Source: Escherichia phage vB_EcoM_SYGD1. From it: a DNA stretch of 64,000 bases. The notes below the pieces were generated by a model. That model ran no database searches. It had not been told where the DNA came from and saw only the letters and a program-made list of their open reading frames with translations. Both the position numbers and the translations under genes were made by a program. Positions 1-64,000 of this stretch are shown one piece after another. The DNA lies in the sequence record MW883059; one strand, written 5' to 3'. How positions within the stretch are numbered: the stretch's first letter is position 1; every line of letters begins with the position of its first letter.

Positions 1-59
1 GGACCAGAGTATAATGGTCCCGTGGAGTATAAAATCTTTTTAACAAGTGAGAGATAACT

Positions 60-548
60 ATGATTATTAATATTGGTGAATTAGCTCGTGTATCTGATAA
101 ATCCCGTTCTAAAGCAGCAGGAAAATTGGTCGAAATTGTAAGCATTCAGCTTAAACACGGCGTTAAAGATGAAGATTCTGAAGTAAAAGTGCGTATCATT
201 CCTAAAGATGGAAAGTCTAAACCTCAGTTTGGCTATGTTCGTGCGAAATTTCTTGAATCTGCGTTTTTGAAAGCTGTTCCTGCTAAAGGAATTGAAACGA
301 TTGATACTTCGCATGTAGGTGTAGACTTTAAGTGGAAACTCGGTCAGGCTATTAAGTTCATTGCTCCTTGTGAATTTAAATTTATCAAAGATGATGGTGT
401 GGCTGTTTATACTCGTGCTATGTGTGCATACATTACCGATCAGTGGGTAGAAGATGGTGTTAAGCTGTACAACGTGGTATTTTTAGGAACATACAAAGTC
501 ATTCCTGAAAGCTGGATTAAACACTATAGCAAAGCTCTCTATGCATAA
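60..548 (+). CDS. early protein, 162 aa; size and position consistent with T4 MotB
   Basis: ORF length equals T4 MotB (162 aa) and sits upstream of cef/goF-sized ORFs and gene 39; sequence not independently recognised. Confidence 0.45.
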   Translation: MIINIGELARVSDKSRSKAAGKLVEIVSIQLKHGVKDEDSEVKVRIIPKDGKSKPQFGYVRAKFLESAFLKAVPAKGIETIDTSHVGVDFKWKLGQAIKFIAPCEFKFIKDDGVAVYTRAMCAYITDQWVEDGVKLYNVVFLGTYKVIPESWIKHYSKALYA

Positions 549-645
549 AGTTTAAAATTTTTTCATAAAACTATATACATCAGTAGTTGATTATGGTACT
601 ATATCAATATCAACTACTGATACAGAAAACAACTTGGAGAATAAA

Positions 646-915
646 ATGGAAAACTTAATTATCATCGAACAATCTTTCAACGATTATGGTATGGCTTATG
701 GTTATCGTGCGATAATGGAAGATTCTCGTGGATGTGTTATCGATATTGCAGAATGTAAAGATTTACTGCAGCTTTTGAAGATTGTTCGCAAAAATTGGGA
801 TTGTGAAAACATTAAAGCTCGTGTTGTAACGGAAGAAGAAACTGTTTTTCATGATGTAAAATTCGCCAAAGGTGCTGCTACTCTTCTGAAACGCATCGCT
901 CCACTGTTCAATTAA
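646..915 (+). CDS. hypothetical early protein (89 aa from ATG; ORF track starts at TTG 634)
   Basis: ATG preceded by GGAGAATAAA Shine-Dalgarno; downstream of early promoter-like element. Confidence 0.5.
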   Translation: MENLIIIEQSFNDYGMAYGYRAIMEDSRGCVIDIAECKDLLQLLKIVRKNWDCENIKARVVTEEETVFHDVKFAKGAATLLKRIAPLFN

Positions 916-928
916 TGAGGAAATTGTA

Positions 929-1144
929 ATGAAACGCAAAATTGTTCAGAACTGCACTAATGATGAATTTGAAGATGTATTATTCGATCCAGATTTGGTA
1001 GTAGTTCAAAAGGAACACACCATTAAGTTTACTCACTTAACTTCGGTTTATGTTTATGAAAAGGTTGGTGATAAACAGCCAATTTACGGTGTATTTCGTG
1101 AAATTACTGAAGATGGCACAACTTACTGGAAGGAAATTTATTAA
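929..1144 (+). CDS. 71-aa protein, cef-like by size and position
   Basis: 71 aa as T4 Cef; stop overlaps next start (TAATG). Confidence 0.45.
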
Positions 1145-1563
1145 TGGCTATTAGATTTGAAGTTAATAAATGGTATCAATTTAAAAATAAACAAGCTCAA
1201 GAAAATTTTATTAAAGACCATACTGATAACGGAATCTATGCACGACGTTTAGGTATGTATCCTTTTAAAATTTTAGATGTGGACGCTCTTGGGCGTCCTA
1301 TTAAAATTTTGTCATCTACTGGAAATTTAGTACTATCTTCTGGTAAAGATGTTTTGGATGAAGACTTTATTTGGCTTTCAAAAAGTGAAGCTGGGTTCTT
1401 TGATGAAGTGAAAAATCCATATCAGGCAGCTGAAGAGCAAGAGCAGGAAGAGCAAGAACAAATAGAAGATTTCACCGAATTTCCTGTCATGAAAGTTACT
1501 ATTGAAAATAATGAGCAGGCCTGGTCCTTGTATCAGATGTTGAAAGCACACTTTAAGGAATAA
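1144..1563 (+). CDS. 139-aa acidic protein, goF/comC-alpha-like by size and position
   Basis: Size close to T4 goF (141 aa); [10 protein letters not shown] acidic tract; tight operon packing. Confidence 0.45.
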
Positions 1564-1565
1564 TT

Positions 1566-1742
1566 ATGCCAATGTATGATTATAAATGCCAATCCGAAGA
1601 TTGTGGGCATGAATATGAAAAAATTAAAAAGATTTCTGAACGAGAAAATGATGTTTGCCCTAAATGTCATCGTTTGTCTACTCGTCGGCCTTCTGCTCCT
1701 AAGCATGTGAATGGCGGATTTTACGACTTACTTAAAGGGTGA
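1566..1742 (+). CDS. small zinc-ribbon protein (FmdB-like CxxC...CxxC), 58 aa
   Basis: MPMYDYKCQSEDCGHEYE...CPKCH matches FmdB-family zinc ribbon pattern; below the 60-aa ORF track cut-off. Confidence 0.5.
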   Translation: MPMYDYKCQSEDCGHEYEKIKKISERENDVCPKCHRLSTRRPSAPKHVNGGFYDLLKG

Positions 1743-1744
1743 TT

Positions 1745-2116
1745 ATGTTTAAAATCGGTAAGAAATATCGTGTTCGCGAAGGTGAAGAAAAGAAATATCT
1801 ACTTTCTGCTATTTATAGGAATGGTTCTATTAATGCCGTAATATCTACAAGCGAATTTATCGTTGAAGATATGAAAGGTAATAATGTTACAATGATTAGT
1901 ACAGCATCTGGAAATGATGGAAAAATTCTTCACAGTTTTCAGAGTAATGTTCTAATTTATGATGAAGAATTTGACTTCTTCGAAGAAGTTCCTGAAGATT
2001 TTGATTTTGAATGCACTATCACTATGAAATCTGGTGACCCTCTTTCTTTTACAGTTAAAGATGAAAGAAGTCGCTTGAGAATTATTAGTCTCCTTCAAGC
2101 CATTAAATTTGAGTGA
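1745..2116 (+). CDS. hypothetical protein (ORF track starts at GTG 1739)
   Basis: ORF in operon context, ATG at 1745. Confidence 0.5.
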   Translation: MFKIGKKYRVREGEEKKYLLSAIYRNGSINAVISTSEFIVEDMKGNNVTMISTASGNDGKILHSFQSNVLIYDEEFDFFEEVPEDFDFECTITMKSGDPLSFTVKDERSRLRIISLLQAIKFE

Positions 2117-2381
2117 AATTATGAAATATGTTAATCGTTCTATCGCGGCATTAGTATTAGCAGTGTCTTTAGTAGGATGTACTGATGCTGATAATGCAAC
2201 CAAAGTTTTGTCTTCAAGTGGTTTTACTAATATTGAAATCACTGGATATAATTGGTTCGGTTGTTCTGAAAATGATTTCCAACATACTGGATTTCGTGCT
2301 GTTGGACCTACCGGGCAGAAAGTAGAAGGAACAGTATGTTCTGGTCTATTCTTCAAGGATTCGACTATCCGTTTTAAATAA
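2109..2381 (+). CDS. putative small lipoprotein
   Basis: N-terminal signal peptide with lipobox LVGC; followed by hairpin. Confidence 0.5.
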   Translation: MSEIMKYVNRSIAALVLAVSLVGCTDADNATKVLSSSGFTNIEITGYNWFGCSENDFQHTGFRAVGPTGQKVEGTVCSGLFFKDSTIRFK

Positions 2382-2400
2382 AAGGCCTTCGGGCCTTTAG
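2381..2400 (+). terminator. GC hairpin with UUCG loop (AAAGGCC-TTCG-GGCCTTT), weak U tract
   Basis: Inverted repeat read directly. Confidence 0.4.
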
Positions 2401-2423
2401 CTTTATGATTACCGGAGTATAAT
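2397..2423 (+). promoter_or_regulatory. candidate MotA-dependent middle promoter for gene 39
   Basis: MotA-box-like aGCTTTA, 12-nt spacer, TATAAT. Confidence 0.35.
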
Positions 2424-2450
2424 ATTCCCGAAACCAAACGAGGATAAGTG

Positions 2451-4268
2451 ATGATTAAGAATGAAATTAAAATTCTGAGCGATATTGAACATATCAAAAA
2501 GCGTAGCGGCATGTACATTGGCTCTTCTGCTAATGAAATGCATGAGCGCTTTCTGTTTGGTAAATGGGAAAGTGTTCAGTATGTACCTGGTCTTGTTAAG
2601 CTTATTGATGAAATTATCGATAACTCAGTAGATGAAGGTATTCGTACTAAGTTTAAATTCGCAAATAAAATTAATGTTACTATTAAAAACAATCAAGTAA
2701 CAGTTGAAGATAACGGTCGCGGTATTCCACAAGCGATGGTTAAAACACCTACCGGTGAAGAAATTCCTGGTCCAGTTGCTGCATGGACTATTCCAAAAGC
2801 AGGTGGTAACTTCGGTGATGATAAAGAACGCGTCACTGGTGGTATGAACGGTGTTGGTTCTAGTTTAACTAACATTTTTTCTGTGATGTTTGTCGGTGAA
2901 ACTGGTGATGGTCAAAATAATATTGTAGTTCGTTGTTCAAACGGCATGGAAAATAAATCGTGGGAAGATATTCCTGGAAAATGGAAAGGAACTCGCGTTA
3001 CTTTCATTCCTGATTTTATGTCATTTGAAACTAATGAGCTATCTCAAGTTTATCTTGACATTACACTAGATCGTCTCCAGACACTTGCAGTAGTTTATCC
3101 TGATATTCAATTTACCTTTAATGGTAAAAAGGTTCAGGGTAATTTTAAGAAATATGCACGCCAATATGATGAACATGCTATCGTTCAAGAACAAGAAAAC
3201 TGTTCTATCGCGGTTGGTCGTTCACCGGATGGTTTTCGTCAATTAACGTACGTCAATAACATTCATACTAAGAATGGTGGCCATCATATTGACTGCGTTA
3301 TGGATGATATTTGTGAAGACCTTATTCCGCAAATCAAACGTAAATTCAAAATTGATGTAACTAAAGCACGTGTTAAAGAATGTTTGACTATCGTTATGTT
3401 TGTTCGTGATATGAAAAACATGCGATTTGATTCTCAAACTAAAGAGCGTTTGACTTCTCCATTTGGTGAAATCCGTAGTCATATTCAACTTGATGCTAAA
3501 AAGATTTCACGTGCTATTTTAAATAATGAAGCAATTTTAATGCCAATTATTGAAGCTGCCTTGGCTCGTAAATTGGCGGCAGAAAAAGCAGCAGAAACTA
3601 AAGCAGCTAAAAAGGCTTCTAAAGCTAAGGTTCATAAACATATTAAAGCGAATCTTTGCGGTAAAGATGCTGACACTACTCTTTTCTTGACTGAGGGTGA
3701 TTCTGCTATCGGATATCTTATTGATGTTCGTGATAAAGAACTTCATGGTGGTTATCCATTGCGTGGTAAAGTTCTTAACAGTTGGGGTATGTCATATGCT
3801 GATATGCTTAAAAACAAAGAACTGTTTGATATTTGCGCAATCACTGGATTGGTTCTTGGTGAAAAAGCTGAAAACTTGAATTATCATAATATTGCTATTA
3901 TGACTGATGCTGACCATGATGGTCTAGGAAGCATTTATCCTTCTCTGCTAGGATTTTTTAGTAATTGGCCAGAACTGTTTGAACAAGGAAGAATTCGCTT
4001 TGTCAAAACTCCTGTAATCATCGCTCAGGTCGGTAAAAAACAAGAATGGTTTTATACAGTCGCTGAATATGAGAGTGCCAAAGATGCTCTACCTAAACAT
4101 AACATCCGTTATATTAAGGGACTTGGCTCTTTGGAAAAATCTGAATATCGTGAGATGATTCAAAACCCAGTATATGATGTTGTTAAACTTCCTGAGAATT
4201 GGAAAGAGCTTTTTGAAATGCTCATGGGAGATAATGCTGACCTTCGTAAAGAATGGATGAGCCAATAG
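2451..4268 (+). CDS. 39: DNA topoisomerase II large subunit, continuous 39+60 form (605 aa)
   Basis: N-terminus MIKNEIKILSDIEHIKKRSGMYIGSS; GHKL ATPase/toprim motifs; single ORF with no gene 60 split, mobA or bypass gap. Confidence 0.92.
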   Translation: MIKNEIKILSDIEHIKKRSGMYIGSSANEMHERFLFGKWESVQYVPGLVKLIDEIIDNSVDEGIRTKFKFANKINVTIKNNQVTVEDNGRGIPQAMVKTPTGEEIPGPVAAWTIPKAGGNFGDDKERVTGGMNGVGSSLTNIFSVMFVGETGDGQNNIVVRCSNGMENKSWEDIPGKWKGTRVTFIPDFMSFETNELSQVYLDITLDRLQTLAVVYPDIQFTFNGKKVQGNFKKYARQYDEHAIVQEQENCSIAVGRSPDGFRQLTYVNNIHTKNGGHHIDCVMDDICEDLIPQIKRKFKIDVTKARVKECLTIVMFVRDMKNMRFDSQTKERLTSPFGEIRSHIQLDAKKISRAILNNEAILMPIIEAALARKLAAEKAAETKAAKKASKAKVHKHIKANLCGKDADTTLFLTEGDSAIGYLIDVRDKELHGGYPLRGKVLNSWGMSYADMLKNKELFDICAITGLVLGEKAENLNYHNIAIMTDADHDGLGSIYPSLLGFFSNWPELFEQGRIRFVKTPVIIAQVGKKQEWFYTVAEYESAKDALPKHNIRYIKGLGSLEKSEYREMIQNPVYDVVKLPENWKELFEMLMGDNADLRKEWMSQ

Positions 4269-4297
4269 TTTACTTTACCACAAGGATGTGGTATAAT
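4268..4297 (+). promoter_or_regulatory. T4 early-type promoter (GTTTAC -35, TGTGGTATAAT -10)
   Basis: GTTTAC at 4268-4273, TATAAT at 4292-4297. Confidence 0.6.
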
Positions 4298-4322
4298 TAA
4301 TTGGGCAAATGAGGATATTGAA

Positions 4323-4526
4323 ATGAAATCATATAGAGTAAATTTAGAACTTTTTGATAAAGCAGTTCATCGAGAATATAGAATCATTCAACGCTTTTTC
4401 GATATGGGAGAAGCCGAAGAGTTTAAAAACCGCTTTAAGGATATTAGAGATAAAATTCAATCCGACACCGCAACTAAAGATGAACTACTAGAAGTTGCTG
4501 AAGTTATTAAACGCAATATGAATTAA
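4323..4526 (+). CDS. small protein, rIIA.1-like by position
   Basis: 67-aa ORF between 39 and rIIA. Confidence 0.5.
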
Positions 4527-4536
4527 TGAGGAAATT

Positions 4537-6714
4537 ATGATTATCACCACCGAAAAAGAAACAATTCTTGGTAATGGTTCTAAATCAAAAGCATTTAGCA
4601 TCGCAGCAAATCCTAAAGTATTTAAAATTCTATCATCTGATTTGTATACAAACAAGATTCGTGCAGTAGTCCGTGAATTGATTACCAACATGATTGATGC
4701 CCATGCTCTCAATGGAAATCCTGAAAAATTTATCATTCAAGTTCCAGGACGATTAGATCCGCGATTTGTTTGCCGAGATTTTGGTCTGGGCATGAGTGAT
4801 TTTGATATTCAGGGCGATGATAATTCTCCTGGGTTGTATAATTCATACTTTAGTTCATCTAAGGCTGAATCTAATGATTTCATTGGTGGATTTGGTTTAG
4901 GTTCTAAATCTCCGTTTAGTTATACTGATACATTTAGTATTACTTCATATCATAAAGGTGAAATTCGTGGTTATGTAGCTTACATGGATGGTGATGGTCC
5001 ACAAATTAAACCTACATTCGTAAAAGAAATGGGTCCAGATGATAAAACTGGTATTGAAATCGTAGTTCCAGTTGAAGAAAAAGACTTTAGAAACTTTGCT
5101 TATGAAGTTTCTTATATTATGCGACCATTCAAAGATTTGGCTATCATTAATGGTCTTGACCGTGAAATTGATTATTTTCCGGATTTTGATGACTATTACG
5201 GCGTAAATCCAGAAAGATACTGGCCAGATCGTGGTGGATTGTATGCTATCTATGGCGGTATTGTTTATCCTATTGATGGTGTTATTAGAGACCGTAACTG
5301 GTTAAGCATCCGCAATGAAGTGAATTACATTAAGTTTCCAATGGGTTCACTTGATATTGCTCCATCGCGTGAGGCTCTTTCACTAGATGATCGTACTCGT
5401 AAAAATATTATTGAGCGCGTCAAAGAGCTTAGTGAGAAGGCATTCAATGAAGATGTAAAACGATTTAAAGAATCTACATCTCCTCGTCATACATACCGTG
5501 AATTGATGAAGATGGGATATTCTGCTCGAGATTATATGATTAGTAATTCGGTCAAATTCACGACTAAAAATCTGTCATATAAAAAGATGCAGAGCATGTT
5601 TGAACCTGACAGTAAGTTATGCAATGCAGGGGTTGTGTATGAAGTAAATCTTGACCCTCGACTGAAACGCATTAAGCAAAGCCATGAAACTTCAGCCGTT
5701 GCATCAAGCTATCGTCTGTTTGGTATTAATACGACAAAAATTAATATTGTTATTGATAATATTAAAAATCGCGTTAATATTGTCCGTGGATTAGCACGTG
5801 CATTAGATGATAGTGAATTTAATAACACTTTGAATATTCATCACAATGAGCGTCTTTTGTTTATTAATCCGGAAGTAGAATCGCAGATTGATTTGCTTCC
5901 TGATATTATGGCAATGTTTGAAAGTGATGAAGTTAACATTCATTATTTGTCAGAAATTGAAGCTTTAGTTAAAAGTTATATTCCAAAGGCAGTAAAAAGT
6001 ACAGCTCCTCGTCCTAAAACTGCTACTGCATTTAAGTTTGAAATTAAAGACGGGCGTTGGGAAAAAGAGGAACTGTTTACGCTCACATCAGAAGCAGATG
6101 AAATTACTGGTTATGTAGCATACATGCATCGTTCTGATATTTTCTCTATGGATGGTACTACATCGCTTTGTCATCCATCTACGAGTATTTTGACTCGTAT
6201 GGCTAATCTTATTGGCATTAATGAATTTTATGTTATTCGTCCGCTTTTGCAGAAAAAGGTAAAAGAACTTGGTCAGTGCCAATGTATTTTTGAAACTCTG
6301 CGTGATTTATATGTAGATGCTTTTGATGATGTAGATTATGATAAGTATGTAGGTTATTCAAGTTCAGCTAAACGATATATTGATAAAATTATTAAGTATC
6401 CTGAACTAGATTTTATGATGAAGTACTTCAGTGTAGATGAAGTTTCTGAAGAATATACACGACTCGCTAATATGGTTAGTTCATTACAGGGTGTATATTT
6501 CAACGGTGGAAAAGATACCATCGGTCATGACATCTGGACAGTAACTAATCTTTTTGATATATTATCAAATAATGCTTCAAAAAACAGTGATAAAATGGTT
6601 GCTGAGTTTACCAAGAAATTCCGTATTGTTTCCGACTTCATCGGTTATCGCAACTCTTTAAGTGATGATGAAGTTTCCCAAATCGCTAAAACTATGAAGG
6701 CCCTTGCGGCCTAA
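4537..6714 (+). CDS. rIIA: rIIA protein (725 aa)
   Basis: Exact T4 rIIA length; N-terminal GHKL-like ATPase motifs; followed by rIIB. Confidence 0.9.
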
Positions 6715-6725
6715 TAAGGAAAATT

Positions 6726-7664
6726 ATGTACAATATTAAATGCCTGACCAAAAACGAACAAGCTGAAATTGTTAAACTGTATTCAAGTGGTAATTATACC
6801 CAACAGGAATTGGCTGATTGGCAAGGTGTATCAGTGGACACAATCCGTCGTGTTTTGAAAAATGCTGAAGAAGCTGAGCGTTCCAAAGTTACCATTAGCG
6901 GTGACATTACAGTTGAAGTTAAGAGTGATGTAGCTATTGCTCCAGTTGCTAAATCTGACATTATTTGGAATGCATCTAAAAAATTCATTTCAATTACTGT
7001 TGATGGCGTAACTTATAACGCAACTCCTAATACTCATTCAAACTTCCAGGAAATTCTTAATCTGCTTGTTGCAGATAAATTGGAAGAAGCGGCACAAAAA
7101 ATTAATGTTCGTCGCGCCGTTGAAAAATATATTTCCGGTGATGTTCGAATTGAAGGTGGAAGCCTGTTCTATCAAAATATTGAATTGCGGTCTGGTTTAG
7201 TTGATCGTATTCTCGATTCGATGGAAAAAGGTGAAAACTTTGAATTTTATTTTCCGTTCCTGGAAAATCTGCTGGAAAACCCAAGCCAAAAAGCAGTATC
7301 TCGACTCTTTGATTTCTTGGTAGCAAACGATATTGAAATTACAGAAGACGGCTACTTCTATGCTTGGAAAGTAGTTCGCAGCAATTACTTTGACTGTCAT
7401 TCAAATACTTTTGATAACAGTCCTGGTAAAGTAGTTAAAATGCCACGTACTCGTGTGAATGACGATGATACACAAACCTGTTCTCGTGGTCTACATGTAT
7501 GTTCTAAATCTTATATTCGTCACTTTGGCAGTTCAACCAGCCGAGTTGTAAAAGTTAAAGTACATCCTCGCGATGTAGTATCAATTCCGATTGATTACAA
7601 CGATGCTAAAATGCGTACCTGTCAATACGAAGTAGTTGAAGACGTTACTGAACAATTTAAATAA
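6726..7664 (+). CDS. rIIB: rIIB protein (312 aa)
   Basis: Exact T4 rIIB length; synteny with rIIA. Confidence 0.88.
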   Translation: MYNIKCLTKNEQAEIVKLYSSGNYTQQELADWQGVSVDTIRRVLKNAEEAERSKVTISGDITVEVKSDVAIAPVAKSDIIWNASKKFISITVDGVTYNATPNTHSNFQEILNLLVADKLEEAAQKINVRRAVEKYISGDVRIEGGSLFYQNIELRSGLVDRILDSMEKGENFEFYFPFLENLLENPSQKAVSRLFDFLVANDIEITEDGYFYAWKVVRSNYFDCHSNTFDNSPGKVVKMPRTRVNDDDTQTCSRGLHVCSKSYIRHFGSSTSRVVKVKVHPRDVVSIPIDYNDAKMRTCQYEVVEDVTEQFK

Positions 7665-7692
7665 GGGCTTCGGCCCTTAACTAAGGAAAATT

Positions 7693-7887
7693 ATGTTAGG
7701 TTATCAAGCACGAGTAAAAGAAGAATACGATCAATTAATGCTCAAAATTAATGCACTGAGCAAATTTTTAGAAAGCACAAAGTTTCTAACGATTAATGAA
7801 GTTGAACAAGAATTACTGCTTTCACAATTTACCTCAATGAAATCTTACGCGGATTGTTTAGAGAAAAGAATTGCGCAATTCAAATAA
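7693..7887 (+). CDS. hypothetical protein 64 aa
   Basis: ORF flanked by GGGCTTCGGCCC hairpins. Confidence 0.45.
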   Translation: MLGYQARVKEEYDQLMLKINALSKFLESTKFLTINEVEQELLLSQFTSMKSYADCLEKRIAQFK

Positions 7888-7890
7888 AAT

Positions 7891-7915
7891 AAGGGGCTTC
7901 GGCCCTTTTGTTTTA
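7891..7915 (+). terminator. rho-independent terminator (GGGGC-TTCG-GCCCC plus T tract)
   Basis: Hairpin followed by TTTTGTTTT. Confidence 0.7.
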
Positions 7916-7925
7916 AGGAAAAATT

Positions 7926-8255
7926 ATGATTTATTGTATGAATATCGGTGATTCCGACATAAAAGAGATTAAACTGCACGGAAATCATCACGCTAATATT
8001 GTGTACTGCAATAAATTTGAGTTTGGTCACGAAAAACTTGGAGTTCTTTACTGCAATGATGTTATAATCATGGATAAAAAGGAACTCGATGAACTCGACC
8101 GTGAGTCTTTAGATGAAAATGACAGAATTTATTATGGTACTCTTAAAGTATATAACGCTTATCTCAGCGGTAAAAAGGAAAGTCTAAATGCAGAAAACGA
8201 ATCCGGGTTTACAGAGACTATTTCAGATTCCGACATTTACCCTATCGAACAATGA
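7926..8255 (+). CDS. hypothetical protein 109 aa
   Basis: ORF; overlaps the next ORF by 68 nt. Confidence 0.45.
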   Translation: MIYCMNIGDSDIKEIKLHGNHHANIVYCNKFEFGHEKLGVLYCNDVIIMDKKELDELDRESLDENDRIYYGTLKVYNAYLSGKKESLNAENESGFTETISDSDIYPIEQ

Positions 8256-8745
8256 TTTGACTAGTGAAATGAAGGTCAAAATTGCTGATACAGCAAGATA
8301 CTCTTTAAAACAAAACCCGAACCAGGATAAAGCAGAAGTTATCGAAAGATGCCGTATCGCCGTGTACGCAGAGTTTTTTGTAGCAGATTGGCTAAGCGGG
8401 TATGTTAACAAAGGCCAAGAGGATGTTAATGACCCGTATACATACGCATGGGATGTATTGGCACACCCAAGATACTGCGGGCTTCGTGTAGAAGTTAAGA
8501 CACATCAAACTGACTCACGTTGGATTTCGGTAACAACCGGATGCAGCGGAGAGTATCCATACGGTTCTGGAATAAATCTAGGGCCCATTCTGAATCATCA
8601 GGTCGCTGACTGTATAATTATATTCAACACTAAAGAAATTCATCCAGGTGTCATCCAGTACACTCCGAAGTTCATCGGTGATAGAGAAGACCTTCGTAAG
8701 GTTGTAAGAAAAAGCAACTACAACGGATGGTATCTTTCCATTTAA
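8188..8745 (+). CDS. 185-aa protein, endonuclease IV (DenB)-like by size and position
   Basis: Same length as T4 DenB; located between rIIB and ndd as in T4; start uncertain. Confidence 0.5.
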   Translation: MQKTNPGLQRLFQIPTFTLSNNDLTSEMKVKIADTARYSLKQNPNQDKAEVIERCRIAVYAEFFVADWLSGYVNKGQEDVNDPYTYAWDVLAHPRYCGLRVEVKTHQTDSRWISVTTGCSGEYPYGSGINLGPILNHQVADCIIIFNTKEIHPGVIQYTPKFIGDREDLRKVVRKSNYNGWYLSI

Positions 8746-8762
8746 AAAATTTCACAAAACAG

Positions 8763-8791
8763 TTTACATACCACAAGGACTGTGGTACTAT
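8763..8791 (+). promoter_or_regulatory. T4 early-type promoter
   Basis: A/T-rich UP region, GTTTAC 8763-8768, 17-nt spacer, TGTGGTACTAT. Confidence 0.6.
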
Positions 8792-8825
8792 ACAACTATC
8801 AACTGATGCGGATTTGGAGAATAAA

Positions 8826-9032
8826 ATGTTTACTACAGCTGAATTAAAACGAGCAAAAGCTAAGAAAGGGCAAGGAAAATATAAAGCTGAATTAGTTAAA
8901 GAACTTCAGTTTGCTGAGGCTGAATTGAATTCAATGATTATTCAAAATGCTCCAGAAACTGAAATTGCTCTTAAACGTATTGTGAATAAGTGTCTTCGTG
9001 ATGCAATCGTCGATCTTTTAGCGGATTATTGA
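8826..9032 (+). CDS. hypothetical small protein 68 aa
   Basis: ATG after GGAGAATAAA Shine-Dalgarno. Confidence 0.5.
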   Translation: MFTTAELKRAKAKKGQGKYKAELVKELQFAEAELNSMIIQNAPETEIALKRIVNKCLRDAIVDLLADY

Positions 9033-9301
9033 GTAAAATGAAATTTAAATTTTATTACGCTAAACATAAAATAACTGATGAGTTTGTGTCAGTTGAATAT
9101 TCTAGCGATGATGAAGGTATGATTTATACTCGCTTGGGACTATCGCACTGGGAGTCTGACACGCCTTATTTTTCAACTCTCGAAGAAATTACACGCTTAG
9201 TTAATGGTCATATGAATGATCACTGGGATGTAATTCTTTCAGATAGTCTTAAAGCGGCTATTAATAGTAATGAAATGAAAATCGCTGGGATTGAACTATG
9301 A
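9029..9301 (+). CDS. hypothetical protein 90 aa
   Basis: ORF with ATGA overlap to upstream gene. Confidence 0.5.
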   Translation: MSKMKFKFYYAKHKITDEFVSVEYSSDDEGMIYTRLGLSHWESDTPYFSTLEEITRLVNGHMNDHWDVILSDSLKAAINSNEMKIAGIEL

Positions 9302-9380
9302 GTTCATTATGGTGGTGTTTTGTTTGGTTAATTAGTATTCCATTAATTTGTTTAACATTTACTTTTGTGATGAGGTTATT

Positions 9381-9479
9381 ATGAAAATTTTGAATTCTGT
9401 ACTTATTGCTTGTGCGTGGTGGGTTGCACAAGTTTCGGCAGTGGTGATTGGTATTCACATTTATTACGAATATTTTTAA
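9381..9479 (+). CDS. small hydrophobic peptide (32 aa)
   Basis: Short ORF encoding a single predicted transmembrane helix; below track cut-off. Confidence 0.3.
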   Translation: MKILNSVLIACAWWVAQVSAVVIGIHIYYEYF

Positions 9480-9486
9480 AAAAGTT

Positions 9487-9516
9487 GTTTACAAGACTGT
9501 TCCTCTGTGGTATTAT
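9487..9516 (+). promoter_or_regulatory. T4 early-type promoter inside a 9-bp inverted repeat
   Basis: GTTTAC 9487-9492, TATTAT 9511-9516; arms CTGTTCCTC 9497-9505 and GAGGAACAG 9533-9541. Confidence 0.5.
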
Positions 9517-9544
9517 TACCCTATCAACTACGGAGGAACAGAAA

Positions 9545-9658
9545 ATGAAAAAGATTGTTAAAGCTATATGGAATGTAGTTATAATACTAGTAGTTTTAAG
9601 TATATTCCCAATCGTTTTAATGATTGATGTATTAAACGCTTACTTTGGATTTATGTGA
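9545..9658 (+). CDS. small hydrophobic peptide (37 aa)
   Basis: GGAGG Shine-Dalgarno then ATG; single transmembrane helix. Confidence 0.35.
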   Translation: MKKIVKAIWNVVIILVVLSIFPIVLMIDVLNAYFGFM

Positions 9659-9665
9659 GGAAAAT

Positions 9666-9863
9666 ATGAAGCGTAAACGCAGTGCTTTTACATTTATGGA
9701 ATGGTTTTTCGATAATATTTTTCCGGCTTTATTCATTTTCATGCTGATTTTCGCCTTGGGGTCAGTTGTGGTTGGAATCTATTTGATGGCGGTTGTCGGA
9801 ATGGATATTCACCAAAATGGTTTAAAATCTGTGGTTGAAACAATTTGGAATGGTGTAAAATGA
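9666..9863 (+). CDS. small membrane protein (65 aa)
   Basis: GAGGAAAATATG start context; hydrophobic core. Confidence 0.45.
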   Translation: MKRKRSAFTFMEWFFDNIFPALFIFMLIFALGSVVVGIYLMAVVGMDIHQNGLKSVVETIWNGVK

Positions 9864-9970
9864 TGAATTTGCTGAGTGGTTGGTTTTATATTCTTATGTT
9901 TTACATTGGTGCAAATTTCCCATATTGGATGGGATGGTCAACAACTGCATTTGGATTTTATACTCCCTGA
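9860..9970 (+). CDS. small hydrophobic peptide (36 aa)
   Basis: ATGA overlap with upstream ORF; aromatic-rich transmembrane segment. Confidence 0.3.
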   Translation: MMNLLSGWFYILMFYIGANFPYWMGWSTTAFGFYTP

Positions 9971-9978
9971 GGTGAATT

Positions 9979-10194
9979 ATGAAAATTTTTAAAGATGTAA
10001 AGGTCGGTGAAATTTTTTGCTTAGATAATGGTGATCAGTTAATTCGTATTTCACCTCTTAAGAGCACTAGCGAGAAAATGACAGTTAACGCTACTTTAGC
10101 AAATAACAGTAATGAACGTTTCTGTATTGAAAATGATACTGAAACTTATACTGTAGAAGAATTCTGGGAATTAAGTGCCGACTGCGACGATTAA
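9979..10194 (+). CDS. hypothetical protein 71 aa
   Basis: ORF in ndd-proximal cluster. Confidence 0.5.
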   Translation: MKIFKDVKVGEIFCLDNGDQLIRISPLKSTSEKMTVNATLANNSNERFCIENDTETYTVEEFWELSADCDD

Positions 10195-10254
10195 TTTATC
10201 GGCCGTATGAATACATACGGCCTTGGAGTAGAAAATAATTTAGAGGAAATCAAT

Positions 10255-10698
10255 ATGAAATACATGACTGTTACTGATCTGAATAATGCAGGCGCAACTG
10301 TTATTGGTACAATCAAGGGCGGTGAATGGGTTTTTGGAACTCCGCATAAAGACATTTTGTCTAACCCTGGATTTTACTTTTTAGTAAGTGAATTCGATGG
10401 TTCATGCGTATCTGCACGATTTTATGTAGGTAATCAGCGTTCTAAGCAAGGATTCAGCGCAGTTCTAAGTCATATTCGTCAACGCCGGTCTCAGCTTGCG
10501 TGTACTATTGCAAATAACAATATGGTATACACAGTATTTTATCTGCCTGCTTCTAAGATGAAACCTCTGACGACAGGATTTGGAAAAGGTCAGTTAGCTT
10601 TGGCGTTTACTCGTAACCATCATTCTGAGTATCAAACGCTTGAAGAAATGAATCGTATGTTGGCTGATAACTTTAAATTTGTTTTGCAGGCATATTAA
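10255..10698 (+). CDS. ndd: nucleoid disruption protein Ndd
   Basis: Begins [25 protein letters not shown] as T4 Ndd; ORF track start 10207 is upstream in frame. Confidence 0.85.
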
Positions 10699-10778
10699 TG
10701 AGTAATTTCCACAACGAACACGTGATGCAGTTCTATCGTAACAATCTTAAAACCAAAGGCGTCTTCGGACGCCAGTGA
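10698..10778 (+). CDS. stp: Stp peptide (26 aa; host restriction/anticodon-nuclease modulator)
   Basis: Encodes [26 protein letters not shown], recognised as T4 Stp. Confidence 0.85.
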
Positions 10779-10785
10779 GGAAAAT

Positions 10786-10941
10786 ATGAATATTGCGAAA
10801 CTATTAGGAGTTATTTCATTTATTTGTTGGATAGTAGCATGTGTTTTAACTATCTGTATCGATGCTAGCAGTGTGTTTTCACAAGCTTTAGCCCAGGGTA
10901 TGTGTGCATATTTAACATTTGTGTTGTTATCTAATGATTAA
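10786..10941 (+). CDS. ac: 51-aa membrane protein, ac-like
   Basis: 51 aa as T4 Ac; position between stp and 52; hydrophobic. Confidence 0.55.
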   Translation: MNIAKLLGVISFICWIVACVLTICIDASSVFSQALAQGMCAYLTFVLLSND

Positions 10942-11074
10942 GAAAATCTTGGGCTACTCAGTAGCCCTTGCTGCTTTATTGGTAGCACTATATTATGGAG
11001 TAATGTTCGGATTAATTCAAGTCGTGCTTTTCATTTCTGATGTTATTATGGCACTACATTCACTAGTATGGTAA
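10934..11074 (+). CDS. small hydrophobic peptide (46 aa), 52.1-like by position
   Basis: Short transmembrane ORF directly upstream of gene 52. Confidence 0.35.
   Translation: MIKKILGYSVALAALLVALYYGVMFGLIQVVLFISDVIMALHSLVW
10970..10996 (+). promoter_or_regulatory. candidate MotA-dependent middle promoter for gene 52
   Basis: TGCTTTA 10972-10978, 12-nt spacer, TATTAT 10991-10996. Confidence 0.4.
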
Positions 11075-11078
11075 ATTT

Positions 11079-12407
11079 ATGCAACTGAATAATCGCGATT
11101 TAAAAAGTATCATTGATAATGAAGCATTGGCTTATGCTATGTACACGGTTGAAAATCGTGCTATTCCAAATATGATTGATGGATTTAAGCCAGTTCAACG
11201 ATTTGTTATTGCTCGAGCTCTTGATTTGGCGCGAGGAAATAAAGATAAGTTTCACAAACTCGCTTCTATTGCAGGTGGTGTAGCTGACCTTGGATATCAT
11301 CATGGTGAAAACTCCGCACAAGATGCGGGGGCTTTGATGGCTAACACTTGGAATAATAACTTTCCTTTGTTAGATGGTCAAGGAAACTTTGGTTCTCGTA
11401 CCGTTCAAAAAGCAGCAGCAAGTCGTTATATTTTTGCTCGTGTAAGTAAAAATTTCTATAGCGTATATAAAGATACTGAATATGCTCCGGTACATCAAGA
11501 TAAAGAACACATTCCGCCTGCTTTCTATTTGCCTATTATTCCTACCGTTCTTCTTAATGGTGTTTCCGGTATTGCAACTGGTTATGCAACTTACATTCTT
11601 CCTCATAGTGTTTCTTCTGTCAAGAAAGCTGTATTGCAAGCTCTTCAAGGAAAGAAAGTAACTAAACCGAAGGTAGAATTCCCAGAATTTCGTGGTGAAG
11701 TCGTTGAAATTGACGGTCAATATGAAATTCGTGGAACGTACAAGTTTACTTCACGAACTCAAATGAATATCACTGAGATTCCGTATAAGTATGATCGTGA
11801 AACTTATGTGAGTAAAATCTTAGACCCGCTTGAAGATAAAGGCTTCATTACGTGGGATGATGCTTGTGGTGAGCATGGCTTTGGCTTTAAAGTTAAATTC
11901 CGCAAAGAATACTCTTTGAGCGATAACGAAGAAGAACGTCACGCGAAAATTATGAAAGACTTCGGGTTGATTGAGCGTCGTTCCCAGAATATTACCGTTA
12001 TTAATGAGAAAGGAAAGCTGCAAGTTTACGACAACGTAGTTGATTTAATCAAAGACTTCGTTGAAGTTCGTAAAACTTATGTCCAAAAACGAATTGATAA
12101 CAAAATCAAAGAAACTGAATCAGCATTTCGTCTAGCCTTTGCCAAGGCACATTTCATTAAGAAAGTAATTTCAGGTGAAATTGTTGTGCAAGGTAAAACT
12201 CGTAAAGAACTGACCGAAGAACTTTCTAAAATTGATATGTATTCTTCTTATGTTGATAAACTAGTCGGAATGAATATTTTTCATATGACTTCCGACGAAG
12301 CAAAGAAACTTGCTGAAGAAGCTAAAGCTAAGAAAGAAGAAAACGAATATTGGAAAACTACTGATGTAGTTACCGAATACACTAAAGATTTAGAGGAAAT
12401 CAAATGA
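11079..12407 (+). CDS. 52: DNA topoisomerase II medium subunit (442 aa)
   Basis: Exact T4 gp52 length; GyrA-like N-terminal motif (FKPVQRFV). Confidence 0.92.
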   Translation: MQLNNRDLKSIIDNEALAYAMYTVENRAIPNMIDGFKPVQRFVIARALDLARGNKDKFHKLASIAGGVADLGYHHGENSAQDAGALMANTWNNNFPLLDGQGNFGSRTVQKAAASRYIFARVSKNFYSVYKDTEYAPVHQDKEHIPPAFYLPIIPTVLLNGVSGIATGYATYILPHSVSSVKKAVLQALQGKKVTKPKVEFPEFRGEVVEIDGQYEIRGTYKFTSRTQMNITEIPYKYDRETYVSKILDPLEDKGFITWDDACGEHGFGFKVKFRKEYSLSDNEEERHAKIMKDFGLIERRSQNITVINEKGKLQVYDNVVDLIKDFVEVRKTYVQKRIDNKIKETESAFRLAFAKAHFIKKVISGEIVVQGKTRKELTEELSKIDMYSSYVDKLVGMNIFHMTSDEAKKLAEEAKAKKEENEYWKTTDVVTEYTKDLEEIK

Positions 12408-12553
12408 GTCCATTCATAGGTATTACAAGCGCTGCATTAGTATCTGGTGGCATTTTACTAGCGGGTTTAGGTGTTGTTCCAGCTGTAGCAGGAGGTCTTC
12501 TTGCGTTCGGCATTCAACGTGTTATCATGACAGTTATCACAGTCATGCAGTAA
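12404..12553 (+). CDS. small membrane peptide (49 aa), motA.1-like by position
   Basis: Gly/Ala-rich transmembrane ORF overlapping 52 stop. Confidence 0.4.
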   Translation: MSPFIGITSAALVSGGILLAGLGVVPAVAGGLLAFGIQRVIMTVITVMQ

Positions 12554-12557
12554 TTTT

Positions 12558-12588
12558 AGGGAGAGCCGAGGCTCTCCCTTTTTATTTT
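12558..12588 (+). terminator. rho-independent terminator
   Basis: AGGGAGAGC-CGA-GGCTCTCCCT hairpin followed by TTTTTATTTT. Confidence 0.8.
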
Positions 12589-12607
12589 AAAATTTTTTCA
12601 CAAAACG

Positions 12608-12637
12608 GTTTACAACCAAAGCATACTGTGGTACTAT
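12608..12637 (+). promoter_or_regulatory. T4 early-type promoter for motA
   Basis: GTTTAC 12608-12613, TGTGGTACTAT -10; shared leader ACAACTATCAACTACTGATACAG. Confidence 0.6.
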
Positions 12638-12678
12638 ACAACTATCAACTACTGATACAGAATTACGGAGATTAGAAA

Positions 12679-13314
12679 ATGTCTAAAGTAACTTACATCA
12701 TCAAAGCTTCTAACGATGTTCTGAATGAAAAAACTGCTGCGATTTTAATTACCATTGCTAAGAAAGATTTCATTACAGCTGCAGAAGTTCGTGAGGTGCA
12801 TCCAGATTTAGGTAATGCAGTAGTTAATAGTAATATTGGGGTATTGATTAAAAAAGGCTTGGTGGAGAAATCTGGTGATGGATTAATCATTACTGGTGAA
12901 GCTCAGGATATTATTTCAAATGCAGCAACTTTATACGCACAGGAAAATGCTCCGGAACTACTGAAAAAACGAGCAACTCGTAAAGCTCGCGAAATTACTT
13001 CTGATATGGAAGAAGATAAAGACCTCATGCTAAAACTTTTAGATGAAAATGGATTTGTTCTTAAAAAGGTTGAAACTTATCGTAGTAACTATCTCGCTAT
13101 TTTAGAAAAACGCACTCACGGAATTCGTAATTTTGAAATTAACAACAATGGAAATATGCGAATTTTTGGATACAAAATGATGGAACATCATATCCAAAAA
13201 TTTACTGATATCGGTATGTCATGTAAAATCGCTAAAAACGGTAATGTGTATCTTGACATTAAACGCTCGGCAGAAAACATTGAAGCTGTAATCACCGTAG
13301 CATCTGAACTGTGA
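12679..13314 (+). CDS. motA: middle transcription activator MotA (211 aa)
   Basis: Exact length and recognisable T4 MotA sequence. Confidence 0.9.
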   Translation: MSKVTYIIKASNDVLNEKTAAILITIAKKDFITAAEVREVHPDLGNAVVNSNIGVLIKKGLVEKSGDGLIITGEAQDIISNAATLYAQENAPELLKKRATRKAREITSDMEEDKDLMLKLLDENGFVLKKVETYRSNYLAILEKRTHGIRNFEINNNGNMRIFGYKMMEHHIQKFTDIGMSCKIAKNGNVYLDIKRSAENIEAVITVASEL

Positions 13315-13324
13315 GGAATAAATA

Positions 13325-13654
13325 ATGAACAAGTTAGAAATTATCAATGAACTCCGTCGCTGTGCAGAACCCACCCAAGAGGGGTGGGATATCTGGTACC
13401 ACGGAGCTTATCTTGGAACTATCGTAAAGATTAAGACTGGCAAATACATGATTATTCGTGAAAGTAAAGATGCTCCAGTAGGTATTCGCAATAATTTCAT
13501 GGCAGCGATAAGTTCCTTTACGGATTCAGCTTACGAAATTTACCTTGCTGATTATAAAGAATTCCAGGAATCTCAACCAGTTATTCGCTCAATTGGTGTT
13601 AACAAAGCTCAACAGAAAACTTTGTGGCAGCGTATCAAAGGATGGTTTAAATGA
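13325..13654 (+). CDS. hypothetical protein 109 aa
   Basis: ORF in motA-asiA interval. Confidence 0.5.
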
Positions 13655-13917
13655 ATCCATTTATTAATCGTTTAAAAATGTTGAATGTTCCTTTATCTCG
13701 TGAGACTCCAGAAAGTCTTGTTGAAAAATTTAAAGCGCATGGTTATAAATGTACAGAAGAAGATATTCTTACAGAAGTTCCGGAAATCTGTTGGCAGACC
13801 GCATACTGGGATGAAAACCAAAAGTACCAACGACGGATTGTTTGCGCAGCCAACCGTTTTAGATTAAAAGATGGACGAACTCTTATTATTCCGGGTGCTC
13901 GTCATTATTCTATGTAG
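13651..13917 (+). CDS. hypothetical protein 88 aa
   Basis: ATGA-coupled ORF. Confidence 0.5.
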
Positions 13918-14089
13918 TTAAACCTCAATTAGTTACTCAGCAAGTTTGTGATGATGACCAAGGGTTTATTGATCAATATAGTAATTATTGGACACGTGAA
14001 GAAGCAATGATTATTGCAACTTACGCTGGACAAGTACGTATTGAACGTGGTGGTAGTGAAAAAGAACTTTACTCTGAGGACCTTTACTA

Positions 14090-14386
14090 ATGAATATTAA
14101 AAAGTTTCAAATTGATGGAATTATGAATCAAATCCAGGCATTGGAATATGCCAATAAAATGATGTCAACCAAATGGGGAATTTATGCCAATGAACCGGCA
14201 TTTCAGTTCTGTAATATGGAATTCACTAAAAAGCTCGTAGGAAAAGATTATGTATGTCCATTTAGTTCCCCAATAAATGGAATGCTAAAGCCGGCTTTAC
14301 GCGATCTTTATATTGCGATGAACGAAGAAATGATAAAAGAACTAAAACGTCAACTGAAGGTGATTCAATTTGGCCAGGGAAATTAA
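14090..14386 (+). CDS. hypothetical protein 98 aa
   Basis: ORF, TAATG coupling to an upstream short ORF. Confidence 0.5.
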   Translation: MNIKKFQIDGIMNQIQALEYANKMMSTKWGIYANEPAFQFCNMEFTKKLVGKDYVCPFSSPINGMLKPALRDLYIAMNEEMIKELKRQLKVIQFGQGN

Positions 14387-14588
14387 TTCAAAATCCGATT
14401 ATTTTAACTCTCTCAATGATAAAGATAAAAATCTAATACGGCATTTTATTGTTGAGATGGGATATACTGATACACGTGATTTAAGAGAACATATATTTGA
14501 ATGTGGTGTAGCTAAAAAGTTTTCATTCACATGCAAATGTTTAAGAGAGGTAATTCAGCATTATGAACAATTTAGTCGCAAAACATAA
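14370..14588 (+). CDS. hypothetical protein 72 aa
   Basis: ORF. Confidence 0.45.
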   Translation: MAREINSKSDYFNSLNDKDKNLIRHFIVEMGYTDTRDLREHIFECGVAKKFSFTCKCLREVIQHYEQFSRKT

Positions 14589-14671
14589 TTTTAATAGAGC
14601 TTCTGTCCATAAAGATAAGAAGAAAGCGTTTAAAGAATCTAATCGCAAACAGAAACATAAGGGGAAGGTCT

Positions 14672-14950
14672 ATGATTATTGATTCTCAATCTGTAGTTCA
14701 ATATACAATAAAAATTGATATTCTAGAAAAGCTATATAAGTTTCTACCAAATTTATACCACTCAATTGTTAATGAATTAGTTGAAGAACTACATCTCGAG
14801 AATAATGATTTCTTGGTTGGAACTTATAAAGACCTCTCAAAAGCAGGATATTTTTACGTAATTCCAGCTCCAGGAAAAAGTATTGATGATGTATTAAAAA
14901 CTATAATGATTTACGTCCATGATTACGAAATTGAAGATTATTTCGAATGA
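14672..14950 (+). CDS. 92-aa acidic protein, Arn-like by size and position
   Basis: Same length as T4 Arn and located just upstream of asiA; sequence not independently recognised. Confidence 0.4.
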   Translation: MIIDSQSVVQYTIKIDILEKLYKFLPNLYHSIVNELVEELHLENNDFLVGTYKDLSKAGYFYVIPAPGKSIDDVLKTIMIYVHDYEIEDYFE

Positions 14951-15111
14951 GTCATAATCTTGAAAAGGTAATCGAGCATAATGTAGCTCAGGAACGCGAG
15001 TCGTTCAAGGAATTCGTAGAAAAAATTTTTGAAGAAAATAACACAGACCAGTTTACAAATCAAGTGTCTGATGATATTATAATAAAGTCAACTAATTGAG
15101 TGGTATAGTTA

Positions 15112-15384
15112 ATGAATAAAAACATTGATACAGTTCGTGAAATTATTACTGTTGCGTCTATTTTGATTAAATTTTCCAGAGAAGATATTGTTGAGAATCG
15201 TGCTAATTTTATCGCATTTCTGAATGAGATTGGAGTAACGCATGAAGGTAGAAAGTTAAATCAGAATTCATTCCGTAAAATTGTTTCTGAATTAACCCAA
15301 GAAGATAAGAAAACCCTCATCGACGAATTCAACGAGGGTTTTGAGGGTGTATATCGATATCTAGAGATGTATACAAACAAATAA
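15112..15384 (+). CDS. asiA: anti-sigma70 factor AsiA (90 aa)
   Basis: MNKNIDTVREIITVASILIKFSREDIVENRANFIAFLNEIGVTHEGRKLNQ recognised as T4 AsiA. Confidence 0.93.
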   Translation: MNKNIDTVREIITVASILIKFSREDIVENRANFIAFLNEIGVTHEGRKLNQNSFRKIVSELTQEDKKTLIDEFNEGFEGVYRYLEMYTNK

Positions 15385-16041
15385 TTATTTAGCCCTTCCT
15401 AATATTCTGGCCGCCTGAGAACATATTGATTCAAGGCGGTCATTACTTATATGATCATTTCTATACCAGTACATGGTTATTGTTCCAGCATAGATATTAT
15501 CCAAATTGAAATATGGACAACTGTACATGTAATTTATTTCGGGAGTAGGCTTTTTAGTTGGCAAAAAAGCAAATTTTGAGTCGGAATAATAATGACGTCC
15601 ATTTAAATGAACTGTATATTCATCCATAGTTTTATCAACAGGATATCCTCCAAGTGATTTTTCGCTTATTGTTGAAGGTAATTTTCCTTCATATGCTATA
15701 ATATCAACAAAATAGTTTAAGTTTTTAGGGCGGAAAGAATACACCGCACTAAAGTCTGCCTCAGATGATATATGAACTATCTGGAGTTGTTCCAGGGCGA
15801 CAGATTCAAAGCGTGCAGTTCTTTCCTTTTCAATAATTTCACTGTATGTTTCATACTTTGATTGCTTATAGTACTCAAAGAAACTATCTCCCCTATACCA
15901 AACAATCGCCATCATAAATAAAAGAATTACGACAGCTACTCGGGAAGCAAGAACTTTCCCGGTAGCGTTATCTTTGAACAAGCGATCTAGAACACCCAAC
16001 AGAATATCAGAGGGCGAAAATGATATTCTAGGTGCTGCCAT
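15385..16041 (-). CDS. t: holin T (218 aa)
   Basis: Exact T4 holin length; N-terminal TMD and large periplasmic domain; adjacent to gene 38. Confidence 0.9.
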   Translation of the reverse strand: MAAPRISFSPSDILLGVLDRLFKDNATGKVLASRVAVVILLFMMAIVWYRGDSFFEYYKQSKYETYSEIIEKERTARFESVALEQLQIVHISSEADFSAVYSFRPKNLNYFVDIIAYEGKLPSTISEKSLGGYPVDKTMDEYTVHLNGRHYYSDSKFAFLPTKKPTPEINYMYSCPYFNLDNIYAGTITMYWYRNDHISNDRLESICSQAARILGRAK

Positions 16042-16071
16042 AGACCCTCCTTTTAAGGATATTTATTCAAA

Positions 16072-16860
<789 letters not shown>

Positions 16861-19800
16861 TTATACTCCAAAGAGAGGCGTTTTCAATTCTTTAATTTCT
16901 TCACTCATTTCCTGAATAGCCTTAATTAAAAGCGCGTTCACAGCAGAGTTAGAAATTGTTAAAATTTCTTCTGGGTTATCCTGAGATCCGACACTAGAAG
17001 TGCTAACAGCTTCCGGTAATACTTCTTGCAAATCCTGTGCGATAATACCAATCTCATGGCCGATAACTTCGCGGTCAGAAAGAGATTTAACTTTATCATA
17101 GGTTTTAACTTTGAGTTTATTTACCTTATCCACCGCATTCTCTTCGTAGTCTTCAACATTAATTTTCAGACGACGGTCAGAACGAATATAAACGTCGTTA
17201 CAATATACAGCAGCACCAGCAGTAAAATCACCGTTAAATGCAAATGCATAATCATTCCCACCCACATGCAATGCAACATGAGGATTACCACCGCCAGCAT
17301 GAACACCCATCGCCGCAAGGTGCTGTTCGCCCCAATGAGTAGCTTTCCAAATGTTATATGCTTGATTTCGTGAGTCCTGACAGTCTACCAACAATCCAGC
17401 CGGACGCGCTCTCCAGTCTACCCATGCACCACCGGAAATATCACCACGGATAAGAGCGTATTCACTATTATATGGAACACGCTCTCCCGCTTTAATCATT
17501 GCACCCTGAAAGTGATGACTAAATGAACCCCCATGATTATTTCGTATATGTAAAATACCATCATCTGTAGCCCAGATAACAGCCTTTTCTGCCTCGCTAT
17601 CATCTCTAAACCAGATATGGCGAGCACCAGCAGAGTTTTTGATAGTGATCCCGCTAGATCCATGCACGGTAAAAGTGCCAGCAACATCAAACATCAAACT
17701 GTTATCTGTCTTGCGTTCTGTATAGAAGTGATAACCTTTGGAATCACCGACTTCCATCACTGCCGAGCGACCAACTTCTGAATTTCCCCAATTATTGATA
17801 TGGAATCGTTCAGAGCTATTATTCATCTGATTTAGGTATAATGCACCATCAGTAAATGTTTCGCCAAAGAAACGAGTTTTAATTGCACCTGTCGCTAAAG
17901 TACGTTCAGTGGAAAAATGAGCGCCTTGACTATCTTCTAACTGGATGATGTTATCACGAGCATTATTACTATCACCCCAATGGTTAAATTTAAAATAATC
18001 TCGTGATCCTAAACGTCCGGCGTCAAAAGTCATCACGCCTTTCATGTTAATATCACCGTCGACCAGAACATTATCCGGGAAGTTAACAGTACCGTCTTGA
18101 TTAAAACGAGACGTATGGCCTTGTGAACCATCTTCTTTCAGATGATGAATAACGAATGTACCTGAACTAATCTCAGTACCTAAAGACCAAACGGCTTTAC
18201 CATTTAAAAACTTCTGTTTAACAATAGGATAATATTTGCTTATAGCATCATCATCAATTTCCTGGAAAATAGGAGCCGCTTGAGCATATTGAATGTCATA
18301 ACCACCAGCGCCTGCGCCATGACCAGTAAATTTAATATAGCCGTTTGCTGCGAACGTATTGTAACTTGATTGTAAATCTGGAATAGTAACTTTACCGGTA
18401 TCTAAAGCCATACTAAACGGGCGAAGTGGACCGATATCGCCATGTTTACCTTCACCATAAGCAGTTGGAATAATATGAAGACTGTTTTCTGAGCGACGGA
18501 AAATAGCTCCATAATCTGCGTTCCAAATGCGAAGCGCATTCACTGCTCCAGATGAAATTTCGCCTGTTGTGTGAACTCCTCTATTTCCAGCAGTAACACC
18601 AGATGATTCAAATGAACCATTGACGTTCATTTCTACTTCACCAGTAGTAAGTCTTTGAATATAACTCATCCAACTAGTTGCGTCAGAAATTTCCATAACG
18701 TTTTTACGATTACCTACACTAGGATTAGTAAACGTATTACCCCATACAGAAATTGTCATATTATCAACTGAGCTGCTACCAGTTGTGTTACCTCTAAACA
18801 TCAGTGTAGAAGCATTATTACGTCCATCAATATTAACCGAACCACCAATAACGTCAATATTGCCTGGAGTAACTAACAAACCGCCATGAGTATTAATGTT
18901 TGTAGTACCCTTACCGCGGAAATAATGATGATAGTTACCGCCTTGATAATATCCCAAAAGAGTCTGACCATCTCCAAACGCGTTATTATCGTGATAAGTA
19001 ACTACAGTTGCAAGAGCATAATTTTCAGTTGGAGGAGTAGTCAAATCAGTACCATTTACAGAATAACCCATAACCATTTTTCTAAGGCTAGTGGTTTCCG
19101 CCGGACCAGAAAGGAAAGTTTTTGTACCGTTGTTTACCGTAAAAAAATATCCATCCTGGTGCCATTTTAACCCGGTGTCATTATCACCAAGAGCAATTGA
19201 TGCAGTTCCTAATTCAGAATATCCTTTATTGCCACCAGGAGTACCAACAGAAATAGAATGACCGGCTTTCAATCCACCGGCCCAGTTAAACGACCAAAGA
19301 TAAGTGTCTAAGCCATCTCCGGAATACCAGGTTATTCCGTCATTAACATTAACTTCATGGAATATACCAGATCCTACGGCATTTCGCATAACACGGAGGT
19401 GGTTAATAGCCGTTTCGCTTTCTGCCAATGGAGTGTTATTTGATAATGAAGATATATCATAATCGCTCGTAGATTTATTATTAGTAATAACTCTATTTGT
19501 CAAAATCTGAGGAGTTGACATAGATTTCCATGCTGATACTTCAGGTGAAGTAAATAGGCCACTGCCTGAAAATGCATAGGTGCTTTCATCACCAGCGGCG
19601 TAGTCTTTAACGCGGATATTAACTACTTGCGTAGTTAATCCATCATTAGCCGGGGCATAAATGATTCCACGTTCACGATCAGCTGAATCATGAAAACGAA
19701 CATGTGCTGTACCTGAACTTTTTGTAATAAGTTCTCCGCCTTCGGTCATAATCTGCCCGGCGGCAATAATATCGCGAGTTACTCGAGCAATACCAGTTAA

Positions 19801-20061
19801 ATTAAAATTACCTGTCTGAGTGAAAGTGCCATTTAAAGTATAATCACCAGTTTGATTATAGTTTCCTGTATGAATAACATTCCCGTCAATGCTACCGCCT
19901 TTAGCAAAACCCAGATCAATAATATTTCCTTGGTCGTCTTTAGTAAAAAGTACGCGGTCTTTTAAGTTTATAGCCAATTCACCTTCGGCTAATACTGAAG
20001 CGGCAGGACGGGCTCCTGCAGTTTTGCTTCTTTTAAATTGTATTTGTTTTAAAGTAGCCAT
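16861..20061 (-). CDS. 37: long tail fibre distal subunit gp37 (1066 aa) with C-terminal intramolecular-chaperone-like domain
   Basis: Synteny 34-35-36-37-38; C-terminal ~106 aa begin SDRRLKINVEDY and contain IGIIAQDLQEVLPEAV. Confidence 0.88.
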   Translation of the reverse strand: MATLKQIQFKRSKTAGARPAASVLAEGELAINLKDRVLFTKDDQGNIIDLGFAKGGSIDGNVIHTGNYNQTGDYTLNGTFTQTGNFNLTGIARVTRDIIAAGQIMTEGGELITKSSGTAHVRFHDSADRERGIIYAPANDGLTTQVVNIRVKDYAAGDESTYAFSGSGLFTSPEVSAWKSMSTPQILTNRVITNNKSTSDYDISSLSNNTPLAESETAINHLRVMRNAVGSGIFHEVNVNDGITWYSGDGLDTYLWSFNWAGGLKAGHSISVGTPGGNKGYSELGTASIALGDNDTGLKWHQDGYFFTVNNGTKTFLSGPAETTSLRKMVMGYSVNGTDLTTPPTENYALATVVTYHDNNAFGDGQTLLGYYQGGNYHHYFRGKGTTNINTHGGLLVTPGNIDVIGGSVNIDGRNNASTLMFRGNTTGSSSVDNMTISVWGNTFTNPSVGNRKNVMEISDATSWMSYIQRLTTGEVEMNVNGSFESSGVTAGNRGVHTTGEISSGAVNALRIWNADYGAIFRRSENSLHIIPTAYGEGKHGDIGPLRPFSMALDTGKVTIPDLQSSYNTFAANGYIKFTGHGAGAGGYDIQYAQAAPIFQEIDDDAISKYYPIVKQKFLNGKAVWSLGTEISSGTFVIHHLKEDGSQGHTSRFNQDGTVNFPDNVLVDGDINMKGVMTFDAGRLGSRDYFKFNHWGDSNNARDNIIQLEDSQGAHFSTERTLATGAIKTRFFGETFTDGALYLNQMNNSSERFHINNWGNSEVGRSAVMEVGDSKGYHFYTERKTDNSLMFDVAGTFTVHGSSGITIKNSAGARHIWFRDDSEAEKAVIWATDDGILHIRNNHGGSFSHHFQGAMIKAGERVPYNSEYALIRGDISGGAWVDWRARPAGLLVDCQDSRNQAYNIWKATHWGEQHLAAMGVHAGGGNPHVALHVGGNDYAFAFNGDFTAGAAVYCNDVYIRSDRRLKINVEDYEENAVDKVNKLKVKTYDKVKSLSDREVIGHEIGIIAQDLQEVLPEAVSTSSVGSQDNPEEILTISNSAVNALLIKAIQEMSEEIKELKTPLFGV

Positions 20062-20069
20062 AAGTCCTC

Positions 20070-20726
20070 TTAATAATAGCCGAAATCTTGAACAGAATCC
20101 TTAATAACAATTTGATCAAATCGTGGAACATGCGAAGGTTGAGATGCAGGATTCTGTGAAAAAAGGTTTGGCGCAGTTAAATTTCCTGTCATAGTATCTC
20201 CAGAGCGTAATACTCTAGAGTTTGCGTTTGCTGTAACAATATTTATTGCTCCATCAACATAATCTTTCCGTGTAAGGTCATAATTATTTACTGGAGATAA
20301 TGAAGCTGCGCGTATTTGTGATGCTTCAATTACACCCTTTGAGCTAATATCTCCATTTCGCGTGTTAATTACTACAGTTCTACCTGCTGTTCCTTGTGAT
20401 GATTTAAAACCAATACCATACCACGAAACAATATCCATATTTGTAGTATCATACGTGGCATTATCACCAGGACCAGCAAAAATACCATTGTCACCTGACC
20501 CTGCACCAGGAACAGTCATTCCTTTGTTAAAAATTACTTTATTTAAATACGTACCACCATTAGCTTTAGAAACGAAATCGTTATCAGCAGCTTGTGGTTT
20601 ATTGTATTCTGAATATATTTTAAATGATTTATAGAGTACATCGTCACCGGCTGGATTCAATGGAAAATTTCCTTGATGCCAAATGACAGAGCCTCCAGTT
20701 GTTGAACCTACTTTTAAATCAGCCAT
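20070..20726 (-). CDS. 36: long tail fibre distal connector gp36
   Basis: 218 aa vs T4 221 aa; synteny. Confidence 0.85.
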   Translation of the reverse strand: MADLKVGSTTGGSVIWHQGNFPLNPAGDDVLYKSFKIYSEYNKPQAADNDFVSKANGGTYLNKVIFNKGMTVPGAGSGDNGIFAGPGDNATYDTTNMDIVSWYGIGFKSSQGTAGRTVVINTRNGDISSKGVIEASQIRAASLSPVNNYDLTRKDYVDGAINIVTANANSRVLRSGDTMTGNLTAPNLFSQNPASQPSHVPRFDQIVIKDSVQDFGYY

Positions 20727-20749
20727 TGTATGCCCCTTTATTTTAATAG

Positions 20750-20757
20750 TATTTATA
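20750..20757 (-). promoter_or_regulatory. T4 late promoter TATAAATA for genes 36-37-38
   Basis: TATTTATA on plus strand about 24 nt upstream of gene 36 start. Confidence 0.6.
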
Positions 20758-20783
20758 AAGAAAAAGGGAACCCGAAGGCTCCC
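20758..20783 (-). terminator. hairpin plus U tract downstream of gene 35
   Basis: Minus strand reads AGGGAGCC-UUCG-GGUUCCCU followed by UUUUUCUUU. Confidence 0.55.
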
Positions 20784-20788
20784 TCAAT

Positions 20789-21904
20789 TTAAACTTCTCT
20801 AAATTCTTGTCCAAACACTTTACCAGTTTTAGACGATGCTTGCGTAGGAAGTACCATTATATCCGGAGGTGAAGCAGATTCACAGACATAATTAACTCGA
20901 ATACCATTGACGCCAAATTCAGCAGGTTTTGAAATTCCGCCATTTCTTGATACTTCAGAAAAGCTTAAATTTCTCATGCCACCTTGACCTGCTTGGGCAG
21001 TTCTTTGTGCATATATCGTAAATCCCGCTGCATTTTCTGGAATAACTACATAATCTTCCTTTAATTCCCATGACCCAGCTTGTCCGGTAAACTCAGCATA
21101 TGTTGAAGAAATATATCCATTCGATTCATCATAAAAACGGATAGATATATTTGTAGTTCCAAGCGCAAGTAAATCGGCATCAGCATATAACTGCGCTTTA
21201 AGATAAAGAACATCGCCAGGAATTAAATTATAATCAGATAATTTACTTATCGCGGATGAAGTTGGTAAACGTGCAATTTCGTTATTAGTTCCACCAACCG
21301 CTGACATAAATTGCTCAACGCTTTCATATGTTCTTTTAGGAAATCCTGTAGCTCCAACGTCTTCTAAACTGTCAAATACAACATCTAAAATAGTTTGATA
21401 ATCATCTGTGCTTTTTCTATTACTTAGTTTAACATGTTCTAACGCAATAGCTCTTTTAGAAGATGTATAAAAGGCAGCATATGATACGTCAAATCTTGAC
21501 AATATAGAATCAGATGGAAAAGCAGACGTTCCTGTGGCTCTTAGCCAAGATACTACTTCAGGAGGAAAATTAACCTTTCCGCTAGTTAATATAGCAACAA
21601 GTCTATTATTCGTCAAAGAGTCCATGAAACTAACAAAAGCAGCTGATGTGGTATCATTTGAAGTCGAAAAAGCATATGACTTACTATCTACTAATGCTCC
21701 TGTAGAAGGGTCAAAAACTCTTAAATGAAGACCTGCGTTAAATGTTTGACTTCCGATAGGATTATCCTGAAATTTGACATATGGTCCTGCTGTAGAAAGC
21801 GGGCAAGAACCCGCTATGCTTATTTTATATCTTACTGAATTGCTTTCCGATAAAAATGGCGTTTGGACATATCCTTGTCCAAACTCTGCCATAAATTTTT
21901 CCAT
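20789..21904 (-). CDS. 35: long tail fibre hinge protein gp35
   Basis: 371 aa vs T4 372 aa; synteny. Confidence 0.85.
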   Translation of the reverse strand: MEKFMAEFGQGYVQTPFLSESNSVRYKISIAGSCPLSTAGPYVKFQDNPIGSQTFNAGLHLRVFDPSTGALVDSKSYAFSTSNDTTSAAFVSFMDSLTNNRLVAILTSGKVNFPPEVVSWLRATGTSAFPSDSILSRFDVSYAAFYTSSKRAIALEHVKLSNRKSTDDYQTILDVVFDSLEDVGATGFPKRTYESVEQFMSAVGGTNNEIARLPTSSAISKLSDYNLIPGDVLYLKAQLYADADLLALGTTNISIRFYDESNGYISSTYAEFTGQAGSWELKEDYVVIPENAAGFTIYAQRTAQAGQGGMRNLSFSEVSRNGGISKPAEFGVNGIRVNYVCESASPPDIMVLPTQASSKTGKVFGQEFREV

Positions 21905-21912
21905 AATACCTC

Positions 21913-24900
21913 TTATTCAACCCATTCAAATTTAACCGTTTTATTCACTGGGTCAGGAATAATGCGAACATTACCAATTCGTAAGAAATCACGAATAGTA
22001 AGATTCCCCATTATAGCATTATCAGATGGTAAAGCACCAATATCAGATGGCTGAGGAGGGTTACCCCCATCAAATACCTGAACAAAACTTGACCAAGAGT
22101 TTTTGGTTTTCTGCCATGTACGCGTCCAGCGAGTGGTGCGCGCTTCTGGGGTCGTTGGATAAGTAATCCAATCTTGGTAAAGCGAATCGAGTGTGTTACC
22201 AAATTGAGTCAGCGTACCAGGAGATTTAACCTCTTCACCGCGTTCTAAGTATGGAAGTCCAGTCACTTCATTAGTTTTTTCAACCATCTTAAAATAACCC
22301 GGGAACTGGTTATAAGTGGCTGAATCATTAATATCGATTGACCAGAATCCTACAGTATCAGATGTTGGCGCACGGGTATATAAATCAGAGGTTTTAGTAC
22401 CTTGAGAACGAATTCTCGAGTTAACAGTTAAACCACCTGAAGTTATAGTAGCACCTTTGGCAATGATTAAGCTTTCACCAATTGTAACCTGACCAGATTG
22501 ATTATTAATTGATAATGGGCGTAATCCATTAAATCCACCAGTCTGATCGCCAGATGCAGTAAGCATAAAATAGGTGTTAGCAGCATCATTACGAATAAAG
22601 AATCCATAATCACCGTTTATTGCTCTAAAAGCATTCGACGATTTACTGATAAATTCGCCATTAGCAGTAACTGAACTACCGAATGTTGCAACGCCGTTCG
22701 CGTTCAAAGAACCTAAAGCATTCACATTTATTGGCATTACAGTACCATTAATGCTAAATGCTATATTACCATCTTTATCGCGTTGAGAATAAAAGTGATA
22801 AGATGTTTCATCACTAACTTCAAATACGGTAGAACGTGTTGTGTTTGATTCCCCACTAAATTGATTCCCCCACACGCTGACTGTCATTGTTTGAGCCGGG
22901 TTCGTTCCAGTTTGAGGTCCTTTCTCAAAAATCAGACGAGTTGCTGTTCCATCAGTATTAGAAATGGTTAGTGTACTATTTGCTGAAACTGATCCACCAA
23001 ACGTAGCAGTACTAGATGATACAAGAGGGGCACTCAGATTCGTTTGTTGGGTTAAGGTTAGTGAACCATTAACCGTCTGTGCAATATCCCTACGAATGAA
23101 CTGAGATGAATCTAGACCATCCAGTAAATTACTATCTACGGCTTTTGCTTTTAACGGCAAATAATTTGCTAATACACGGTTTAATTCATATGGTGATACT
23201 GCATAGCTATTTTTCTCATATAGCTCTAAGTTCTGTGTAGAACCAACTGTATCATTACCAACGAATGTAATTGAACCGGATGAAGTTTTAACAAAACCTC
23301 TTATCGCAGTAGTAGCTGCCCAAGTAGGTTCACTCTGCACAATCCATTTTAAATTTTTTGGAGATACAGCAGTATTTGCTGACGTTCCAGTCACAGTTTC
23401 AGACTGAGTTGCAACTTTAATAACACCTTCTTGTGCTTCAGTAGATTTAGTACCTAAAAGCTTTTTAGGAGTTATTAAAACATTATCTAATTTTCCTGCA
23501 GCAGCTTCAACTTGTGTAGCTACACGAAGTGTACCACGCTGTGTCTCATTTGCTTCAAGAATATTAAGGGTATAATGGTCCCAGAGAGTTCCTGATTCAA
23601 CTAATCCAGATAGAGCAACAACAGAAGTACGATCAGTACTATTAAATCTAGTTTTAATTTTTAATGGTGTAGAGATACGAGTATCGTCGACGCCTGCGTC
23701 GAATTCAACTTGTGTAGCAATTTCAGCTATACCACTTAAACTTTCAGTTGCTTTACGGTCATTTAAAGTTTTAGGAGTGACTGCACGAGTATAATCAGTT
23801 CCTGTATTAACTTCACTTTGCGTAGCAATTTCAATTAAACCAATTCTTCCATCAGTTGATGTCTTTTTATGTAACGTTTCTGGCGTTACAACCGCATTTG
23901 CCCATCCTTCTTGGCTTTGCCCAGCAATTACTTCACTTTCAACTGCTAAAATTACTGCACCTTGTTGTGTTGGAGTAGCTTTATACTGATCCAAAGCTTT
24001 AGGCGAAACAACTAAATTATTGGTGCTTTTATTATAAACGTTTGTACCATTTAATTCACGACTAGAAGCTGGAGTAGCTCCTGCAGTAGATACAAAGGTT
24101 ACAATACCAGATAATGATTCAGAACCTTGTCGAGCTTGAAGCTTTTTAGGAGTGATGATTGTAGTATCATCAGTACCTGCATTAGTTTCTTGCTGTGTAG
24201 CAATTTCAGCAACACCTCTACGAGTTTCTGTGGCAGTTCTTTCATTCAGCTTTTTAGGAGTGATGATAATATCATCAGCAAAAGAGAATGTAGTATCCTG
24301 GTTCACTTGGGCAGTAGTTGCTATTCTTGCGATACCTCTGCGAGTTTCTGTAGCAGTACGGTTAGCTAATGTTTCTGGTGTAATTGCTAATTCTTTTTGC
24401 GGAGAATTTTCTAAATCAGCATTTGCTTGAGCTTGTGTAGCTAAAGCTATTACGCCTAATCTTGCTCTAGTAGAATCATTTAAAGAATCAACTCTTTCAA
24501 CTGTTGGCACGTTTTGCTGCACCACCCAGTATTTTCCATCAGAATCTTCTATATAAGCAAGCTGTAAAACTGGAACATAATTAGTTTCGCCGTTAAAAAC
24601 TAATTCTTGAACAGTCACCCATTTAGTTTCAGGCGGATATTCTGAACGTTTTGGGAATTGCAGCAATTGAACTGAAGAAGCAATTTTATCTTCACCGGCA
24701 GCTTTGATTTTAACTGTTTGGCCTTTTCTCATGTAATTCATGGAAATTTTAACAGTATCACCAATGGAAATATTAGTTGGAAGCTGAAGTTCAATTGTTT
24801 GGGTTGTTCCGTTATTCGCTCCAAATACCATAACTTCTTCATTTGGACGAATACTAGAATTAGTTGTTATAATACGTAAACGTGCTTTACTATCACCGTC

Positions 24901-25785
24901 AAACAATCTCCACAATTTTTCATTATCATCATACATCAAGAAACCATCAATCGATGTACGGCCTTCAATGGAATGAGTTCCAACTTCTTGCACTGAAGTT
25001 GTTTCATCGTATGTAGTAACAATTGTATGATAAAGTGGATTTAATTTGTCTAAATCGACGAAATTAATAATATCGCCATGATTAGCAAATCTCGGAAGTT
25101 TAATATTAATCGCCGCGGCTGAAGTAAATCTGCGCACGATAAAATCGTTAGATTGCGCCTGATAAAGACTTGCCGGTGTTACGACTACAGCTTCTCTGCT
25201 ATAATCAGCAACATACATTTGCCACAGACGATTACTAAAAATTAAAACTATCTGCGATTTTGGATGAGTCATTAGTACTGAACGTACTTGTTCGCCTCTG
25301 AAGTTTACAATACTTTGCACTGGAGCTACAATTAAAACTTGGTTAACACCAGGTTTTCCACCAATATCTTGAAGAACGATAGTATCTCCATCAATTGGAG
25401 AAGATGGCAAAGTAAATGTAATGTCATTACCGGCTGCAGTATCAACTGAAATTGATTCGCCTGACTTTAATTGATAAGGTCCTGATGAAACAGTTGTCCA
25501 ATTAGCATCAGTACGTAATGATCTCCAACGTACGCTATTAAAAGCTCCTGCTGGTTTTGGAATATCATTTATAGCAGCCCAAAAGCGGTTATCATAAATG
25601 ATTACAAAATCTTTTAAATATCCACGAGTTGGATCGTATTGTTGAACTGTGTTTTCTTGAATTAAGTAATCAACGTTAACACCGTCAGTTCCTACGGTAC
25701 GATCAGCTAAAGCTACGTTGATTATTTTATCGCCACCTGCGTCCAGACCGTCTTCTGCTCTGAACTTTCTTTTAATCTCGGCCAT
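21913..25785 (-). CDS. 34: long tail fibre proximal subunit gp34 (1290 aa)
   Basis: Length as T4 gp34 (1289 aa); repeated TxxE/RxxG fibre motifs; synteny. Confidence 0.9.
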   Translation of the reverse strand: MAEIKRKFRAEDGLDAGGDKIINVALADRTVGTDGVNVDYLIQENTVQQYDPTRGYLKDFVIIYDNRFWAAINDIPKPAGAFNSVRWRSLRTDANWTTVSSGPYQLKSGESISVDTAAGNDITFTLPSSPIDGDTIVLQDIGGKPGVNQVLIVAPVQSIVNFRGEQVRSVLMTHPKSQIVLIFSNRLWQMYVADYSREAVVVTPASLYQAQSNDFIVRRFTSAAAINIKLPRFANHGDIINFVDLDKLNPLYHTIVTTYDETTSVQEVGTHSIEGRTSIDGFLMYDDNEKLWRLFDGDSKARLRIITTNSSIRPNEEVMVFGANNGTTQTIELQLPTNISIGDTVKISMNYMRKGQTVKIKAAGEDKIASSVQLLQFPKRSEYPPETKWVTVQELVFNGETNYVPVLQLAYIEDSDGKYWVVQQNVPTVERVDSLNDSTRARLGVIALATQAQANADLENSPQKELAITPETLANRTATETRRGIARIATTAQVNQDTTFSFADDIIITPKKLNERTATETRRGVAEIATQQETNAGTDDTTIITPKKLQARQGSESLSGIVTFVSTAGATPASSRELNGTNVYNKSTNNLVVSPKALDQYKATPTQQGAVILAVESEVIAGQSQEGWANAVVTPETLHKKTSTDGRIGLIEIATQSEVNTGTDYTRAVTPKTLNDRKATESLSGIAEIATQVEFDAGVDDTRISTPLKIKTRFNSTDRTSVVALSGLVESGTLWDHYTLNILEANETQRGTLRVATQVEAAAGKLDNVLITPKKLLGTKSTEAQEGVIKVATQSETVTGTSANTAVSPKNLKWIVQSEPTWAATTAIRGFVKTSSGSITFVGNDTVGSTQNLELYEKNSYAVSPYELNRVLANYLPLKAKAVDSNLLDGLDSSQFIRRDIAQTVNGSLTLTQQTNLSAPLVSSSTATFGGSVSANSTLTISNTDGTATRLIFEKGPQTGTNPAQTMTVSVWGNQFSGESNTTRSTVFEVSDETSYHFYSQRDKDGNIAFSINGTVMPINVNALGSLNANGVATFGSSVTANGEFISKSSNAFRAINGDYGFFIRNDAANTYFMLTASGDQTGGFNGLRPLSINNQSGQVTIGESLIIAKGATITSGGLTVNSRIRSQGTKTSDLYTRAPTSDTVGFWSIDINDSATYNQFPGYFKMVEKTNEVTGLPYLERGEEVKSPGTLTQFGNTLDSLYQDWITYPTTPEARTTRWTRTWQKTKNSWSSFVQVFDGGNPPQPSDIGALPSDNAIMGNLTIRDFLRIGNVRIIPDPVNKTVKFEWVE

Positions 25786-25819
25786 TCTCCCGGGCTCCTA
25801 TTGTGTTTTCAATAATAAG

Positions 25820-25827
25820 TATTTATA
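25820..25827 (-). promoter_or_regulatory. T4 late promoter TATAAATA for gene 34
   Basis: TATTTATA on plus strand upstream of gene 34 start. Confidence 0.6.
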
Positions 25828-25830
25828 CTT

Positions 25831-25860
25831 GTTTACTTTAAGATTTTGATGGTATATAAT
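25831..25860 (+). promoter_or_regulatory. T4 early-type promoter for rnh
   Basis: GTTTAC 25831-25836, TGGTATATAAT -10. Confidence 0.6.
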
Positions 25861-25889
25861 AGAAATCTCACTAATTGAACGAGGTTCAT

Positions 25890-26807
25890 ATGGATTTAGA
25901 AATGATGCTGGATGAAGATTACAAAGAAGGAATCTGCTTAATTGACTTTAGTCAAATTGCACTTTCGACTGCTTTAGTAAACTTTCCAGATAAAGAAAAA
26001 ATTAATTTATCAATGGTTCGTCATTTGATATTGAACTCAATTAAGTTTAATGTCAAAAAAGCAAAAACTCTTGGATACACTAAAATTGTACTGTGTATCG
26101 ATAACGCAAAATCAGGATATTGGCGTCGTGATTTTGCTTATTACTATAAGAAAAACCGCGGAAAAGCACGAGAAGAATCTACTTGGGACTGGGAAGGTTA
26201 TTTTGAATCCAGTCATAAAGTTATAGATGAATTGAAAGCTTATATGCCATACATTGTTATGGATATTGATAAGTATGAAGCAGATGATCACATTGCTGTT
26301 CTTGTTAAAAAGTTCTCTTTAGAAGGACACAAGATTTTAATCATTTCATCGGATGGTGACTTTACTCAACTTCACAAATACCCAAATGTTAAGCAATGGT
26401 CACCGATGCATAAGAAATGGGTTAAAATTAAAAGCGGTTCTGCTGAAATTGATTGCATGACTAAAATTCTTAAGGGTGATAAAAAGGATAACGTCGCTTC
26501 AGTTAAAGTACGATCTGACTTTTGGTTTACCAGAGTTGAAGGCGAACGAACTCCTTCAATGAAAACATCTATTGTTGAAGCTATTGCTAATGACCGTGAG
26601 CAAGCTAAGGTGCTTCTCACTGAATCTGAATATAATCGATATAAAGAAAATTTAGTTCTAATTGATTTTGATTATATTCCTGATAATATTGCTTCAAACA
26701 TTGTGAATTACTATAATTCATATAAATTACCACCGCGTGGCAAAATTTATTCATATTTTGTAAAAGCGGGTCTTTCTAAATTAACTAATAGCATTAATGA
26801 ATTTTGA
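25890..26807 (+). CDS. rnh: RNase H / 5'-3' exonuclease (305 aa)
   Basis: Begins MDLEMMLDEDYKEGICLIDFSQIAL as T4 RNase H; ORF track start 25875 is upstream in frame. Confidence 0.92.
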   Translation: MDLEMMLDEDYKEGICLIDFSQIALSTALVNFPDKEKINLSMVRHLILNSIKFNVKKAKTLGYTKIVLCIDNAKSGYWRRDFAYYYKKNRGKAREESTWDWEGYFESSHKVIDELKAYMPYIVMDIDKYEADDHIAVLVKKFSLEGHKILIISSDGDFTQLHKYPNVKQWSPMHKKWVKIKSGSAEIDCMTKILKGDKKDNVASVKVRSDFWFTRVEGERTPSMKTSIVEAIANDREQAKVLLTESEYNRYKENLVLIDFDYIPDNIASNIVNYYNSYKLPPRGKIYSYFVKAGLSKLTNSINEF

Positions 26808-26815
26808 GGTGAATA

Positions 26816-27085
26816 ATGGCTAAAAAAGAAATGGTTGAATTTGATGAAGCTATCCATGGCGAAGACTTGGCTAAATTTATTAAAGAAGCATCTGATCATA
26901 AACTGAAAATTTCCGGTTATAATGAATTGATTAAAGATATTCGAATTCGTGCTAAAGATGAACTTGGTGTTGATGGTAAGATGTTTAATCGTTTATTAGC
27001 TTTGTATCATAAAGATAACCGTGATGTGTTTGAAGCTGAAACTGAAGAGGTAGTTGAACTTTATGACACAGTTTTCTCTAAATGA
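26816..27085 (+). CDS. dsbA: late transcription dsDNA-binding protein DsbA (89 aa)
   Basis: Exact length and position between rnh and 33. Confidence 0.8.
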   Translation: MAKKEMVEFDEAIHGEDLAKFIKEASDHKLKISGYNELIKDIRIRAKDELGVDGKMFNRLLALYHKDNRDVFEAETEEVVELYDTVFSK

Positions 27086-27401
27086 TATTCGTCCGGTCGA
27101 TGAGACCGGTCTTTCAGAAAAAGAACTTTCAATTAAGAAAGAAAAGGATGAAATTGCAAAACTGCTTGATCGTCAAGAAAATGGATTTATTATTGAAAAA
27201 ATGGTAGAAGAGTTTGGAATGAGTTATCTTGAAGCTACGACAGCATTCTTGGAAGAAAATTCTATTCCTGAAACTCAATTTGCTAAATTTATTCCTTCGG
27301 GTATAATTGAAAAAATTCAGTCAGAAGCTATTGACGAAAATCTTTTACGTCCTTCTGTTGTTCGTTGTGAAAAAACTAATACATTAGATTTTCTACTATG
27401 A
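27063..27401 (+). CDS. 33: late transcription co-activator gp33 (112 aa)
   Basis: MTQFSLNDIRPVDETGL start; exact T4 length. Confidence 0.85.
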   Translation: MTQFSLNDIRPVDETGLSEKELSIKKEKDEIAKLLDRQENGFIIEKMVEEFGMSYLEATTAFLEENSIPETQFAKFIPSGIIEKIQSEAIDENLLRPSVVRCEKTNTLDFLL

Positions 27402-28051
27402 TTAAACTCCGCATGCCTGCTGGTGGTGAAAGATATATTGATGGTAAATCAGTTTATAAATTATACTTAATGATAAAACAACATATGAATGGAAAGTATG
27501 ATGTAATTAAGTATAATTGGTGCATGCGGGTGTCTGATGCCGCTTATCAAAAGCGAAGGGATAAGTATTTTTTCCAGAAGTTATCAGAAAAATATAAATT
27601 AAAGGAACTTGCTTTAATCTTTATAAGCAATCTTGTTGCTAACCAGGATGCTTGGATTGGTGACATCTCTGACGCTGATGCACTTGTGTTTTATCGTGAA
27701 TATATCGGACGCTTAAAGCAAATTAAATTTAAGTTTGAAGAAGATATTCGCAATATTTATTATTTTAGTAAAAAAGTTGAAGTTTCTGCTTTTAAAGAAA
27801 TTTTTGAATATAATCCAAAAGTTCAATCAAGTTATATTTTTAAACTACTTCAATCGAATATAATTTCGTTTGAGACGTTTATCTTGCTTGATTCGTTTTT
27901 AAATATAATTGATAAACATGATGAACAGACTGATAATTTAGTCTGGAATAATTATTCTATAAAGTTAAAGGCTTATAGAAAAATTTTAAATATTGATTCG
28001 CAGAAAGCTAAAAGTGTTTTCATTGAAACTGTGAAATCTTGTAAGTATTAA
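27398..28051 (+). CDS. 59: helicase loader gp59 (217 aa)
   Basis: Recognisable T4 gp59 sequence and length. Confidence 0.88.
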   Translation: MIKLRMPAGGERYIDGKSVYKLYLMIKQHMNGKYDVIKYNWCMRVSDAAYQKRRDKYFFQKLSEKYKLKELALIFISNLVANQDAWIGDISDADALVFYREYIGRLKQIKFKFEEDIRNIYYFSKKVEVSAFKEIFEYNPKVQSSYIFKLLQSNIISFETFILLDSFLNIIDKHDEQTDNLVWNNYSIKLKAYRKILNIDSQKAKSVFIETVKSCKY

Positions 28052-28052
28052 T

Positions 28053-28685
28053 ATGAATATAGTATATTGGTTTACATTTGAAGACCGTATCAAAAATAAG
28101 ACTCCGCCGTACTACTATATCGGCAGTAAATTAAATTGCTCATTTGAGAATGGAATAATATATGACTCTTCCGGAAAGGAATACTGGAGTTCGTGTAAAC
28201 AAAAAAGATTTTTAAATGCGGTAATGCTTCAAAAACCGAGCGTTAAAATAATTCAAATTGATGATGATTTGGATGTTATTGAAGCAGAGCGAAAATACCA
28301 ACTTGAAGTAAATGCCAGAGATAATCCAGACTATTTTAATCTGGTATATGCCGGTGGCGGATTTGGTGTGAGTGGTGAAACTCATCCAGCCAAAGACCCG
28401 GAAGTTAGAGAGCATATGAGATTGGCTAATTATATGAACCGTGACGATTTTAGACCTTGGAAAACATCACGAGCTAATATAGAGTCTTGGAAATTATCTC
28501 ATATTGCTTACGAGAATTATGTGTTATTATTATCCTCTAATCTGTACGGTAAAACTCCTGGATGGCGAAGAGTTAAAGGTAATATAAATATAACTGATAC
28601 AACTGCTAAATCGATGGTAAAGTATTTCAATTCAGGTTGGATACCTCTCGAAGACCCAGAGTATTGCGAATTATGCCAGCTATGA
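28053..28685 (+). CDS. segG: free-standing GIY-YIG homing endonuclease, SegG-like
   Basis: N-terminal IVYWFT...YYIGSKLN GIY-YIG-like motif; occupies the 59-32 interval where T4 carries segG. Confidence 0.55.
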   Translation: MNIVYWFTFEDRIKNKTPPYYYIGSKLNCSFENGIIYDSSGKEYWSSCKQKRFLNAVMLQKPSVKIIQIDDDLDVIEAERKYQLEVNARDNPDYFNLVYAGGGFGVSGETHPAKDPEVREHMRLANYMNRDDFRPWKTSRANIESWKLSHIAYENYVLLLSSNLYGKTPGWRRVKGNINITDTTAKSMVKYFNSGWIPLEDPEYCELCQL

Positions 28686-28735
28686 GGTAAAGTGTCATAG
28701 CACCAACTGTTAATTAAATTAAAAAGGAAATAAAA
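28686..28735 (+). promoter_or_regulatory. gene 32 translational operator (pseudoknot plus A/U-rich gp32 binding region)
   Basis: GUGUCAUAGCACCAACUG followed by UUAAUUAAAUUAAAAAGGAAAUAAAAAUG, as in the T4 gene 32 leader. Confidence 0.7.
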
Positions 28736-29644
28736 ATGTTTAAACGTAAATCTACTGCTGAACTCGCTGCACAAATGGCTAAACTGGCTGGAAATAAAGG
28801 TGGTTTTTCTTCTGAAGATAAAGGCGAGTGGAAACTGAAACTCGATAATGCGGGTAACGGTCAAGCAGTAATTCGTTTTCTTCCGTCTAAAAATGATGAA
28901 CAAGCACCATTCGCACTTCTTGTAAATCACGGTTTCAAGAAAAATGGTAAATGGTATATCGAAACATGCTCATCTACCTACGGTGATTACGATTCTTGTC
29001 CAGTATGTCAGTACATCAGTAAAAATGATTTGTACAATACTGACAATAAAGAGTACGGTCTTGTTAAACGTAAAACTTCTTACTGGGCTAACATTCTTGT
29101 TGTAAAAGACCCAGCTGCTCCAGAAAATGAAGGTAAAGTATTTAAATACCGTTTCGGTAAGAAAATCTGGGATAAAATCAATGCAATGATTGCAGTTGAT
29201 GTTGAAATGGGTGAAACTCCGGTTGATGTAACTTGTCCGTGGGAAGGTGCTAACTTTGTACTGAAAGTTAAACAAGTTTCTGGTTTTAGTAACTACGACG
29301 AATCTAAATTCCTGAATCAATCTGCGATTCCAAACATTGATGATGAATCTTTCCAGAAAGAATTGTTCGAACAAATGGTTGACCTTTCTGAAATGACTTC
29401 TAAAGATAAATTCAAATCGTTTGAAGAACTGAGCACTAAGTTCAGTCAAGTTATGGGAACTGCTGCTATGGGTGGTGCCGCAGCAACTGCCGCTAAGAAA
29501 GCTGATAAAGTTGCTGATGATTTGGATGCATTTAATGTTGATGACTTCAAAACAAAAACTGAAGATGATTTTATGAGCTCAAGCTCTGGCAGTTCATCTA
29601 GTGCTGATGACACGGACCTGGATGACCTTTTGAATGACCTTTAA
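28736..29644 (+). CDS. 32: ssDNA-binding protein gp32
   Basis: Recognisable T4 gp32 sequence including zinc site and acidic C-terminus. Confidence 0.95.
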
Positions 29645-29666
29645 TAGATTATATTACTAATTAATT

Positions 29667-29692
29667 GGGGACCCTAGAGGTCCCCTTTTTTA
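29667..29692 (+). terminator. rho-independent terminator after gene 32
   Basis: GGGGACC-CTA-GAGGTCCCC followed by TTTTTTTATTT. Confidence 0.8.
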
Positions 29693-29716
29693 TTTCAAAA
29701 ATTTTTTCACAAAACG

Positions 29717-29746
29717 GTTTACAGGCATAAAGCTTTATGGTACTAT
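29717..29746 (+). promoter_or_regulatory. T4 early-type promoter
   Basis: GTTTAC 29717-29722; TATGGTACTAT -10; shared ACAACTATC leader. Confidence 0.6.
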
Positions 29747-29789
29747 ACAACTATCGGCAATACTGCTGATGATTAAAGAGGAAAATAAC

Positions 29790-30017
29790 ATGGCTAAAAT
29801 TGATATTGATGTTGTTGATTTTGAATATATTGAAGAAATTATTCGTAATCGTTATCCTGAACTCCGTATTACAAGCGCACTAAATGACCCCAATTGCAAT
29901 GTTTCAGTTGTTATTGAAGGTCCTTTAAATCGTCTTAAACAATTTATGGTTAATGAATATTGTGACGGTATGGATGCTGAAGATGTAGAATTTTACACAG
30001 GATTTATTGAGCAGTAA
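29790..30017 (+). CDS. hypothetical protein 75 aa
   Basis: AGAGGAAAATAACATG start context; followed by hairpin. Confidence 0.5.
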
Positions 30018-30061
30018 TTATTAAGGGGCTATCAAGCCCCTATTAAAATGAGGAAAACACA

Positions 30062-30427
30062 ATGTATATTGGTAGAAAATATGAACTTGTTCCAAGACTT
30101 ATTGATACATTTATTAATTATCGCCCGCGTTCTAATTCATCAATAGTTAAAATTATTCGAGATAATGGCGGATGGTTTGAAGTTAAAGAAGCTTTCTCTG
30201 CTGATGGATTTAGAGTAATAAAACACATTAAATGCGCAAATGGAAAGCATTTTTACTTCAACGTCTGCGAAGACGAATTTCATTGTTTCCGCGAGTATAA
30301 AGAACCAACTTCTGAAGAAGATGAAGTCGAAGACAAGGTTTCTGGCGTAACAAAAATTCACTGCATTGTAGATGAAAACAATGTAGATGAAATCATTGAA
30401 CTTTTGCGAAAAACTTTCAAAAAGTAG
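30062..30427 (+). CDS. hypothetical protein 121 aa
   Basis: ORF with Shine-Dalgarno. Confidence 0.5.
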   Translation: MYIGRKYELVPRLIDTFINYRPRSNSSIVKIIRDNGGWFEVKEAFSADGFRVIKHIKCANGKHFYFNVCEDEFHCFREYKEPTSEEDEVEDKVSGVTKIHCIVDENNVDEIIELLRKTFKK

Positions 30428-30456
30428 TTTACATCAGGGTAGTAGTGTGATACTAT
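30427..30456 (+). promoter_or_regulatory. T4 early-type promoter with inverted repeat around the -10
   Basis: GTTTAC 30427-30432; AGGGTAGTAGT...ACTATTACCCT imperfect inverted repeat. Confidence 0.5.
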
Positions 30457-30481
30457 TACCCTATCAACTAAGGAGAATAAA

Positions 30482-30724
30482 ATGAGATTACAACGCCAGA
30501 GCATCAAAGATTCAGAAGTTAGAGGTAAATGGTATTTTAATATCATCGGTAAAGATTCTGAACTTGTTGAAAAAGCTGAACTTCTTTTGCGTGATATGGG
30601 ATGGGAAGATGAATGCGATGGATGCCCTCTTTATGAGGATGGAGAAAGCGCAGGGTTTTGGATTTACCATTCTGATGTTGAACAGTTTAAAGCTGATTGG
30701 AAAATTGTGAAAAAGTCTGTTTAA
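30482..30724 (+). CDS. hypothetical protein 80 aa
   Basis: AAGGAGAATAAAATG start context. Confidence 0.5.
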   Translation: MRLQRQSIKDSEVRGKWYFNIIGKDSELVEKAELLLRDMGWEDECDGCPLYEDGESAGFWIYHSDVEQFKADWKIVKKSV

Positions 30725-30734
30725 GGAAAATAAT

Positions 30735-31561
<827 letters not shown>

Positions 31562-31580
31562 AATAACGCGTGGCGGAAAT

Positions 31581-31928
31581 ATGAATTTTAATTATTACCC
31601 TATTCTATTAGAAAAAGACACGAAACAGCCAAAGTGGCAGGGTCCTCAGTTTATTAAAGGTGTCTATCAATTAGTAGTTCCTAAAGACAAGATTTATAGC
31701 AGTTGTTTCACTGAATCCGCTTGCAGTATTTTCGGTAATAGTTCTCCGTATTGGAATTTTGACATAAAGCTGGATAGAAATATCGATATTTGGTTGAAAG
31801 CTATGGATATTGGTAATATCATGTTTGATGAGAATAATTATCATATTATTGGTCGCTTTTCCAAACGTGGTAAAGAATTATATTTCACACCTGAAATTGA
31901 GAGAAAATTTGATGCTAAACCGTATTGA
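31581..31928 (+). CDS. hypothetical protein 115 aa inserted between frd and td
   Basis: ORF with no motif I recognise; frd and td are adjacent in T4 as I recall. Confidence 0.45.
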   Translation: MNFNYYPILLEKDTKQPKWQGPQFIKGVYQLVVPKDKIYSSCFTESACSIFGNSSPYWNFDIKLDRNIDIWLKAMDIGNIMFDENNYHIIGRFSKRGKELYFTPEIERKFDAKPY

Positions 31929-31973
31929 TTATTTAGCTTCATAAAATGTATTATAATTTATATAAGGTACTAA

Positions 31974-32522
31974 ATGAAACAATACCAAGATTTAATTAAA
32001 GACATTTTTGAAAATGGCTATGAAACCGATGACCGAACAGGCACAGGAACAATTGCTTTATTCGGTACTAAATTACGCTGGGATTTAACTAAAGGTTTTC
32101 CTGCGGTAACAACTAAGAAGCTCGCCTGGAAAGCTTGCATTGCTGAGCTACTTTGGTTTTTATCAGGAAGCACAAATGTCAATGATTTACGATTAATTCA
32201 GCATGATTCGTTAATCCAAGGCAAAACAGTTTGGGATGAAAATTACGAAAATCAGGCAAAAGATTTAGGATACCATAGTGGTGAACTTGGCCCAATTTAT
32301 GGAAAACAGTGGCGCGATTTTGGCGGTGTAGATCAAATTGTAGAAGTTGTTAATCGTATTAAAACATTTCCCAACGATAGGCGTCAAATTGTGTCGGCAT
32401 GGAATCCAGCTGAACTTAAATATATGGCATTACCACCTTGTCATATGTTCTATCAGTTTAATGTGCGTAATGGTTATCTTGATTTACAATGGTATCAACG
32501 CAGTGTAGATGTTTTCTTGGGT
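31974..32522 (+). CDS. td: thymidylate synthase, exon 1 (183 codons)
   Basis: Ends ...DLQWYQRSVDVFLG at the known T4 td 5' splice site; in-frame TAA begins the intron. Confidence 0.92.
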
Positions 32523-32842
32523 TAATTGAGGCCTAGGTATAAGGTGACTTATACTTGTAATCTATCTAAACGGGGGACCTCTCTAGTAGACAATCCCGTG
32601 CTAAATTGTAGGACTACCCTTTAATAATTTCATCAGGATTAGTTACTTACCGTGTAAAATCTGATAAATGGAATTGGTTCTACATAAATGCCTAACGACT
32701 ATCCCTTTGGGGAGTAGGGTCAAGTGACTCGAAACGATAGACAACTTGCTTTAACAAGTTGAAGATATAGTCTGATCTGCATGGTGACATGCAGCTGGAT
32801 ATAATTCCGGGGTAAGATTAACGACCTTATCTGAACATAATG
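32523..32842 (+). ncRNA. group I self-splicing intron in td, 320 nt, no endonuclease ORF
   Basis: Starts UAAUUGAGGCCU...GUAAUCUAUCUAAACGGGG, ends ...CUGAACAUAAUG as the T4 td intron; 3' half matches recalled T4 core; no internal ORF. Confidence 0.85.
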
Positions 32843-33154
32843 CTTCCATTTAATATTGCATCATATGCTACGTTAGTTCATATTGTAGCTAAGATGTGTA
32901 ATCTTATTCCGGGAGATTTGATATTTTCCGGTGGTAATACTCATATCTATATGAATCACGTAGAACAATGTAAAGAAATTTTGCGTCGTGAACCTAAAGA
33001 GCTTTGTGAACTGGTAATAGGCGGATTGCCTTATAAATTCCGCTATCTTTCTACTAAAGAACAATTGGAATACATTCTTAAACTCAGGCCTAAAGATTTC
33101 GTTCTCAAAGATTATCAGTCCCACGGCGTCTTGAAAGGAAAAATGGCGGTGTAA
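32843..33154 (+). CDS. td: thymidylate synthase, exon 2 (103 aa)
   Basis: Begins LPFNIASYATLVHIVAKMCNL; joined product 286 aa as T4 TS. Confidence 0.92.
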   Translation, partial: LPFNIASYATLVHIVAKMCNLIPGDLIFSGGNTHIYMNHVEQCKEILRREPKELCELVIGGLPYKFRYLSTKEQLEYILKLRPKDFVLKDYQSHGVLKGKMAV

Positions 33155-33177
33155 TTTTAATTTAATTGTGAGGATTT

Positions 33178-33441
33178 ATGATTTTACGATTTAAAGATAC
33201 TTCTGACGTTGTTCTTTTTACACTTCCTAATCCAAGTGAGTTAGAAGTTCCAGGACCAAATCAGCCTATTATCATTTATGGCAAAAAATATTATACTCAT
33301 AAAATGACTCGTGAGTATTTTGATAATAAAATTTCTACAGTTAAAACTTCTTCTGATTGTTACTATGATATTACTGTTTTAACGGAAAAACAATATGACG
33401 AATTATCACCGCGCGGGCCGTCTATGCCAGGTAGTGAATAA
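33178..33441 (+). CDS. hypothetical protein 87 aa
   Basis: ORF between td and nrdA. Confidence 0.45.
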
Positions 33442-33721
33442 ATATAAATCCGACTTTGATGTTAATATTCACCGTGGTACGTTTTGGGGAAATTACGTCG
33501 GTAAAGATGCTGGCAGCCGGGAGGCTGCCATTGAATTATTCAAAAAAGATTTTATACGTCGAATTAAATCCGGAGAAATAACTAAAGCACATTTAGAGCC
33601 TTTACGTGGAATGAGGCTAGGATGCACATGTAAACCAAAGCCGTGTCATGGTGATATAATAGCTCATATAGTTAACCGATTGTTTAAAGACGATTTTCAA
33701 GTTGAGGACTTATGCAATTAA
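33395..33721 (+). CDS. hypothetical protein 108 aa
   Basis: ORF overlapping neighbours on both sides. Confidence 0.45.
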
Positions 33722-35976
33722 TTAATGTTATCAAAAGTAGTGGTGTTTCTCAGAGCTTTGACCCGCAAAAAATTATTAAAGTTTTATCTTGGGCAGCTGA
33801 AGGAACATCAGTAGATCCTTATGAATTATATGAAAATATTAAATCTTATCTCCGTGATGGAATGACAACTGATGATATTCAGACTATTGTCATTAAGGCC
33901 GCTGCGAATTCTATTTCGGTTGAAGAGCCTGATTATCAATATGTAGCTGCACGTTGTTTAATGTTCGCTCTTCGTAAGCATGTTTATGGGCAGTATGAAC
34001 CACGTTCATTTATTGACCATATTTCTTACTGTGTAAATGAAGGTAAATATGACCCTGAATTATTGTCAAAATATTCAGCAGAAGAAATTACATTTTTAGA
34101 ATCAAAAATTAAGCACGAGCGGGATATGGAATTTACTTATTCCGGGGCGATGCAATTAAAAGAAAAATATCTAGTTAAAGATAAAACCACTGGTCAAATT
34201 TATGAAACTCCACAGTTTGCATTTATGACTATTGGAATGGCATTGCATCAAGATGAACCTGTTGATAGATTAAAACATGTTATCCGTTTTTATGAAGCGG
34301 TATCTACTCGACAGATTTCATTACCAACTCCTATTATGGCTGGTTGCCGTACTCCAACTCGGCAGTTTAGTTCATGTGTTGTTATTGAGGCAGGCGATTC
34401 ACTGAAGTCTATCAATAAGGCTTCTGCTTCAATTGTTGAATATATCTCTAAACGCGCTGGAATTGGTATTAACGTTGGTATGATTCGTGCTGAAGGTTCT
34501 AAGATTGGCATGGGTGAAGTACGCCATACTGGTGTTATTCCTTTTTGGAAACATTTTCAGACTGCTGTTAAATCATGCTCACAGGGTGGAATTCGTGGCG
34601 GCGCTGCTACTGCTTATTATCCTATTTGGCATTTGGAAGTTGAAAATCTTCTTGTTTTGAAAAATAACAAAGGCGTAGAAGAAAACCGTATCCGTCATAT
34701 GGATTATGGCGTCCAGTTGAATGATTTGATGATGGAACGTTTTGGAAAGAACGACTACATTACTTTGTTTAGTCCGCATGAAATGGGTGGCGAGCTTTAT
34801 TATTCTTATTTTAAAGACCAAGACCGTTTCCGCGAATTATACGAAGCAGCAGAAAAAGACCCTAATATTCGCAAAAAGCGTATTAAAGCCCGTGAACTAT
34901 TTGAATTACTCATGACTGAACGATCAGGAACAGCAAGGATTTATGTGCAGTTCATTGATAATACGAATAATTATACTCCGTTTATTCGTGAAAAGGCACC
35001 TATTCGTCAGAGTAACTTGTGTTGTGAAATTGCTATTCCAACAAATGATGTGAATAGTCCTGATGCTGAAATTGGATTGTGTACTCTCTCTGCATTCGTA
35101 CTAGATAATTTTGACTGGCAAGACCAAGATAAAATTAATGAATTGGCAGAAGTTCAAGTTCGTGCTCTTGATAATCTGTTGGATTACCAAGGATATCCAG
35201 TTCCTGAAGCAGAAAAAGCTAAAAAGCGTCGTAACCTCGGTGTAGGTGTTACCAACTATGCAGCTTGGCTGGCAAGTAACTTTGCTTCTTATGAAGATGC
35301 TAATGATTTAACACATGAACTATTTGAGAGATTACAGTATGGACTCATTAAAGCATCCATTAAGCTCGCAAAAGAAAAAGGACCTTGCGAATATTATTCA
35401 GACACTCGTTGGTCTCGAGGCGAATTACCTATCGACTGGTACAATAAAAAGATTGACCAAATCGCAGCTCCAAAATACGTTTGTGACTGGTCGGCGCTGC
35501 GGGAAGACCTTAAGCTCTTTGGCATCCGTAATAGCACATTATCAGCACTTATGCCATGTGAGTCATCTTCCCAAGTTTCTAACAGTACAAACGGTATCGA
35601 GCCTCCACGTGGACCAGTCTCTGTTAAAGAATCAAAAGAGGGTTCCTTTAATCAAGTCGTGCCCAATATTGAGCATAACATAGACCTATATGATTATACA
35701 TGGAAATTAGCTAAGAAAGGTAATAAACCTTATCTTACGCAGGTAGCTATTATGCTGAAATGGGTATGTCAATCAGCTTCAGCGAATACATACTATGACC
35801 CGCAGATTTTTCCAAAAGGAAAGGTTCCAATGTCAATAATGATTGATGACATGTTATACGGATGGTATTATGGCATTAAAAATTTCTATTATCATAATAC
35901 CCGTGATGGTTCTGGTACTGATGATTATGAAATAGAAACTCCTAAAGCCGACGATTGTGCAGCGTGTAAATTGTAA
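33712..35976 (+). CDS. nrdA: ribonucleotide reductase large subunit (754 aa)
   Basis: Exact T4 NrdA length; class Ia RNR motifs. Confidence 0.95.
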   Translation: MQLINVIKSSGVSQSFDPQKIIKVLSWAAEGTSVDPYELYENIKSYLRDGMTTDDIQTIVIKAAANSISVEEPDYQYVAARCLMFALRKHVYGQYEPRSFIDHISYCVNEGKYDPELLSKYSAEEITFLESKIKHERDMEFTYSGAMQLKEKYLVKDKTTGQIYETPQFAFMTIGMALHQDEPVDRLKHVIRFYEAVSTRQISLPTPIMAGCRTPTRQFSSCVVIEAGDSLKSINKASASIVEYISKRAGIGINVGMIRAEGSKIGMGEVRHTGVIPFWKHFQTAVKSCSQGGIRGGAATAYYPIWHLEVENLLVLKNNKGVEENRIRHMDYGVQLNDLMMERFGKNDYITLFSPHEMGGELYYSYFKDQDRFRELYEAAEKDPNIRKKRIKARELFELLMTERSGTARIYVQFIDNTNNYTPFIREKAPIRQSNLCCEIAIPTNDVNSPDAEIGLCTLSAFVLDNFDWQDQDKINELAEVQVRALDNLLDYQGYPVPEAEKAKKRRNLGVGVTNYAAWLASNFASYEDANDLTHELFERLQYGLIKASIKLAKEKGPCEYYSDTRWSRGELPIDWYNKKIDQIAAPKYVCDWSALREDLKLFGIRNSTLSALMPCESSSQVSNSTNGIEPPRGPVSVKESKEGSFNQVVPNIEHNIDLYDYTWKLAKKGNKPYLTQVAIMLKWVCQSASANTYYDPQIFPKGKVPMSIMIDDMLYGWYYGIKNFYYHNTRDGSGTDDYEIETPKADDCAACKL

Positions 35977-36707
35977 TGAATTATCAAAAAATCTATAATG
36001 ACCTAATTTCCCGAGCTCAGGCTCGGGAACATTTATCCGAGTATAAAGAGACACATCATATAGTCCCTAAATGCATGGGAGGTTCTGATGATAAAGAAAA
36101 TTTAGTTGAATTAACAGCTAGAGAACATTTTATAGCGCATCTATTACTATGCAAGATAAATGAAGGCCATTTTGGTCTTGCCTCTGCGTTAACGTTAATG
36201 GCAACAGATAAAGCTGGTAATAGAATTAATAACAGATTGTATAGCTTGCACAGAAAATTATTTGCTAAAGCTAATTCTGATTTCTTTAAGAAATATTGGA
36301 AAAATAATCCTCATCCTAGAGGAATGTTAGGCAAGCATCATAAAAACGAAACTAAACAACATGTATCAAACGTGAATAGGTATGCATGCCCATCTATCGA
36401 AATACATAAATTCTCATTAGATGGGGATTTCATAGAAACCTTTCACTCTATTGCCGCAGCGTCCAGGTCAGTTAATGGAAACGGGTCAAATATCAAATAT
36501 TGTGCTGAGGGTAAATTTCAATATGCCTATGGATTTCGATGGGCATATCAACTTGATGCAAAGTTTGACAAAATACAACCAAGAGATTATAAAGGAATCC
36601 GCGGTAAGAAATGGATTAATAATGGAAGTGAATGCACGCTTATAGGTAAAGATGATATTATACCGCCAGGTTGGAAACGCGGCAGAATTTTAAAGAGGAA
36701 AAATTAA
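35976..36707 (+). CDS. mobE: free-standing HNH homing endonuclease, MobE-like
   Basis: HNH motif ETHHIVPKCMGGSDDKENLVELTAREHFIAH; start overlaps nrdA stop and stop overlaps nrdB start; same locus as T4 mobE. Confidence 0.8.
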   Translation: MNYQKIYNDLISRAQAREHLSEYKETHHIVPKCMGGSDDKENLVELTAREHFIAHLLLCKINEGHFGLASALTLMATDKAGNRINNRLYSLHRKLFAKANSDFFKKYWKNNPHPRGMLGKHHKNETKQHVSNVNRYACPSIEIHKFSLDGDFIETFHSIAAASRSVNGNGSNIKYCAEGKFQYAYGFRWAYQLDAKFDKIQPRDYKGIRGKKWINNGSECTLIGKDDIIPPGWKRGRILKRKN

Positions 36708-37885
36708 TGTCTACAGTTTTTAATACAAATCCAGTTGATGTTTTAAAAGAACCTATGTTTTTTGGTTCAGGTCTTGGTATTGCGCGTTATGATATTCAAC
36801 GTCATAAAGTTTTTGAAGATTTGACCGAAAAGCAATTGTCGTTTTTCTGGCGGCCTGAAGAAGTAAACTTAATGATGGATGCTGCGCAGTTTAATAAGCT
36901 TCCTCAGTATCAGCAAAATATTTTTACTAACAACCTGAAGTATCAATCACTTTTGGATAGCATTCAGGGTCGTGCGCCGTCTGCTGTACTTATGTCATTA
37001 ATTTCAGACCCAAGCCTTGATACATGGGTTGCTACATGGACTTTTAGTGAAACTATTCATAGTCGTTCATATACTCATATCATGCGAAATCTTTATACTG
37101 ATCCGTCAAAGGTATTTGATGAGATTGTATTAGATGAAGCTATTATGAAACGTGCTGAATCCATTGGACGTTATTATGATGACGTTCTGATTAAAACTCG
37201 TTATTGGGAAAACGCTAAAGCTGCTACAGCATTTAAATTTGAAATTAATGCAGACGAAGACGTTATTGAAGATGCTATTGAGCATGAAATGTATTGGAAA
37301 CGTGAACTAATGCGCTCTCTTTACCTCTGCCTGCACGTAATCAACGCATTGGAAGCTATTCGTTTTTATGTATCTTTCGCATGTACCTTTAACTTCCATA
37401 AAAACATGGAAATCATGGAAGGTAATGCCAAGATTATGAAGTTCATTGCGCGTGATGAGCAGCTTCATCTTAAAGGCACCCAATATATTATTCGTCAGCT
37501 TCAATCCGGTACTGATGGCGATGAATGGGTTAAAATTGCTCAAGAGTGTGAACAAGAAGCAGTTGATATTTTCATGGAAGTTAACCGCCAAGAAAAAGAT
37601 TGGGCAGTTCATTTATTTAAAGATGGAGATGTTCCTGGATTAAATACAAATAGCATGTGGAGCTTTATTGATTACTTAACTGTATCTCGTATGAAACAGT
37701 GTGGTCTTCCATGCCCAATTACCGATGCTCCGGTTAAACATCCATATCCTTGGATTCGTGAATACCTTAATTCTGATAATGTTCAATCCGCGCCGCAAGA
37801 AGTAGAACTGTCATCTTACCTTGTAGCACAGATTGATAATGATGTTGATGATAAAGTTATGATGAGTTTTAAAAAATATTTTTAA
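36707..37885 (+). CDS. nrdB: ribonucleotide reductase small subunit, uninterrupted
   Basis: Begins MSTVFNTNPVDV as T4 NrdB; single continuous ORF. Confidence 0.93.
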   Translation: MSTVFNTNPVDVLKEPMFFGSGLGIARYDIQRHKVFEDLTEKQLSFFWRPEEVNLMMDAAQFNKLPQYQQNIFTNNLKYQSLLDSIQGRAPSAVLMSLISDPSLDTWVATWTFSETIHSRSYTHIMRNLYTDPSKVFDEIVLDEAIMKRAESIGRYYDDVLIKTRYWENAKAATAFKFEINADEDVIEDAIEHEMYWKRELMRSLYLCLHVINALEAIRFYVSFACTFNFHKNMEIMEGNAKIMKFIARDEQLHLKGTQYIIRQLQSGTDGDEWVKIAQECEQEAVDIFMEVNRQEKDWAVHLFKDGDVPGLNTNSMWSFIDYLTVSRMKQCGLPCPITDAPVKHPYPWIREYLNSDNVQSAPQEVELSSYLVAQIDNDVDDKVMMSFKKYF

Positions 37886-37888
37886 GGA

Positions 37889-37910
37889 GTGGGCCGCAAG
37901 GCCCATTTTA
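37889..37910 (+). terminator. hairpin/terminator after nrdB
   Basis: TGGGCC-GCAA-GGCCCA followed by TTTTA. Confidence 0.5.
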
Positions 37911-37912
37911 TT

Positions 37913-39500
<1,588 letters not shown>

Positions 39501-39503
39501 GCT

Positions 39504-39557
39504 GTTTACAAGTCCCTCGTGTTGTGTTATAGTAGACTTACTGACATAACATGAGGA
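39504..39557 (+). promoter_or_regulatory. early promoter cassette, copy A
   Basis: GTTTAC 39504-39509, TATAGT 39528-39533, GAGGA Shine-Dalgarno; 53/54 identical to 53108-53161. Confidence 0.6.
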
Positions 39558-39564
39558 CTTTATG

Positions 39565-40068
39565 ATGGATTTACAGCTTATTACTACTGAAATGGTCGTT
39601 GAAGCATACGGTGATACTACAGATGGGATTTCTGTATTTAAAGGAAATCGTCGAGTTGGATATATCACCGATCTTAAGAAAGATTTAGCTAAGCAAGTCA
39701 AGCGGAAAACGACCATCAAAGAATATCGAAATCGTCGTCTTGAGCAAGCCCGTGATATGCTTCCTGACGCAGTTGAGGAGATGAAAGTCTTTTTAGAAAA
39801 TCAGCTTGCGAAATATGATTGTGATGTGTTCATTAATCAGACTCAACCTAATGTTCATATTAACAAATGTAAATGCTACATCATCGTTAATCCTTTGACG
39901 GGAAAACATCGTCTTGGAATTAGTAATCCAAATCGTAGTGCATCAGATATGGCAGAAGATGTTGAGGCATGTTTTAAAATTTCTAAATCTCCAGCTGAAC
40001 ATCATATTTTAATTAACGGTCTTTCTCAAGACGATATTGTAGAGGTTATTAAAACTTTATGCATGTAA
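39565..40068 (+). CDS. alc: 167-aa protein, Alc-like by size and position
   Basis: Length equals T4 Alc; located after rnlA as in T4. Confidence 0.6.
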   Translation: MDLQLITTEMVVEAYGDTTDGISVFKGNRRVGYITDLKKDLAKQVKRKTTIKEYRNRRLEQARDMLPDAVEEMKVFLENQLAKYDCDVFINQTQPNVHINKCKCYIIVNPLTGKHRLGISNPNRSASDMAEDVEACFKISKSPAEHHILINGLSQDDIVEVIKTLCM

Positions 40069-40412
40069 GTAATTTTACAGCTGGATTGCTATTACTTGTA
40101 ATAGCATTTGGCGGAACATCTATTATTTTAAAAAATAAGGTAGAAAGATTAGAAACATCGGTTACTGAAATTACAAAAACGGCCAATGAAAACGCTTTAG
40201 CATTAGATAATTTGCGAATTCAGTATAATTATATTGATGCGATGAATAATAAAAATCGTGAGGCAATTGCTGCTATTGAGCGTGAAAATGAAAAACTGCG
40301 CAAAGATGCAAAGAAGGCGGATGTGGTGGCTCATAAGCCAGGATTGGTTGAAAAACAAATCAACAACTCCTTCAACAAGTTCGCAGAAGACATCCAGGAC
40401 CTTTCTAAATGA
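40059..40412 (+). CDS. membrane-anchored coiled-coil protein 117 aa
   Basis: N-terminal transmembrane helix, charged helical remainder. Confidence 0.5.
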   Translation: MHVSNFTAGLLLLVIAFGGTSIILKNKVERLETSVTEITKTANENALALDNLRIQYNYIDAMNNKNREAIAAIERENEKLRKDAKKADVVAHKPGLVEKQINNSFNKFAEDIQDLSK

Positions 40413-40708
40413 TTAAACTATCAGCAGTAATATTATCTATTGGTCTTCTAGTTGGTTGTTCGACAAAGCCTCTAGAAGTAAAGAAAGAAACAGTTCATCC
40501 TAAATGGCCAGTACAAATAAAGTCATATGATGAAGCTAAACTATCCTGGCAAGTTAAAGTTATTGATGGTAAAGCTTGGGTCGGTATGCCATTTGAAGAT
40601 TCCCAGGAATTTCGTATTTGGCTTAATGATGTAAAACGATATGTACATGACCAAAAAACTATGATATGTTATTATCGTCAAGAGCTAAAAGAGGATAAAT
40701 GTAAATGA
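40409..40708 (+). CDS. putative lipoprotein 99 aa
   Basis: Signal peptide with lipobox LVGC. Confidence 0.5.
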   Translation: MIKLSAVILSIGLLVGCSTKPLEVKKETVHPKWPVQIKSYDEAKLSWQVKVIDGKAWVGMPFEDSQEFRIWLNDVKRYVHDQKTMICYYRQELKEDKCK

Positions 40709-40931
40709 TTTCATGGCATCAATTTGAACATCTCAAAGGATTGATTTATGAATCCGAGATGGCTGCAATGATTTATGGACGCCAGATTCAGCGGTTAGAA
40801 TCTTTACCTCCAACTAATGATGTTTTATTAGCTCAATCTCGGGCTAATCTTAAAAATGAATATCAAAATAAGTGGGGTAAAGCATCTAAAGACCTGCATG
40901 ATTATATTCAATCATTGGTTGAGAAAAATAA

Positions 40932-40935
<4 letters not shown>
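40705..40935 (+). CDS. hypothetical protein 76 aa
   Basis: ATGA-coupled ORF. Confidence 0.5.
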
Positions 40936-42328
<1,393 letters not shown>

Positions 42329-42336
<8 letters not shown>

Positions 42337-42529
42337 CACAGAAAAGATTTATCAACTTTGTGATAAAATTGAAAAAGAAAAGAAATATCTATTTTGTTTA
42401 TGGCCTATTGTTGATGGAAGAATAGACTTAGATATTCTTGATTATGAAACAGAAGACATAGTAGATGGTTCAACTTTTGATAATGCGTTGGATGTTATTA
42501 ATTGGCTTGAAGAAAATTATGTGGGGTGA
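42329..42529 (+). CDS. hypothetical protein 66 aa
   Basis: ORF. Confidence 0.45.
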
Positions 42530-42807
42530 ATATGTTTCCGACTTATTCTAAAATCGTAGAAGTAGTGTTTAGTCAAATTATCGCTAATAATATGTTTGAA
42601 AAGATTGATAACGCAGCCGAGCTTCGAATTCATGCTCAAGTGACTCATGTATTGAACACTTTGCTTCCAGACCAGGTGGATTCTATTGCAATTACGCTGT
42701 ATCCGGGTTCCGCGCATATCATTGTCGTATTTGGTCTTGATGCTGAGCTAGTCATCAAAGGCGATATTCGCTTTGAATCACAGACATCAGAATTCAAAGC
42801 AATTTAA
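42526..42807 (+). CDS. hypothetical protein 93 aa
   Basis: ORF. Confidence 0.45.
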   Translation: MNMFPTYSKIVEVVFSQIIANNMFEKIDNAAELRIHAQVTHVLNTLLPDQVDSIAITLYPGSAHIIVVFGLDAELVIKGDIRFESQTSEFKAI

Positions 42808-42809
42808 TG

Positions 42810-42839
42810 GTTTACTTTATGGTAGAGTTGTGATATTAT
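42810..42839 (+). promoter_or_regulatory. T4 early-type promoter with 8-bp inverted repeat around the -10
   Basis: GTTTAC 42810-42815; TGGTAGAG 42820-42827 and CTCTACCA 42842-42849 flank TATTAT. Confidence 0.5.
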
Positions 42840-42869
42840 AGCTCTACCAAAACAAATGAGGAAAACAAA

Positions 42870-43106
42870 ATGCTAAGTGAAAAACCAATTACTGTTAAAG
42901 AATTCCAAGAAAAAGTTAAACTATTTGCTCAGGAATTGGTAAATAAGGTTTCTGAACGATTTCCAGAAACATCGGTTCGTGTTATTACCGAAACTCCTCG
43001 TTCAGTATTAGTAATTGTGAATCCAGGTGATGGTGACCAAATAACACATCTCAAATTGGATTTTGATGGATTAGTTGAAGCACAAAGGGTGTATGGCGTA
43101 CTATGA
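42870..43106 (+). CDS. hypothetical protein 78 aa
   Basis: ORF with Shine-Dalgarno. Confidence 0.5.
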   Translation: MLSEKPITVKEFQEKVKLFAQELVNKVSERFPETSVRVITETPRSVLVIVNPGDGDQITHLKLDFDGLVEAQRVYGVL

Positions 43107-43441
43107 TGAATTTAACTGATATAATTGATAATTGTCTTGAAAATGATACTGGCGATCATAGAGCGCTTGATTCTGAAACAGCACAGTTCATTAGAATAAC
43201 TTTAATGAATGATACTCTAGTGAATAGTATTCATCCTTCTGTGTATGATGCTATTATTGTGACGAAGTATCCAGTTGAGCTTCACAAAAAGATGGCTGGC
43301 GCAATTTTTATTGATAAGAAAAACCGCTTTAAAGATGGGCAGAATATAATTAGTTCTGTTATTAAAAGTATAACTAAACTTCGTCACGAAATTTATCGTG
43401 TTGAAACTGCTAAATCTGCTTATCTGGTGATTATGAAATGA
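43103..43441 (+). CDS. hypothetical protein 112 aa
   Basis: ORF. Confidence 0.5.
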   Translation: MMNLTDIIDNCLENDTGDHRALDSETAQFIRITLMNDTLVNSIHPSVYDAIIVTKYPVELHKKMAGAIFIDKKNRFKDGQNIISSVIKSITKLRHEIYRVETAKSAYLVIMK

Positions 43442-44019
43442 AAGCGAGTACAGTACTTCAAATTGCATATTTAGTATCACAAGAATCAAAATGTTGCTCC
43501 TGGAAGGTAGGAGCAGTAATTGAAAAGAATGGACGTATTATTTCTACTGGATATAACGGCTCACCTGCTGGGGGTGTGAATTGCTGCGATTATGCTGCTG
43601 AGCAAGGTTGGTTGCTGAATAAGCCTAAACATACTATCATTCAAGGTCATAAGCCTGAATGTGTATCGTTTGGTTCAACTGATCGTTTTGTCTTGGCGAA
43701 AGAACACCGTAGCGCTCACTCTGAATGGTCGTCTAAAAATGAAATTCATGCTGAACTAAATGCGATTTTGTTTGCTGCACGAAACGGTTCTTCAATTGAA
43801 GGTGCTACTATGTATGTAACACTTTCTCCTTGCCCAGATTGTGCAAAAGCGATAGCTCAATCTGGTATTAAAAAGCTGGTTTATTGCGAAACATACGATA
43901 AAAATAAACCTGGCTGGGATGATATTCTGCGAAATGCAGGTATTGAAGTGTTCAATGTTCCTAAGAAAAACTTGAATAAGTTAAACTGGGAAAATATCAA
44001 CGAATTCTGTGGTGAATAA
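43438..44019 (+). CDS. cd: dCMP deaminase (193 aa)
   Basis: HAELNAI...SPCPDCAK zinc-binding deaminase motifs; exact T4 length. Confidence 0.9.
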   Translation: MKASTVLQIAYLVSQESKCCSWKVGAVIEKNGRIISTGYNGSPAGGVNCCDYAAEQGWLLNKPKHTIIQGHKPECVSFGSTDRFVLAKEHRSAHSEWSSKNEIHAELNAILFAARNGSSIEGATMYVTLSPCPDCAKAIAQSGIKKLVYCETYDKNKPGWDDILRNAGIEVFNVPKKNLNKLNWENINEFCGE

Positions 44020-44255
44020 TGAAATTTCGTTTGGTACAACTCACAGCAATTAGTTCTTATTCTAATGAGAACATTTCATTTGCTGTAGAGTATAAGAAAT
44101 ATTTTTTCTCTAAATGGAAACAGTATTATAAGTCAGAATGGGTTTGTATTGATAGGCCGTATAGTTGGAAATCTGATTTAGAAAAATGCCAAAAGTTGCT
44201 TTCCACTCTTAAAGAACGTGGAACAACTCATATTAAAACTGTAATAGGTAAATAA
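44019..44255 (+). CDS. hypothetical protein 78 aa
   Basis: ORF. Confidence 0.45.
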   Translation: MKFRLVQLTAISSYSNENISFAVEYKKYFFSKWKQYYKSEWVCIDRPYSWKSDLEKCQKLLSTLKERGTTHIKTVIGK

Positions 44256-44564
44256 ATGAAACTGACAACTGAACAGAAAGTAGCAATTCGTGAAATTTTG
44301 AAAACTAAATTGTCCATGGGTATTTCAAACGTGGTTTTTGAAAAGTCTGATGGTACTATTCGTACTATGAAAGGCACCCGTGATGCTGACTTTATGCCAA
44401 CTATGCAAACCGGTAAATTGACTGAATCTACTCGGAAAGAATCTACTGATATGATTCCGATATTTGATGTTGAGCTTGGTGCATGGCGAGGTTTTTCTAT
44501 TGACAAATTGATTTCTGTTAATGGTATGAAAGTTGAGCATTTGCTTCAATTTATTGGTAAATAA
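44256..44564 (+). CDS. hypothetical protein 102 aa
   Basis: ORF. Confidence 0.45.
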   Translation: MKLTTEQKVAIREILKTKLSMGISNVVFEKSDGTIRTMKGTRDADFMPTMQTGKLTESTRKESTDMIPIFDVELGAWRGFSIDKLISVNGMKVEHLLQFIGK

Positions 44565-44620
44565 ATGCTTTAAGAATTATTTGTTATTATTAATTCATCT
44601 GTTAACAAAAAGGAAAAACG

Positions 44621-44956
44621 ATGTCTGAAGTACAACAGCTACCAATTCGTGCTGTAGGTGAATATGTTATTTTAGTTTCTGAACCTGCACAAGCCGGTGA
44701 TGAAGAAGTTACAGAATCAGGACTTATTATCGGTAAACGTGTTCAAGGTGAAGTTCCTGAACTGTGTGTAATTCACTCTGTCGGTCCTGATGTTCCTGAA
44801 GGTTTTTGTGAAGTTGGTGATTTGACTTCTCTTCCAGTTGGTCAAATTCGAAACGTTCCGCATCCTTTTGTAGCTCTGGGTCTTAAGCAGCCAAAAGAAA
44901 TTAAACAAAAATTCGTTACCTGTCATTATAAAGCTATTCCGTGTCTTTATAAGTGA
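44621..44956 (+). CDS. 31: co-chaperonin gp31 (GroES analogue, 111 aa)
   Basis: Recognisable T4 gp31 sequence and length. Confidence 0.93.
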
Positions 44957-45103
44957 TATAAATAATAATATGAATTGGGTGTCGGAATAATAAGTTAACC
45001 GAACAATTCTACGTGGTAGTCTACAACTGAGAGATCTGTCGAAAGAAGATGAAATTCAGAAGAACGTGACTACCGAGTTTTAATCTCTAACGAGAATTTT
45101 TAA

Positions 45104-45352
45104 ATGATTAAACAATTACAACACGCTCTTGAACTGCAACGAAACGCATGGAATAATGGTCACGAAAACTATGGCGCATCTATTGATGTTGAAGCCGAAG
45201 CTCTTGAAATCCTGCGTTATTTCAAACATCTGAATCCTGCTCAAACTGCATTAGCTGCTGAGCTTCAGGAAAAAGATGAACTTAAATATGCTAAGCCTCT
45301 GGCTTCTGCTGCACGAAAAGCAGTTCGTCACTTTGTGGTAACACTGAAGTAA
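45104..45352 (+). CDS. rIII: lysis inhibition accessory protein rIII (82 aa)
   Basis: Recognisable T4 rIII sequence and length. Confidence 0.9.
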   Translation: MIKQLQHALELQRNAWNNGHENYGASIDVEAEALEILRYFKHLNPAQTALAAELQEKDELKYAKPLASAARKAVRHFVVTLK

Positions 45353-45597
45353 TTTATTGGAGATTCACTGCCTTAGTGTGAGCTAAAATCGAGGAGCCGT
45401 CGAACTGTCTGATTAATGATTTGCGAATCATTATAGTTTTAAGACCCCGGCAGTTTTACGGTGTACCTCTTGAATGTGAATGATGACGGGTTTATGGTTA
45501 TCCTGGTCGTTAAATATCAAAAAACCTATGTTCCCCTTGAGGGCTTGCGCAGGCAATGCCAATAAGTCCTGCATTTTCATTTAAAAGAGAATTTATA

Positions 45598-45774
45598 ATG
45601 GCAAAACAAGCTAAAGCAAAGAAAGCAGTTGAAAAGAAAGTTGGTGATTCTAAACGCGCTGGTTACAAGCGTGGGTCGAACTCTCGTATCAATCAAACTG
45701 TTGAGAAGATCATGCGCCGAGCACGTGCGGTTCTTCGAGATGATGCTTCTCGTTTTGGTAAGCAGAAAGCATAA
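45598..45774 (+). CDS. small basic protein 58 aa
   Basis: MAKQAKAKKAVEKKVGDSKRAGYKRG...; followed by strong terminator. Confidence 0.5.
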   Translation: MAKQAKAKKAVEKKVGDSKRAGYKRGSNSRINQTVEKIMRRARAVLRDDASRFGKQKA

Positions 45775-45777
45775 GTT

Positions 45778-45808
45778 GAGGACTCCTTCGGGAGTCCTTT
45801 TTTATTTT
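45778..45808 (+). terminator. rho-independent terminator
   Basis: GAGGACTCC-TTCG-GGAGTCC followed by TTTTTTATTTT. Confidence 0.85.
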
Positions 45809-45827
45809 CCAAAGATTGCACAAAGTT

Positions 45828-45860
45828 GTTTACAGTACGGTTCCTTTGTGATAGTATTAT
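45828..45860 (+). promoter_or_regulatory. T4 early-type promoter; downstream arm of a 7-bp inverted repeat overlaps the Shine-Dalgarno
   Basis: GTTTAC 45828-45833; TCCTTTG 45842-45848 pairs with CAAAGGA 45871-45877. Confidence 0.5.
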
Positions 45861-45884
45861 CTTACACAAACAAAGGAGAATAAA

Positions 45885-46217
45885 ATGAAAACGATTAATC
45901 TGAACGCTGCAGTTAAAACTAAATGCTTCAACGGTAAATATGATGAAACTATGTGGTTCTTAATGGCAGTTGAAGGTGATATTATTGAAGTAGAAACAAC
46001 AGAAGGTATGGGAACAGATTTCACCTTTACAATTCAAGTTCATAATTTCTTTACTGGTTGGATTTATGAATTGAATACAGTAATCGTTGGAAAAATTGAA
46101 CAAAATGAATTAGGCGAATGGTATTATGTTACAGCTCGCCAACGTGCCGAACACTTAATTGAGAAGATGAAAAAAGTTGGTAAACTTGACATGCAACATT
46201 GGAAAGTAGTAAAATAA
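45885..46217 (+). CDS. hypothetical protein 110 aa
   Basis: AAGGAGAATAAAATG start context. Confidence 0.5.
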   Translation: MKTINLNAAVKTKCFNGKYDETMWFLMAVEGDIIEVETTEGMGTDFTFTIQVHNFFTGWIYELNTVIVGKIEQNELGEWYYVTARQRAEHLIEKMKKVGKLDMQHWKVVK

Positions 46218-46219
46218 TT

Positions 46220-46249
46220 GTTTACTTTGGTACAGGATATGATATTATA
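46220..46249 (+). promoter_or_regulatory. T4 early-type promoter with perfect 8-bp inverted repeat around the -10
   Basis: GTTTAC 46220-46225; GGTACAGG 46229-46236 and CCTGTACC 46252-46259 flank TATTAT. Confidence 0.55.
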
Positions 46250-46284
46250 TACCTGTACCGCAATTAAACATCTTGGAGAATAAA

Positions 46285-46650
46285 ATGAACTACATCAACT
46301 TTGAACGTAAATATGTTTCTACCGGTATTGCAGGTTCTATTGATACTATCTGCCTTTGGAAACATCAAAATGGATCAGTATGCGAAATTGAACAGTATAT
46401 GACTCCTAACTACGTTTATATGCGATTTGAAAATGGCATCACGGTTTCAATCACGAAAGAAGGTTCTTCTTTCAAAATCGCATTAGATGATGATTTCCGT
46501 CAACGTGATTTAGGGACTCATCCTTGCTGGAATGGCGTCAATCGTAAGCTTCTGGTTAAAACTTGGATTCGTCATATTCTGAGTAACAGAGCTAAACCTG
46601 AGCATCTTGAAGCAATCTTTGATGTAGTTCTTAACGAATTTGATATTTAA
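46285..46650 (+). CDS. hypothetical protein 121 aa (ORF track starts at TTG 46273)
   Basis: TTGGAGAATAAAATG start context. Confidence 0.5.
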   Translation: MNYINFERKYVSTGIAGSIDTICLWKHQNGSVCEIEQYMTPNYVYMRFENGITVSITKEGSSFKIALDDDFRQRDLGTHPCWNGVNRKLLVKTWIRHILSNRAKPEHLEAIFDVVLNEFDI

Positions 46651-46690
46651 AATAAAACAGGGGCTTCGGCCCCTTACTGAGGAAAATACT

Positions 46691-46978
46691 ATGTTTATGA
46701 CTACTTATTTTGATACCCGCAAAAATTTCTGTGAAGTGGTTTTCTCTAAGGCGCCTAAAGACCTTCCTGCTCATTTGCAGCCTACCAGTGAATCGATTAA
46801 AAACTACGTTAATGTAGTCTGCTCTTTAGAGTTCCGTACTGTAAATGGCCGTGATACTTTAGCTATCACTAAACTCAATCGTGAAATTGACATTGACCCT
46901 TCAATTGCGAGTGAAATTAATATTTCTGACATTGGTGGTGGTAATGTTAAATCGCACGGATTTCAGATGAGGTTCTAA
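46691..46978 (+). CDS. hypothetical protein 95 aa
   Basis: GAGGAAAATACTATG start context after a hairpin at 46659-46674. Confidence 0.5.
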   Translation: MFMTTYFDTRKNFCEVVFSKAPKDLPAHLQPTSESIKNYVNVVCSLEFRTVNGRDTLAITKLNREIDIDPSIASEINISDIGGGNVKSHGFQMRF

Positions 46979-47175
46979 TGAAATTCTTTTTGGGTCAAAC
47001 TGTTGAATTAAAGGGAGTCGGTATACCTGGATTAATTTCTAAGGTTTTGCCTGCATTTAAATGGAGAGACGTTCAAATAAAAGAGGCTTATATTGTTTCC
47101 TGGGTAGATGGAAATGAAGACCTTCGTATGGATGATGAATTATCTCCTATCTATGGATTAAAGGAATTAGTATGA
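46978..47175 (+). CDS. hypothetical protein 65 aa
   Basis: ATGA-coupled ORF. Confidence 0.45.
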   Translation: MKFFLGQTVELKGVGIPGLISKVLPAFKWRDVQIKEAYIVSWVDGNEDLRMDDELSPIYGLKELV

Positions 47176-47378
47176 ATATAATTAATAAGATTTTTGGAAT
47201 TCAGTACATTAAGGTCACATATAAAGTAACGTATAAAGGTCCGTATACCGATGAACATGAAGAACCACAAGTTAAGTCTATTATATTAGAAAAGGACCCT
47301 AACTGGCCAGTTGAATTTCGTCTTCCTTGCTATGGTCATTGGGCTGATGTTGAAATTATAAGTATTGAAAATGTCTGA
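47172..47378 (+). CDS. hypothetical protein 68 aa
   Basis: ATGA-coupled ORF. Confidence 0.45.
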   Translation: MNIINKIFGIQYIKVTYKVTYKGPYTDEHEEPQVKSIILEKDPNWPVEFRLPCYGHWADVEIISIENV

Positions 47379-47829
47379 GCTAGAGATAAGAAGCAATTTT
47401 AGATGGCCATCATGTGCATTAAGCAATTTCGCCCAATGGCCTTTCGTTATGGATGGTATCCAATTTGGAGGTCTCGAAGGATTCCTCCAAGGGTGTAAGG
47501 TGAAAAATGTTGAACAGCAACGTCGTATATTTGGGTTATCCGGGATTGCCGCCCAACAAGCTGGACGAGCTTATGCTAGAGCTCAGGACCGTGGGACCCT
47601 CTTCTGGCTTGGAGTTCCGTTTTCAAGATACTCCCCGGCGTGGAAAGAATTATACACAAATGCATATTTTGAAGCAGCGATCCAAAACAGGGGCTTTCGT
47701 GATGCATTACAAGCCTCGAAAGGAAAAGTTTTGAAGCACAGCATAGCTAGTGGTCTAACAAAAGATGATACAATACTAACCGAAGCTGAATTTATTGATG
47801 TGTTAAACCTACTAAGAGACTCTCTATGA
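47365..47829 (+). CDS. conserved protein 154 aa, possibly NADAR/YbiA-like (30.3-like)
   Basis: Position upstream of DNA ligase; family assignment from memory only. Confidence 0.4.
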   Translation: MKMSELEIRSNFRWPSCALSNFAQWPFVMDGIQFGGLEGFLQGCKVKNVEQQRRIFGLSGIAAQQAGRAYARAQDRGTLFWLGVPFSRYSPAWKELYTNAYFEAAIQNRGFRDALQASKGKVLKHSIASGLTKDDTILTEAEFIDVLNLLRDSL

Positions 47830-48689
47830 AGCCTACTATTTTGACTGATATTGATGGAGTATGTTTAAGCTGGCAATCAGGTCTTCCTTATTTTGCTCAG
47901 AAATATAATCTTCCGTTAGAACATATTTTAAAAATGATCCAAGATGAGAAATTTATTTCTCCAGGTAAACTCTTTAATTGTGATGAAGAACTTGGCGTCA
48001 AGTTAATTGAAAAATACAATCGTTCAGATTTTATTCGTTACTTGTCTCCGTATAAAGATGCCCTGTGTGTAATTAACAAATTAAAAGAAGATTATAATTT
48101 TGTAGCTGTTACAGCATTGGGTGATTCTATTGACGCTCTGTTGAATCGTCAATTTAATTTGAATGCTCTTTTTCCTGGTGCCTTCTCAGAAGTAATGATG
48201 TGTGGTCATGATTCTTCAAAAGAAGAGTTATTCAAAAAGGCAAAAGAGAAATATAACGTAATTTGTTATATTGACGATCTCGCTCACCACTGCGACCACG
48301 CGAGTGAAATATTAAATGTTCCGGTTTATTGGATGGCTCGAGGAGAGCGTGACAATATTCCAAAAACTGCGCAGCGAGTTTATACATGGAATGATGTAGA
48401 AAATAAGCTTTTTTCGCCGAAGGAAAATAAAGAAAGTTTTGATAGTGAAAAAGCTATAAAAGATGTAATTGAGAAGATGGTTAAAAACGATTCTTTTCGT
48501 TGGAACACTACCTGGAGAACTCCTGGATTTAATCCTTATAATCCATATTATACGCATCCATATAATCCATATTATACACACCCGTATCATATGAATCCAT
48601 TCCATACGTGGAGTTATACTAAGCCTGGCGACGCAGGGTATTTTAATAGACTTACTAGTGGTGATAATATTTTCCAAGGAGCATTCTAA
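47826..48689 (+). CDS. HAD-superfamily hydrolase-like protein with C-terminal Pro/Tyr-rich tandem repeat (287 aa)
   Basis: N-terminal LTDIDGVCLSW (DxDG motif I); C-terminal NPYNPYYTHPYNPYYTHPYHMNPFH. Confidence 0.5.
   Translation: MKPTILTDIDGVCLSWQSGLPYFAQKYNLPLEHILKMIQDEKFISPGKLFNCDEELGVKLIEKYNRSDFIRYLSPYKDALCVINKLKEDYNFVAVTALGDSIDALLNRQFNLNALFPGAFSEVMMCGHDSSKEELFKKAKEKYNVICYIDDLAHHCDHASEILNVPVYWMARGERDNIPKTAQRVYTWNDVENKLFSPKENKESFDSEKAIKDVIEKMVKNDSFRWNTTWRTPGFNPYNPYYTHPYNPYYTHPYHMNPFHTWSYTKPGDAGYFNRLTSGDNIFQGAF
48531..48610 (+). repeat. 24-nt tandem direct repeat within coding sequence
   Basis: AATCCATATTATACGCATCCATAT / AATCCATATTATACACACCCGTAT adjacent copies. Confidence 0.7.
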
Positions 48690-48958
48690 TGTTTGTTGTT
48701 CACACTATTTATGAAAATGAAGGTAATACTACACGTGATTACGGTCACGTAAATCAATTTTTTAGATGCAATCCAGAATTCCGAGCTCAAAAAGACGAAC
48801 GAATTTTTAAAAAATGTGTAGAGCAAGGTTTCATTTACGTCAAGCACTGGATGCAAGGAAATAAAGTTAGAACTACATATCATAGGTCTTTAACTGAGCT
48901 TAATGATGAATTGATTTATAATAGAGCTGTAAACCAAACCTTGAAGGATGAGCAATGA
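48689..48958 (+). CDS. hypothetical protein 89 aa
   Basis: ORF coupled to ligase gene. Confidence 0.5.
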   Translation: MFVVHTIYENEGNTTRDYGHVNQFFRCNPEFRAQKDERIFKKCVEQGFIYVKHWMQGNKVRTTYHRSLTELNDELIYNRAVNQTLKDEQ

Positions 48959-50415
48959 TTCTTAAAATTCTGAATGAAATAGCATCTATTGGTTCAACTA
49001 AGCAGAAGCAAGCAATTCTTGAAAAGAATAAAGATAATGAATTGCTTAAACGAGTATATCGTCTGACTTATTCTCGTGGGTTACAGTATTATATCAAGAA
49101 ATGGCCTAAACCTGGTATTGCTACCCAGAGTTTTGGAATGCTGACCATTACCGATATGCTTGACTTCATTGAATTCACGTTAGCTACTCGGAAATTGACT
49201 GGAAATGCTGCAATTGAGGAATTAACTGGATATATCACTGATGGTAAAAAGGATGATGTTGAAGTTTTGCGTCGAGTGATGATGCGAGACCTTGAATGCG
49301 GTGCTTCAGTATCTATTGCAAACAAAGTTTGGCCAGGTTTAATTCCTGAACAACCTCAAATGCTAGCAAGTTCTTATGATGAAAAAGGCATTAGTAAGAA
49401 TATCAAATTTCCAGCCTTTGCACAGTTAAAAGCAGATGGAGCTCGGTGTTTTGCTGAAGTTCGAGGTGATGAATTAGATGATGTTCGTCTTTTATCGCGA
49501 GCTGGTAATGAATATCTAGGATTAGATCTTCTTAAGGAAGAATTAATCAAAATGACTGCTGAAGCCCGCCAGATTCATCCAGAAGGCGTGTTAATTGATG
49601 GCGAATTGGTATACCATGAGCAAGTTAAAAAGGAACCAGAAGGCCTAGATTTTCTTTTTGACGCTCCTGAAAATAGTAAAGTTAAAGACTTCGCAGAAGT
49701 AGCTGAATCTCGTACTGCTTCTAATGGAATCGCTAATAAATCTTTAAAGGGAACTATTTCAGAAAAAGAAGCCAAATGCATGAAGTTTCAGGTCTGGGAT
49801 TATGTTCCGTTAGTAGAAATATACGGTCTTCCGGCGTTTCGTTTAAAATATGATGTACGTTTTTCTAAACTAGAACAAATGACATCAGGATATGATAAAG
49901 TAATTTTAATTGAAAACCAGGTAGTAAATAACCTAGATGAAGCTAAGGTAATTTATAAAAAATATATTGACCAAGGTCTTGAAGGTATTATTCTCAAAAA
50001 TACCGATGGATTGTGGGAAAATGCTCGTTCAAAAAATCTCTATAAATTTAAAGAAGTAATTGATGTTGATTTAAAAATTGTAGGAATTTATCCTCACCGT
50101 AAAGACCCTACTAAAGCGGGTGGATTTATTCTTGAATCAGAGTGTGGAAAAATTAAAGTAAATGCAGGTTCAGGCTTAAAAGATAAAGCTGGTGTAAAAT
50201 CACATGAACTTGACCGTACTCGCATTATGGAAAACCAAAATTATTATATTGGAAAAATTCTAGAGTGCGAATGCAACGGTTGGTTAAAATCTGATGGCCG
50301 CACTGATTACGTTAAATTATTTCTTCCGATTGCGATTCGTTTACGTGAAGATAAAACTAAAGCTAATACATTCGAGGATGTATTTGGTGATTTTCATGAG
50401 GTAACTGGTCTATGA
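48955..50415 (+). CDS. 30: ATP-dependent DNA ligase (486 aa)
   Basis: Recognisable T4 DNA ligase sequence; adenylation site KADGAR. Confidence 0.95.
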   Translation: MILKILNEIASIGSTKQKQAILEKNKDNELLKRVYRLTYSRGLQYYIKKWPKPGIATQSFGMLTITDMLDFIEFTLATRKLTGNAAIEELTGYITDGKKDDVEVLRRVMMRDLECGASVSIANKVWPGLIPEQPQMLASSYDEKGISKNIKFPAFAQLKADGARCFAEVRGDELDDVRLLSRAGNEYLGLDLLKEELIKMTAEARQIHPEGVLIDGELVYHEQVKKEPEGLDFLFDAPENSKVKDFAEVAESRTASNGIANKSLKGTISEKEAKCMKFQVWDYVPLVEIYGLPAFRLKYDVRFSKLEQMTSGYDKVILIENQVVNNLDEAKVIYKKYIDQGLEGIILKNTDGLWENARSKNLYKFKEVIDVDLKIVGIYPHRKDPTKAGGFILESECGKIKVNAGSGLKDKAGVKSHELDRTRIMENQNYYIGKILECECNGWLKSDGRTDYVKLFLPIAIRLREDKTKANTFEDVFGDFHEVTGL

Positions 50416-50600
50416 AAGCTTACTTAGAAACAATTGTCGTGGCTCAAAAAGAAGGTGGAGATGTTTCTACTTCGGTATCACAAGTCATTCTCGAATTTGT
50501 AGATGCATATGCTTATAATAAATTTACAGAAACATTTGATGCCTACGAAAAAGGTCCAAAGTTTGAAATATATCGTACTCTCTTACCACTAGATTATTAA
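50412..50600 (+). CDS. hypothetical protein 62 aa
   Basis: ATGA-coupled ORF followed by hairpin. Confidence 0.45.
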   Translation: MKAYLETIVVAQKEGGDVSTSVSQVILEFVDAYAYNKFTETFDAYEKGPKFEIYRTLLPLDY

Positions 50601-50625
50601 AGGCCTTCGGGCCTTTAATTTTATA
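50599..50625 (+). terminator. hairpin/terminator
   Basis: AAAGGCC-TTCG-GGCCTTT followed by AATTTTAT. Confidence 0.55.
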
Positions 50626-50652
50626 AATAGAATAAACACTAGAGAGGATATG

Positions 50653-52746
50653 ATGGAACTTATTACAGAATTATTTGACGAAGATACTACTCTTCCGATT
50701 ACAAACTTAAATCCAAAGAAGAAAATACCGCAAATTTTTTCAGTTCATGTTGATGACGCAATTGAACAACCAGGCTTTCGTTTATGTACCTATACATCTG
50801 GAGGTGATACTAATCGCGATTTAAAAATGGGCGATAAAATGATGCATATTGTTCCTTTTACATTAACTGCTAAAGGTTCAATTGCTAAATTAAAAGGTCT
50901 CGGTCCAAGCCCAATTAATTACATCAATTCAGTTTTTACTGTTGCAATGCAGACGATGCGTCAGTATAAAATTGATGCATGTATGCTCCGTATTCTTAAG
51001 TCTAAAACTGCTGGTCAAGCTCGACAAATTCAAGTTATTGCTGATAGACTTATCCGTAGTCGTTCAGGTGGCAGATACGTCCTTCTTAAGGAACTCTGGG
51101 ATTACGATAAAAAGTATGCATATATTCTTATACATCGCAAAAATGTATCACTAGAAGACATTCCAGGAGTTCCGGAAATTAGTACAGAGCTCTTTACTAA
51201 AGTTGAATCGAAGGTCGGCGATGTTTATATCAATAAAGATACCGGAGCTCAAGTAACTAAAAATGAGGCAATTGCAGCATCTATTGCGCAAGAAAACGAT
51301 AAACGTTCTGACCAAGCTGTAATCGTTAAAGTTAAAATTTCCCGTAGAGCAATTGCACAAAGTCAGTCATTGGAATCTTCTAGATTTGAAAGTGAATTAT
51401 TCCAAAAGTATGAATCTACCGCAGCTAATTTCAATAAACCTGCTACCGCTCCTTTAATTCCCGAAGCGGAAGAAATGAAACTTGGAATTAATTCATTAGC
51501 TTCTAAAACCAAGGCAGCAAAAATTATTGCCGAAGGAACCGCAAATGAACTTCATTATGATTATAAATTCTTTTCAAAAAGTGAGGTTGATGAAGTTTCT
51601 GAAAAGATTAAAGATGTAATTCTTAATGCGATTAAAAATGAACCAACTACTTCAATAAAATGTTTAGAGAAATACGCAGCAGCCGTTAATCAACTCTTTG
51701 AAGAATATAAAGATAATTGGCTTGATAAACATAATAAAACTCGTAAAGGGCAGTCAGATGAAGTCTGGGAAGAAATAACTAAAAATTCCTGGAACGCAGC
51801 AAAAACTAAATTCCTCAAAAGAATGATTTATAGTTTTTCTGGAATTGGTGCAGGTCCAATGATTGATATTACTATTGCCCGTGATGGTTCTAAATATACT
51901 CCATCACAAAAGCGTGGCATTAGAGAGTATTGTGGTTCAGGATATACTGACATCAATAATCTTCTTTTAGGACGCTACAATCCAGAACGATATGATGTAA
52001 TGAGTGAAAAAGAAATTGAATCTGCTATAAATAACTTAGATTCAGCTTTTGAAAATGGTGACCGTATACCAGAAGGCATTACAGTTTATCGTGCTCAAAG
52101 TATGACTGCTCCTATATACGAAGCACTAGTTAAAAATAAAGTGTTCTATTTCAGAAATTTTGTATCTACTTCTTTAACTCCTATCATTTTTGGACGTTTT
52201 GGAATTACACATGCTGGTATCGGTCTTTTAGAACCAGAAGCTCGTAATGAATTAACAGTTGATAAAAATGAAGAAGGAATAACTATTAATCCAAACGAAA
52301 TAAGAGCGTATAAAGAAAATCCTGAATACGTTAAAGTTCAAATAGGATGGGCAATTGATGGAGCTCATAAAGTTAATGTTGTATATCCAGGAAGTCTCGG
52401 AATAGCAACTGAAGCTGAAGTTATTTTACCACGCGGATTGATGGTCAAAGTTAATAAAATAACTGATGCTTCTAATAATGACGGAACAACATCTAATAAT
52501 ACAAAACTCATTCAAGCTGAAGTTATGACTACGGAAGAACTCACCGAATCAGTAATTTATGACGGTGACCGTCTAATGGAAACTGGTGAAGTAGTTGCAA
52601 TGACAGATGATATTGAAATAGAAGACAGAGTTGACTTTGCATCATTTGTTTCATCAAATGTTAAACAGAAAGCAGAATCATCTCTCGGAATTATTGCGTC
52701 TTGCATAGATATTACAAACATGCCTTACAAGTTCGTTCAAGGATAA
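50653..52746 (+). CDS. alt: ADP-ribosyltransferase Alt (697 aa)
   Basis: Begins MELITELFDEDTTLPITNLNPKKKIPQIF as T4 Alt; ART-like R / S-T-S motifs (VYRAQS, FVSTSL). Confidence 0.9.
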   Translation: MELITELFDEDTTLPITNLNPKKKIPQIFSVHVDDAIEQPGFRLCTYTSGGDTNRDLKMGDKMMHIVPFTLTAKGSIAKLKGLGPSPINYINSVFTVAMQTMRQYKIDACMLRILKSKTAGQARQIQVIADRLIRSRSGGRYVLLKELWDYDKKYAYILIHRKNVSLEDIPGVPEISTELFTKVESKVGDVYINKDTGAQVTKNEAIAASIAQENDKRSDQAVIVKVKISRRAIAQSQSLESSRFESELFQKYESTAANFNKPATAPLIPEAEEMKLGINSLASKTKAAKIIAEGTANELHYDYKFFSKSEVDEVSEKIKDVILNAIKNEPTTSIKCLEKYAAAVNQLFEEYKDNWLDKHNKTRKGQSDEVWEEITKNSWNAAKTKFLKRMIYSFSGIGAGPMIDITIARDGSKYTPSQKRGIREYCGSGYTDINNLLLGRYNPERYDVMSEKEIESAINNLDSAFENGDRIPEGITVYRAQSMTAPIYEALVKNKVFYFRNFVSTSLTPIIFGRFGITHAGIGLLEPEARNELTVDKNEEGITINPNEIRAYKENPEYVKVQIGWAIDGAHKVNVVYPGSLGIATEAEVILPRGLMVKVNKITDASNNDGTTSNNTKLIQAEVMTTEELTESVIYDGDRLMETGEVVAMTDDIEIEDRVDFASFVSSNVKQKAESSLGIIASCIDITNMPYKFVQG

Positions 52747-52749
52747 ATC

Positions 52750-53136
52750 ATGGAACTTATTACAGAATTATTTGACGGCGCTTCGGCGCCGGTTGTTAAC
52801 TTAAATCCTAAGCATAAAATACCTCAAATTTTTGCTATTCAAGCAGGTGAAGAAAGCGTGCTTCCTGGATTTAGATTTTGTACATACACCTCTGGCGGTG
52901 ATACAAATAAAAACGTTAAGCCAGGCGATAAAATGATGCATATCGTAATGATAGGTGTTAATGAGAAACTATCATTAGTTAAACTTAAAAACTTGGGTGG
53001 AAATCCAATTGGTGTCATTAATGCGGTTTTTGATACTGCTCTTCAAACAATGAAACAGTATAAAATCGACGCATGCCTATTACGCGTACTAAAAAGTTCA
53101 AAATGTAGTTTACAAGTCCCTCGTGTTGTGTTATAG
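52750..53136 (+). CDS. truncated paralog of the Alt N-terminal domain (128 aa)
   Basis: Residues 1-116 align with the Alt N-terminus; last 8 codons are encoded by the promoter cassette. Confidence 0.6.
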   Translation: MELITELFDGASAPVVNLNPKHKIPQIFAIQAGEESVLPGFRFCTYTSGGDTNKNVKPGDKMMHIVMIGVNEKLSLVKLKNLGGNPIGVINAVFDTALQTMKQYKIDACLLRVLKSSKCSLQVPRVVL

Positions 53137-53161
53137 TAGATTTACTGACATAACATGAGGA
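53108..53161 (+). promoter_or_regulatory. early promoter cassette, copy B
   Basis: 53/54 nt identical to 39504-39557. Confidence 0.6.
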
Positions 53162-53168
53162 ACATAAA

Positions 53169-53459
53169 ATGAAATCTTCTTTGCGCTTTTTAGGTCAAGA
53201 ACTCGTAGTTGAAGGCGTTATTCCTGCTGATAACGCTTTTAATGAAGCTGTTTACGATGAATTTATCAAAATTTTTGGAACAGATAAAAAGTTCGGAATT
53301 TTTCCTTCTGAAAATTTTTCAAAGCCAGAACAGACTGAAAGCATTTTCCAAGGTGTAGTAACAGGTAAATTTGAGTCAGAAGCTCCGGTAAAAATTGAAG
53401 TTTATATTGAAGACAGTTTAGTTGCTTCAGTTGCTGCTTTTATTTCATTCCGTAAATAA
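53169..53459 (+). CDS. hypothetical protein 96 aa
   Basis: ORF downstream of cassette B, followed by bidirectional hairpin. Confidence 0.5.
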   Translation: MKSSLRFLGQELVVEGVIPADNAFNEAVYDEFIKIFGTDKKFGIFPSENFSKPEQTESIFQGVVTGKFESEAPVKIEVYIEDSLVASVAAFISFRK

Positions 53460-53462
53460 AAA

Positions 53463-53488
53463 TATGGGGACCTTTCGGTCCCCATTGT
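53463..53488. terminator. bidirectional hairpin terminator between convergent early and late units
   Basis: GGGGACC-TTTC-GGTCCCC; U-rich flank on the minus-strand side. Confidence 0.65.
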
Positions 53489-54453
53489 TATATTGCTCCT
53501 AATATTTTACTTTGCGAATTGACAATTCCTGTCATAGTATTAATGTTTGAAATGCTTCCTGCAGTTCCTCCTAATCTACTAAGTCGTGAAAGCGAATTAG
53601 ATAGTCCAGTAACACCTCCGCTATTTCCGAGAACGCTTTGAATGCCATTTATAGTAGCAGATTCAAGCCACTCAAGCGCAGCTTGTCTATCAACCGCTCC
53701 AGCCTGCATGACTCTATACGCAAAAGTAACATCAAATGTAGTTATTTGGTTATCTCCATCGTATGATAACTCAGGAGCACTCACTGACACTGGAATGCAT
53801 CCGGTGAACATCACAGCAGTATGAGGTAATCCATTACGAGCATGAAGATTAACCTGAATGTCTGCCTCGACATCTTGTGGCAAAGCGCGTAATCCAGTTA
53901 CTGGGTCTTGAACAGCGTTAACCCAGTCTTGCATTGCACGATAATTACATGCTTCTGAATCCATCCTAAATGAAATAACCAAAGGGTCTAATTCTCTCCC
54001 AGTTATACGAATATTAGGAGAATTATAGTTCCAGTCAGTTTCATAGGATAATCTATTCTCTGGCATTTTTACAGAATATATCATCAATCCAGATGAGTTA
54101 TATGCCATGTTAAAGAAGTCAATTAAATATGTACCAACTGTAAATGAGCCTAATAAACTTTGAACTGTACGCTGACTCATGGCACCAATAAGATATTTAC
54201 TAACCCCTGATTTTCTTATCAGTTTTTGTGTGCCAGCAGTAATTAGCGTAGTAATTCCCTGATTAATATCGCCTTGAGTTAATCCTAACCAATCTGAATT
54301 TAGGCCCAAGTTATTATAAGAAAAGTTGCTAATTGAACTTATCAACGAAGAGCTTTTAGTTGATGGAGTTGTCGCAAAAACGCAGCTAAACATATTATTA
54401 CGCTGGAAATCTGCGTTTATTGCTTGATTATTAAATTCCTCTAAAGAATACAT
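53488..54453 (-). CDS. 54: baseplate tail tube initiator gp54
   Basis: 321 aa vs T4 320 aa; synteny 51-27-28-29-48-54. Confidence 0.88.
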   Translation of the reverse strand: MYSLEEFNNQAINADFQRNNMFSCVFATTPSTKSSSLISSISNFSYNNLGLNSDWLGLTQGDINQGITTLITAGTQKLIRKSGVSKYLIGAMSQRTVQSLLGSFTVGTYLIDFFNMAYNSSGLMIYSVKMPENRLSYETDWNYNSPNIRITGRELDPLVISFRMDSEACNYRAMQDWVNAVQDPVTGLRALPQDVEADIQVNLHARNGLPHTAVMFTGCIPVSVSAPELSYDGDNQITTFDVTFAYRVMQAGAVDRQAALEWLESATINGIQSVLGNSGGVTGLSNSLSRLSRLGGTAGSISNINTMTGIVNSQSKILGAI

Positions 54454-55547
54454 TAAAAAGTCCCCGCATATAAAGAAGCACGGTTTAACGTGATAATTTC
54501 TCTCATAGTAATCTCGAGAGTAAATGTACTAGGGAGGTTTGGAGCAATAGCTAATCCGTTAAAGTTACCATTAGGTGTTTTATCAAATCTAATGCTCTGT
54601 ATTTGGCATGGACCAAATATTTCCGTTTTTCCATCAAACTTAGATGTTGCGCCAAAGTTTTTCACCATCCAAATTGTCGGGTTTGAAACTACTAGAACGT
54701 TAGTTAAGCTCGATGTCATTTTCTCAAATAGTGTTTTATTTTTAGCTGCGTCTTCCGGAGATAAAGGTTCAATTAACGTAGAACGATACCAATCATCTAA
54801 ATACCCCTTTATTTCAGCAGCATATTGAGATTTACCCGTTTCACCATAAGAAAAATAGTTAAAATATTGATAGATATTAATAATAGCCATTAAATCTTCT
54901 GTGGAACGTGGAGTCAAATCCCATGTAAACACTTTAGTTCTATTCTCAGCGCCACCATACATACTTCTGGCTGTCGTATAAATCTGTTCATTATTATCAG
55001 CCATTATACCTTGTGTTATACTTTCCAGTGCCCCAAATACTGCGGTTGAAGCAATATTACTTAGCACACCAGTAGCAGTACCTCCGCCTCTGCTGATAAG
55101 ACTTTCTTGAACATCATTAAATCTATGTGATGATGTATCAACATCAGATTTAGATCTTGGTAAAAGAATATTTGCAACAGGGGCTTTACTTATTGTTCCT
55201 GAATTATTATCTGATATTAATCCATTTGACAGTTTTGATACTGTATTACTGATAGTGTTTCTGGCTGTACGTAAAATACTCGAAGATGAAGAAGAGTAGT
55301 TAGATCTCATCGATCTAAGACTTCCAGAATCCCTAGATGACATATTGTATGCAGTAAATAATAATCCATTCTTATATAGATCTGTTACCTGGAAGTCCCC
55401 TGTAGTGTCATTACCACTAGCACGCCCAGTTGGAAACTGGGCAGTGTATGTTTTAGTTACTACTTCTGATTTAGTACTCTGTCCGGCTGAAATTTTCTCA
55501 CCGGACTTTTTAATTAAATCAGCAGTTATTTCTTTAACAATTGCCAT
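54453..55547 (-). CDS. 48: baseplate tail tube cap gp48 (364 aa)
   Basis: Exact T4 length; synteny. Confidence 0.88.
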   Translation of the reverse strand: MAIVKEITADLIKKSGEKISAGQSTKSEVVTKTYTAQFPTGRASGNDTTGDFQVTDLYKNGLLFTAYNMSSRDSGSLRSMRSNYSSSSSSILRTARNTISNTVSKLSNGLISDNNSGTISKAPVANILLPRSKSDVDTSSHRFNDVQESLISRGGGTATGVLSNIASTAVFGALESITQGIMADNNEQIYTTARSMYGGAENRTKVFTWDLTPRSTEDLMAIINIYQYFNYFSYGETGKSQYAAEIKGYLDDWYRSTLIEPLSPEDAAKNKTLFEKMTSSLTNVLVVSNPTIWMVKNFGATSKFDGKTEIFGPCQIQSIRFDKTPNGNFNGLAIAPNLPSTFTLEITMREIITLNRASLYAGTF

Positions 55548-55555
55548 ATTATTCC

Positions 55556-57328
55556 TTAATTAACTCCAGTCGCATCAAATACACCAGGAGCAGTCGTGCT
55601 CGTTACGGGTGTCATATTATGAACGACAGTATTTTTCTTAACAACATTATTAGTATTATTGATCGAAGGAGATGCTTGTTGAACAGGAGCTTGCTGTGCT
55701 TTGTTCTTTTCTATTACCTGGACTTGTTTTGCTTCTGGCGATTTAGCAGAAGTTTGAGGTTTGGCATTAGGCTGATTTTTCTTGAGCTCTTGATAAGTAG
55801 CATCAATTTTAGAAAATCTAGCAGCAAGTTCTTTTTTAACTGCCGGTGAATTATTTAAATCCGGGTCATCCATCCGTTTTTTAAGGTCTTCATAGGCAGC
55901 TTCAACTGATTTAACTGTTGAGTCTTTACTCATATCAGCTGAATTAGCATATTCATCAAAACGATTCATAGCAGCACGAGCTTCATTAGCTTTCATTAAA
56001 GCAATTTTAGCTTCCTCCGGAGAAAGTTGCTTTAATTTTTCTTCTTCCTCTGCTCTCTCTTCACCAGTCGTTAGTGCTTCTTTATTATCAACACCACGAA
56101 TCCAGTTAGATGCACGAGTTTTCCAGTTCGCAATTTTGTCGAGTCCTTTTGCTATCGGACCAAGTTCTCCATTCATTCTTTTATATTGATAATTTGCAAC
56201 TTTTTCTTGGTCTTCTTTGTTAAGAGAAGCATTTGTAGTATTTTGAAAATTTTCTAGTGCTCTTCCTTCGACTTCATCAGCGGTATCCTTCATGCCAGGA
56301 ATGACTCGAAGAATTGCAGCAGATAATTTAGCCATTCCAAGTTGAATAAGTTCTCCTAAATTAAAAAGAACCTTTCCAAGCCCTTCTACAATAGCTGCTG
56401 TCAATCCGCCCCAATCTCCAGCTTCCCACAGCTTCTTAATTTTATCAATAGAACCAAAGATGCTTTGTAATAAAGGACCCCATGTTCCGGTTTCGCTAGA
56501 GAATTTAGTAAAGTCTGTACTAAACAAATCCCAAGCCTGCGAAAATTTATCTGACCAATATTTAAAGTGAACCATCAGCAGATCTATTCCAACAACAACA
56601 GCCAATATCATTGCAGTCATTTTAGCAGCTTCAATAGCAGCACTGACGGTATACTTAAATAACATGCTTGATATTTTATCAGTAATTGAAATGGATTTCT
56701 TAAATCCAAAATCAACAGTCTTTGTTAATTTATCTAAAGCTTGAGATAATTTTAAGTTAAATGCGTCTTTTTTCTGTTTTTCTTCTGGCGATTCTTGTTT
56801 GGGCTCAACTGGCTGAGGGGTAGGGAAAAAATCAGCATCAGGATCATTATTAACTGCTTCAGGAGCTGGTAATAAAGGACCCACAGATTCAGCTGTATCG
56901 TCCTCAACAACTTTAACAGGAATAGCGCTTTCAACTGTGGCTAAACTAGTTCCTGTTTGTTGAATTCCGGCTGTCTGAATTTTTTGCTCTAGTAAACTTG
57001 TTAATTTATCTAATTTGCTCCCGAGTGATTCACCGATTTCTTTATTAATATTATTGCCAATTTCAACAGTTTCAGCAATTAACTCAGAACCAGCGGTAGT
57101 ATCACTCACTGCGCTTTCTACGTTGTCAATTGCTCCAATTATTTCATTCGATTTTTCTTCGACAGTTTGAGCAATTAATTCAGAAGCAGCTTGAGCATCA
57201 TCCAATTTCGTAGATATATCGTTAAGTCCAGATAAAGTATTAGAAGCGGATTTAGCCGCTTCCTGTGTCGGTTTATTATCTGAAATAACTTTTCTACGCA
57301 TCGTTTGCATTTCTTGTGGCTTTTTCAT
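55556..57328 (-). CDS. 29: baseplate hub / tail length determinator gp29 (590 aa)
   Basis: Exact T4 length; extended helical and Ala/Lys-rich regions. Confidence 0.88.
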   Translation of the reverse strand: MKKPQEMQTMRRKVISDNKPTQEAAKSASNTLSGLNDISTKLDDAQAASELIAQTVEEKSNEIIGAIDNVESAVSDTTAGSELIAETVEIGNNINKEIGESLGSKLDKLTSLLEQKIQTAGIQQTGTSLATVESAIPVKVVEDDTAESVGPLLPAPEAVNNDPDADFFPTPQPVEPKQESPEEKQKKDAFNLKLSQALDKLTKTVDFGFKKSISITDKISSMLFKYTVSAAIEAAKMTAMILAVVVGIDLLMVHFKYWSDKFSQAWDLFSTDFTKFSSETGTWGPLLQSIFGSIDKIKKLWEAGDWGGLTAAIVEGLGKVLFNLGELIQLGMAKLSAAILRVIPGMKDTADEVEGRALENFQNTTNASLNKEDQEKVANYQYKRMNGELGPIAKGLDKIANWKTRASNWIRGVDNKEALTTGEERAEEEEKLKQLSPEEAKIALMKANEARAAMNRFDEYANSADMSKDSTVKSVEAAYEDLKKRMDDPDLNNSPAVKKELAARFSKIDATYQELKKNQPNAKPQTSAKSPEAKQVQVIEKNKAQQAPVQQASPSINNTNNVVKKNTVVHNMTPVTSTTAPGVFDATGVN

Positions 57329-57858
57329 TCAAATAATCCAATAATATTGCCAATTCCGGTTATTGGACCATTAGGGCCAGGAATTGCTAAAGTTGTAAAA
57401 ATATCATTTGCCCATTTTAAAACGAATGCTGGCATCTCAAGAAAATTAATTTCTTTAACTTCATCATTGACCTTAAGCAAGCATTTGGATAACATATCGC
57501 TCACAGTTAAAAATTGTTCAAATTTTCCAGGCGGTCTAAAATAAAATGTATTTCCTTGGTATTGAAATTCCAATCTTTGGCATACATAAACATCATTAAT
57601 GTCATAAGTATAACCATCTATTTCTTTACGAGATTTAATCTTTCCATTAAATTCCAATAAATGAATAGAAACGAAATCAACTTCTGCCGGTGATAAATTT
57701 GGACAAATAGAATCGATCAAAAGTTTTAAATTTTCATCAGGACCTTTAACATCTTTTAAAATGTTATAATGTTTAAGACCCATTTTAGGAATAGAAACTT
57801 CTTTATTGCTTATTGGAAGAACTACTTTCTTCAGTGGTAGTATCAGATTTAAATTCAT
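57325..57858 (-). CDS. 28: baseplate hub distal subunit gp28 (177 aa)
   Basis: Exact T4 length; synteny. Confidence 0.82.
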
Positions 57859-58978
57859 TTTTAACCTTAACTGGGTCTATTGTTTCCAGTTTCGTTGCAT
57901 TAGTGAACATATATAGATGAGTTATTGAATTATTATTGGATAATTCATGGATGACTTCATCAACGTAAAATTCTGTTTTAAATTGGTTTTTACTATCATT
58001 AAAAATAATTTTAACGCCAGGTGTCAAGTTAAAATTACCGACAGTAGAACATTTAGCATAGCCATCGTATTGCGCCATAGTTTGAAGACGAATAGCTTCT
58101 TCATATCCATTCCTATAAGTCATTTCAGAATAAGCACCTGACCTTGACACTACAATAGAGTTTTCGCCCTTTCCTGTAGTAATCATTGGCAATGAAGAAT
58201 CCAAAAACGAATGCGCATAGATAGTAGCGTTTTTCATTGGGTCACGTTTGTGAGGATTCGATTTAGTCAACCAAACGAAATCATATGCTAATGGATATTT
58301 TAATTCTTGGATGAATTGACCTATTAAAGATGGCTCACCGACAATCATTGGATATGGTTCTTGATTTATCATCATATCATAGTCCATCATGTTAACTCCC
58401 ATGATGTCTTGCCATACAAATACAAATTTGTCACTTCCTACAGCTAGAGCAACTTCTCTGACATATGACAAATAGTTTTCAAATGTACTAGTCCATGGAA
58501 TATCAGGAACATAAGCATTTATTGCATTTATTGCTGGAGTTAATAGCGTGCGGTCTTGATAAATGACACCAAGCATTTCCTTTATAGATTCACCTGCATC
58601 AGGAAAAAACGGTCTGCCAAATTTAAGATTTTCTATAGAATGAATAGTTCCCAATTCAATAGCAATGATGTTATCACCCTTTGAATCTACTGACACAGAA
58701 AAATGCTTACATCCATAAATTCTTGTTTTAACATTATTAATATCGTTTGCATTAGCTACAGAAATCTGAATTATTTCATTTCCATCCATTTTTGTATGGA
58801 TGTTTTTAGAATCATAAAACTGCAGCATTCCTTCATTTCGGCCATAAAGAGAATCCCGCATAGTTAATGTGGTAATAGTAGCAGCTAATTCAACAAATCT
58901 ATTATTACTCCAAGCGTCGTAGCTATCAAACAATTTAACGCTGAGATTTGGATATCCTGGGCGTTGCAACATACTCAT
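57803..58978 (-). CDS. 27: baseplate hub subunit gp27 (391 aa)
   Basis: Exact T4 length; synteny. Confidence 0.88.
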
Positions 58979-59727
58979 TATTGTTTATCCTTCTCAATCA
59001 GTTTTAATACGAATCCGCGCTCGGCAGGAATCATTTTCATTATTGAATTTAAGCTATAATTACTTTTTACGAGTGTGTGATTAATTTGATAAAAAGTAAA
59101 TATTTCATCTGGGTTAACTAATAGCTTAAACACATCTACTATATCAGTGTATTTTTTTACATACTTATCACAGCAGGACATATGTAGCGTTAAATTAATA
59201 GGATTCATTGCATCGAGAATTTTTTCTAATGTTTCTATCTCGATGGCATCAACAAGTTCTATTTGGCTTGATTCACTAATTTCCTTCCAATCATACCATG
59301 TTTCATCTACTTGAACAGAATGAATATTTTCAGTAATCATCTTTGCTTTATTTTCATAAAACTCAGAAGGAAACTTTAATTTAATTTTAACATTAGCTAC
59401 ATCAAAAACAGGTTCCTTTAGTTCTTTTTGATATATTTCAAATGGAACTGTCTTTTCTTTTTTACATTTTGGACATACAAATGTGACCGGTACTTTAGTT
59501 TTACCTATTGACCCTACAAATACCTGTAAAAATATAAATGGTTGCCAAGTCTTCGGATAGTCTCCAAAATAATCGGCAATTAAATCAGCAATTATTTCTT
59601 TTTGTTCTTGTGGTGACCGATGTTCTATATCGTTTCGAACTAACAAAAAATCTCGATAATCTTCTACCGTAAATGGTTTAAAACGATGAACACCATCTGG
59701 TAATTTACAACGAATAATGTTTGCCAT
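58978..59727 (-). CDS. 51: baseplate hub assembly protein gp51 (249 aa)
   Basis: Exact T4 length; synteny. Confidence 0.85.
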
Positions 59728-59744
59728 AGATGCTCCTTTTATTC

Positions 59745-59752
59745 TATTTATA
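59745..59752 (-). promoter_or_regulatory. T4 late promoter TATAAATA for gene 51
   Basis: TATTTATA on plus strand 18 nt from gene 51 start. Confidence 0.6.
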
Positions 59753-59756
59753 AATA
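59749..59756 (+). promoter_or_regulatory. T4 late promoter TATAAATA for genes 26/25
   Basis: TATAAATA on plus strand upstream of gene 26; overlaps the opposite-strand late promoter. Confidence 0.6.
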
Positions 59757-59777
59757 TGATAAATAAAGGAGCTAAAT

Positions 59778-60404
59778 ATGTATGAATACAAATTTGACGT
59801 GAGAGTTGGTTCTAAAATAATCAACTGTCGTGCATTTACTCTTAAAGAATATCTAGAACTTATTACTGCTAAAAAGAACGGTTCAGTCGAAGAAATTGTT
59901 AAAAAGCTAATTAAAGACTGTACAAACGCAAAAGATTTAAACCGCCAAGAATCAGAACTATTGTTGATTCATTTATGGGCGCATTCTCTTGGAGAAGTTA
60001 ATCATGAAAACTCCTGGAAGTGCACCTGTGGAACTGAAATACCAACCCATATAAATCTATTACATACACAAATAGATGCACCAGAAGACCTCTGGTATAC
60101 ACTGGGTGACATTAAAATTAAGTTCCATTACCCTAAAATTTTTGATGATAAAAATATAGCCCACATGATAGTATCGTGTATAGAAACGATTCATGCTAAC
60201 GGGGAAAGCATTCCAATTGAAGACTTAAATGAAAAAGAGTTGGAAGATTTATATTCTATCATCACAGAGTCAGATATTGTAGCTATAAAAGATATGCTTT
60301 TAAAGCCTACTGTTTATTTGGCTGTTCCAATTAAGTGTCCAGAGTGTGGAAAAACTCACGCTCATGTAATAAGAGGACTCAAAGAATTCTTTGAGCTATT
60401 GTAA
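59778..60404 (+). CDS. 26: baseplate hub subunit gp26 (208 aa)
   Basis: Exact T4 length; synteny. Confidence 0.85.
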
Positions 60405-60802
60405 TGGCAAATATTAATAAGCTTTATTCTGACATTGACCCAGAAATGAAAATGGATTGGGACAAAGATGTTTCTAGATCTCTTGGATTAAGGTCAATTA
60501 AAAATAGCCTTTTGGGAATTATCACAACCAGAAAAGGGTCGAGACCGTTTGACCCAGAATTTGGATGCGATTTATCTGATCAACTTTTTGAGAATATGAC
60601 TCCTCTTACTGCTGATACAGTTGAGCGTAACATCGAAAGCGCAGTAAGAAACTACGAGCCGCGTATTGATAAATTAGCAGTTAATGTAATACCAGTTTAT
60701 GATGATTATACTCTGATAGTAGAAATACGCTTTTCGGTCATCGATAACCCTGATGATATTGAGCAGATAAAACTGCAACTGGCTTCCAGTAATAGAGTAT
60801 AA
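60404..60802 (+). CDS. 25: baseplate wedge subunit gp25 (132 aa)
   Basis: Exact T4 length; synteny. Confidence 0.88.
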   Translation: MANINKLYSDIDPEMKMDWDKDVSRSLGLRSIKNSLLGIITTRKGSRPFDPEFGCDLSDQLFENMTPLTADTVERNIESAVRNYEPRIDKLAVNVIPVYDDYTLIVEIRFSVIDNPDDIEQIKLQLASSNRV

Positions 60803-60828
60803 TGCTTCACGTATAAACGTGGTATAAT
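60801..60828 (+). promoter_or_regulatory. MotA-dependent middle promoter for uvsY
   Basis: MotA box ATGCTTCA 60802-60809, 13-nt spacer, TATAAT 60823-60828. Confidence 0.65.
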
Positions 60829-60868
60829 GGATCTAAGTCCATCCAATAACAATTGAATAGAGAACAAT

Positions 60869-61282
60869 ATGAAATTAGAAGATCTTCAAGAAGAATTGAA
60901 GAAAGATGTGTTTATAGATTCGACTAAATTACAGTATGAAGCAGCTAATAATGTGATGTTATATAGTAAATGGCTTAATAAGCATTCAAGTATTAAAAAG
61001 GAAATGCTTAGAATTGAAGCGCAGAAAAAAGTTGCTCTTAAAGCTAAATTAGACTACTACTCGGGACGAGGAGATGGTGATGAATTTAGTATGGATCGTT
61101 ATGAAAAATCAGAAATGAAGACAGTTCTATCAGCTGATAAGGACGTTTTAAAAGTTGATACTTCATTACAATATTGGGGAATTTTATTGGATTTCTGTAG
61201 CGGAGCTCTTGATGCTATTAAATCACGTGGATTTGCTATTAAGCATATTCAAGACATGCGAGCATTTGAGGCTGGAAAATAA
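60869..61282 (+). CDS. uvsY: recombination mediator UvsY (137 aa)
   Basis: Exact T4 length; position after gene 25. Confidence 0.9.
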   Translation: MKLEDLQEELKKDVFIDSTKLQYEAANNVMLYSKWLNKHSSIKKEMLRIEAQKKVALKAKLDYYSGRGDGDEFSMDRYEKSEMKTVLSADKDVLKVDTSLQYWGILLDFCSGALDAIKSRGFAIKHIQDMRAFEAGK

Positions 61283-61509
61283 TGAAATATAGCATTGATG
61301 ATGCTTTTAATTATGAAGAAGAATTCGAAACGGAAATTCAATTCTTAATGAAAAAGTATAATTTCAAGCGTCAGGATATTCGTATCCTGGCCGACCACCC
61401 ATGCGGTGAAGATGTACTTTATATTAAAGGAAAATTTGCCGGATATCTTGATGAATATTTTTATTCTAAAGATATGGGCATTGATATGCATATGAGAGAT
61501 ATGGGGTAA
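61282..61509 (+). CDS. hypothetical protein 75 aa (uvsY.-1-like)
   Basis: ATGA-coupled ORF. Confidence 0.5.
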   Translation: MKYSIDDAFNYEEEFETEIQFLMKKYNFKRQDIRILADHPCGEDVLYIKGKFAGYLDEYFYSKDMGIDMHMRDMG

Positions 61510-61632
61510 ATATGACAAATTATAAAGAAGTATTTAGACTTTTAGCAGAAATGGAAGCATGTTTAAAGCGTGTGCAAGAAATGCGCTTTAAGATGGGGTT
61601 ATAAATAGTATTATATTCAAAAGGAGACAATC

Positions 61633-61800
61633 ATGTCAGATAAGATTTGTGTTGTCTGTAAAACTCCAATCGATTCTGCATTGGTTGTTGAAACAGACAA
61701 AGGTCCTGTACATCCTGGGCCTTGCTATAATTACATTAAAGAACTACCGGTTTCAGAAAGTTCGGAAGAACAATTAAATGAAACACAACTTTTGCTATAG
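61633..61800 (+). CDS. small Cys-containing protein 55 aa (uvsY.-2-like)
   Basis: GGAGACAATCATG start context; CVVC pair; below track cut-off. Confidence 0.4.
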   Translation: MSDKICVVCKTPIDSALVVETDKGPVHPGPCYNYIKELPVSESSEEQLNETQLLL

Positions 61801-61823
61801 TGTGACCTTTAGTCTATAGTTTT

Positions 61824-61856
61824 GGCCCTTCCTTTTTGGTTGGGCCTTTTTTAATT
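61824..61856 (+). terminator. candidate terminator between convergent units
   Basis: GGCCC...GGGCC arms with long loop, followed by TTTTTT. Confidence 0.4.
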
Positions 61857-62098
61857 TAAAAGCTTTCTTCTACTTCATCGTCTGAATCTTCTAATTCAGC
61901 TCTTTTTCCTGCCAAAGCATCTCTCACGGAGATGTCATCAGTATCTTTTAATTCAGTTTCTTTAACTCTTTTCTTATAATAAGCTTCAAGTTCTTCTAGA
62001 CCTTCTAATGTTTGACAAGAGGCAATTTTACCCATAAATTCATCAATAGAAGCTTCATAAAGAAATTGTTTAAATTCTAGTAACATCTTTTTCTCCAA
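61856..62098 (-). CDS. hypothetical acidic protein 80 aa (uvsW.1-like)
   Basis: ORF downstream of uvsW on same strand. Confidence 0.5.
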   Translation of the reverse strand: MEKKMLLEFKQFLYEASIDEFMGKIASCQTLEGLEELEAYYKKRVKETELKDTDDISVRDALAGKRAELEDSDDEVEESF

Positions 62099-62111
62099 AG
62101 GGCCGAAGCCC

Positions 62112-62804
62112 TTATAAATTAACTGTTTTTCTAAGTATTCTTAGTTTGTACATTGATAATCCAGTAGCTTTAGAAGCATCTTTCATGCATTTATACTTAA
62201 CACCATTTACTTCTATAGGTTTAGCAGCTGGGTTATTAGCTCCTGAATTATCTGGCATGTTATCTTTAATTTTCTGAATAGATTTAGCGGAATGTTTCCT
62301 TCCATACATGCCATTATTTTTACCTGATTGATTGATAGAATGCAATCTTTTAGCTTCTTCAGTCCATTTTGTTGGGTTCATTCTTTTAGTTTTACTAATT
62401 TTACTTCCCCACGTAATTGGACGATTTTTCATGAGTTTTGACATATATTGTTTATGTTCTTCCGTATGGTGTTTTCCGTAAAATGGATTACCTTCACCTG
62501 ATTGAAGTTTTGCCATTTTACGACGTTCCCAGGCGTAAGATTTATTAACGTGTCTTTCATGAGTATTTGAATTCATTCCCATACATATAACGGCTTTAAT
62601 TATACCGTAATGGTTTGGATGAATTTTAGCTAAAAGTTTATGAGCTATAAAATGCTCTTCAGCTGTTAGTTCTACCAAATTACACTTATCATCTGTACCA
62701 CCCATACATCTAGGAATTATATGATGAGTTTCAGTGTATCCATTAAGGCGAGCCCGATTCTGGGCTCTATTAATTAAATTATCATATATTAATTTATAAT
62801 TCAA
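62112..62804 (-). CDS. free-standing HNH homing endonuclease, paralog of the MobE-like gene
   Basis: N-terminus MNYKLIYDNLINRAQNRARLNGYTETHHIIPRCMGGTDDKCNLVELTAEEHFIAH parallels MobE-like ORF; basic C-terminal repeats; start overlaps uvsW stop. Confidence 0.8.
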   Translation of the reverse strand: MNYKLIYDNLINRAQNRARLNGYTETHHIIPRCMGGTDDKCNLVELTAEEHFIAHKLLAKIHPNHYGIIKAVICMGMNSNTHERHVNKSYAWERRKMAKLQSGEGNPFYGKHHTEEHKQYMSKLMKNRPITWGSKISKTKRMNPTKWTEEAKRLHSINQSGKNNGMYGRKHSAKSIQKIKDNMPDNSGANNPAAKPIEVNGVKYKCMKDASKATGLSMYKLRILRKTVNL

Positions 62805-64000
62805 AGTTTAACCTCTTTCATCACATAATTAAACTTCTCATCAGCATAACGCTGAATACGATCAAGTCCATGTTTTAAAAGATAGTTTAAATGCGAGTAT
62901 TTTTTAGAAGATGTTTTTGATTTAGAAACTACGCCCGCGTCATCTATGAGGTCCCAGACTGTTGCGATTGTTTTAGAACCATGCTTACGTAATACGCGAC
63001 CTATTGTTTGCAATACAATAATTTTAGATTTAACGCCGTGCGCTAAAACAACGTGATGCAGATTTTTAACTGAAATACCAGTAGAAAATACACCATAACT
63101 AGCTACTATAATTATTCCTTTACCGTTTTCAGCTAAGGTTTTCATTATGTTTCGAGTTTCGGTATCAACTTCCCCTGATACGTAATAAACTTTATCGTAT
63201 TCATTTTTAATTAAATCGAAAATAGCTTTACCATGTGATACATGCTTAAACATGACAAAAGCGTTTTCATCTTTTTGCGCAAGTTTAATAGCTAATTTAG
63301 CGATCCATTTATTTCTTTTACTGAGCCCAGTAATAATTTTTATTTCTTCTTGGTAAGTTTTTCCCTTTAATTTAGTAGTGAACTCATCAGGATAACGAAG
63401 AAAAATACTATTAATTTTTAACTCAGTTACTTGTCCATCTTCCATTAATTTAGAAGTCGTTACTGGCTTAAATATTTCACCAAACATTCCAACATACTGC
63501 ATGATATTAGCTTTGCCATCACGTAATGAACCTGATAGACCAAATTTGAACATGCAGTTATTTAAACCTGATATAATAGATGAAATACTTTTTCCTGTAG
63601 CAAGATGGCATTCATCATTCATCATCATTCCAAATTGTGAAAACCATTCTTTTGGTTGTTTTACTACAGTTTGCCATGTACCAACAATTACCGGTGCATC
63701 ATTTTTATATTTATCATCTTTTGATGCTCCGCCACCAATTTTCTTTATCATTGCATGACTGAATAAACGATAATCAACAAAGTCATCAGCCATCTGAGTT
63801 GTCAGAGCAGTTGTTGGAACAATGATAAGAATTTTACCTTCATAATTTTCCAAATAATAACGTGCAAGCAAAGCTTGAATTAAAGATTTACCTGCGGATG
63901 TTGGAAGATTAAGAATTCTACGACGATTAACTAATCCTTCGAACACTGCATCTTTTTGATACCAATGCGGTTCAATTCTTTTATTTCCTGAATAGATTTC
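62801..64000 (-). CDS. uvsW: UvsW helicase, C-terminal part (N-terminus beyond window end)
   Basis: SF2 helicase C-terminal motifs (QTIGRVLR); ORF open to window edge. Confidence 0.8.
   Translation of the reverse strand, partial: EIYSGNKRIEPHWYQKDAVFEGLVNRRRILNLPTSAGKSLIQALLARYYLENYEGKILIIVPTTALTTQMADDFVDYRLFSHAMIKKIGGGASKDDKYKNDAPVIVGTWQTVVKQPKEWFSQFGMMMNDECHLATGKSISSIISGLNNCMFKFGLSGSLRDGKANIMQYVGMFGEIFKPVTTSKLMEDGQVTELKINSIFLRYPDEFTTKLKGKTYQEEIKIITGLSKRNKWIAKLAIKLAQKDENAFVMFKHVSHGKAIFDLIKNEYDKVYYVSGEVDTETRNIMKTLAENGKGIIIVASYGVFSTGISVKNLHHVVLAHGVKSKIIVLQTIGRVLRKHGSKTIATVWDLIDDAGVVSKSKTSSKKYSHLNYLLKHGLDRIQRYADEKFNYVMKEVKL

Follow-up and report, generated by a model that had tools for sequence, protein, structure and literature searches.

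Genomic context of the repeat

The window analyzed here is a 64,000-nt stretch of the genome of Escherichia phage vB_EcoM_SYGD1 (MW883059), the plus strand of which has the orientation of T4 early transcription and the first 3 kb of which are up to 97% identical to Tequatrovirus (T4-like) genomes. The repeat under study is located immediately downstream of motB, and the following features were assigned to the region.

60-548, plus strand: motB, with its stop codon at 546-548
549-572, plus strand: UP-element-like A/T-rich tract aagtttaaaattttttcataaaac, directly 3' of the motB stop codon
573-578, plus strand: degenerate -35 element, ATATAC at the place of GTTTAC in the T4 consensus, located by a -10-anchored alignment that includes 34 further T4 early promoters
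579-591, plus strand: perfect 13-nt left arm of the repeat, ATCAGTAGTTGAT, within the -35/-10 spacer (about -31 to -19) and continued to 598 by imperfect pairing
579-621, plus strand: whole stem-loop predicted for motB read-through RNA (13 bp, a 2x2 internal loop, 5 bp, a 3-nt loop)
594-602, plus strand: extended -10 element, TGG-TACTAT (TGn at 594-596, hexamer at 597-602), forming the centre and loop of the palindrome
609-621, plus strand: perfect 13-nt right arm, ATCAACTACTGAT, starting at the predicted +1, with imperfect pairing back to 602
622-635, plus strand: unpaired linker from hairpin to ribosome site, to which the intergenic substitutions among relatives are confined
636-646, plus strand: Shine-Dalgarno sequence (SD) GGAG inside GGAGAATAAAA, with the ATG at 646
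646-915, plus strand: 89-aa early ORF (phrog_3720, function unknown) downstream of the repeat promoter, a stub in T4 and many relatives
929-1144, plus strand: cef, followed onward by gene 39

The intergenic sequence between motB and cef in T4 (AF158101) is identical to that of the window, repeat included, and the T4 GenBank record has no promoter features annotated for this region. The ORF at 646-915 is whole in the window and in two loci from relatives (L008 and L025), is represented by a stub in T4, and is deleted in four other loci (L006, L007, L009 and L010). The junction of the T4 stub (locus L001, about 2984-3060, minus strand) is at an AAAATT microhomology inside the ORF and outside the stem-loop. 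The motB region of T4 is dispensable (PMC1702504). Further downstream, the large subunit of topoisomerase II is encoded in the window by one 606-aa ORF (2448-4268) and in T4 by the split genes 39 and 60, with mobA in between.

The segment 549-646 was categorized as a putative T4-type early promoter between motB and the small ORF. The A/T-rich tract aligns with the aaaattttttcacaaaac tract located 5' of other T4-type early promoters and with the tracts at 12586-12607 and 29696-29716, and among relatives varies in A/T-run length alone. The -35 is weak in either register, as ATATAC (573-578) matches GTTTAC at 4 of 6 positions and TATACA (574-579) matches TTGACA at 4 of 6 with a 17-nt spacer to the -10. 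A generic sigma-70 scan did not call the promoter at 549-646, which has 8 of 12 core matches and this weak -35. The hexamer at 597-602 is of the TAnnnT form with a preceding TGn, as expected of a T4-type early promoter; TACTAT is also the hexamer of 14 other predicted T4 early promoters, and TGGTACTAT of this -10 is found again at 8784, 12630 and 29739. By spacing, transcription would start at A609, 7 nt after the -10 and the first base of the right arm.

Downstream of the repeat, the linker occurs among relatives as ACAGAAAACAACTT, ATAGAAAATAATTT or ACAGAAAATAACTT, and the region from the SD to the start codon (636-648) reads GGAGAATAAAATG. Within it, GGAGAATAAAA at 636 reproduces exactly the 11 nt that Durand et al. 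2006 (PMC1702504) defined as the target of RegB/S1 cleavage; according to these authors, RegB requires GGAGAAUAAAA and is blocked by secondary structure. The same 11-mer occurs five times in the window (636, 8816, 30472, 45875 and 46275), each time on the plus strand, which is the early-gene strand, and at least four of the five copies also serve as the SD of a gene.

Geometry of the inverted repeat and expectation by chance

The original prediction described a perfect 11-bp inverted repeat around a -10 element. The two arms, CAGTAGTTGAT (581-591) and ATCAACTACTG (609-619), are exact reverse complements around TATGGTACTATATCAAT, and the hexamer TACTAT at 597-602 does stand at the centre of the repeat. 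The perfect arms proved longer than first called, at 13 bp (ATCAGTAGTTGAT, 579-591, and ATCAACTACTGAT, 609-621), and a repeat search extended them imperfectly to 20-nt arms (579-598 and 602-621) that are 85% complementary and 3 nt apart. The segment 579-621 is thus a 43-bp near-palindrome centred on the -10 hexamer (597-602). When the window was searched for the 11-mer with at most one mismatch, it was found 8 times vs 1.3 expected.

The repeat could be a functionless product of chance or a mutational quasi-palindrome, made for example by templated correction of a less perfect repeat and kept through close kinship. About one perfect 11-bp inverted repeat is expected per window: with a minimum arm of 11 bp and loops no longer than 40 nt, the window contains 4 perfect repeats of this kind vs 1.07 per shuffle, and the 11-bp repeat as first described would thus be unremarkable. 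The 13-bp repeat argues against chance, as raising the minimum arm to 13 bp leaves 2 repeats in the window vs 0.10 per shuffle. A duplex of -19.3 kcal/mol or better in promoter geometry is found at 0.22% of random T4 positions. Further perfect inverted repeats in the window are one of 13 bp composed of A and T only (27459-27471 / 27506-27518), one of 12 bp (13161-13172 / 13191-13202), and one of 11 bp from 30771 with a 9-nt loop.

The leader module and its copies

The right arm belongs to a longer sequence that recurs at other early promoters of the window, of which three are listed.

8784-8808, plus strand: early promoter with a shortened leader module, in which ATCAACT-GAT is kept
12630-12660, plus strand: -10 and leader of the motA early promoter, with the same module (right arm at 12644-12656) and a spacer that is not complementary
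29739-29755, plus strand: early promoter with only GGTACTATACAACTATC in common with the module

The right arm had been said to recur, together with the following GATACAG, downstream of the -10 at 12638-12660, and ATCAACTACTGATACAG is identical at 609-625 and 12644-12660. Including the -10, the 31-mer GGTACTATACAACTATCAACTACTGATACAG is found exactly at 12630-12660 and with 3 mismatches at 595-625, with 0 expected, such that the repeat promoter and the motA promoter have 28 of 31 nt of -10 and leader in common. The two partial copies that had been proposed fared less evenly: 8791-8808 does keep ATCAACT-GAT, and only that, whereas 29747-29758 shares only ACAACTATC, with just "ATC" of the arm. The left arm has no other copy in the window. 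At the motA promoter, the spacer pairs with its own leader at only -4.5 kcal/mol, ranking 8 of 9. The module is carried by 10 early promoters in the window and 35 predicted ones in T4. The motA and frd.3-type early promoters have G+C-rich, terminator-like hairpins with T-runs directly upstream (about 12558-12585 and 29664-29695), and these sites are terminator-promoter composites without a hairpin straddling the -10.

Two readings of the site had been put forward, a shuffled leader module and an operator-like site. The former is borne out, as the right arm is located within a promoter-leader-SD cassette of which several early genes have a copy, both in the window and in T4, and the cassette adjoins a presence/absence polymorphism of the downstream ORF and fits the published concept of the PeSL, or promoter-early stem-loop (PMC2839356, PMC4122927). 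At this locus in the window and in the other genera described below, it is invariably the conserved leader that supplies the right arm (..CCTATCAAC, or ATCAACTAC here), and the part that has adapted is the left arm. An operator would require a dimeric phage or host protein on ATCAGTAGTTGAT-N17-ATCAACTACTGAT that represses by covering the -10. The dyad is perfect, with 13 bp per arm, and is centred on the -10, and the mechanism by which early promoters are shut off is not understood according to reviews (PMC2988021, PMC3014915), all of which would suit such a protein. The uniqueness of the left arm in the window argues against it, as does the distance of about 30 bp between the half-site centres, which is unusually wide for a simple dimer.

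Conservation among T4-like phages

A 97-nt segment containing the repeat was present at ≥95% identity in 494 of the 535 matching phage records. No variation of the palindrome was seen in 6 IMG/VR loci or in about 15 T4-like metagenome contigs, the latter collected by an 18-mer search in which most matches were unrelated chance matches. This invariance of the dyad would also be expected of an operator. The parts that vary among relatives are the upstream A/T run, the 14-nt linker at 622-635, the SD context, and the ORF. Outside the search pattern, 0 of 25 arm positions are variable vs 3 sites in the 14-nt linker, which counts against a functionless repeat. On the other side, no covariation was seen within Tequatrovirus (IMG/VR, metagenomes and phage collection), where the arms are invariant, and the MotB proteins of these relatives are 87-98% identical, as a repeat kept by kinship would predict.

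Loci from other genera were also considered. The hit H94 proved to be a paralogous promoter rather than an orthologue, and several of the more distant MotB homologues were set aside as tandem paralogues without an intergenic gap; the informative genera at the motB locus were only Dhakavirus and Gaprivervirus / Yersinia phage P8. In Dhakavirus, GGTAGGGTA and TACCCTATC flank the -10 at the same locus. In Gaprivervirus TH15 and Yersinia phage P8 (L015 and L016), a hairpin of the form GATAGGGT-aauuuu-GCCCTATC is located about 20-45 nt past the stop codon of the motB-like gene and before the next gene, with no recognisable promoter. Across genera, therefore, the sequence at the locus differs and the hairpin remains. 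That more distant genera have a different hairpin at the same place speaks against chance, and its retention where a promoter is not recognisable speaks against an operator. The TH15 and P8 hairpins suggest that the stem-loop has a role independent of initiation.

Predicted RNA structure, translation, and termination

The RNA spanning 540-680 was predicted to fold with a minimum free energy of -24.9 kcal/mol vs -14.0 +/- 2.9 kcal/mol for shuffled sequences (z -3.7, 0 of 200 as stable), and the RNA starting at 609 was predicted to be unstructured (z 0.17). The left arm is 5' of the predicted start, at about -31 to -19, so that read-through RNA alone could fold into the hairpin. Translational masking was considered as the consequence and rejected for this site. 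The predicted unpaired probability of the stretch from SD to AUG is 0.45 in read-through RNA vs 0.47 in the promoter's own RNA, and because the two values are so similar, masking is not the role of the hairpin here. With the right arm ending at 621, the SD, which begins at 636, is outside the paired region. Sister promoters of T4 have larger differences in SD accessibility between read-through and own RNA: 0.15 vs 0.74 at 15264, 0.23 vs 0.67 at 75405, 0.31 vs 0.67 at 62773 (regB), and 0.33 vs 0.72 at 166783.

Transcription termination was evaluated as well. A terminator scan of 1-1200 found no terminator-like site, including the interval from the motB promoter (-10 at 10-15) to the repeat. An intrinsic terminator at the repeat was rejected in view of this negative scan, the AT-rich stem, the lack of a U-tract, and the sequence following the stem, ACAGAAAAC. 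The idea that such hairpins replace upstream terminators was likewise abandoned, as upstream terminators were only non-significantly rarer at promoters with a hairpin than at the others (2/19 vs 4/16, Fisher p 0.38). Comparison of 1-1500 with the Rfam covariance models identified no family; a chance snoRNA match (E 0.94) was located elsewhere.

Spacer-leader pairing across T4 early promoters

To place the site among its sister promoters, 35 predicted early promoters of the reconstructed T4 genome were aligned on the -10. For each of these, the best RNA duplex between the 22-nt spacer and the 45 nt following its own -10 was calculated and compared with the duplexes formed with the leader of every other promoter. 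Duplexes with the own leader averaged -12.7 kcal/mol vs -7.8 kcal/mol for cross pairs (z -10.7, 0 of 20,000 permutations). The own leader was the best partner for 17 of the 35 promoters and the second best for 1 more. The T4 copy of the repeat site ranked first, with a self duplex of -19.3 kcal/mol vs -10.1 kcal/mol for cross pairs. Duplexes of -19 kcal/mol or better were found at 28.6% of the T4 early promoters vs 0.22% of random positions, an enrichment of about 130-fold. When late promoters, identified as TATAAATA sites, were used as a control with the same geometry, the mean was -9.1 kcal/mol. With the late sites only mildly enriched, this test shows the spacer-leader pairing effect to be specific to early promoters. 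With the geometry enriched at T4 early promoters to this extent, in addition to the length of the perfect arms and the invariance described above, we consider a functionless repeat quite unlikely.

The arms of the different promoters are unrelated in sequence, T4 examples being TCCTAGAATTGTGA (ipII), AGTTGACAAGATT, TGATGAGGTA and TCTCCTGTAG. About half of the T4 early promoters have a palindrome of their own around the -10, each differing in sequence and geometry; the start of the right arm ranges from -5 to about +25, and in roughly half of the hairpin cases this arm extends over the SD. These palindromes also differ in arm length and loop size and have no common half-site, which is hard to reconcile with an operator.

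The same self-pairing was identified at 4 of the 10 early promoters in the window (597, 9511, 42834 and 46243). At the early promoter with arms at 9496-9510 and 9527-9542, 14 bp form between spacer and SD with G.U pairs included (ACGGAGGAACAG, -23.8 kcal/mol), and the ORF that follows encodes a 37-aa hydrophobic peptide. Hairpins of their own straddle the -10 at three further promoters: 42814-42830 / 42840-42862 (-15.2 kcal/mol), 46227-46237 / 46251-46261 (-15.1 kcal/mol), and 30435-30442 / 30457-30463 (-8.7 kcal/mol), the arms being mutually unrelated. The early promoter of motB itself (TATAAT at 10-15, window 1-20) is flanked by the inverted repeat GGACC / GGTCC, which is cut by the start of the window; in T4 the corresponding repeat is GGGACC / GGTCCC, at -19.5 kcal/mol.

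Strand preference of the hairpins

Helices made of Watson-Crick pairs only score equally on both strands, and any difference between sense and antisense therefore arises from G.U pairs. Over the 35 T4 promoters, the mean duplex was -12.67 kcal/mol for the sense strand vs -10.70 kcal/mol for the antisense strand, and the sense excess over the cross-pair control was reached in only 2 of 20,000 permutations. The 19 strong hairpins contain 29 G.U pairs on the sense strand vs 12 on the antisense strand. The orthologous promoters at window 9511 and T4 166783 differ by three substitutions, each of which interconverts G.U and G-C and keeps the pairing. Two T4 paralogues, at 57966 and 20588 (minus strand; loci L003 and L002), both with a TATAGT -10 and a 13-bp hairpin, are related by a compensatory double change from T-A to C-G (gatt/aatc vs gact/agtc). 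The hairpin of the repeat site has 0 G.U pairs, so this strand test is uninformative for 579-621 alone.

From these data we infer that the hairpin class acts on the sense strand, as RNA or as non-template ssDNA. Because G.U is tolerated on that strand only, a double-stranded operator or a symmetric cruciform is a poor fit. The tolerance of G.U-type pairs and bulges, taken with the unique left arm and the unrelated palindromes of the other promoters, goes against the operator-like reading of the original prediction, and we regard a protein-binding dyad as highly improbable.

An element acting at the DNA level, as a cruciform or ssDNA hairpin, could be a recombination point, as in the PeSL mini-circle model, or could modulate melting or occupancy of the -10. 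The ORF directly downstream is present in the window and lost in T4 and others, as expected near a recombination point; moreover, the arms at this site are perfectly Watson-Crick, such that either strand could fold, and the -10 is exactly in the loop. However, the better pairing of the sense strand across T4, which stems from G.U (G.T in DNA), is not predicted by a symmetric cruciform, the deletion junction in T4 is at the microhomology within the ORF and not at the stem-loop, and the right arm reaches the SD in several sister promoters, which points to a role in RNA. An ssDNA hairpin of the sense strand predicts a G.T bias equal to that of RNA. On balance, an element acting through DNA structure is unlikely, and we favor a hairpin that functions in RNA.

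Relation to described promoter and hairpin systems

The closest described elements are the PeSLs, a combination of early promoter and stem-loop that Arbiol et al. 2010 (PMC2839356) defined in RB49/phi1. For the position of the stem-loop, the -35/-10 interval or an overlap with the -10 is "most commonly" given, and G-T pairs are drawn in it; PeSLs are repeated in hyperplastic regions, flank ORFans, and are described as terminators and recombination points (PMC2839356). T-even analogues on T4 early promoters, as cited in that paper from Repoila et al. 1994, have weaker, AT-rich stems and are at internal-protein loci, and the PeSLs of PST/T4 were catalogued by Comeau et al. 2014 (PMC4122927). The repeat site resembles a PeSL in being an intergenic composite of A/T tract, early promoter, stem-loop and SD, in having a stem-loop across the -10 box, a layout that is among the two commonest for PeSLs, in belonging to a motif repeated genome-wide (10 promoters in the window, the 31-mer again at 12630, and 35 promoters in T4), and in adjoining a small ORF of unknown function that some close relatives have and others lack. 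G-T pairs in the stems are a further likeness of the class, with none in the stem at the repeat site. Unlike the PeSLs of RB49/phi1, for which terminator activity was shown, the site has an AT-rich stem without the Gn-loop-Cn form and without a U-tract. The stem-loops of PST/T4 are described as "just upstream" of the promoter (PMC4122927, legend), whereas here and at about half of the T4 promoters the arms straddle the -10. In anatomy, repetition and indel association the site thus fits the PeSL class, with the terminator-like appearance absent.

As a promoter, the site shares with the T4 Pe promoters (Hinton 2010, PMC2988021) the UP-like tract, the TGn, the TAnnnT -10, conserved positions additional to the sigma-70 elements, and a downstream early gene with a GGAG SD; it differs in its -35, which is ATATAC and not GTTTAC, and its start site is assigned here by spacing. 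Complementarity between spacer and leader is not mentioned in the early-promoter reviews PMC2988021 and PMC3014915.

Promoters embedded in hairpins that mask translation have been described for the T4 late genes e, soc, 49, I-TevI and segB (PMC3014915, PMC2988022), and the known examples are late genes throughout (PMC2988022). As in the e/soc/49 type, the 5' arm at the repeat site is upstream of an internal start, so that the helix would be possible in read-through RNA only. The likeness is closer at the sister early promoters T4 62773 (regB), 15264 and 166783 and at 9496-9542 of the window, where the spacer pairs with the SD. The differences are that the promoters of the described masks are late and that the 3' arm at the repeat site ends 14 nt before the SD, with unchanged accessibility.

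In T7 early mRNA, intercistronic hairpins are processed by RNase III. The predicted stem at the repeat site is similar to these, being an intercistronic stem of roughly 20 bp with an internal loop between two early cistrons, and cleavage of the T7 type could leave a protective 3' hairpin here. The decay of T4 early mRNA is attributed mainly to RegB, RNase E and RNase G (PMC3014915).

Proposed role of the hairpin

The repeat is real and non-random, and it is one case of a known T4-like design and not a repressor binding site. Our preferred reading is that the site is probably a PeSL-like early promoter set in a stem-loop, with the hairpin acting on the sense strand, most likely in read-through RNA. 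The 13-nt left arm fills the otherwise unconstrained spacer between -35 and -10 and is complementary to the first 13 nt of the predicted leader, the leader itself being a conserved module common to several early cassettes. Transcripts initiated at A609 would be without the left arm and have an unstructured leader. If transcription instead read through from the motB promoter, the RNA would contain both arms and could form a hairpin of roughly 20 bp with the -10 sequence in its loop, ending 14 nt 5' of the consensus RegB/S1 site and SD. Such a hairpin could act as a transcript-boundary element in the read-through RNA, that is, as a processing or pause site or as a 3' protective hairpin for the motB message after RegB has cut at GGAG. 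Many sister promoters have a right arm that covers the SD, and at these both translation and RegB cleavage of the read-through RNA would be masked. Processing, 3' stabilisation, attenuation and recombination may all be considered as roles of the hairpin at this site, among which we favor a boundary or 3'-protective hairpin upstream of the RegB site.

Implications for T4-like phages

Taken as a single site, the repeat changes little: the T4 early cassette to which it belongs is conserved and of a type already described, and no new regulator site is added. More useful is the wider rule, strong and quantifiable, that spacer and leader of the same T4 early promoter are complementary, often across the SD and RegB target, with the sense strand bearing the G.U pairs. 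We tentatively propose, as a possibility that we hold to be less than even, that this complementarity constitutes a genome-wide sense-strand RNA switch in T4-like phages, in which, at roughly half of the early promoters, the structure of a transcript depends on the promoter from which it originates. If so, the source promoter would at many sites also set the translatability and RegB sensitivity of the first cistron, and the promoter-in-hairpin logic of e, soc and 49, so far limited to late genes, would extend to the immediate-early class. The stem-loops of PeSLs would gain an RNA-level function beyond termination and recombination, and the hairpin at 579-621 would represent a subclass in which a cistron boundary is marked and the SD stays free. 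For annotation and promoter engineering in T4-like therapeutic phages, a change in a spacer may alter RNA structure. An RNA-level role could explain how compact phage operons prevent the expression of immediate-early genes from read-through transcripts, by what means RegB tells transcripts apart, and why promoter spacers regarded as "unconstrained" are conserved.

Follow-up and report, generated by a model that had tools for sequence, protein, structure and literature searches.

Early promoters nested in hairpins over the Shine-Dalgarno sequence of T4-like phages: a candidate mechanism for silencing translation of read-through RNA

Introduction

For the timing of gene expression in virulent phages, bacteriophage T4 serves as the reference. 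Its late silencing hairpins (genes e, soc, 49, I-TevI/II/III, segB and 25/26) are the closest described relatives of the structures reported here: in RNA started upstream, the same kind of helix buries the Shine-Dalgarno sequence (SD) or the AUG. The long transcript of gene e is translated about 100-fold less (PMC3014915), and I-TevI is similar in this respect (PMC2988022). According to a review, the known RBS-sequestered genes "are all late genes" (PMC2988022), genes 25 and 26 among them (PMC2988022). The T4 late hairpins share with the early cases a promoter within the structure, their geometry and their predicted energetics, and e and 26 score beside the early cases. However, they embed a gp55 late promoter (TATAAATA), whereas the promoter found here is a sigma-70 early promoter (GTTTAC-N17-TAnnnT), with the -35/-10 spacer itself forming the 5' arm, unlike in the T4 late hairpins. 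The timing would also be inverted, with expression limited to the first minutes of infection instead of being delayed to the late period. The first-pass annotation of this DNA had matched the present sites to the read-through silencing known from T4. The match held for geometry and energetics, but the precedents all have late promoters, indicating that the early-promoter case is a variant and not the same case. No early-promoter version of RBS sequestration was found in the searchable literature, which is mostly without the T4 work of the 1980s-90s and the 2003 genome review. Nothing specific on the regulation of ndd.4, 30.8, alt.-3 or alc is reported in the T4 DksA RNA-seq paper or in the time-resolved proteome/transcriptome paper.

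A second group of relatives is formed by the PeSL cassettes (Arbiol 2010; Comeau 2014), which have the same A/T-rich tract, strong early promoter, stem-loop, SD and start codon. They likewise recur within a genome and are linked to indels; one of the published examples is the ndd.4/ndd.5 region (PMC4122927). Five subclasses have been described, with the stem-loop upstream of the -35 box, over the -35 box, between the boxes, over the -10 box or just before the start, and in none of them is the stem-loop paired with the SD (PMC2839356). In T4/PST the PeSL stem-loop is placed upstream of the promoter (PMC4122927). It has been read as a terminator or attenuator and a recombination site, not as a translational switch (PMC2839356). 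The likeness to such modules that had been proposed for the present sites was thus borne out in layout, but the SD-pairing position belongs to none of the published subclasses.

Intrinsic terminators are also intergenic hairpins containing G+C; the structures described here differ in having no T tract, long loops and a promoter inside. The target sites of the endoribonuclease RegB share GGAG and an A-rich stretch with the SDs of ndd.4 and 30.8, and structure blocks RegB; the feature here is a helix with an embedded promoter and not the RegB cleavage motif. RegB sites consist of GGAG or GGAU and then an A-rich 7-nt stretch, with the consensus GGAGRAYARAA (PMC1702504). Durand et al. came across 16 T4 RNAs whose GGAG lies in a stable structure and then set them aside (PMC1702504). 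The abrupt stop of early protein synthesis has been described as incompletely understood (PMC3014915, PMC2988021).

Results

Promoter-nested inverted repeats

The window analysed was a stretch of 64,000 nt from Escherichia phage vB_EcoM_SYGD1 (MW883059). It is Tequatrovirus DNA with about 95% identity to T4 (92-97% across the greater part of the window). Early transcription uses its + strand, the counterpart of the minus strand of T4. Five inverted repeats had been claimed in the first-pass annotation, and sequence inspection found all of them in place, some with arms 1-3 nt longer. All five coincided with an early promoter of the T4 type, made up of an A/T-rich tract, GTTTAC, 16-17 nt, TGn and TAnnnT; mapped on the T4 annotation, these promoters lie at 9487 (upstream of ndd.4), 45828 (30.8), 46220 (30.7), 42810 (cd.2) and 30427 (frd.1). 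In the window, GTTTAC...TAnnnT was observed 17 times compared with 3.75 expected. The cassettes have the PeSL layout of a strong sigma-70-type early promoter with its A/T-rich tract, intergenic and followed by the SD and the start codon. In the T4 records NC_000866 and AF158101, the only promoter annotation is one note, on Pe133295.

The repeats were folded as RNA and compared with 200 dinucleotide shuffles, a comparison on which the first-pass annotation had staked its reading. The hairpins were more stable than the shuffled controls, with z of -4.2 (ndd.4), -3.9 (30.8), -4.4 (30.7), -3.8 (cd.2) and -2.9 (frd.1); the number of shuffles that folded equally well was respectively 0, 0, 0, 0 and 2. 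The observation of promoter-nested inverted repeats was therefore confirmed as real.

Hairpins pairing the promoter spacer with the SD

Hairpins with the 3' arm on the SD itself were assigned to class B, whose window sites are ndd.4, 30.8, alc and alt.-3. At the ndd.4 locus the following features were located:

9487..9516, + strand: ndd.4 early promoter (-35 GTTTAC 9487-9492, TGn 9508-9510, -10 TATTAT 9511-9516)
9470..9486, + strand: A/T-rich UP-like tract of the ndd.4 promoter, whose predicted start is at ~9523 (sequence and pattern scans)
9497..9511, + strand: 5' arm of the hairpin, CTGTTCCTCTGTGGT, within the promoter spacer, with the anti-SD TTCCTC
9527..9541, + strand: 3' arm of the hairpin, ACTACGGAGGAACAG, with the SD GGAGG at 9532-9536; ATG at 9545, the SD-ATG distance being given as four nt
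9545..9658, + strand: ndd.4 ORF, the gene under the module (37 aa, predicted small inner-membrane protein)

The name Ndd.4 is annotated on homologues in VR20, QL01, JS10 and PEi20, and GenBank OL960580 lists the site homologous to the ndd.4 promoter as an early promoter of the T4 type. The hairpin has 15 RNA pairs, two of them G.U, around the core CTGTTCCTC/GAGGAACAG, and its loop contains the -10 box (bases 9512-9516). SD opening cost was computed as the energy needed to free a 9-nt SD window, with the start of the promoter's own transcript assumed at 7 nt after the -10 box. At ndd.4 it was 18.1 kcal/mol in the read-through RNA compared with 0.9 in RNA beginning at 9523.

The remaining class B sites had the following features:

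45778..45803, + strand: canonical intrinsic terminator downstream of gene 30.9 (GGACTCC-TTCG-GGAGTCC and a T run), with the 30.8 promoter following 30 nt later
45828..45857, + strand: 30.8 early promoter (-35 GTTTAC, -10 TAGTAT 45852-45857, predicted start ~45864)
45841..45878, + strand: 30.8 hairpin, TTCCTTTGT at 45841-45849 and ACAAAGGAG at 45870-45878; SD GGAG 45875-45878, ATG 45885
39504..39559, + strand: alc promoter-hairpin-SD cassette (-35 39504-39509, -10 TATAGT 39528-39533)
39511..39528 and 39543..39559, + strand: 5' and 3' arms of the alc cassette; SD GAGGA 39553-39557, ATG 39562
53108..53163, + strand: alt.-3 cassette, arms 53116-53132 and 53147-53163; SD GAGGA 53157-53161, ATG 53169

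The overlap of the downstream arm with the SD, as described in the first-pass annotation, was present both at 9497-9541 (GGAGG, 9532-9536) and at 45841-45878 (GGAG, 45875-45878). The hairpins of alc (39511-39528/39543-39559) and alt.-3 (53116-53132/53147-53163) pair with the SD in the same design and came in addition to those described earlier. The two cassettes have 54 nt from GTTTAC to GAGGA in common, with one mismatch, and their flanks are unrelated. Opening the SD cost 10.6 kcal/mol in read-through RNA and 0.4 in the own transcript at 30.8, 12.4 and 2.9 at alc, and 12.9 and 3.6 at alt.-3. Altogether, the class B SD lay in a helix of 9-17 bp with an opening cost of 10.6-18.1 kcal/mol. Transcripts from the embedded promoter had been expected to lack the upstream arm, and this followed from the position of the 5' arm in the spacer, upstream of the -10 box. 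Because of that position, the hairpin is possible only in RNA begun further upstream. The folding of read-through and promoter-initiated leaders agreed with the expectation, with the SD locked by 10-18 kcal/mol in the former and free (0.4-3.6 kcal/mol) in the latter, their starts being predicted. When the short own-promoter leaders were folded alone, they were unstructured (MFE 0).

Two sites may offer less scope for silencing. The strong terminator 30 nt upstream of the 30.8 promoter may leave little read-through RNA to silence; the order of terminator and then promoter seen there is that of the T4/PST PeSLs (PMC4122927). At alc, the rnlA stop codon lies ~10 nt upstream of the 5' arm, and a ribosome terminating on rnlA could unwind the helix at its base, which counts against silencing at this gene. 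The terminator scan revealed no terminator-like site on the + strand from the 8762 promoter to ndd.4 or immediately before alc and alt.-3, indicating that read-through is plausible at these three genes.

Specificity of the pairing

Promoter halves and leaders were exchanged in all 12 x 12 combinations. The mean cross-start pairing was -10.0 kcal/mol for cognate and -5.0 kcal/mol for non-cognate combinations (permutation p = 5e-5). When only the spacer was shuffled, with the hexamers and the leader fixed, the observed sequestration was reached in 0/300 (ndd.4), 2/300 (30.8), 0/300 (alc) and 0/300 (alt.-3) cases. The pairing is set by the order of the spacer bases and not by their composition, and a composition artefact was ruled out by these shuffles.

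In a scan of the 67 genes called on the + strand (ORFs of at least 50 aa), a cost above 8 kcal/mol was found only at alt.-3, alc, 30.8 and genes 26 and 25; ndd.4 (18.1 kcal/mol) lies under the size cut. With ndd.4 added, the cost was high in 4/12 promoter-linked genes compared with 2/56 others (p = 0.007). Gene 26 served as an internal positive control:

59732..59772, + strand: gene 26, late-type design, arms GCTCCTTTTATT and AATAAAGGAGC, with the late promoter TATAAATA at 59749-59756 in the loop

A role as a DNA-level palindrome or on the antisense strand was rejected. The stems contain G.U pairs, which are A-C mismatches on the opposite strand, and the sense RNA was more stable than the antisense RNA in 14/14 comparisons, indicating a function in the sense read-through transcript.

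Hairpins that leave the SD free

In class A (30.7, cd.2 and frd.1), the 3' arm comes right after the -10 box, over the predicted start:

46220..46270, + strand: 30.7 promoter with -10-enclosing hairpin, GGTACAGG at 46229-46236 and CCTGTACC at 46252-46259; free SD at ~46275
42810..42852, + strand: cd.2 promoter (T4 Pe133295) with hairpin around the -10 box, arms 42817-42834 and 42835-42852; SD free
30427..30462, + strand: frd.1 promoter with hairpin around the -10 box, arms 30436-30446 and 30452-30462; SD free

The repeats at 46229-46259, 42820-42849 and 30437-30461 enclosed the -10 box, just as the first reading of the sequence had it, and left the SD free. The SD was free in both kinds of RNA, with a cost of 0.4-0.9 kcal/mol in read-through RNA and 0.4-0.8 in the own transcript (0.4 and 0.8, respectively, at 30.7). 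The stem of 30.7 was unchanged in five phages (the window, T4, VR20, QL01 and RB69), while its flanks varied. The core of the cd.2 hairpin is GGTAGAG/CTCTACC. The frd.1 stem was kept: in QL01 a G-C pair is replaced by C-G, and in RB69 one more pair is present. In class C (promoters 4268, 8762 and 29717), the whole hairpin lies within the spacer and the SD is little affected (0.9-2.1 kcal/mol in read-through RNA and 0.3-2.5 in the own transcript). SD sequestration does not explain the -10-enclosing hairpins of 30.7, cd.2 and frd.1.

Conservation across genera

The comparison drew on GenBank phage records and covered the corresponding 50-kb regions from T4, VR20 (Gaprivervirus), QL01 (Dhakavirus) and RB69 (Mosigvirus), to which nine further ndd.4 loci, Kanagawavirus among them, were added. 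The ndd.4 SD was sequestered by 9-19 kcal/mol in 11/12 phages of Tequatrovirus, Gaprivervirus, Dhakavirus and Kanagawavirus, and opening it in the own transcripts cost 0.8-2.6 kcal/mol; PEi20 was the exception with 6.0 kcal/mol. The arms themselves differed between genera: CTGTTCCTCTGTGGT and ACTACGGAGGAACAG in Tequatrovirus, CATCTCCGGTGG and CTACTGGAGATG in Gaprivervirus, and CATCTCCATTAG and CTAATGGAGATG in Dhakavirus, where single changes to U.G occurred in ESCO10 and ABTNLsp5. In Kanagawavirus the helix also takes up the -35 box and the AUG. Between T4 and the window, three positions of the ndd.4 stem differ, and all three changes preserve pairing.

In an alignment of 11 ndd.4 sequences, 86% of cells were paired, a percentage lowered by three partly misaligned Kanagawavirus rows, compared with 33-57% when the partners were slid. 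Four pairs were altered on both sides, and the covariation score was 0.226 compared with 0.156 in shuffled alignments (0/500). Tequatrovirus was not joined with the other genera in the pair counting, since its arm positions are shifted and the columns are not homologous.

At 30.8, four genera had four different arm pairs, all of which include the SD; in addition to the window's pair these were TCCAGTG/CACTGGA in VR20, TCTCCGGT/ACTGGAGA in QL01 and TCTCCTG/CCGGAGA in RB69. The pairing was weak in QL01 and RB69, at 3.7 kcal/mol or absent from the MFE structure. A scan of IMG/VR with gp30.8 retrieved 9 loci. The hairpin class tended to stay with the gene across genera, with ndd.4 and 30.8 in class B and 30.7 and frd.1 in class A. 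The alc hairpin was of class B in Tequatrovirus and Dhakavirus and of class C in RB69, where it is confined to the spacer and the SD is free. The alt.-3 hairpin was of class B only in Tequatrovirus; RB69 and QL01 had a spacer-only hairpin and a free SD. Several sites outside Tequatrovirus have GT(N)TACATCTCC in common, so that part of the conservation could reflect the spread of one cassette and not independent selection.

A second complete genome

The same design was searched for in BCH953P2, a complete, unannotated Tequatrovirus genome with 36 units of early promoter, SD and ATG on one strand. Ten of the 36 units had a cost of 10-19 kcal/mol in read-through RNA and of 3.0 or less in the own transcript, and the next highest read-through value was 6.3. 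The window's four genes were among these ten, together with the genes for endonuclease V (DenV), the endoribonuclease RegB and an ADP-ribosyltransferase of the Mod type; the other three have no known function, and one of them has another copy of the ndd.4-type cassette. Of the 221 genes called in this genome, 12 reached a cost of 10 kcal/mol or more, and every one had an embedded promoter, early in nine cases and late in three; one of the late cases was the textbook example, the gene e for the 164-aa lysozyme, with two late promoters. The association of early promoters with high cost was significant (Fisher p = 1.5e-6).

Discussion

The best reading of these sites is that translation is silenced on read-through RNA and that the early promoters are embedded in the silencing structure, a model to which we assign a probability of roughly 0.6. 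The earlier interpretation is supported by sequence, thermodynamics and covariation: the structures, their energetics, their specificity, their compensatory conservation and their genome-wide link with embedded promoters were all demonstrated by the computations. Under this model, the promoter spacer would double as an anti-Shine-Dalgarno sequence, making each site a self-contained early expression cassette. A polymerase that started upstream would transcribe the spacer and, 20-45 nt later, the SD, and a local hairpin of 9-17 bp would bury the SD and block 30S subunits from ndd.4, 30.8, alc and alt.-3. From what is established on helices over the SD (de Smit and van Duin), 10-18 kcal/mol would be expected to cut initiation by orders of magnitude. 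RNA from the embedded promoter would start ~7 nt after the -10 box, in the loop, and would have no 5' arm, an open SD and a leader of 21-25 nt. Translation would in this way be tied to the gene's own immediate-early promoter, and the shut-off of that promoter minutes into infection would end it, even with delayed-early or middle read-through RNA running over the gene. Inferred, by comparison, are the positions at which transcription starts, whether and how much read-through RNA is made, and how translation responds. Untranslated read-through RNA might further be lost in a Rho-dependent manner, giving an attenuator effect without an intrinsic terminator; it is a speculation that such loss reconciles the model with the reported "attenuator" activity of PeSLs.

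That activity is one argument for another function, in which the hairpins are terminators or attenuators of upstream transcription, as proposed for PeSL stem-loops, and their overlap with the SD is incidental. In RB49/phi1, a PeSL stem-loop placed between promoter and lacZ cut expression as much as the rrnB T1 terminator (PMC2839356). One GenBank record labels the ndd.4 hairpin, where it overlaps the promoter, as a "rho-independent terminator" (WebGeSTer), and the -10-enclosing hairpins of 30.7, cd.2 and frd.1 need some function independent of the SD. However, a T tract is missing behind every promoter-nested hairpin; the sequence there is A-rich instead (e.g., GAACAGAAAATGAAAAAG), and identity as intrinsic terminators was rejected for lack of that tract. 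The terminator scan called no nested hairpin while detecting canonical terminators at 45778-45799, 12558-12579 and 53464-53485, and a canonical terminator already stands 30 nt before the 30.8 promoter. Intrinsic terminators do not typically have loops of 15-30 nt, and termination does not account for a 3' arm that tracks the SD while both arms change between genera. A role in termination or attenuation is unlikely.

The hairpins might instead act mainly on the fate of the RNA and less on translation, by shielding GGAG in long transcripts from RegB or other RNases or by serving as stabilising or processing structures. RegB cuts GGAG in the SDs of early mRNA and secondary structure protects against it (PMC3014915, PMC1702504), and sixteen RegB-resistant T4 RNAs have GGAG in stable structures (PMC3014915, PMC1702504). 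GGAG is followed by A-rich sequence at ndd.4 (GGAGGAACAGAAAA) and 30.8 (GGAGAAUAAAA), and regB itself has such a module in BCH953P2. The RegB motif is present at 30.8 (GGAGAATAAAA) and approximate at ndd.4 (GGAGGAACAGA). On the other hand, it is absent at alc and alt.-3, where the SD is GAGGA without GGAG and is no RegB target, yet these cassettes reach 12.4 and 12.9 kcal/mol. A shielded SD would also be untranslatable, and protection alone gains nothing unless the helix later opens. We regard an effect mainly on RNA fate as quite unlikely.

As a further alternative, the repeats could be by-products of cassette mobility that serve recombination or have no role in expression. The near-identical 54-nt copies at alc and alt.-3 run exactly from the -35 box to the SD between unrelated flanks, and the indels that distinguish the window from T4 upstream of frd.1 and behind the 8762 promoter stop precisely at promoter/SD cassettes. 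A short query around ndd.4 gave 2-4 matches per genome, and Comeau et al. placed the ndd.4/ndd.5 exchange between PeSLs (PMC4122927). Mobility explains repetition but not complementarity, since the arms differ between genera and the pairing is kept. The G.U pairs point to a strand-specific RNA structure, and the hairpin class tends to stay with its gene across genera. As the sole explanation mobility is quite unlikely; recombination of the cassettes is itself real and can go together with silencing of read-through RNA. Chance complementarity in A/T-rich intergenic DNA, picked by eye among the short inverted repeats that are frequent in 35% G+C sequence and from examples chosen after a reading of 64 kb, is extremely improbable against z of -3.8 to -4.4, the swap test (p = 5e-5), spacer shuffles of 0-2/300, systematic scans (p = 0.007 in the window, 1.5e-6 genome-wide) and the presence of compensatory changes, and was ruled out by these shuffle, swap, scan and compensatory-change controls.

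Silencing of read-through RNA could extend well beyond the window. That between a quarter and a third of the early promoters in Tevenvirinae belong to "self-insulating" cassettes with an anti-SD in the spacer, their genes (regB, denV, a mod-type ADP-ribosyltransferase gene and alc included) being translated only from their own promoters and silenced on all read-through RNA, is in our estimate slightly short of an even chance. If true, this would be a widespread and so far undescribed layer of temporal control, outnumbering the classical late-gene hairpins by ~3 to 1, and it would place several regulators (RegB, Alc and the Mod-type enzyme) under hairpin control. Self-insulating cassettes would then contribute to the unexplained rapid shut-off of early proteins; if the spacer-SD hairpins silence, switching off the early promoter would by itself stop the production of these proteins, and RegB would not be needed. 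The PeSL stem-loops would also be explained, as devices making the expression of an inserted gene independent of its genomic context. This would supply a rationale for the stem-loops of these mobile cassettes and allow "terminator" annotations in databases to be corrected. The position of the -10 box in the loop at ndd.4 makes promoter and helix separately mutable, so that the prediction is directly testable at this gene.

Duplicated promoter cassettes and indels at promoter cassettes

A 54-nt cassette comprising an early promoter, its hairpin and the Shine-Dalgarno sequence (SD) was found in two copies in the window (39504-39557 and 53108-53161), 13.6 kb apart and differing by one mismatch. 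The duplication had exact limits, GTTTAC at one end and GAGGA at the other, and the sequences on either side of the two copies were unrelated (rnlA/alc vs alt.-2/alt.-3). The same alc/alt.-3 duplication was present in T4. At the alt.-3 site, QL01 (Dhakavirus) and RB69 (Mosigvirus) carried cassettes different from that of the window. Beyond the region matching the window, the genome of Tequatrovirus BCH953P2 contained six more early promoter modules in which the hairpin pairs with the SD:

126398, minus strand, SD-pairing module, second occurrence of the ndd.4-type cassette
135865, minus strand, SD-pairing module
138970, minus strand, SD-pairing module
86419, minus strand, SD-pairing module
81219, minus strand, SD-pairing module
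91477, minus strand, SD-pairing module

The genes downstream of these modules encode RegB, endonuclease V, a Mod-type ADP-ribosyltransferase and three products of unknown function.

Two indels relative to T4 were located at promoter cassettes. Downstream of the promoter at 8762, the window held approximately 440 bp (8826-9301) with two ORFs (68 aa and ~87-90 aa) that were missing in T4; this indel begins at the SD/ATG of the cassette. The T4 junction reads AAATG/AAAATCGCT, and the mini-ORF MKIAEIEL is the sole remnant. Upstream of frd.1, T4 was ~72 bp longer than the window (window 30463-30482; T4 region L002, ~34005-34142; T4 146005-146142), the extra sequence containing an unannotated hydrophobic 22-aa ORF (MFAPYIMAAVMLVCLYLLIKAC) with its own SD. 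In the window the promoter cassette was fused directly to the frd.1 SD, and the breakpoint lay within two similar SD regions.

Annotation of the ndd.4 hairpin

The annotated ndd.4 start in T4 is an ATG within the 3' arm of the hairpin (ACTATGGAGG; T4 region L001, 4750-4765; T4 166750-166764). At this position the window (9527-9547) has ACG. The start codon that is conserved lies further downstream, at the ATG of window position 9545, which follows GGAGG by 8 nt, so T4 ndd.4 has probably been annotated five codons too long. The public record of Escherichia phage SA21RB (OL960580; L025, 382-440) annotates two overlapping features on the ndd.4 hairpin, a T4-type early promoter and a 'rho-independent terminator' (WebGeSTer). 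In the case of the terminator, the hairpin that pairs with the SD has probably been misread.

Other promoter hairpins

At three early promoters the hairpin was confined entirely to the spacer:

4268-4297, early promoter with spacer hairpin
8762-8791, early promoter with spacer hairpin
29717-29746, early promoter with spacer hairpin

Two contained CCACA-AGGA-TGTGG and the other the palindrome CATAAAGCTTTATG; the CCACAAGGATGTGG spacer also occurred at the QL01 alt.-3 promoter.

The SD-accessibility scan that recovered the early cases also recovered genes 26 and 25, which are known late-type cases and therefore served as internal positive controls:

59732-59772, gene 26 hairpin with the late promoter TATAAATA in the loop
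~60340-60406, gene 25 structured initiation region, also present

The motif (C)CTATCAACTA followed the -10 of several early promoters (9517-9531, 8792-8806, 12638-12660 and 30457-30471). It may be a piece of an extended early-promoter consensus or of a recombining cassette. This shared initial transcribed motif was also seen after the -10 of early promoters in other genera.

Follow-up and report, generated by a model that had tools for sequence, protein, structure and literature searches.

A predicted self-cleaving gp37 tip and a naturally chimeric gp38 adhesin in the long tail fiber locus of Escherichia phage vB_EcoM_SYGD1

The analyzed stretch of Escherichia phage vB_EcoM_SYGD1 (64,000 nt of sequence record MW883059, hereafter the window) appears to carry the module for the distal tip of a long tail fiber of the T2/S16 type from a Tequatrovirus-like phage, in which gp37 is predicted to end in a self-cleaving intramolecular chaperone (IMC) and gp38 to be the adhesin that caps the processed tip. 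We assign a probability of about 0.88 to the whole explanation, that is, a gp37 precursor, folding by the IMC, self-cleavage, capping by gp38 and recognition of O157-type OmpC. It is built on family membership, a Ser-Lys motif, a characteristic fold, receptor loops identical to those of phage PP01 and a chimeric origin of gp38, all of which were found in the window. A self-cleaving gp37 module combined with a gp38 adhesin is already described biology; the features new to this locus are the chimeric gp38 and a 66-nt deletion at the junction of genes 37 and 38.

The genes are arranged in the order 36-37-38-t, with gp36 at 20070-20726, gp37 at 16861-20061, gp38 at 16072-16857 and the holin t at 15385-16041 (genes 37 and 38 and all features within them lie on the minus strand). 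Gene 37, as given by the list of open reading frames, encodes the precursor of the distal long tail fiber subunit (1066 aa, 115.6 kDa). Its stop codon occupies 16863-16861 and the ATG of gene 38 follows only 3 nt later. Pfam places Gp34_trimer on gp37 residues 450-550 and Peptidase_S74 on residues 961-1019. The DNA of gene 37 is ~92% identical to that of gp37 of ESh27 and phiC120, and the exact protein has no record in the exact-protein index. Scanning gp37 and gp38 against NCBIfam returned no family, which is uninformative because that library is prokaryote-centered, and a promoter and terminator scan of 15300-20800 gave only background-level signals with nothing specific to the 37/38 junction.

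A preliminary description of this DNA had proposed that the last ~106 residues of gp37 resemble the autocleaving trimerization chaperones of other phage fibers, and the family match, the Ser-Lys motif and the predicted fold all bear this out. Translation of 17181 to 16864 gives exactly 106 residues (SDRRLKINVEDY...IGIIAQDLQEVLPEAV...KTPLFGV; gp37 residues 961-1066, 11.8 kDa), which form the extreme C-terminus of the 1066-residue protein and would be released after trimerization. The 106 residues alone match PF13884 (Peptidase_S74) over model positions 1-57 of 58 (E = 5.6e-16, 59 bits), and across searches with gp37 the match ranged from 54.6 to 59 bits (E = 1.3e-14 to 5.6e-16, curated cut-off 22 bits); the similarity is far above chance. 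Model position 1 falls on S961, the residue encoded from 17181, exactly where the earlier description had started the domain; at its other end, the proposed range of 16861-17181 took in the stop codon, and the domain proper is 16864-17181. The C-terminal region of gp37 is also homologous, across the cleavage site, to the S16 gp37 construct 6f45_A (E = 8e-12), and the IMC aligns with the C-terminal ends of 36 PHROG tail-fiber or spike families. The search for homologues of the gp37 C-terminus returned 34 sequences, mostly fragments, a set sufficient for an alignment and a model rather than for family-wide statistics. In the AlphaFold2 monomer model the predicted fold consists of beta-hairpins and a long C-terminal helix, and solved IMC structures were the only ones that it matched. 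DSSP places the modeled helix at positions 98-124 of the 126-aa query, corresponding to gp37 residues 1038-1064 (16870-16950); in solved IMCs the counterpart of this helix forms a trimeric coiled coil (PMC8326128, PMC4690869). The solved IMCs of the endosialidase endoNF (3GW6), GA-1 gp12 (3GUD), T5 pb1 (4UW8) and the eukaryotic MyRF ICA (7DC3) have low identity to that of the window (12-22%). The long 'tentacle' insertion seen in endoNF and T5 is missing from the IMC of the window (~106 aa compared with 133-153).

The domain opens with the motif S961-D-R-R-L-K966 (17164-17181), predicted from conservation and spacing to contain a catalytic Ser-Lys dyad. Among 26 aligned homologues K966 is invariant, and S961, D962, R964 and L965 are each kept in at least 90%. 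The spacing of S961 and K966 equals that of S911 and K916 in endoNF (SNGERK), with the register taken from hhalign and Pfam; the alignment of the 26-homologue profile with the single endoNF C-terminus is weak (E = 0.021, 2% probability) and was therefore used for the register only, the homology being drawn from the Pfam and fold searches. The same Ser-x4-Lys spacing is found in T5 (S1264/K1269, PMC4690869) and MyRF (S587/K592, PMC8326128). The scissile bond is predicted to be R960|S961 (DVYIR960|S961, between 17182 and 17181), and processing would convert the 115.6-kDa precursor into fragments of 103.8 and 11.8 kDa. The putative mature gp37 (residues 1-960, 103.8 kDa, 17182-20061) would end with the conserved last strand GAAVYCNDVYIR, three copies of which would form the docking face for gp38.

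When homologues are aligned, the junction DVYIR|SDRRLK falls on the S16 cleavage site DLNVS^SDRRIKK and on DVYIR^SDGRLKI of the fPS phages. In the fPS phages this sequence has already been predicted as a cleavage junction, and the junction DVYIR|SD(R/G)RLKI is common to their gp37 and the type in the window; processing of S16 gp37 is documented (PMC7917993), as is autocleavage in T5 (PMC4690869) and in endoNF. For T2 and T6, processing of gp37 followed by capping with gp38 is documented in the account of PMC3157838, which cites Drexler 1986. The residue at P1, R960, is conserved in the RB32, T2, PP01 and M1 types. Fourteen residues upstream of S961 stands T947, with no positional match to the arginine folding sensor of endoNF (R897) and T5 (R1250). 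This arginine is supplied by the neighboring chain of the preceding beta-helix and also contributes to the oxyanion hole. Here the sensor role may fall to another residue, such as R960, or to none; MyRF shows no requirement for an arginine sensor (PMC8326128).

By analogy with homologues, we infer the following course for gp37 cleavage, chaperone release, gp38 docking and receptor recognition in this phage. The protein would be made as a 1066-aa precursor, whose C-terminal 106-residue IMC would trimerize via its long helix and template the fold of the preceding interdigitated beta-helical tip. After correct folding of the trimer, S961, activated by K966, would cut each chain between R960 and S961, and departure of the 11.8-kDa chaperone would expose a flat triangular end made of the conserved DVYIR strands. 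One gp38 monomer would then dock by its N-terminal three-helix bundle, with W9, W22 and W37 each entering one of three symmetry-related pockets, and would present five loops from its polyglycine-II sandwich to O157-type OmpC of E. coli. In this it would differ from the IMC proteins endoNF, GA-1 gp12, T5 pb1 and MyRF: the end exposed on release would bind a separate adhesin and would not itself be the receptor site.

Gene 38 (16072-16857) encodes a protein of 261 aa (26.3 kDa) that had been described beforehand as a glycine-rich adhesin of the T2 type, a description with which the family, structure and composition data agree. Both PF05268 (GP38, E = 4.3e-72) and PF21721 (Gp38_N, E = 1e-20) match with full-model coverage, the PDB matches include the receptor-binding domain of PP01 gp38 (9v85, E = 3e-142) and S16 gp38 (6f45_D, E = 7e-51), and the protein falls in PHROG 2056, annotated as 'tail fiber protein; host specificity'. 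Glycine accounts for 24% of the whole protein and 33% of residues 116-261, with runs including GGGGGGGG at residues 153-160 and GGGGG at 174-178. The N-terminal attachment domain (residues 1-42, 16732-16857) is of the RB32/SQ17/M1 type. Its tryptophans W9, W22 and W37 are conserved in all eight aligned gp38 sequences and align with those of S16; three N-terminal tryptophans dock gp38 on the cleaved gp37 tip (PMC6851490). These matches support assigning the gene 38 product to the adhesins of the T2/S16 type rather than to the chaperones of the T4 type.

Among the closest known systems are the tips of S16 and T2. Salmonella phage S16 (PDB 6F45; Dunne et al. 2018) has the same architecture: the C-terminal IMC of gp37 is autocleaved just before SDRR(I/L)K, and a single gp38 is attached by three tryptophans and carries a polyglycine-II sandwich with five receptor loops. 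S16 differs from the window in the length of the IMC (113 aa), in having Ser rather than Arg at P1 (DLNVS^S versus DVYIR^S), in an unrelated tip upstream of the last strand, in other gp38 loops and in its host, Salmonella (OmpC). In T2, the gp37 C-terminus is likewise processed and capped by a gp38 adhesin of ~260 aa, according to the account in PMC3157838 (citing Drexler, Riede & Henning 1986); the gene order is also 37-38-t and the junction is NVYIR|SDIRLK. The T2 IMC is 47% identical to that of the window. The receptor-binding part of T2 gp38 is only ~53% identical and is therefore of a different receptor-binding type.

The remainder of gp38 in the window, a beta-helix and polyglycine-II sandwich forming the receptor-binding part (residues 47-261, 16075-16719), is of the PP01 type. 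It is 99% identical to PP01 gp38, and residues 38-261 are nearly identical to the crystallized 9v85. From PP01 residue 41 onward the only differences are V44K, V46I and N236S (PP01 numbering), of which V44K lies just upstream of the receptor-binding part and N236S, near loop E, is the sole change within the receptor-binding domain proper. It had been suggested beforehand that the variable segments between the glycine runs determine host range; these segments coincide with the receptor loops that experiments have defined in PP01 gp38 (PMC12892980), which strengthens that suggestion. In an alignment with this adhesin of known specificity, all five loops, located by the published definitions (PMC12892980) at 16480-16497 (A), 16342-16371 (B), 16285-16302 (C), 16225-16242 (D) and 16159-16179 (E), are identical in the window. 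The residues that matter in PP01 by mutagenesis or cross-linking (Y159, K168, Y169, G208, Y209, A228 and Y230; PMC12892980) are also identical (7/7). Since the loops are the same, O157-type OmpC of E. coli, with GVIN in loop 7, is the predicted primary receptor.

A shift or broadening of specificity through the different gp37 context or N236S, toward LPS or another porin for instance, is rather unlikely. Single substitutions in the hypervariable regions of Ox2 gp38 can switch the receptor, as cited in PMC12892980, and a range of E. coli and Shigella hosts served to isolate the closest whole-genome relatives. However, the five loops and the seven functionally tested residues do not differ from those of PP01, and an engineered chimera with a T2 N-terminal and a PP01 C-terminal part stayed dependent on OmpC(O157) when placed on a foreign gp37 (PMC12892980).

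The two parts of gp38 come from different sources, and the protein is a natural chimera of an RB32-type attachment domain and a PP01-type receptor-binding part. Residues 1-29 are 100% identical to RB32, SQ17 and ESh27 and 52% identical to PP01. By sliding 60-nt identity, RB32 and SQ17 are 97-100% identical to the window from ~17430 to ~16741, except for two segments over the junction deletion (RB32 80-85%), and PP01 is 97-100% identical from ~16710 to 15991, except for three segments in 16590-16471 at 88-95%. The crossover zone therefore lies within gene 38 at 16680-16740, RB32/SQ17-like upstream in gene orientation (higher coordinates) and PP01-like downstream. The attachment domain, the gp37 tip and the IMC are all of the same RB32 type. 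In phages of the RB32/SQ17/phiC120/ZN18 type, the DNA of the IMC and tip is 98-99.6% identical to the window, with 100% protein identity across 104 aa of the IMC in SQ17, whereas their gp38 receptor-binding parts are 52-55% identical; PP01, in turn, has a gp37 tip and IMC of another type. The match of the attachment domain to the gp37 tip and IMC fits the experimental result that PP01 gp38 does not function on T2 gp37 without exchange of its N-terminal part (PMC12892980).

The chimera in the window is thus a natural analogue of the engineered gp38T2-PP01. Origin from an engineered phage (DT2 or the gp38T2-PP01 constructs, PMC12892980) was considered and rejected, given that the N-terminal part is of the RB32 type, not T2, and that the crossover falls at about residue 45-60, not 113. 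An identical gp38 was moreover found on an independent Logan contig, where gp37 is 94% identical and the 37/38 junction is intact.

At that junction the window carries a 66-nt deletion, seen when it is aligned with RB32, SQ17, ESh27, FL15 and M1 (junction CTCTTT|GGAG at 16866-16875, between 16870 and 16869). In relatives the deleted segment contains the final 13 codons of gene 37 (TKIARKISKYFKF) together with the stop codon and a GC hairpin. The IMC of the RB32/SQ17/phiC120/ZN18 type has 117 aa and ends in ...KTP(L/F)FTKIARKIS(K/N)YFKF, followed by the GC hairpin, and this ending and the hairpin are both lost in the window; the tail of full-length gp37 in relatives reads ...KTPLFTKIARKISKYFKF. 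The deletion leaves the IMC 11 residues short of its length in all close relatives, and the Shine-Dalgarno sequence of gene 38 (GGAG, 16866-16869) has come to fall within gene 37. The conserved intercistronic hairpin, which folds in relatives with a predicted energy of -13 to -17 kcal/mol, is missing from the junction in the window. The extended stem of this hairpin in relatives can pair with the Shine-Dalgarno region of gene 38. No other copy of the deletion was seen in the phage collection (25 listed records of 274 matching), IMG/VR, the JGI metagenomes or the exact-protein index. In all 25 of those listed records a 91-nt query across the junction aligned in two pieces spanning ~155 nt, that is, with ~65 nt extra.

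The deletion may affect folding or cleavage. That it has crippled the IMC, leaving gp37 poorly folded or uncleaved and the locus defective, with the variant non-viable or the junction an artefact of assembly or sequencing, is nevertheless very unlikely. Its absence from the 25 listed records and from the IMG/VR and JGI sequences would fit such a defect, as would the lack of a record for the exact gp37 and the intact junction on the only other contig with an identical gp38. Against this, the deletion starts past the Pro that ends the long helix, and the Pfam-matched core, the catalytic motif and the helix at 1038-1064 are intact. After IQEMSEE, homologues differ freely in the sequence and length of their tails, several of them (for example P0003, P0019 and P0021) having tails as short or shorter, and the IMCs of T2 and PP01 also stop soon after the helix; the Shine-Dalgarno sequence and ATG of gene 38 are kept. 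It also seems improbable that the deletion is non-neutral, altering the gp38:gp37 expression ratio or coupling translation through loss of the hairpin and the 3-nt spacing of the two genes, and selected after the gain of the PP01-type domain, with the 13-residue basic tail of the RB32-type chaperone being dispensable.

A T4-type arrangement, in which gp38 is a folding chaperone outside the virion and gp37 retains its C-terminus and binds the receptor, is scarcely credible and was rejected: some gene 38 homologues are labeled 'long tail fiber assembly chaperone/catalyst', but these labels are transfers from T4 nomenclature, gp38 matches the adhesin families PF05268 and PF21721 and is 99% identical to the crystallized PP01 receptor-binding domain, which cross-links to OmpC (PMC12892980), and the C-terminus of gp37 is an S74 chaperone rather than a needle tip of the T4 type, with no T4 gp37 tip recovered in a PDB search with full gp37.

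For a self-cleaving gp37 capped by a gp38 adhesin, the result is useful for annotation and host-range prediction rather than surprising. The end of mature gp37 can be placed at the predicted R960, gene 38 should be labeled an adhesin and not an 'assembly chaperone', and a receptor can be named from near-identity to the structurally and genetically dissected PP01 gp38 (OmpC, E. coli O157). The deletion at the junction is a small natural experiment on how dispensable the chaperone tail and the intercistronic hairpin are. The natural chimera with an RB32 N-terminal and a PP01 C-terminal part shows in the field the same module boundary that engineers have used, with an attachment domain that has to fit the gp37 tip and a receptor-binding part that can be exchanged, a rule that bears on the rational retargeting of T-even phages.

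The tail-fibre genes of the window form a T-even block on the minus strand, comprising gp34 (21913-25785, 1290 aa), gp35 (20789-21904, 371 aa), gp36 (20070-20726, 218 aa), gp37 (16861-20061, 1066 aa), gp38 (16072-16857, 261 aa) and holin t (15385-16041, 218 aa). Across its first 25 kb, the window shares ~95-96% identity with many genomes of Tequatrovirus and Mosigvirus-like coliphages and Shigella phages. ARAGORN detected no tRNA genes within the 64-kb window (1-64000). On the plus strand, a group I intron (about 32526-32842; RF00028, 70.3 bits over the full model, Rfam match 32513-32794) interrupts a thymidylate synthase (td)-like gene, between exon 1 (31974-32525, ending in ...DVFLG) and exon 2 (from about 32843, beginning with LPFNIASYA). 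This intron is only ~0.3 kb long and has no homing-endonuclease ORF, in contrast to the td intron of T4, which carries I-TevI.

The preliminary description, which placed an intramolecular-chaperone-like module of about 106 residues at the C-terminus of gp37, was correct in both content and coordinates, because translation of 17181..16864 gives exactly 106 residues (SDRRLKINVEDY...IGIIAQDLQEVLPEAV...KTPLFGV) followed by TAA at 16863-16861, so that the range 16861-17181 takes in the stop codon. The likeness to chaperone domains was also borne out: Peptidase_S74 (PF13884, "chaperone of endosialidase") matched gp37 residues 961-1019 with 54.6 bits (E = 1.3e-14; Pfam cut-off 22 bits), covering model positions 1-57 of 58 with position 1 at S961, and among solved structures the S16 gp37 construct 6f45_A matched the C-terminal 156 aa (E = 8e-12) across the junction "...AIYCRDLNVSSDRRIKK...". 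Weaker sequence matches of the same 156 aa were a phage tail fibre (8jov) and the MyRF ICA domain (7dc3). The Ser-x4-Lys motif has the same spacing as S911/K916 of endoNF (phage K1F sequence, register confirmed by hhalign), S1264/K1269 of T5 pb1 (PMC4690869) and S587/K592 of MyRF (PMC8326128). Among 26 aligned homologues, K966 is invariant, and S961, D962, R964, L965 and the GIIAQ...PEAV core are at least 90% conserved. While endoNF and T5 have an Arg "folding sensor" 14 residues upstream of the Ser, window gp37 has T947 at this position and lacks a positional Arg counterpart, as does MyRF. The module was found by tblastn in 1224 phage records, including T-even distal fibres, T5-like L-shaped fibres and streptococcal PblB proteins, and 36 different PHROG families of tail fibres and tailspikes align with it at their extreme C-terminus. 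Dozens of deposited genomes carry identical or near-identical sequences of this intramolecular chaperone (IMC).

The window gp37 junction reads DVYIR/SDRRLKI. Because the S16 cleavage site (DLNVS/SDRRIKK) and that predicted for fPS Yersinia phages (DVYIR/SDGRLKI; both PMC7917993) are placed at the matching position, cleavage is predicted from these homologues at R960/S961 (window 17182/17181), and the 115.6-kDa precursor would yield a mature gp37 of 103.8 kDa and a chaperone of 11.8 kDa. For T2 and T6, the textbook account, in the part of PMC3157838 citing Drexler et al. (1986), is that gp37 is processed proteolytically at its C-terminus and then capped by gp38.

Gene 38 proved to encode the T2-type adhesin previously described, with matches to GP38 (E = 4e-72) and Gp38_N (E = 1e-20) in Pfam and to the structures of S16 gp38 (6f45_D, E = 7e-51) and the PP01 gp38 receptor-binding domain (9v85, E = 3e-142). 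Several public records name its homologues "long tail fiber assembly chaperone/catalyst", a label taken over from T4 that is wrong for adhesins of this type. S16 gp38 docks by three tryptophans (PMC6851490), whose counterparts in the window are W9, W22 and W37, and by homology gp38 would dock onto gp37. Receptor loops A-E, as defined for PP01 gp38 (PMC12892980), are identical in window gp38, as are the PP01-tested residues Y159, K168, Y169, G208, Y209, A228 and Y230; from PP01 residue 41 on, the sole differences are V44K, V46I and N236S (PP01 numbering). Thus the alignment with adhesins of known specificity, suggested earlier, points to O157-type OmpC as the probable receptor. In PP01, loop E engages the cleft of OmpC-O157 between loops 5 and 7, the site of the GVIN insertion (PMC12892980).

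Among deposited phages, no full-length gp38 was more than ~87% identical at the DNA level. Identity to RB32, SQ17 and ESh27 is 100% over residues 1-29 (52% to PP01) and 94% over residues 30-46 (59% to PP01), whereas residues 47-261 show 99% identity to PP01, with residues 116-261 sharing just 52-55% with the RB32 group. In sliding DNA comparison, similarity is RB32/SQ17-like (97-100%) from ~17430 to ~16741, outside the intervals across a junction deletion, and PP01-like (97-100%) from ~16710 to 15991, except for a dip to 88-95% at ~16590-16471. The crossover falls in a conserved stretch of gene 38 (about 16680-16740, minus strand), with the gene 37 side RB32/SQ17-like and the receptor-binding and holin side PP01-like. 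The attachment domain thus moves together with the tip and IMC of gp37, and the receptor-binding part was imported. The mosaic mirrors an experiment with PP01 gp38, which did not work on T2 gp37 until the N-terminal part of T2 gp38 was put in place of its own. One independent contig, Logan DRR831768, encodes an identical 261-aa gp38, and the chimera is therefore natural. The attachment domain of M1 and FL15 is 97-100% identical to that of window gp38, and their gp37 tips (FHYDGTFYSPGNG...) are unrelated to the window's upstream of the final NDVYIR strand (window 17182-17460 compared), which suggests that gp38 docking depends mainly on the last gp37 strand and overall fold.

In all close relatives, gp37 ends in ...KELKTP(L/F)FTKIARKIS(K/N)YFKF and stop, followed by a GC hairpin and TTTGGAG...ATG of gene 38. 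The hairpin is kept across T2, PP01, RB32 and SQ17 despite quite different gp37 and gp38 sequences, with G-run/C-run stems and loops of UUCG type (T2, PP01), UUU (RB32) or AAAUG (SQ17, GGGGGAAATGCCCCC); the extended SQ17 fold is predicted to pair with the gene 38 Shine-Dalgarno region. Compared with all close relatives, the window has lost 66 nt (16866-16875, junction 16870/16869, minus strand) between the short repeats CTCTTT and CCCTTT, which takes the final 13 gene 37 codons and the hairpin. As a result, gp37 ends in ...KTPLFGV (two residues in place of 13), the hairpin fold is lost (-13 to -17 kcal/mol in relatives, -3.9 in the window), the GGAG of gene 38 is within gene 37, and 3 nt separate the gene 37 stop codon from the ATG of gene 38. 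Of 274 matching records, the 25 listed all align across the junction in two pieces spanning ~65 nt more than the window, and the junction is intact in the Logan contig that encodes the identical gp38. No other record or collection searched had the deletion: exact-protein look-up found no record of this gp37, and the fused junction string was absent from IMG/VR and JGI metagenomes, where the intact junction is found. A functional effect of the deletion is possible but unlikely. The deletion starts after the helix-ending Pro of the IMC, and C-terminal tails vary widely among the 26 homologues, some being shorter than that of the window. A database protein of 77 aa (P0027, ENA, 4.76-Mb contig) joins an IMC C-terminus in-frame with a gp38-like N-terminus (...AEIAEPKGLNNGSYNSPGWIGQSAVSETGKTG), and may be another rearranged 37/38 junction, the remnant of a prophage, or a gene that was called wrongly.

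What was observed is real, and the analysis supports its interpretation. The finding re-describes the established T2/S16-type system of processed gp37 and gp38 adhesin; two modest points are specific to the window, namely the natural chimera of an adhesin with PP01 loops and the deletion at the 37/38 junction.

Follow-up and report, generated by a model that had tools for sequence, protein, structure and literature searches.

Organization of the frd–td interval

In the window, i.e., the whole stretch of 64,000 nucleotides from Escherichia phage vB_EcoM_SYGD1 (MW883059) that was analyzed, the interval between frd and td is occupied by an ATG-initiated ORF of 348 nt, which is separated from the frd stop codon by 19 nt and from the td start codon by 45 nt (Table 1). 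Such an additional ORF with its own spacers had been reported by the first-pass annotation, and both the ORF listing and the sequence agree with it. The same annotation described frd and td as being directly adjacent in T4. This is indeed the case, as in NC_000866 there is nothing between the two genes, whose ends share 4 nt (ATGA). Each border of the interval in the window carries one copy of the 9-bp direct repeat TAAATGAAA, a common motif which is present in seven copies in the 64 kb. The ATG at 31558 inside the left copy opens only a mini-ORF of two codons (ATG AAA TAA) in the window. In T4 the same ATG in the frd stop region is the start codon of td, and in a further junction allele (allele B, see below) it is the start codon of a 68-aa ORF. 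No further copy (paralogue) of the 115-aa ORF was found elsewhere in the 64-kb window.

Table 1. Coordinates of genes, spacers and repeats around the frd–td interval of the window.
Feature	Position	Strand	Description
frd (dihydrofolate reductase)	30980..31561	+	193 aa; 95% identical to T4 frd; annotated frd in matching records
9-bp direct repeat TAAATGAAA, left copy	31555..31563	+	includes the frd stop TGA (31559-31561); from sequence and junction comparison
frd–ORF spacer	31564..31580	+	weak Shine-Dalgarno-like GGCGGA (31572-31577), 3 nt before the ORF ATG
115-aa ORF	31581..31928	+	PHROG 1928 member; RB32ORF229c of T2/T6; 13.7 kDa, pI 8.5
ORF–td spacer	31929..31973	+	td Shine-Dalgarno AAGG (31964-31967)
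9-bp direct repeat TAAATGAAA, right copy	31971..31979	+	includes the td start codon (31974)
td exon 1	31974..32522	+	183 codons; 96% aa identity to T4

As the spacer in front of the ORF is so short and no promoter-like site was found in it (consensus scan of the plus strand, none at 30990-31794), frd is its probable co-transcription partner, and both are probably carried on one mRNA. This spacer is conserved in T2 and in the Mosigvirus phage OLB35. The spacer upstream of td contains a sigma-70-like pair of hexamers (TTGATT at 31925-31930 and TATTAT at 31949-31954, 18 nt apart), whose nine of twelve consensus matches are weak evidence for a promoter, as well as a TATAAT at 31952-31957 and a MotA-box-like TTTAGCTTCA at 31932-31941. 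Together with these promoter-like elements it is conserved in T2 and T6. As the spacer holds the hexamers, the TATAAT, the MotA-box-like element and the AAGG, it appears possible that td possesses in ORF-bearing phages a promoter and a ribosome-binding site of its own, both of them absent in T4. RNA structure was not significant in either spacer (folding z-score of -1.8), and no terminator-like site was found in them.

Another small ORF of 81 aa (30735-30980, plus strand; RB32ORF231c, phrog_3183) abuts the start of frd. T2 and T6 also possess it, and T4 has a 71-bp gap instead. As both RB32ORF231c and the 115-aa ORF are absent from T4, this phage is devoid of small ORFs on both sides of frd.

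Evidence for a protein-coding gene

The first-pass annotation had raised the question of whether the ORF is translated. Its conservation in hundreds of genomes and an excess of synonymous over non-synonymous changes speak clearly for a coding sequence and against a chance frame. Between the window and T2 there are 14 synonymous and 2 non-synonymous changes, between T2 and T6 11 and 0. For pairs drawn from the window, T2, T6, AugustSocin and the Mosigvirus phage OLB35, dN/dS ranges from 0.03 to 0.09 for the ORF, from 0.04 to 0.085 for td exon 1 and from 0.05 to 0.15 for frd. The 115-aa ORF is a genuine, strongly constrained protein-coding gene. The weak Shine-Dalgarno sequence and the lack of a known domain might suggest that there is no functional gene here, but an intergenic spacer with a frame that is open by chance or in decay. 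However, the synonymous excess was observed in all pairs, the frame is intact across 30-100% identity in more than 580 records and the fold prediction is confident, which leaves this possibility with a practically negligible probability.

Distribution of the family

A tblastn search with the 115-aa protein yielded 584 phage records, 362 of them at ≥90% identity and 222 at <60%. The frd–td junction of the former 362 records, including T2 and T6, carries the same protein (≥90% identity), which is annotated as RB32ORF229c in T2 and T6. The window protein is 100% identical to a protein of Shigella phage ESh30 and 98% identical to those of T2 and T6. RB32ORF229c (PHROG 1928), which occurs in T2, T6, RB32, RB51 and other T4-like phages, is the same protein at the same frd–td position; no feature distinguishes it from the window copy, and the family has neither a Pfam entry nor a structure. 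In public protein collections the exact sequence is named "hypothetical protein" in every case. The term "unrecognised", which the first-pass annotation had used for the ORF, does consequently not apply, as the ORF is already known as an annotated hypothetical gene (RB32ORF229c, PHROG 1928) in about 360 Tequatrovirus records besides T2 and T6. RB32ORF229c is unmentioned in the literature found, and both the general searches and an accessory-gene screen preprint are silent on the frd–td junction locus.

At least six further genera of the Tevenvirinae have homologues with 30-45% identity immediately 3′ of frd, and often there are two paralogues in tandem. Among the phages with a homologue directly 3′ of frd are Jiaodavirus KPV15, Kanagawavirus CIP9 and 305, Moonvirus Merlin, Gelderlandvirus STML-198, Marfavirus EI and the unclassified Klebsiella phage Biddle_MM4. 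The frd–td interval of the Mosigvirus phage OLB35 holds a homologue as well, and on T4-like contigs from metagenomes the same interval is the site of even the most distant family members (P0041, P0043). In total, the position 3′ of frd and 5′ of td was found in the window and at least 15 other loci, and in several genera the gene overlaps with the frd stop codon and/or the next start codon. The divergence of the ORF scales with that of its neighbours, as exemplified by CIP9 and the window, whose aa identity amounts to 48% in frd, 44% in the ORF and 83% in td. Many outgroups contain a second ORF between copy 1 and td, a tandem paralogue of the same PHROG with an insertion of about 19 aa after the conserved Trp. 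In several outgroups (locus L015, CIP9, Biddle_MM4) a third ORF of 68-69 aa lies just before td.

Based on these comparisons, the 115-aa ORF is a long-standing resident of the frd–td interval and not a recent insertion. The first-pass annotation had seen it as an accessory insertion or cargo, an idea which does not fit with homologues filling the same interval across genera and with the abutting genes of T4 being the rare state (32 records). It had also considered a conserved homologue of known function at the same locus in reference T-even phages: locus and conservation were confirmed, the known function was not.

Two loci deviate from this arrangement. On the metagenomic contig SRR22022328_29912 (locus L021, 2501-2920), the distant member P0031 is preceded by a PnuC-like (NMN transporter) and a DksA/TraR-like zinc-finger gene in the place of frd. 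This contig stops 30 nt past the P0031 gene, so that the downstream context lies outside of it. In Klebsiella phage vB_Kpn_AM_K2 (L004) a homologue (P0011) is located inside a split "thyA". The ligase and thymidylate synthase genes are split in this record, and P0011 is a 195-aa chimera that ends in the C-terminal 45 residues of the family. The record most likely represents a frameshifted or misassembled genome and not a real fusion, and this hit was set aside.

Junction alleles and direction of change

Within Tequatrovirus-like phages three alleles of the junction were found. Allele A, with the 115-aa ORF between frd and td, is represented by 362 records, and allele B, with a 68-aa ORF (phrog_9550) at this place, by 137 records at ≥95% nucleotide identity. 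Allele C has no ORF and corresponds exactly to the T4 junction; it is represented by 32 records, roughly half of which are T4 isolates, and divergent versions of it occur in Dhakavirus MX01 and in JK45. The 68-aa ORF of allele B and the third ORF of the outgroups share 69-81% identity. It is found at positions 1779-1985 of locus L016 (fHoEco02), 4670-4879 of L015, 3173-3379 of L003 and 2648-2854 of L008. For a small orphan it is unusually well conserved, with 69-81% identity across genera whose frd is only about 48% identical to that of the window.

The T4 junction equals the window sequence minus one copy of TAAATGAAA and the 407 bp between the two copies, an exact match with a total difference of 416 bp. 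We infer that the T4 allele arose by a gene-precise deletion of these 416 bp between the two stop/start junction repeats. Taken alone, the TAAATGAAA repeat may also be compatible with an insertion accompanied by a target duplication. As the abutting state of T4 is rare (32 records) and homologues are present at the locus across genera, a loss in T4 appears most likely and not a gain in the window. As the T4 junction equals the window minus one repeat copy with the intervening sequence and the outgroups carry arrays, parsimony over the genera favours an ancestral array of frd–copy 1–copy 2–68-aa ORF–td and differential gene-precise losses at stop/start microhomologies. In Tequatrovirus, such losses would have left copy 1 alone in the majority of genomes (among them the window, T2 and T6), the 68-aa ORF alone in others and no ORF at all in T4. 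T4 is accordingly a poor reference for the frd–td junction, since it carries a minority deletion allele, and genes which seem "extra" in a comparison with T4 are ancestral in many cases.

Arbiol, Comeau and Krisch reportedly described in 2010 how small ORF cassettes are shuffled as modules in T4-type genomes. The frd–td junction resembles this shuffling in its gain and loss of whole genes at short conserved junctions with intact core flanks, the junction being here a TAAATGA stop/start overlap. It differs from it in that no promoter-stem-loop element is evident and that the repeats are 9-bp stop/start junctions.

The left border of the ORF is also a site of mosaicism. When Escherichia phage NHEP29 (L026) was compared with positions 31511-31690 of the window, identity rose from about 52% at the 3′ end of frd to 98% at the start of the ORF, a sharp mosaic breakpoint. 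OLB35 possesses a Tequatrovirus-like frd (87% nucleotide identity) beside the same ORF. Two deeply diverged classes of frd alleles (about 64% nucleotide identity) appear to have been exchanged around the junction. The idea of the ORF being an island of high similarity, which would imply mobility, was rejected, as its divergence is close to that of td despite the breakpoint in NHEP29. For the same reason the swapped module may be frd and not the ORF.

Conserved residues, predicted fold and possible function

The window protein matches PHROG 1928 with an E-value of 1.3e-35, its residues 4-111 being aligned to positions 2-125 of the 126-position profile. The tandem paralogue and the distant member L020 belong to the same PHROG. 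An HMM search of 1.84 billion representatives placed PHROG 1928 in about 40 clusters, all from T4-like phages. Its members are stand-alone proteins of 95-140 aa, except for one 37-aa fragment and two repeat-protein artefacts. The latter two (P0035, P0044) gave long HMM matches and were considered as fusions, but turned out to be Ig-repeat and YadA repeat artefacts. Neither the single protein nor a 40-member profile had a match in Pfam, NCBIfam or the PDB (E < 0.1 cut-off for PDB sequences), and no family of the PADLOC defence set was hit at E ≤ 10. This is in agreement with the first-pass annotation, which had noticed no nuclease motif or other signature. An alignment of 40 sequences exhibits W19, G91, K95 and G97 as invariant columns and Q16, G27, Y29, F93 and F102 as near-invariant ones, and does not contain any conserved acidic, His or Cys set that could be catalytic or metal-binding.

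An AlphaFold2 model based on this alignment reached a pLDDT of 91.6 and a pTM of 0.84. It consists of strands 6-12, 27-34 and 62-64, a helix (68-76), a strand (80-82) and a hairpin (86-96/99-104), which may correspond to a barrel with an OB-like strand order (b1-b2-b3-helix-b4-b5). With the better model, about 20 of the top 60 structure matches were OB-fold nucleic-acid binders (HIN, Cdc13, Teb1, RecO, Rrp40 and further S1 domains, SSB, RPA32), aligned over 60-70 residues, which is a lead and not a demonstration. OB-fold domains for single-stranded nucleic acid (SSB, RPA, S1, cold-shock, HIN) were among the known systems considered for comparison. Matches in BFVD were confined to uncharacterised proteins from T4-like phages. 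PHROG 1928 combines a confident predicted fold with the lack of a solved relative, its gene has its place between those for two successive enzymes of thymidylate synthesis, and it belongs to a large set of conserved, constrained T-even genes.

In T4, frd and td are early/middle genes. The ORF would be co-expressed with them as a pre-replicative protein, its product being a non-catalytic, mildly basic 13.7-kDa single-domain beta-barrel of OB-like type. The conserved residues would be located on the ligand-binding elements of an OB-fold, with Q16, K18 and W19 in the b1-b2 loop, Y29 in b2 and F93, K95 and G97 in the b4-b5 hairpin. Such a protein might act without any catalysis, its ligand being single-stranded nucleic acid or another protein, for instance Frd or Td. 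This OB-like mode of binding, which is derived from the predicted model, is a tentative and rather doubtful part of the explanation. The identity of the gene and its evolutionary history, on the other hand, are held with high confidence. An ancestral PHROG 1928 gene coding for an OB-like non-catalytic binder is, taken as a whole, the best explanation and a reasonably, if modestly, probable one. As T4 lacks the ORF, it is dispensable in the laboratory. The natural null alleles of T4 and its close relatives make this otherwise ordinary annotated hypothetical protein an easy target for knockout and complementation.

Alternative functions

Apart from a binder of the above kind, a host-directed or counter-defence function appears conceivable, albeit rather unlikely. 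The protein would inhibit a defence or host protein of some strains only, which would explain the presence/absence polymorphism. Three alleles segregating within Tequatrovirus, the mosaic region with the NHEP29 breakpoint at the frd/ORF border and a dS between the window and OLB35 that is lower for the ORF (0.71) than for td (1.9), hinting at exchange between lineages, are in line with this idea, as is the protein being small, early-expressed and free of enzyme motifs. Many small T-even early proteins are variably present. Rapid evolution and changes of locus are usual for counter-defence genes. The ORF, however, is under strong purifying selection and its locus is fixed across genera; moreover, it had no PADLOC match, and the paper on the accessory-gene screen does not refer to it. 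Somewhat less probable still is an adaptor which docks on Frd and/or Td and couples these two consecutive folate-cycle enzymes, as a non-covalent equivalent of the junction region in bifunctional DHFR-TS. The family is located in the frd–td interval at every complete locus examined, including those of P0041 and P0043, its ends frequently overlap with frd and td at stop/start codons, and it is constrained by purifying selection to the same degree as td. Yet T4, the main model for Frd and Td, works without this protein, no fusion to DHFR or TS was found among 1.84 billion proteins, and Frd and Td are 95-96% identical between phages with and without the ORF. A more far-reaching version, which we regard as speculative and quite improbable, would be a structurally novel class of small OB-like factors dedicated to the DHFR-TS step in T4-like phages. 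Its members would either bridge Frd and Td, as a non-covalent equivalent of the DHFR-TS junction, or bind the frd-td mRNA and thereby set the Frd:Td translation ratio, and T4 would have replaced this role by direct translational coupling (ATGA overlap) after the loss of the gene.

BASEL records label the ORF as "putative homing endonuclease". A homing endonuclease or other self-mobile cargo at the junction could account for presence and absence with sharp borders and for the flanking 9-bp repeat, and the neighbourhood is rich in such genes (I-TevI in td, mobE near nrdA in T4). The ORF shares with the Seg (GIY-YIG) and Mob (HNH) enzymes of T4 and with I-TevI the variable presence between conserved nucleotide-metabolism genes and, through BASEL, the label. 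Unlike them it is locus-fixed over many genera and lacks any nuclease motif: no GIY-YIG, HNH, LAGLIDADG, His-Cys box, PD-(D/E)XK or EDxHD domain or motif was found in the protein or in 40 family members, and no nuclease family was matched in Pfam, NCBIfam or the PDB by the protein or its 40 relatives. The invariant residues W, G, K and G do not include a conserved catalytic set of His, Cys, Asp or Glu. With 115 aa the protein is also smaller than I-TevI (738-nt CDS, about 245 aa) and MobE (426-nt CDS, about 141 aa) of the T4 frd-nrdB region. Its divergence is proportional across the genera, and its presence does not depend on the td intron (see below). The BASEL paper names comparative genomics as the route to its "putative homing endonuclease" labels and gives no biochemical evidence. 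A self-mobile element is thus very improbable.

State of the td intron

The presence of the ORF is independent of the state of the td intron. Among phages with allele A, T2 has no td intron, T6 has one with I-TevI, and the window has one without the I-TevI ORF. Introns with I-TevI are also present in T4 (allele C) and in fHoEco02 (allele B). Hitch-hiking of the ORF by co-conversion with the td intron or I-TevI was therefore rejected as a rule, as the junction alleles and the intron states are found in every combination.

The group I intron of the window (32523-32842; Rfam RF00028, 70.3 bits) measures only about 320 nt. It has lost the I-TevI ORF by deletion, apart from the last approximately 20 codons (GLVTYRVKSDKWNWFYINA*) at about 32636-32695. 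In a spread sample of 40 rows, a contiguous intron without this ORF was seen in few records (U115, 100%; 101112UKE3-1, 97%), and most of the intron-bearing rows exhibited the I-TevI form of about 1.1 kb.

Follow-up and report, generated by a model that had tools for sequence, protein, structure and literature searches.

A 320-nt td group I intron with an I-TevI relic in Escherichia phage vB_EcoM_SYGD1: probable loss of a homing endonuclease gene by internal deletion

The closest described relative of the element analyzed here is the td intron of phage T4, which encodes the homing endonuclease I-TevI. An intron of this kind interrupts its own endonuclease's homing site, and intron-bearing alleles are immune to that endonuclease (PMC3984707). 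Once target sites are saturated, endonuclease genes degenerate, a stage in the homing cycle that has been summarized previously (PMC5009752). Mobility can also be supplied from elsewhere, as for the T4 nrdB intron, which is mobilized in trans by MobE (PMC2790892). According to PMC2729099, which cites Galloway Salvo et al. 1990, td constructs with a shortened P6a self-splice in vitro. Full-length td introns measure 1017 nt in T4 (NC_000866.4) and 1016 nt in U5 (AY262155), TuIa (AY262157), and ZCEC15. A seven-sequence alignment shows one additional T following intron position 93 in T4 (NC_000866.4, 5548–6564, − strand) and in no other sequence, and the published G78–C865 numbering fits 1016 nt, not 1017 nt.

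We examined a 64,000-nt stretch of Escherichia phage vB_EcoM_SYGD1 (MW883059), referred to as the window. Over 24 kb of it, Tequatrovirus and related genomes match best among public sequences, with ~95% identity, and the genes around td follow the T4 order (gene 32, frd.3/.2/.1, frd, td, nrdA.2, nrdA.1, nrdA, nrdB). The td gene contains a 320-nt group I intron at 32523–32842 (+). A scan with the Rfam group I model, one of the checks proposed by an earlier sequence-only reading, gave a match to RF00028 at 32513–32794 (70.3 bits against a gathering score of 50, E = 8e-16) that covers model positions 1–253 of 253 without truncation and is the sole Rfam hit in the window. Exon 1 ends in GTTTTCTTGGGT at 32522, while the intron starts with TAATTGAGGCC at 32523 and ends in AACATAATG at 32842; both junction strings (GTTTTCTTGGGT/TAATTGAGGCC and AACATAATG/CT) match the T4 td junctions of NC_000866.4 exactly. 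The insertion point, between Gly183 (GGU) and Leu184, is that of the T4 lineage, and nucleotide homology extends across the intron, whose 320 nt depart from T4 at 10 positions, a 1-nt gap included. As in group I introns generally, the 5′ exon ends in U, forming a U(−1)·G9 wobble within a 6-bp P1, and the terminal intron base is G. Judged by every sequence-level feature tested, the intron is of the T4 td lineage with subgroup IA architecture.

Joining 31974–32522 to 32843–33154 maintains the reading frame and yields a 286-aa thymidylate synthase that spans positions 1–266 of 266 of Pfam Thymidylat_synt (316.5 bits). It is identical to the T4 enzyme at 270 of 286 residues, the differing codons being 41 synonymous and 16 nonsynonymous. 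Read-through of the unspliced RNA ends in ...VFLG* at the UAA formed by intron bases 1–3 (32523–32525); an in-frame UAA at the start of the td intron has also been reported for T4 (PMC8565351). From the intact sequence and the in-frame junction, the 320-nt allele is predicted to splice. The sequence-only reading had called the element an ORF-less td group I intron of 320 nt, about a third of the T4 length, with exact T4 splice sites and no I-TevI reading frame, and each of these points was borne out. The T4-type helices P1, P2, P3, P4, P5, P6, P6a, P7 (pseudoknot), P7.1, P7.2, P8, and P9 were laid out on window coordinates, giving the following features.

31974..32522, + strand: td exon 1, 183 codons, ending in GGT (Gly183), with the six final bases UUGGGU as the P1 5′ strand
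32523..32842, + strand: group I intron of the T4 td lineage with P7.1 and P7.2 and without an endonuclease gene (RF00028, T4 alignment, pairs)
32523..32525, + strand: UAA stop in frame with exon 1, at which unspliced translation would end before the ribozyme core (read-through translation)
32531..32536, + strand: internal guide sequence GCCUAG (intron 9–14), pairing with exon UUGGGU as P1; positions 13–14 are AG versus GA in T4, and both pair
32537..32554, + strand: P2 hairpin, 7 bp, GUGA loop (fold and pairing check)
32561..32566, + strand: P3 5′ strand, partner 32736–32741 (pairing check)
32570..32599, + strand: P4–P5 (6 bp and 3 bp) with J4/5 and J5/4; 32576 (intron 54) is G versus A in T4 (pairing, alignment)
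32600..32615, + strand: P6 and P6a 5′ strands (pairing; the G78–C numbering fits PMC2729099)
32616..32675, + strand: L6a loop remnant, 60 nt (756 nt in the full-length intron), holding the deletion junction (alignment)
32627..32695, + strand: I-TevI relic, codons 224–245 plus TAA (tblastn, 22/22)
32676..32691, + strand: P6a and P6 3′ strands (pairing check)
32697..32702, + strand: P7 5′ strand GACUAU, partner 32767–32772 (pairing; role from general knowledge)
32703..32730, + strand: P7.1 and P7.2 hairpins, the subgroup IA extension (fold and pairing check)
32736..32761, + strand: P3 3′ strand and P8 hairpin, 7 bp (pairing; compensatory change in P8)
32767..32794, + strand: P7 3′ strand, J7/9, and P9 hairpin of 7 bp with a GUGA loop (Rfam and pairing check)
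32795..32842, + strand: 3′ terminal domain (P9.1/P9.2 region) with the terminal omega-G at 32842 (all columns invariant versus T4)
32843..33154, + strand: td exon 2, starting with CTT (Leu184), 103 codons plus stop (translation, Pfam)

All 66 pairs of P1–P9 are standard pairs in the window, including those of the group I core (P3–P8, P4–P6, and the P7 pseudoknot); failure of the P3–P9 pairings to form had been named in advance as an outcome that would sink the proposal. In group I introns, guanosine is bound within P7, the pseudoknot helix. The hairpins between P7 and the P3 3′ strand, characteristic of T4 td and subgroup IA, form completely (3/3 pairs in P7.1 and 4/4 in P7.2). Across an alignment of seven natural variants, 98.9% of cells are paired, compared with 32–44% when the 3′ partners are slid by 1–3 columns. 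In e11/2 and N2, one A-U pair of P8 has become U-A through a compensatory double change, and three variable P1 pairs keep pairing, including the guide change GA to AG here and, in Klebsiella phage EI, the replacement of an exon G by A; covariation support is thin, with variants at least 89% identical and just one pair changing on both sides. An unconstrained fold recovers P2, P3, P4, P5, P6/P6a, P7.1, P7.2, P8, and P9, that is, all of the non-pseudoknot hairpins. Published descriptions of td (PMC2729099) give the same P1 substrate strand, UUGGGU, and the same P6 pair, G78–C. The 48 nt 3′ of P9 match T4 base for base, so that intactness there rests on identity and not on a pairing model; alternative P9.1/P9.2 pairings were indistinguishable, and none was adopted. 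By these measures, the deletion described below appears to leave the whole ribozyme intact, with no core helix broken.

One core position deserves separate discussion. Intron position 54, in J4/5, is G in the window versus A in T4 and in the Rfam consensus, and J4/5 docks against the P1 wobble pair in group I introns. A54G sits in a functionally sensitive junction, and a dead intron can be envisaged in which this change, or misfolding of the new L6a, makes splicing inefficient, leaving td a split pseudogene and the phage reliant on host thymidylate synthase. Even an intron that spliced poorly might survive for some time, since td is dispensable on thyA+ hosts. We consider this scenario highly unlikely. 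None of the 66 core pairs is lost, the sequence context of each splice site is preserved, and both exons are open and encode a complete thymidylate synthase domain. Carriers of the same deletion that belong to haplotype B (defined below) keep the T4 state at position 54, so the deletion is not tied to A54G. The core also changes more slowly than the L6a relic (no private changes versus three in 60 nt), and shortened-P6a constructs splice in vitro (PMC2729099).

Alignment to the T4 td intron, with G28 and other variants included, maps the missing part to one 696-nt block, approximately T4 intron positions 107 to 802, inside loop L6a. The flanks of the gap are 95–98% identical to T4, with 5 differences in the 5′ segment (intron 1–105, ~95% identity) and 5 in the 3′ segment (intron 106–320, 97.7%). 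The earlier observation that the 3′ ribozyme half matches T4 is thus correct but too narrow, as the 5′ half matches too. In T4, I-TevI occupies intron positions 133–870 (T4 annotation coordinates), and the deletion takes out its Shine-Dalgarno sequence, ATG, and codons 1–223. The relic that remains at 32627–32695 comprises codons 224–245 (ISSGLVTYRVKSDKWNWFYINA) and the TAA stop, without a start codon. When T4 I-TevI was searched against the intron by tblastn, only residues 224–245 were recovered (32627–32692, 22/22 identical), and stops occur throughout all six frames, leaving no intact homing-endonuclease ORF of the kind that defines a mobile intron. The junction lies between 32627 and 32628 (AATAA/TTTC), with microhomology of merely 2 nt (AA) and a position ambiguous by AA. 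Only the last codons of the relic overlap the P6a and P6 3′ strands; ~49 nt (intron 105–153) lie in the L6a loop, a part mostly or wholly absent from the three shorter natural forms.

The sequence-only reading offered two origins, a precise loss of the homing endonuclease or an ancestral mini-intron. Since 22 codons and the stop of I-TevI remain, the 320-nt form is best described as a deletion derivative, and the sequence indicates that the endonuclease gene was lost by ordinary internal deletion. Loss of the endonuclease is therefore retained, whereas "precise" does not fit a junction with 2 nt of microhomology that left a relic behind. In the ancestral alternative, the 320-nt form would predate invasion by I-TevI, and the full-length introns would derive from it. 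Endonuclease-free group I introns do exist, endonuclease genes are thought to invade intron loops (PMC3984707), and three substitutions private to the 320-nt lineage (intron 94, 110, and 113), found in none of ~188 full-length copies, indicate that it is not a very recent derivative. An ancestral form is nevertheless extremely unlikely, given that I-TevI codons 224–245 are present with 100% amino-acid identity and followed by the stop, and that ~49 nt of the relic sit in the L6a loop outside any helix. Part of the relic falls within I-TevI residues 169–234, which also match a different, unrelated reading frame at 62139–62333 (−) (32% identity, 69 aa, E = 1e-5); this marks the relic as endonuclease-domain sequence rather than ancestral intron. 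The distinct junctions of the 445-, 315-, 262-, and 254-nt forms show that L6a has been truncated repeatedly, and full-length introns are more numerous and have flanking sequence in common with the 320-nt form. The frame at 62139–62333, which resembles the DNA-binding part of I-TevI, is probably another GIY-YIG or Seg-type endonuclease gene.

The substitutions in and around the relic bear on the age of the deletion derivative. The three private substitutions are grouped within the L6a relic. Outside the relic, differences from T4 either vary among the 320-nt carriers (13, 14, 54, and 240) or occur in other intron forms (253). Once bases that vary among carriers are excluded, 3 private changes are counted in the 60 nt of the relic and none elsewhere, a pattern consistent with weaker constraint on the relic and with a deletion of some age. 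All three differences between the relic and T4 are synonymous. We rejected these as a sign of past coding constraint, as two of the variants occur in 0 of ~188 full-length copies and the third is polymorphic among 320-nt forms; they were more likely made after the deletion. A new function for the relic was likewise rejected, the late-promoter motif TATAAATA being absent from the intron and promoter-like and terminator-like sites occurring at chance level. Neither the deletion junction nor a hypothetical full-length parent with the same variants had a match in IMG/VR, the junction had none in JGI metagenomes, and the intron had none in a plasmid collection.

Used as a query, the 320-nt intron matches 291 phage records, of which ~35 carry a shortened intron. 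All 320 nt are matched in one piece by 16 GenBank records at 98.4–100% identity. Carriers include U115, HP3 and its derivatives, ESh30, L14, Pinarejo, Elenatom, C2-3, Shinka, PYps55T, MLP2, and others; their hosts are E. coli, Shigella, and Yersinia, and they come from several countries. All eight 320-nt carriers fetched share an identical junction string, TACCCTTTAATAATTTCATCAG, which argues that this form arose once. The same recurrence in eight independently sequenced genomes, the 16 one-piece matches, and the perfectly in-frame spliced gene make it practically negligible that a collapsed or mis-joined region in the assembly or sequencing imitates a deletion. Other shortened forms measure 445–446 nt (8 records), 315 nt (1), 262–263 nt (5), and 254 nt (5). 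All are truncated in L6a/P6a with different junctions, giving at least five junctions including that of the 320-nt form, and full-length introns with shared flanking sequence outnumber the latter.

The three shortest forms also pass the Rfam gathering score (63.8–72.6 bits), whereas a gathering-level scan gave no hit in the full-length T4 intron (NC_000866.4) or in the 445-nt forms (G28, e11/2), presumably owing to the long insertion. A gathering-level scan thus looks blind to introns with long loop insertions while finding the 254–320-nt forms, and comparing Rfam scores with T4 was ruled out, as the T4 intron gives no hit at that level. In Klebsiella phage EI (MN106245.1, 1201–1515), the 315-nt td intron is 89% identical to that of the window and has a different junction. 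Two GGAAT repeats flank the EI deletion, which spared the Shine-Dalgarno sequence and an 8-codon ORF. The closing pair of P8 in EI seems to have switched from G-C to C-G, the A at exon position −4 still pairs with U12, and the depositor's note compares the intron to that of a ClosTron plasmid. In the 254-nt td intron of Escherichia phage N2 (ON645936.1, 1201–1454), a short new hairpin, GUUCUUUUGAAC, takes the place of P6a. N2 also encodes a free-standing I-TevI paralogue (2024–2654; 41% over residues 35–241) ~570 bp downstream of td on the opposite strand, a layout reminiscent of collaborative homing.

Two haplotypes can be distinguished among the 320-nt carriers. Haplotype A (AG at 13–14, G54, C128) comprises the window, U115, HP3, ESh30, and Elenatom, and haplotype B (T4 states at 13–14, 54, and 128) comprises C2-3, Shinka, PYps55T, and MLP2. 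Exon 2 is identical to that of the window at 312/312 positions in seven of the eight carriers and at 311/312 in MLP2, while T4 and a full-length-intron phage differ at 36–37 bases. Exon 1 differs from the window at 13–45 bases (up to 8%) among the same carriers, and the gene between frd and td varies as well (a 348-nt or a 207-nt ORF). With exon 2 near-invariant and exon 1 variable, the short intron and exon 2 appear to form a shared block present in several recombinant backgrounds. The last 50 nt of exon 1 (within 32463–32522, +), including the I-TevI cleavage region, show 9 synonymous differences from T4 and the haplotype B carriers, among them a serine codon switch from TCA to AGT (positions −22 to −20), but preserve the CAACG motif of the cleavage site.

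Taken together, the element is very probably a T4-type td group I intron after a 696-nt internal deletion in the dispensable L6a loop, with its ribozyme kept. By the mechanism established for T4 td, it would be transcribed within the td pre-mRNA, and ribosomes would halt at the UAA of intron bases 1–3. The RNA would fold into P1–P9, and free guanosine bound at P7 would attack after U(−1), held in the P1 U·G wobble. The freed exon 1 would then attack after the terminal G at 32842, producing GGU/CUU and the 286-aa thymidylate synthase. Lacking I-TevI, the intron should not promote cutting of intron-less td alleles and would not be mobile on its own; inheritance would be vertical and by ordinary phage recombination. 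The I-TevI homing site is still interrupted, so the carrier should be immune to I-TevI from co-infecting phages. Persistence of the intron would follow from this immunity and from the need for exact excision to restore td. The evidence fits best with a td intron that remains competent to splice yet is immobile, having reached the "endonuclease degenerated" point in the homing cycle.

No other I-TevI gene was found in the 64-kb window, no endonuclease gene lies between frd and nrdA, and no free-standing one adjoins td. The nearest are each ~3 kb away. One, at 28053–28685 (+), is a 210-aa SegG-like homing-endonuclease gene upstream of gene 32 (PHROG 7504, E = 3e-133) in the T4 segG position. The other, at 35976–36707 (+), is a 243-aa free-standing HNH + NUMOD1 endonuclease gene between nrdA and nrdB, in the slot of the 141-aa mobE of T4, and may be Hef-like. 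The nrdB gene (36671–37885) is a single uninterrupted ORF and so has no intron here. Mobilization of the 320-nt td intron in trans is possible but unsupported. A broader version of this idea, which we regard as rather unlikely, is that the endonuclease-free intron is a maintained, spreading allele that confers I-TevI immunity without the cost of an endonuclease and moves as an intron plus exon 2 block, by recombination or through I-TevI supplied in trans by co-infecting phages with full-length introns. The pattern of near-identical exon 2, exon 1 up to 8% different, and different upstream gene content would allow it, and the free-standing I-TevI paralogue of N2 could be a trans source of mobility. 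If true, the 320-nt td intron would be more than a decaying relic.

The deletion derivative also has consequences for annotation. None of eight inspected carrier records annotates the intron, and td is entered as two CDS. In some public records (among HP3, ESh30, Elenatom, and U115), three small hypothetical proteins are predicted inside the ribozyme, flanked by two "thymidylate synthase" CDS. Correction is called for on both counts: td is split into two genes in the records inspected, and the small proteins that several of them place inside the intron are spurious. The RefSeq entry of HP3 is filed under Rosemountvirus despite being T4-like. Between frd and td, two genes that overlap in T4, the window has a 115-aa ORF (31581–31928, +; PHROG 1928 of unknown function, E = 1e-35; no Pfam hit), and other 320-nt-intron carriers have a 207-nt DUF4858 gene in that slot instead.

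The element offers a clean natural case of the homing-cycle stage in which the endonuclease gene is lost and the intron retained, in the best-studied mobile intron, and with at least five junctions the shortened forms constitute a natural counterpart to laboratory L6a/P6a deletion analysis. It leaves the understanding of group I introns unchanged, being an expected decay stage of a textbook element. It is already known in kind, and its exact sequence is already in public phage genomes. Our literature search found no paper on a natural ORF-less td intron, a gap that may lie in the coverage of the search and not in the literature.

Compared with the T4 td intron (IA2, encoding I-TevI), the window has the same gene, insertion site, splice-site sequences, and P1–P9 helices. 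It lacks 696 nt of L6a, comprising the I-TevI ribosome-binding site and codons 1–223, and is thus predicted not to be self-mobile; it also has guide AG for GA, together with A54G, G240A, and C253A. Laboratory ORF-deleted td introns (Galloway Salvo, Coetzee and Belfort 1990; PMC2729099; tools, e.g., PMC8565351) have L6a and the ORF removed and the core kept, measure ~250–390 nt, and self-splice. Those deletions are engineered, whereas the allele in the window is natural, has a junction not taken from them, and carries a relic of 22 codons; the likeness is one of overall design. We also liken the window intron to the T4 nrdB intron with its defunct I-TevIII, in which the endonuclease gene was disabled by deletion, splicing was retained, and the intron persists without mobility of its own (PMC2790892). 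In nrdB, a truncated ORF is left and the adjacent MobE mobilizes the intron in trans, whereas in the window td nearly all of the ORF is gone and no free-standing endonuclease adjoins it. The nearest natural parallels are G28 and e11/2 (445 nt), EI (315 nt), 215Ecol030PP (262 nt), and N2 (254 nt), which share the same intron and site with truncation confined to L6a/P6a. They differ from the window in what the truncation left: G28 and e11/2 keep a 55-codon fusion ORF, EI keeps its Shine-Dalgarno sequence and 8-codon ORF, and N2 carries the GUUCUUUUGAAC hairpin in place of P6a.
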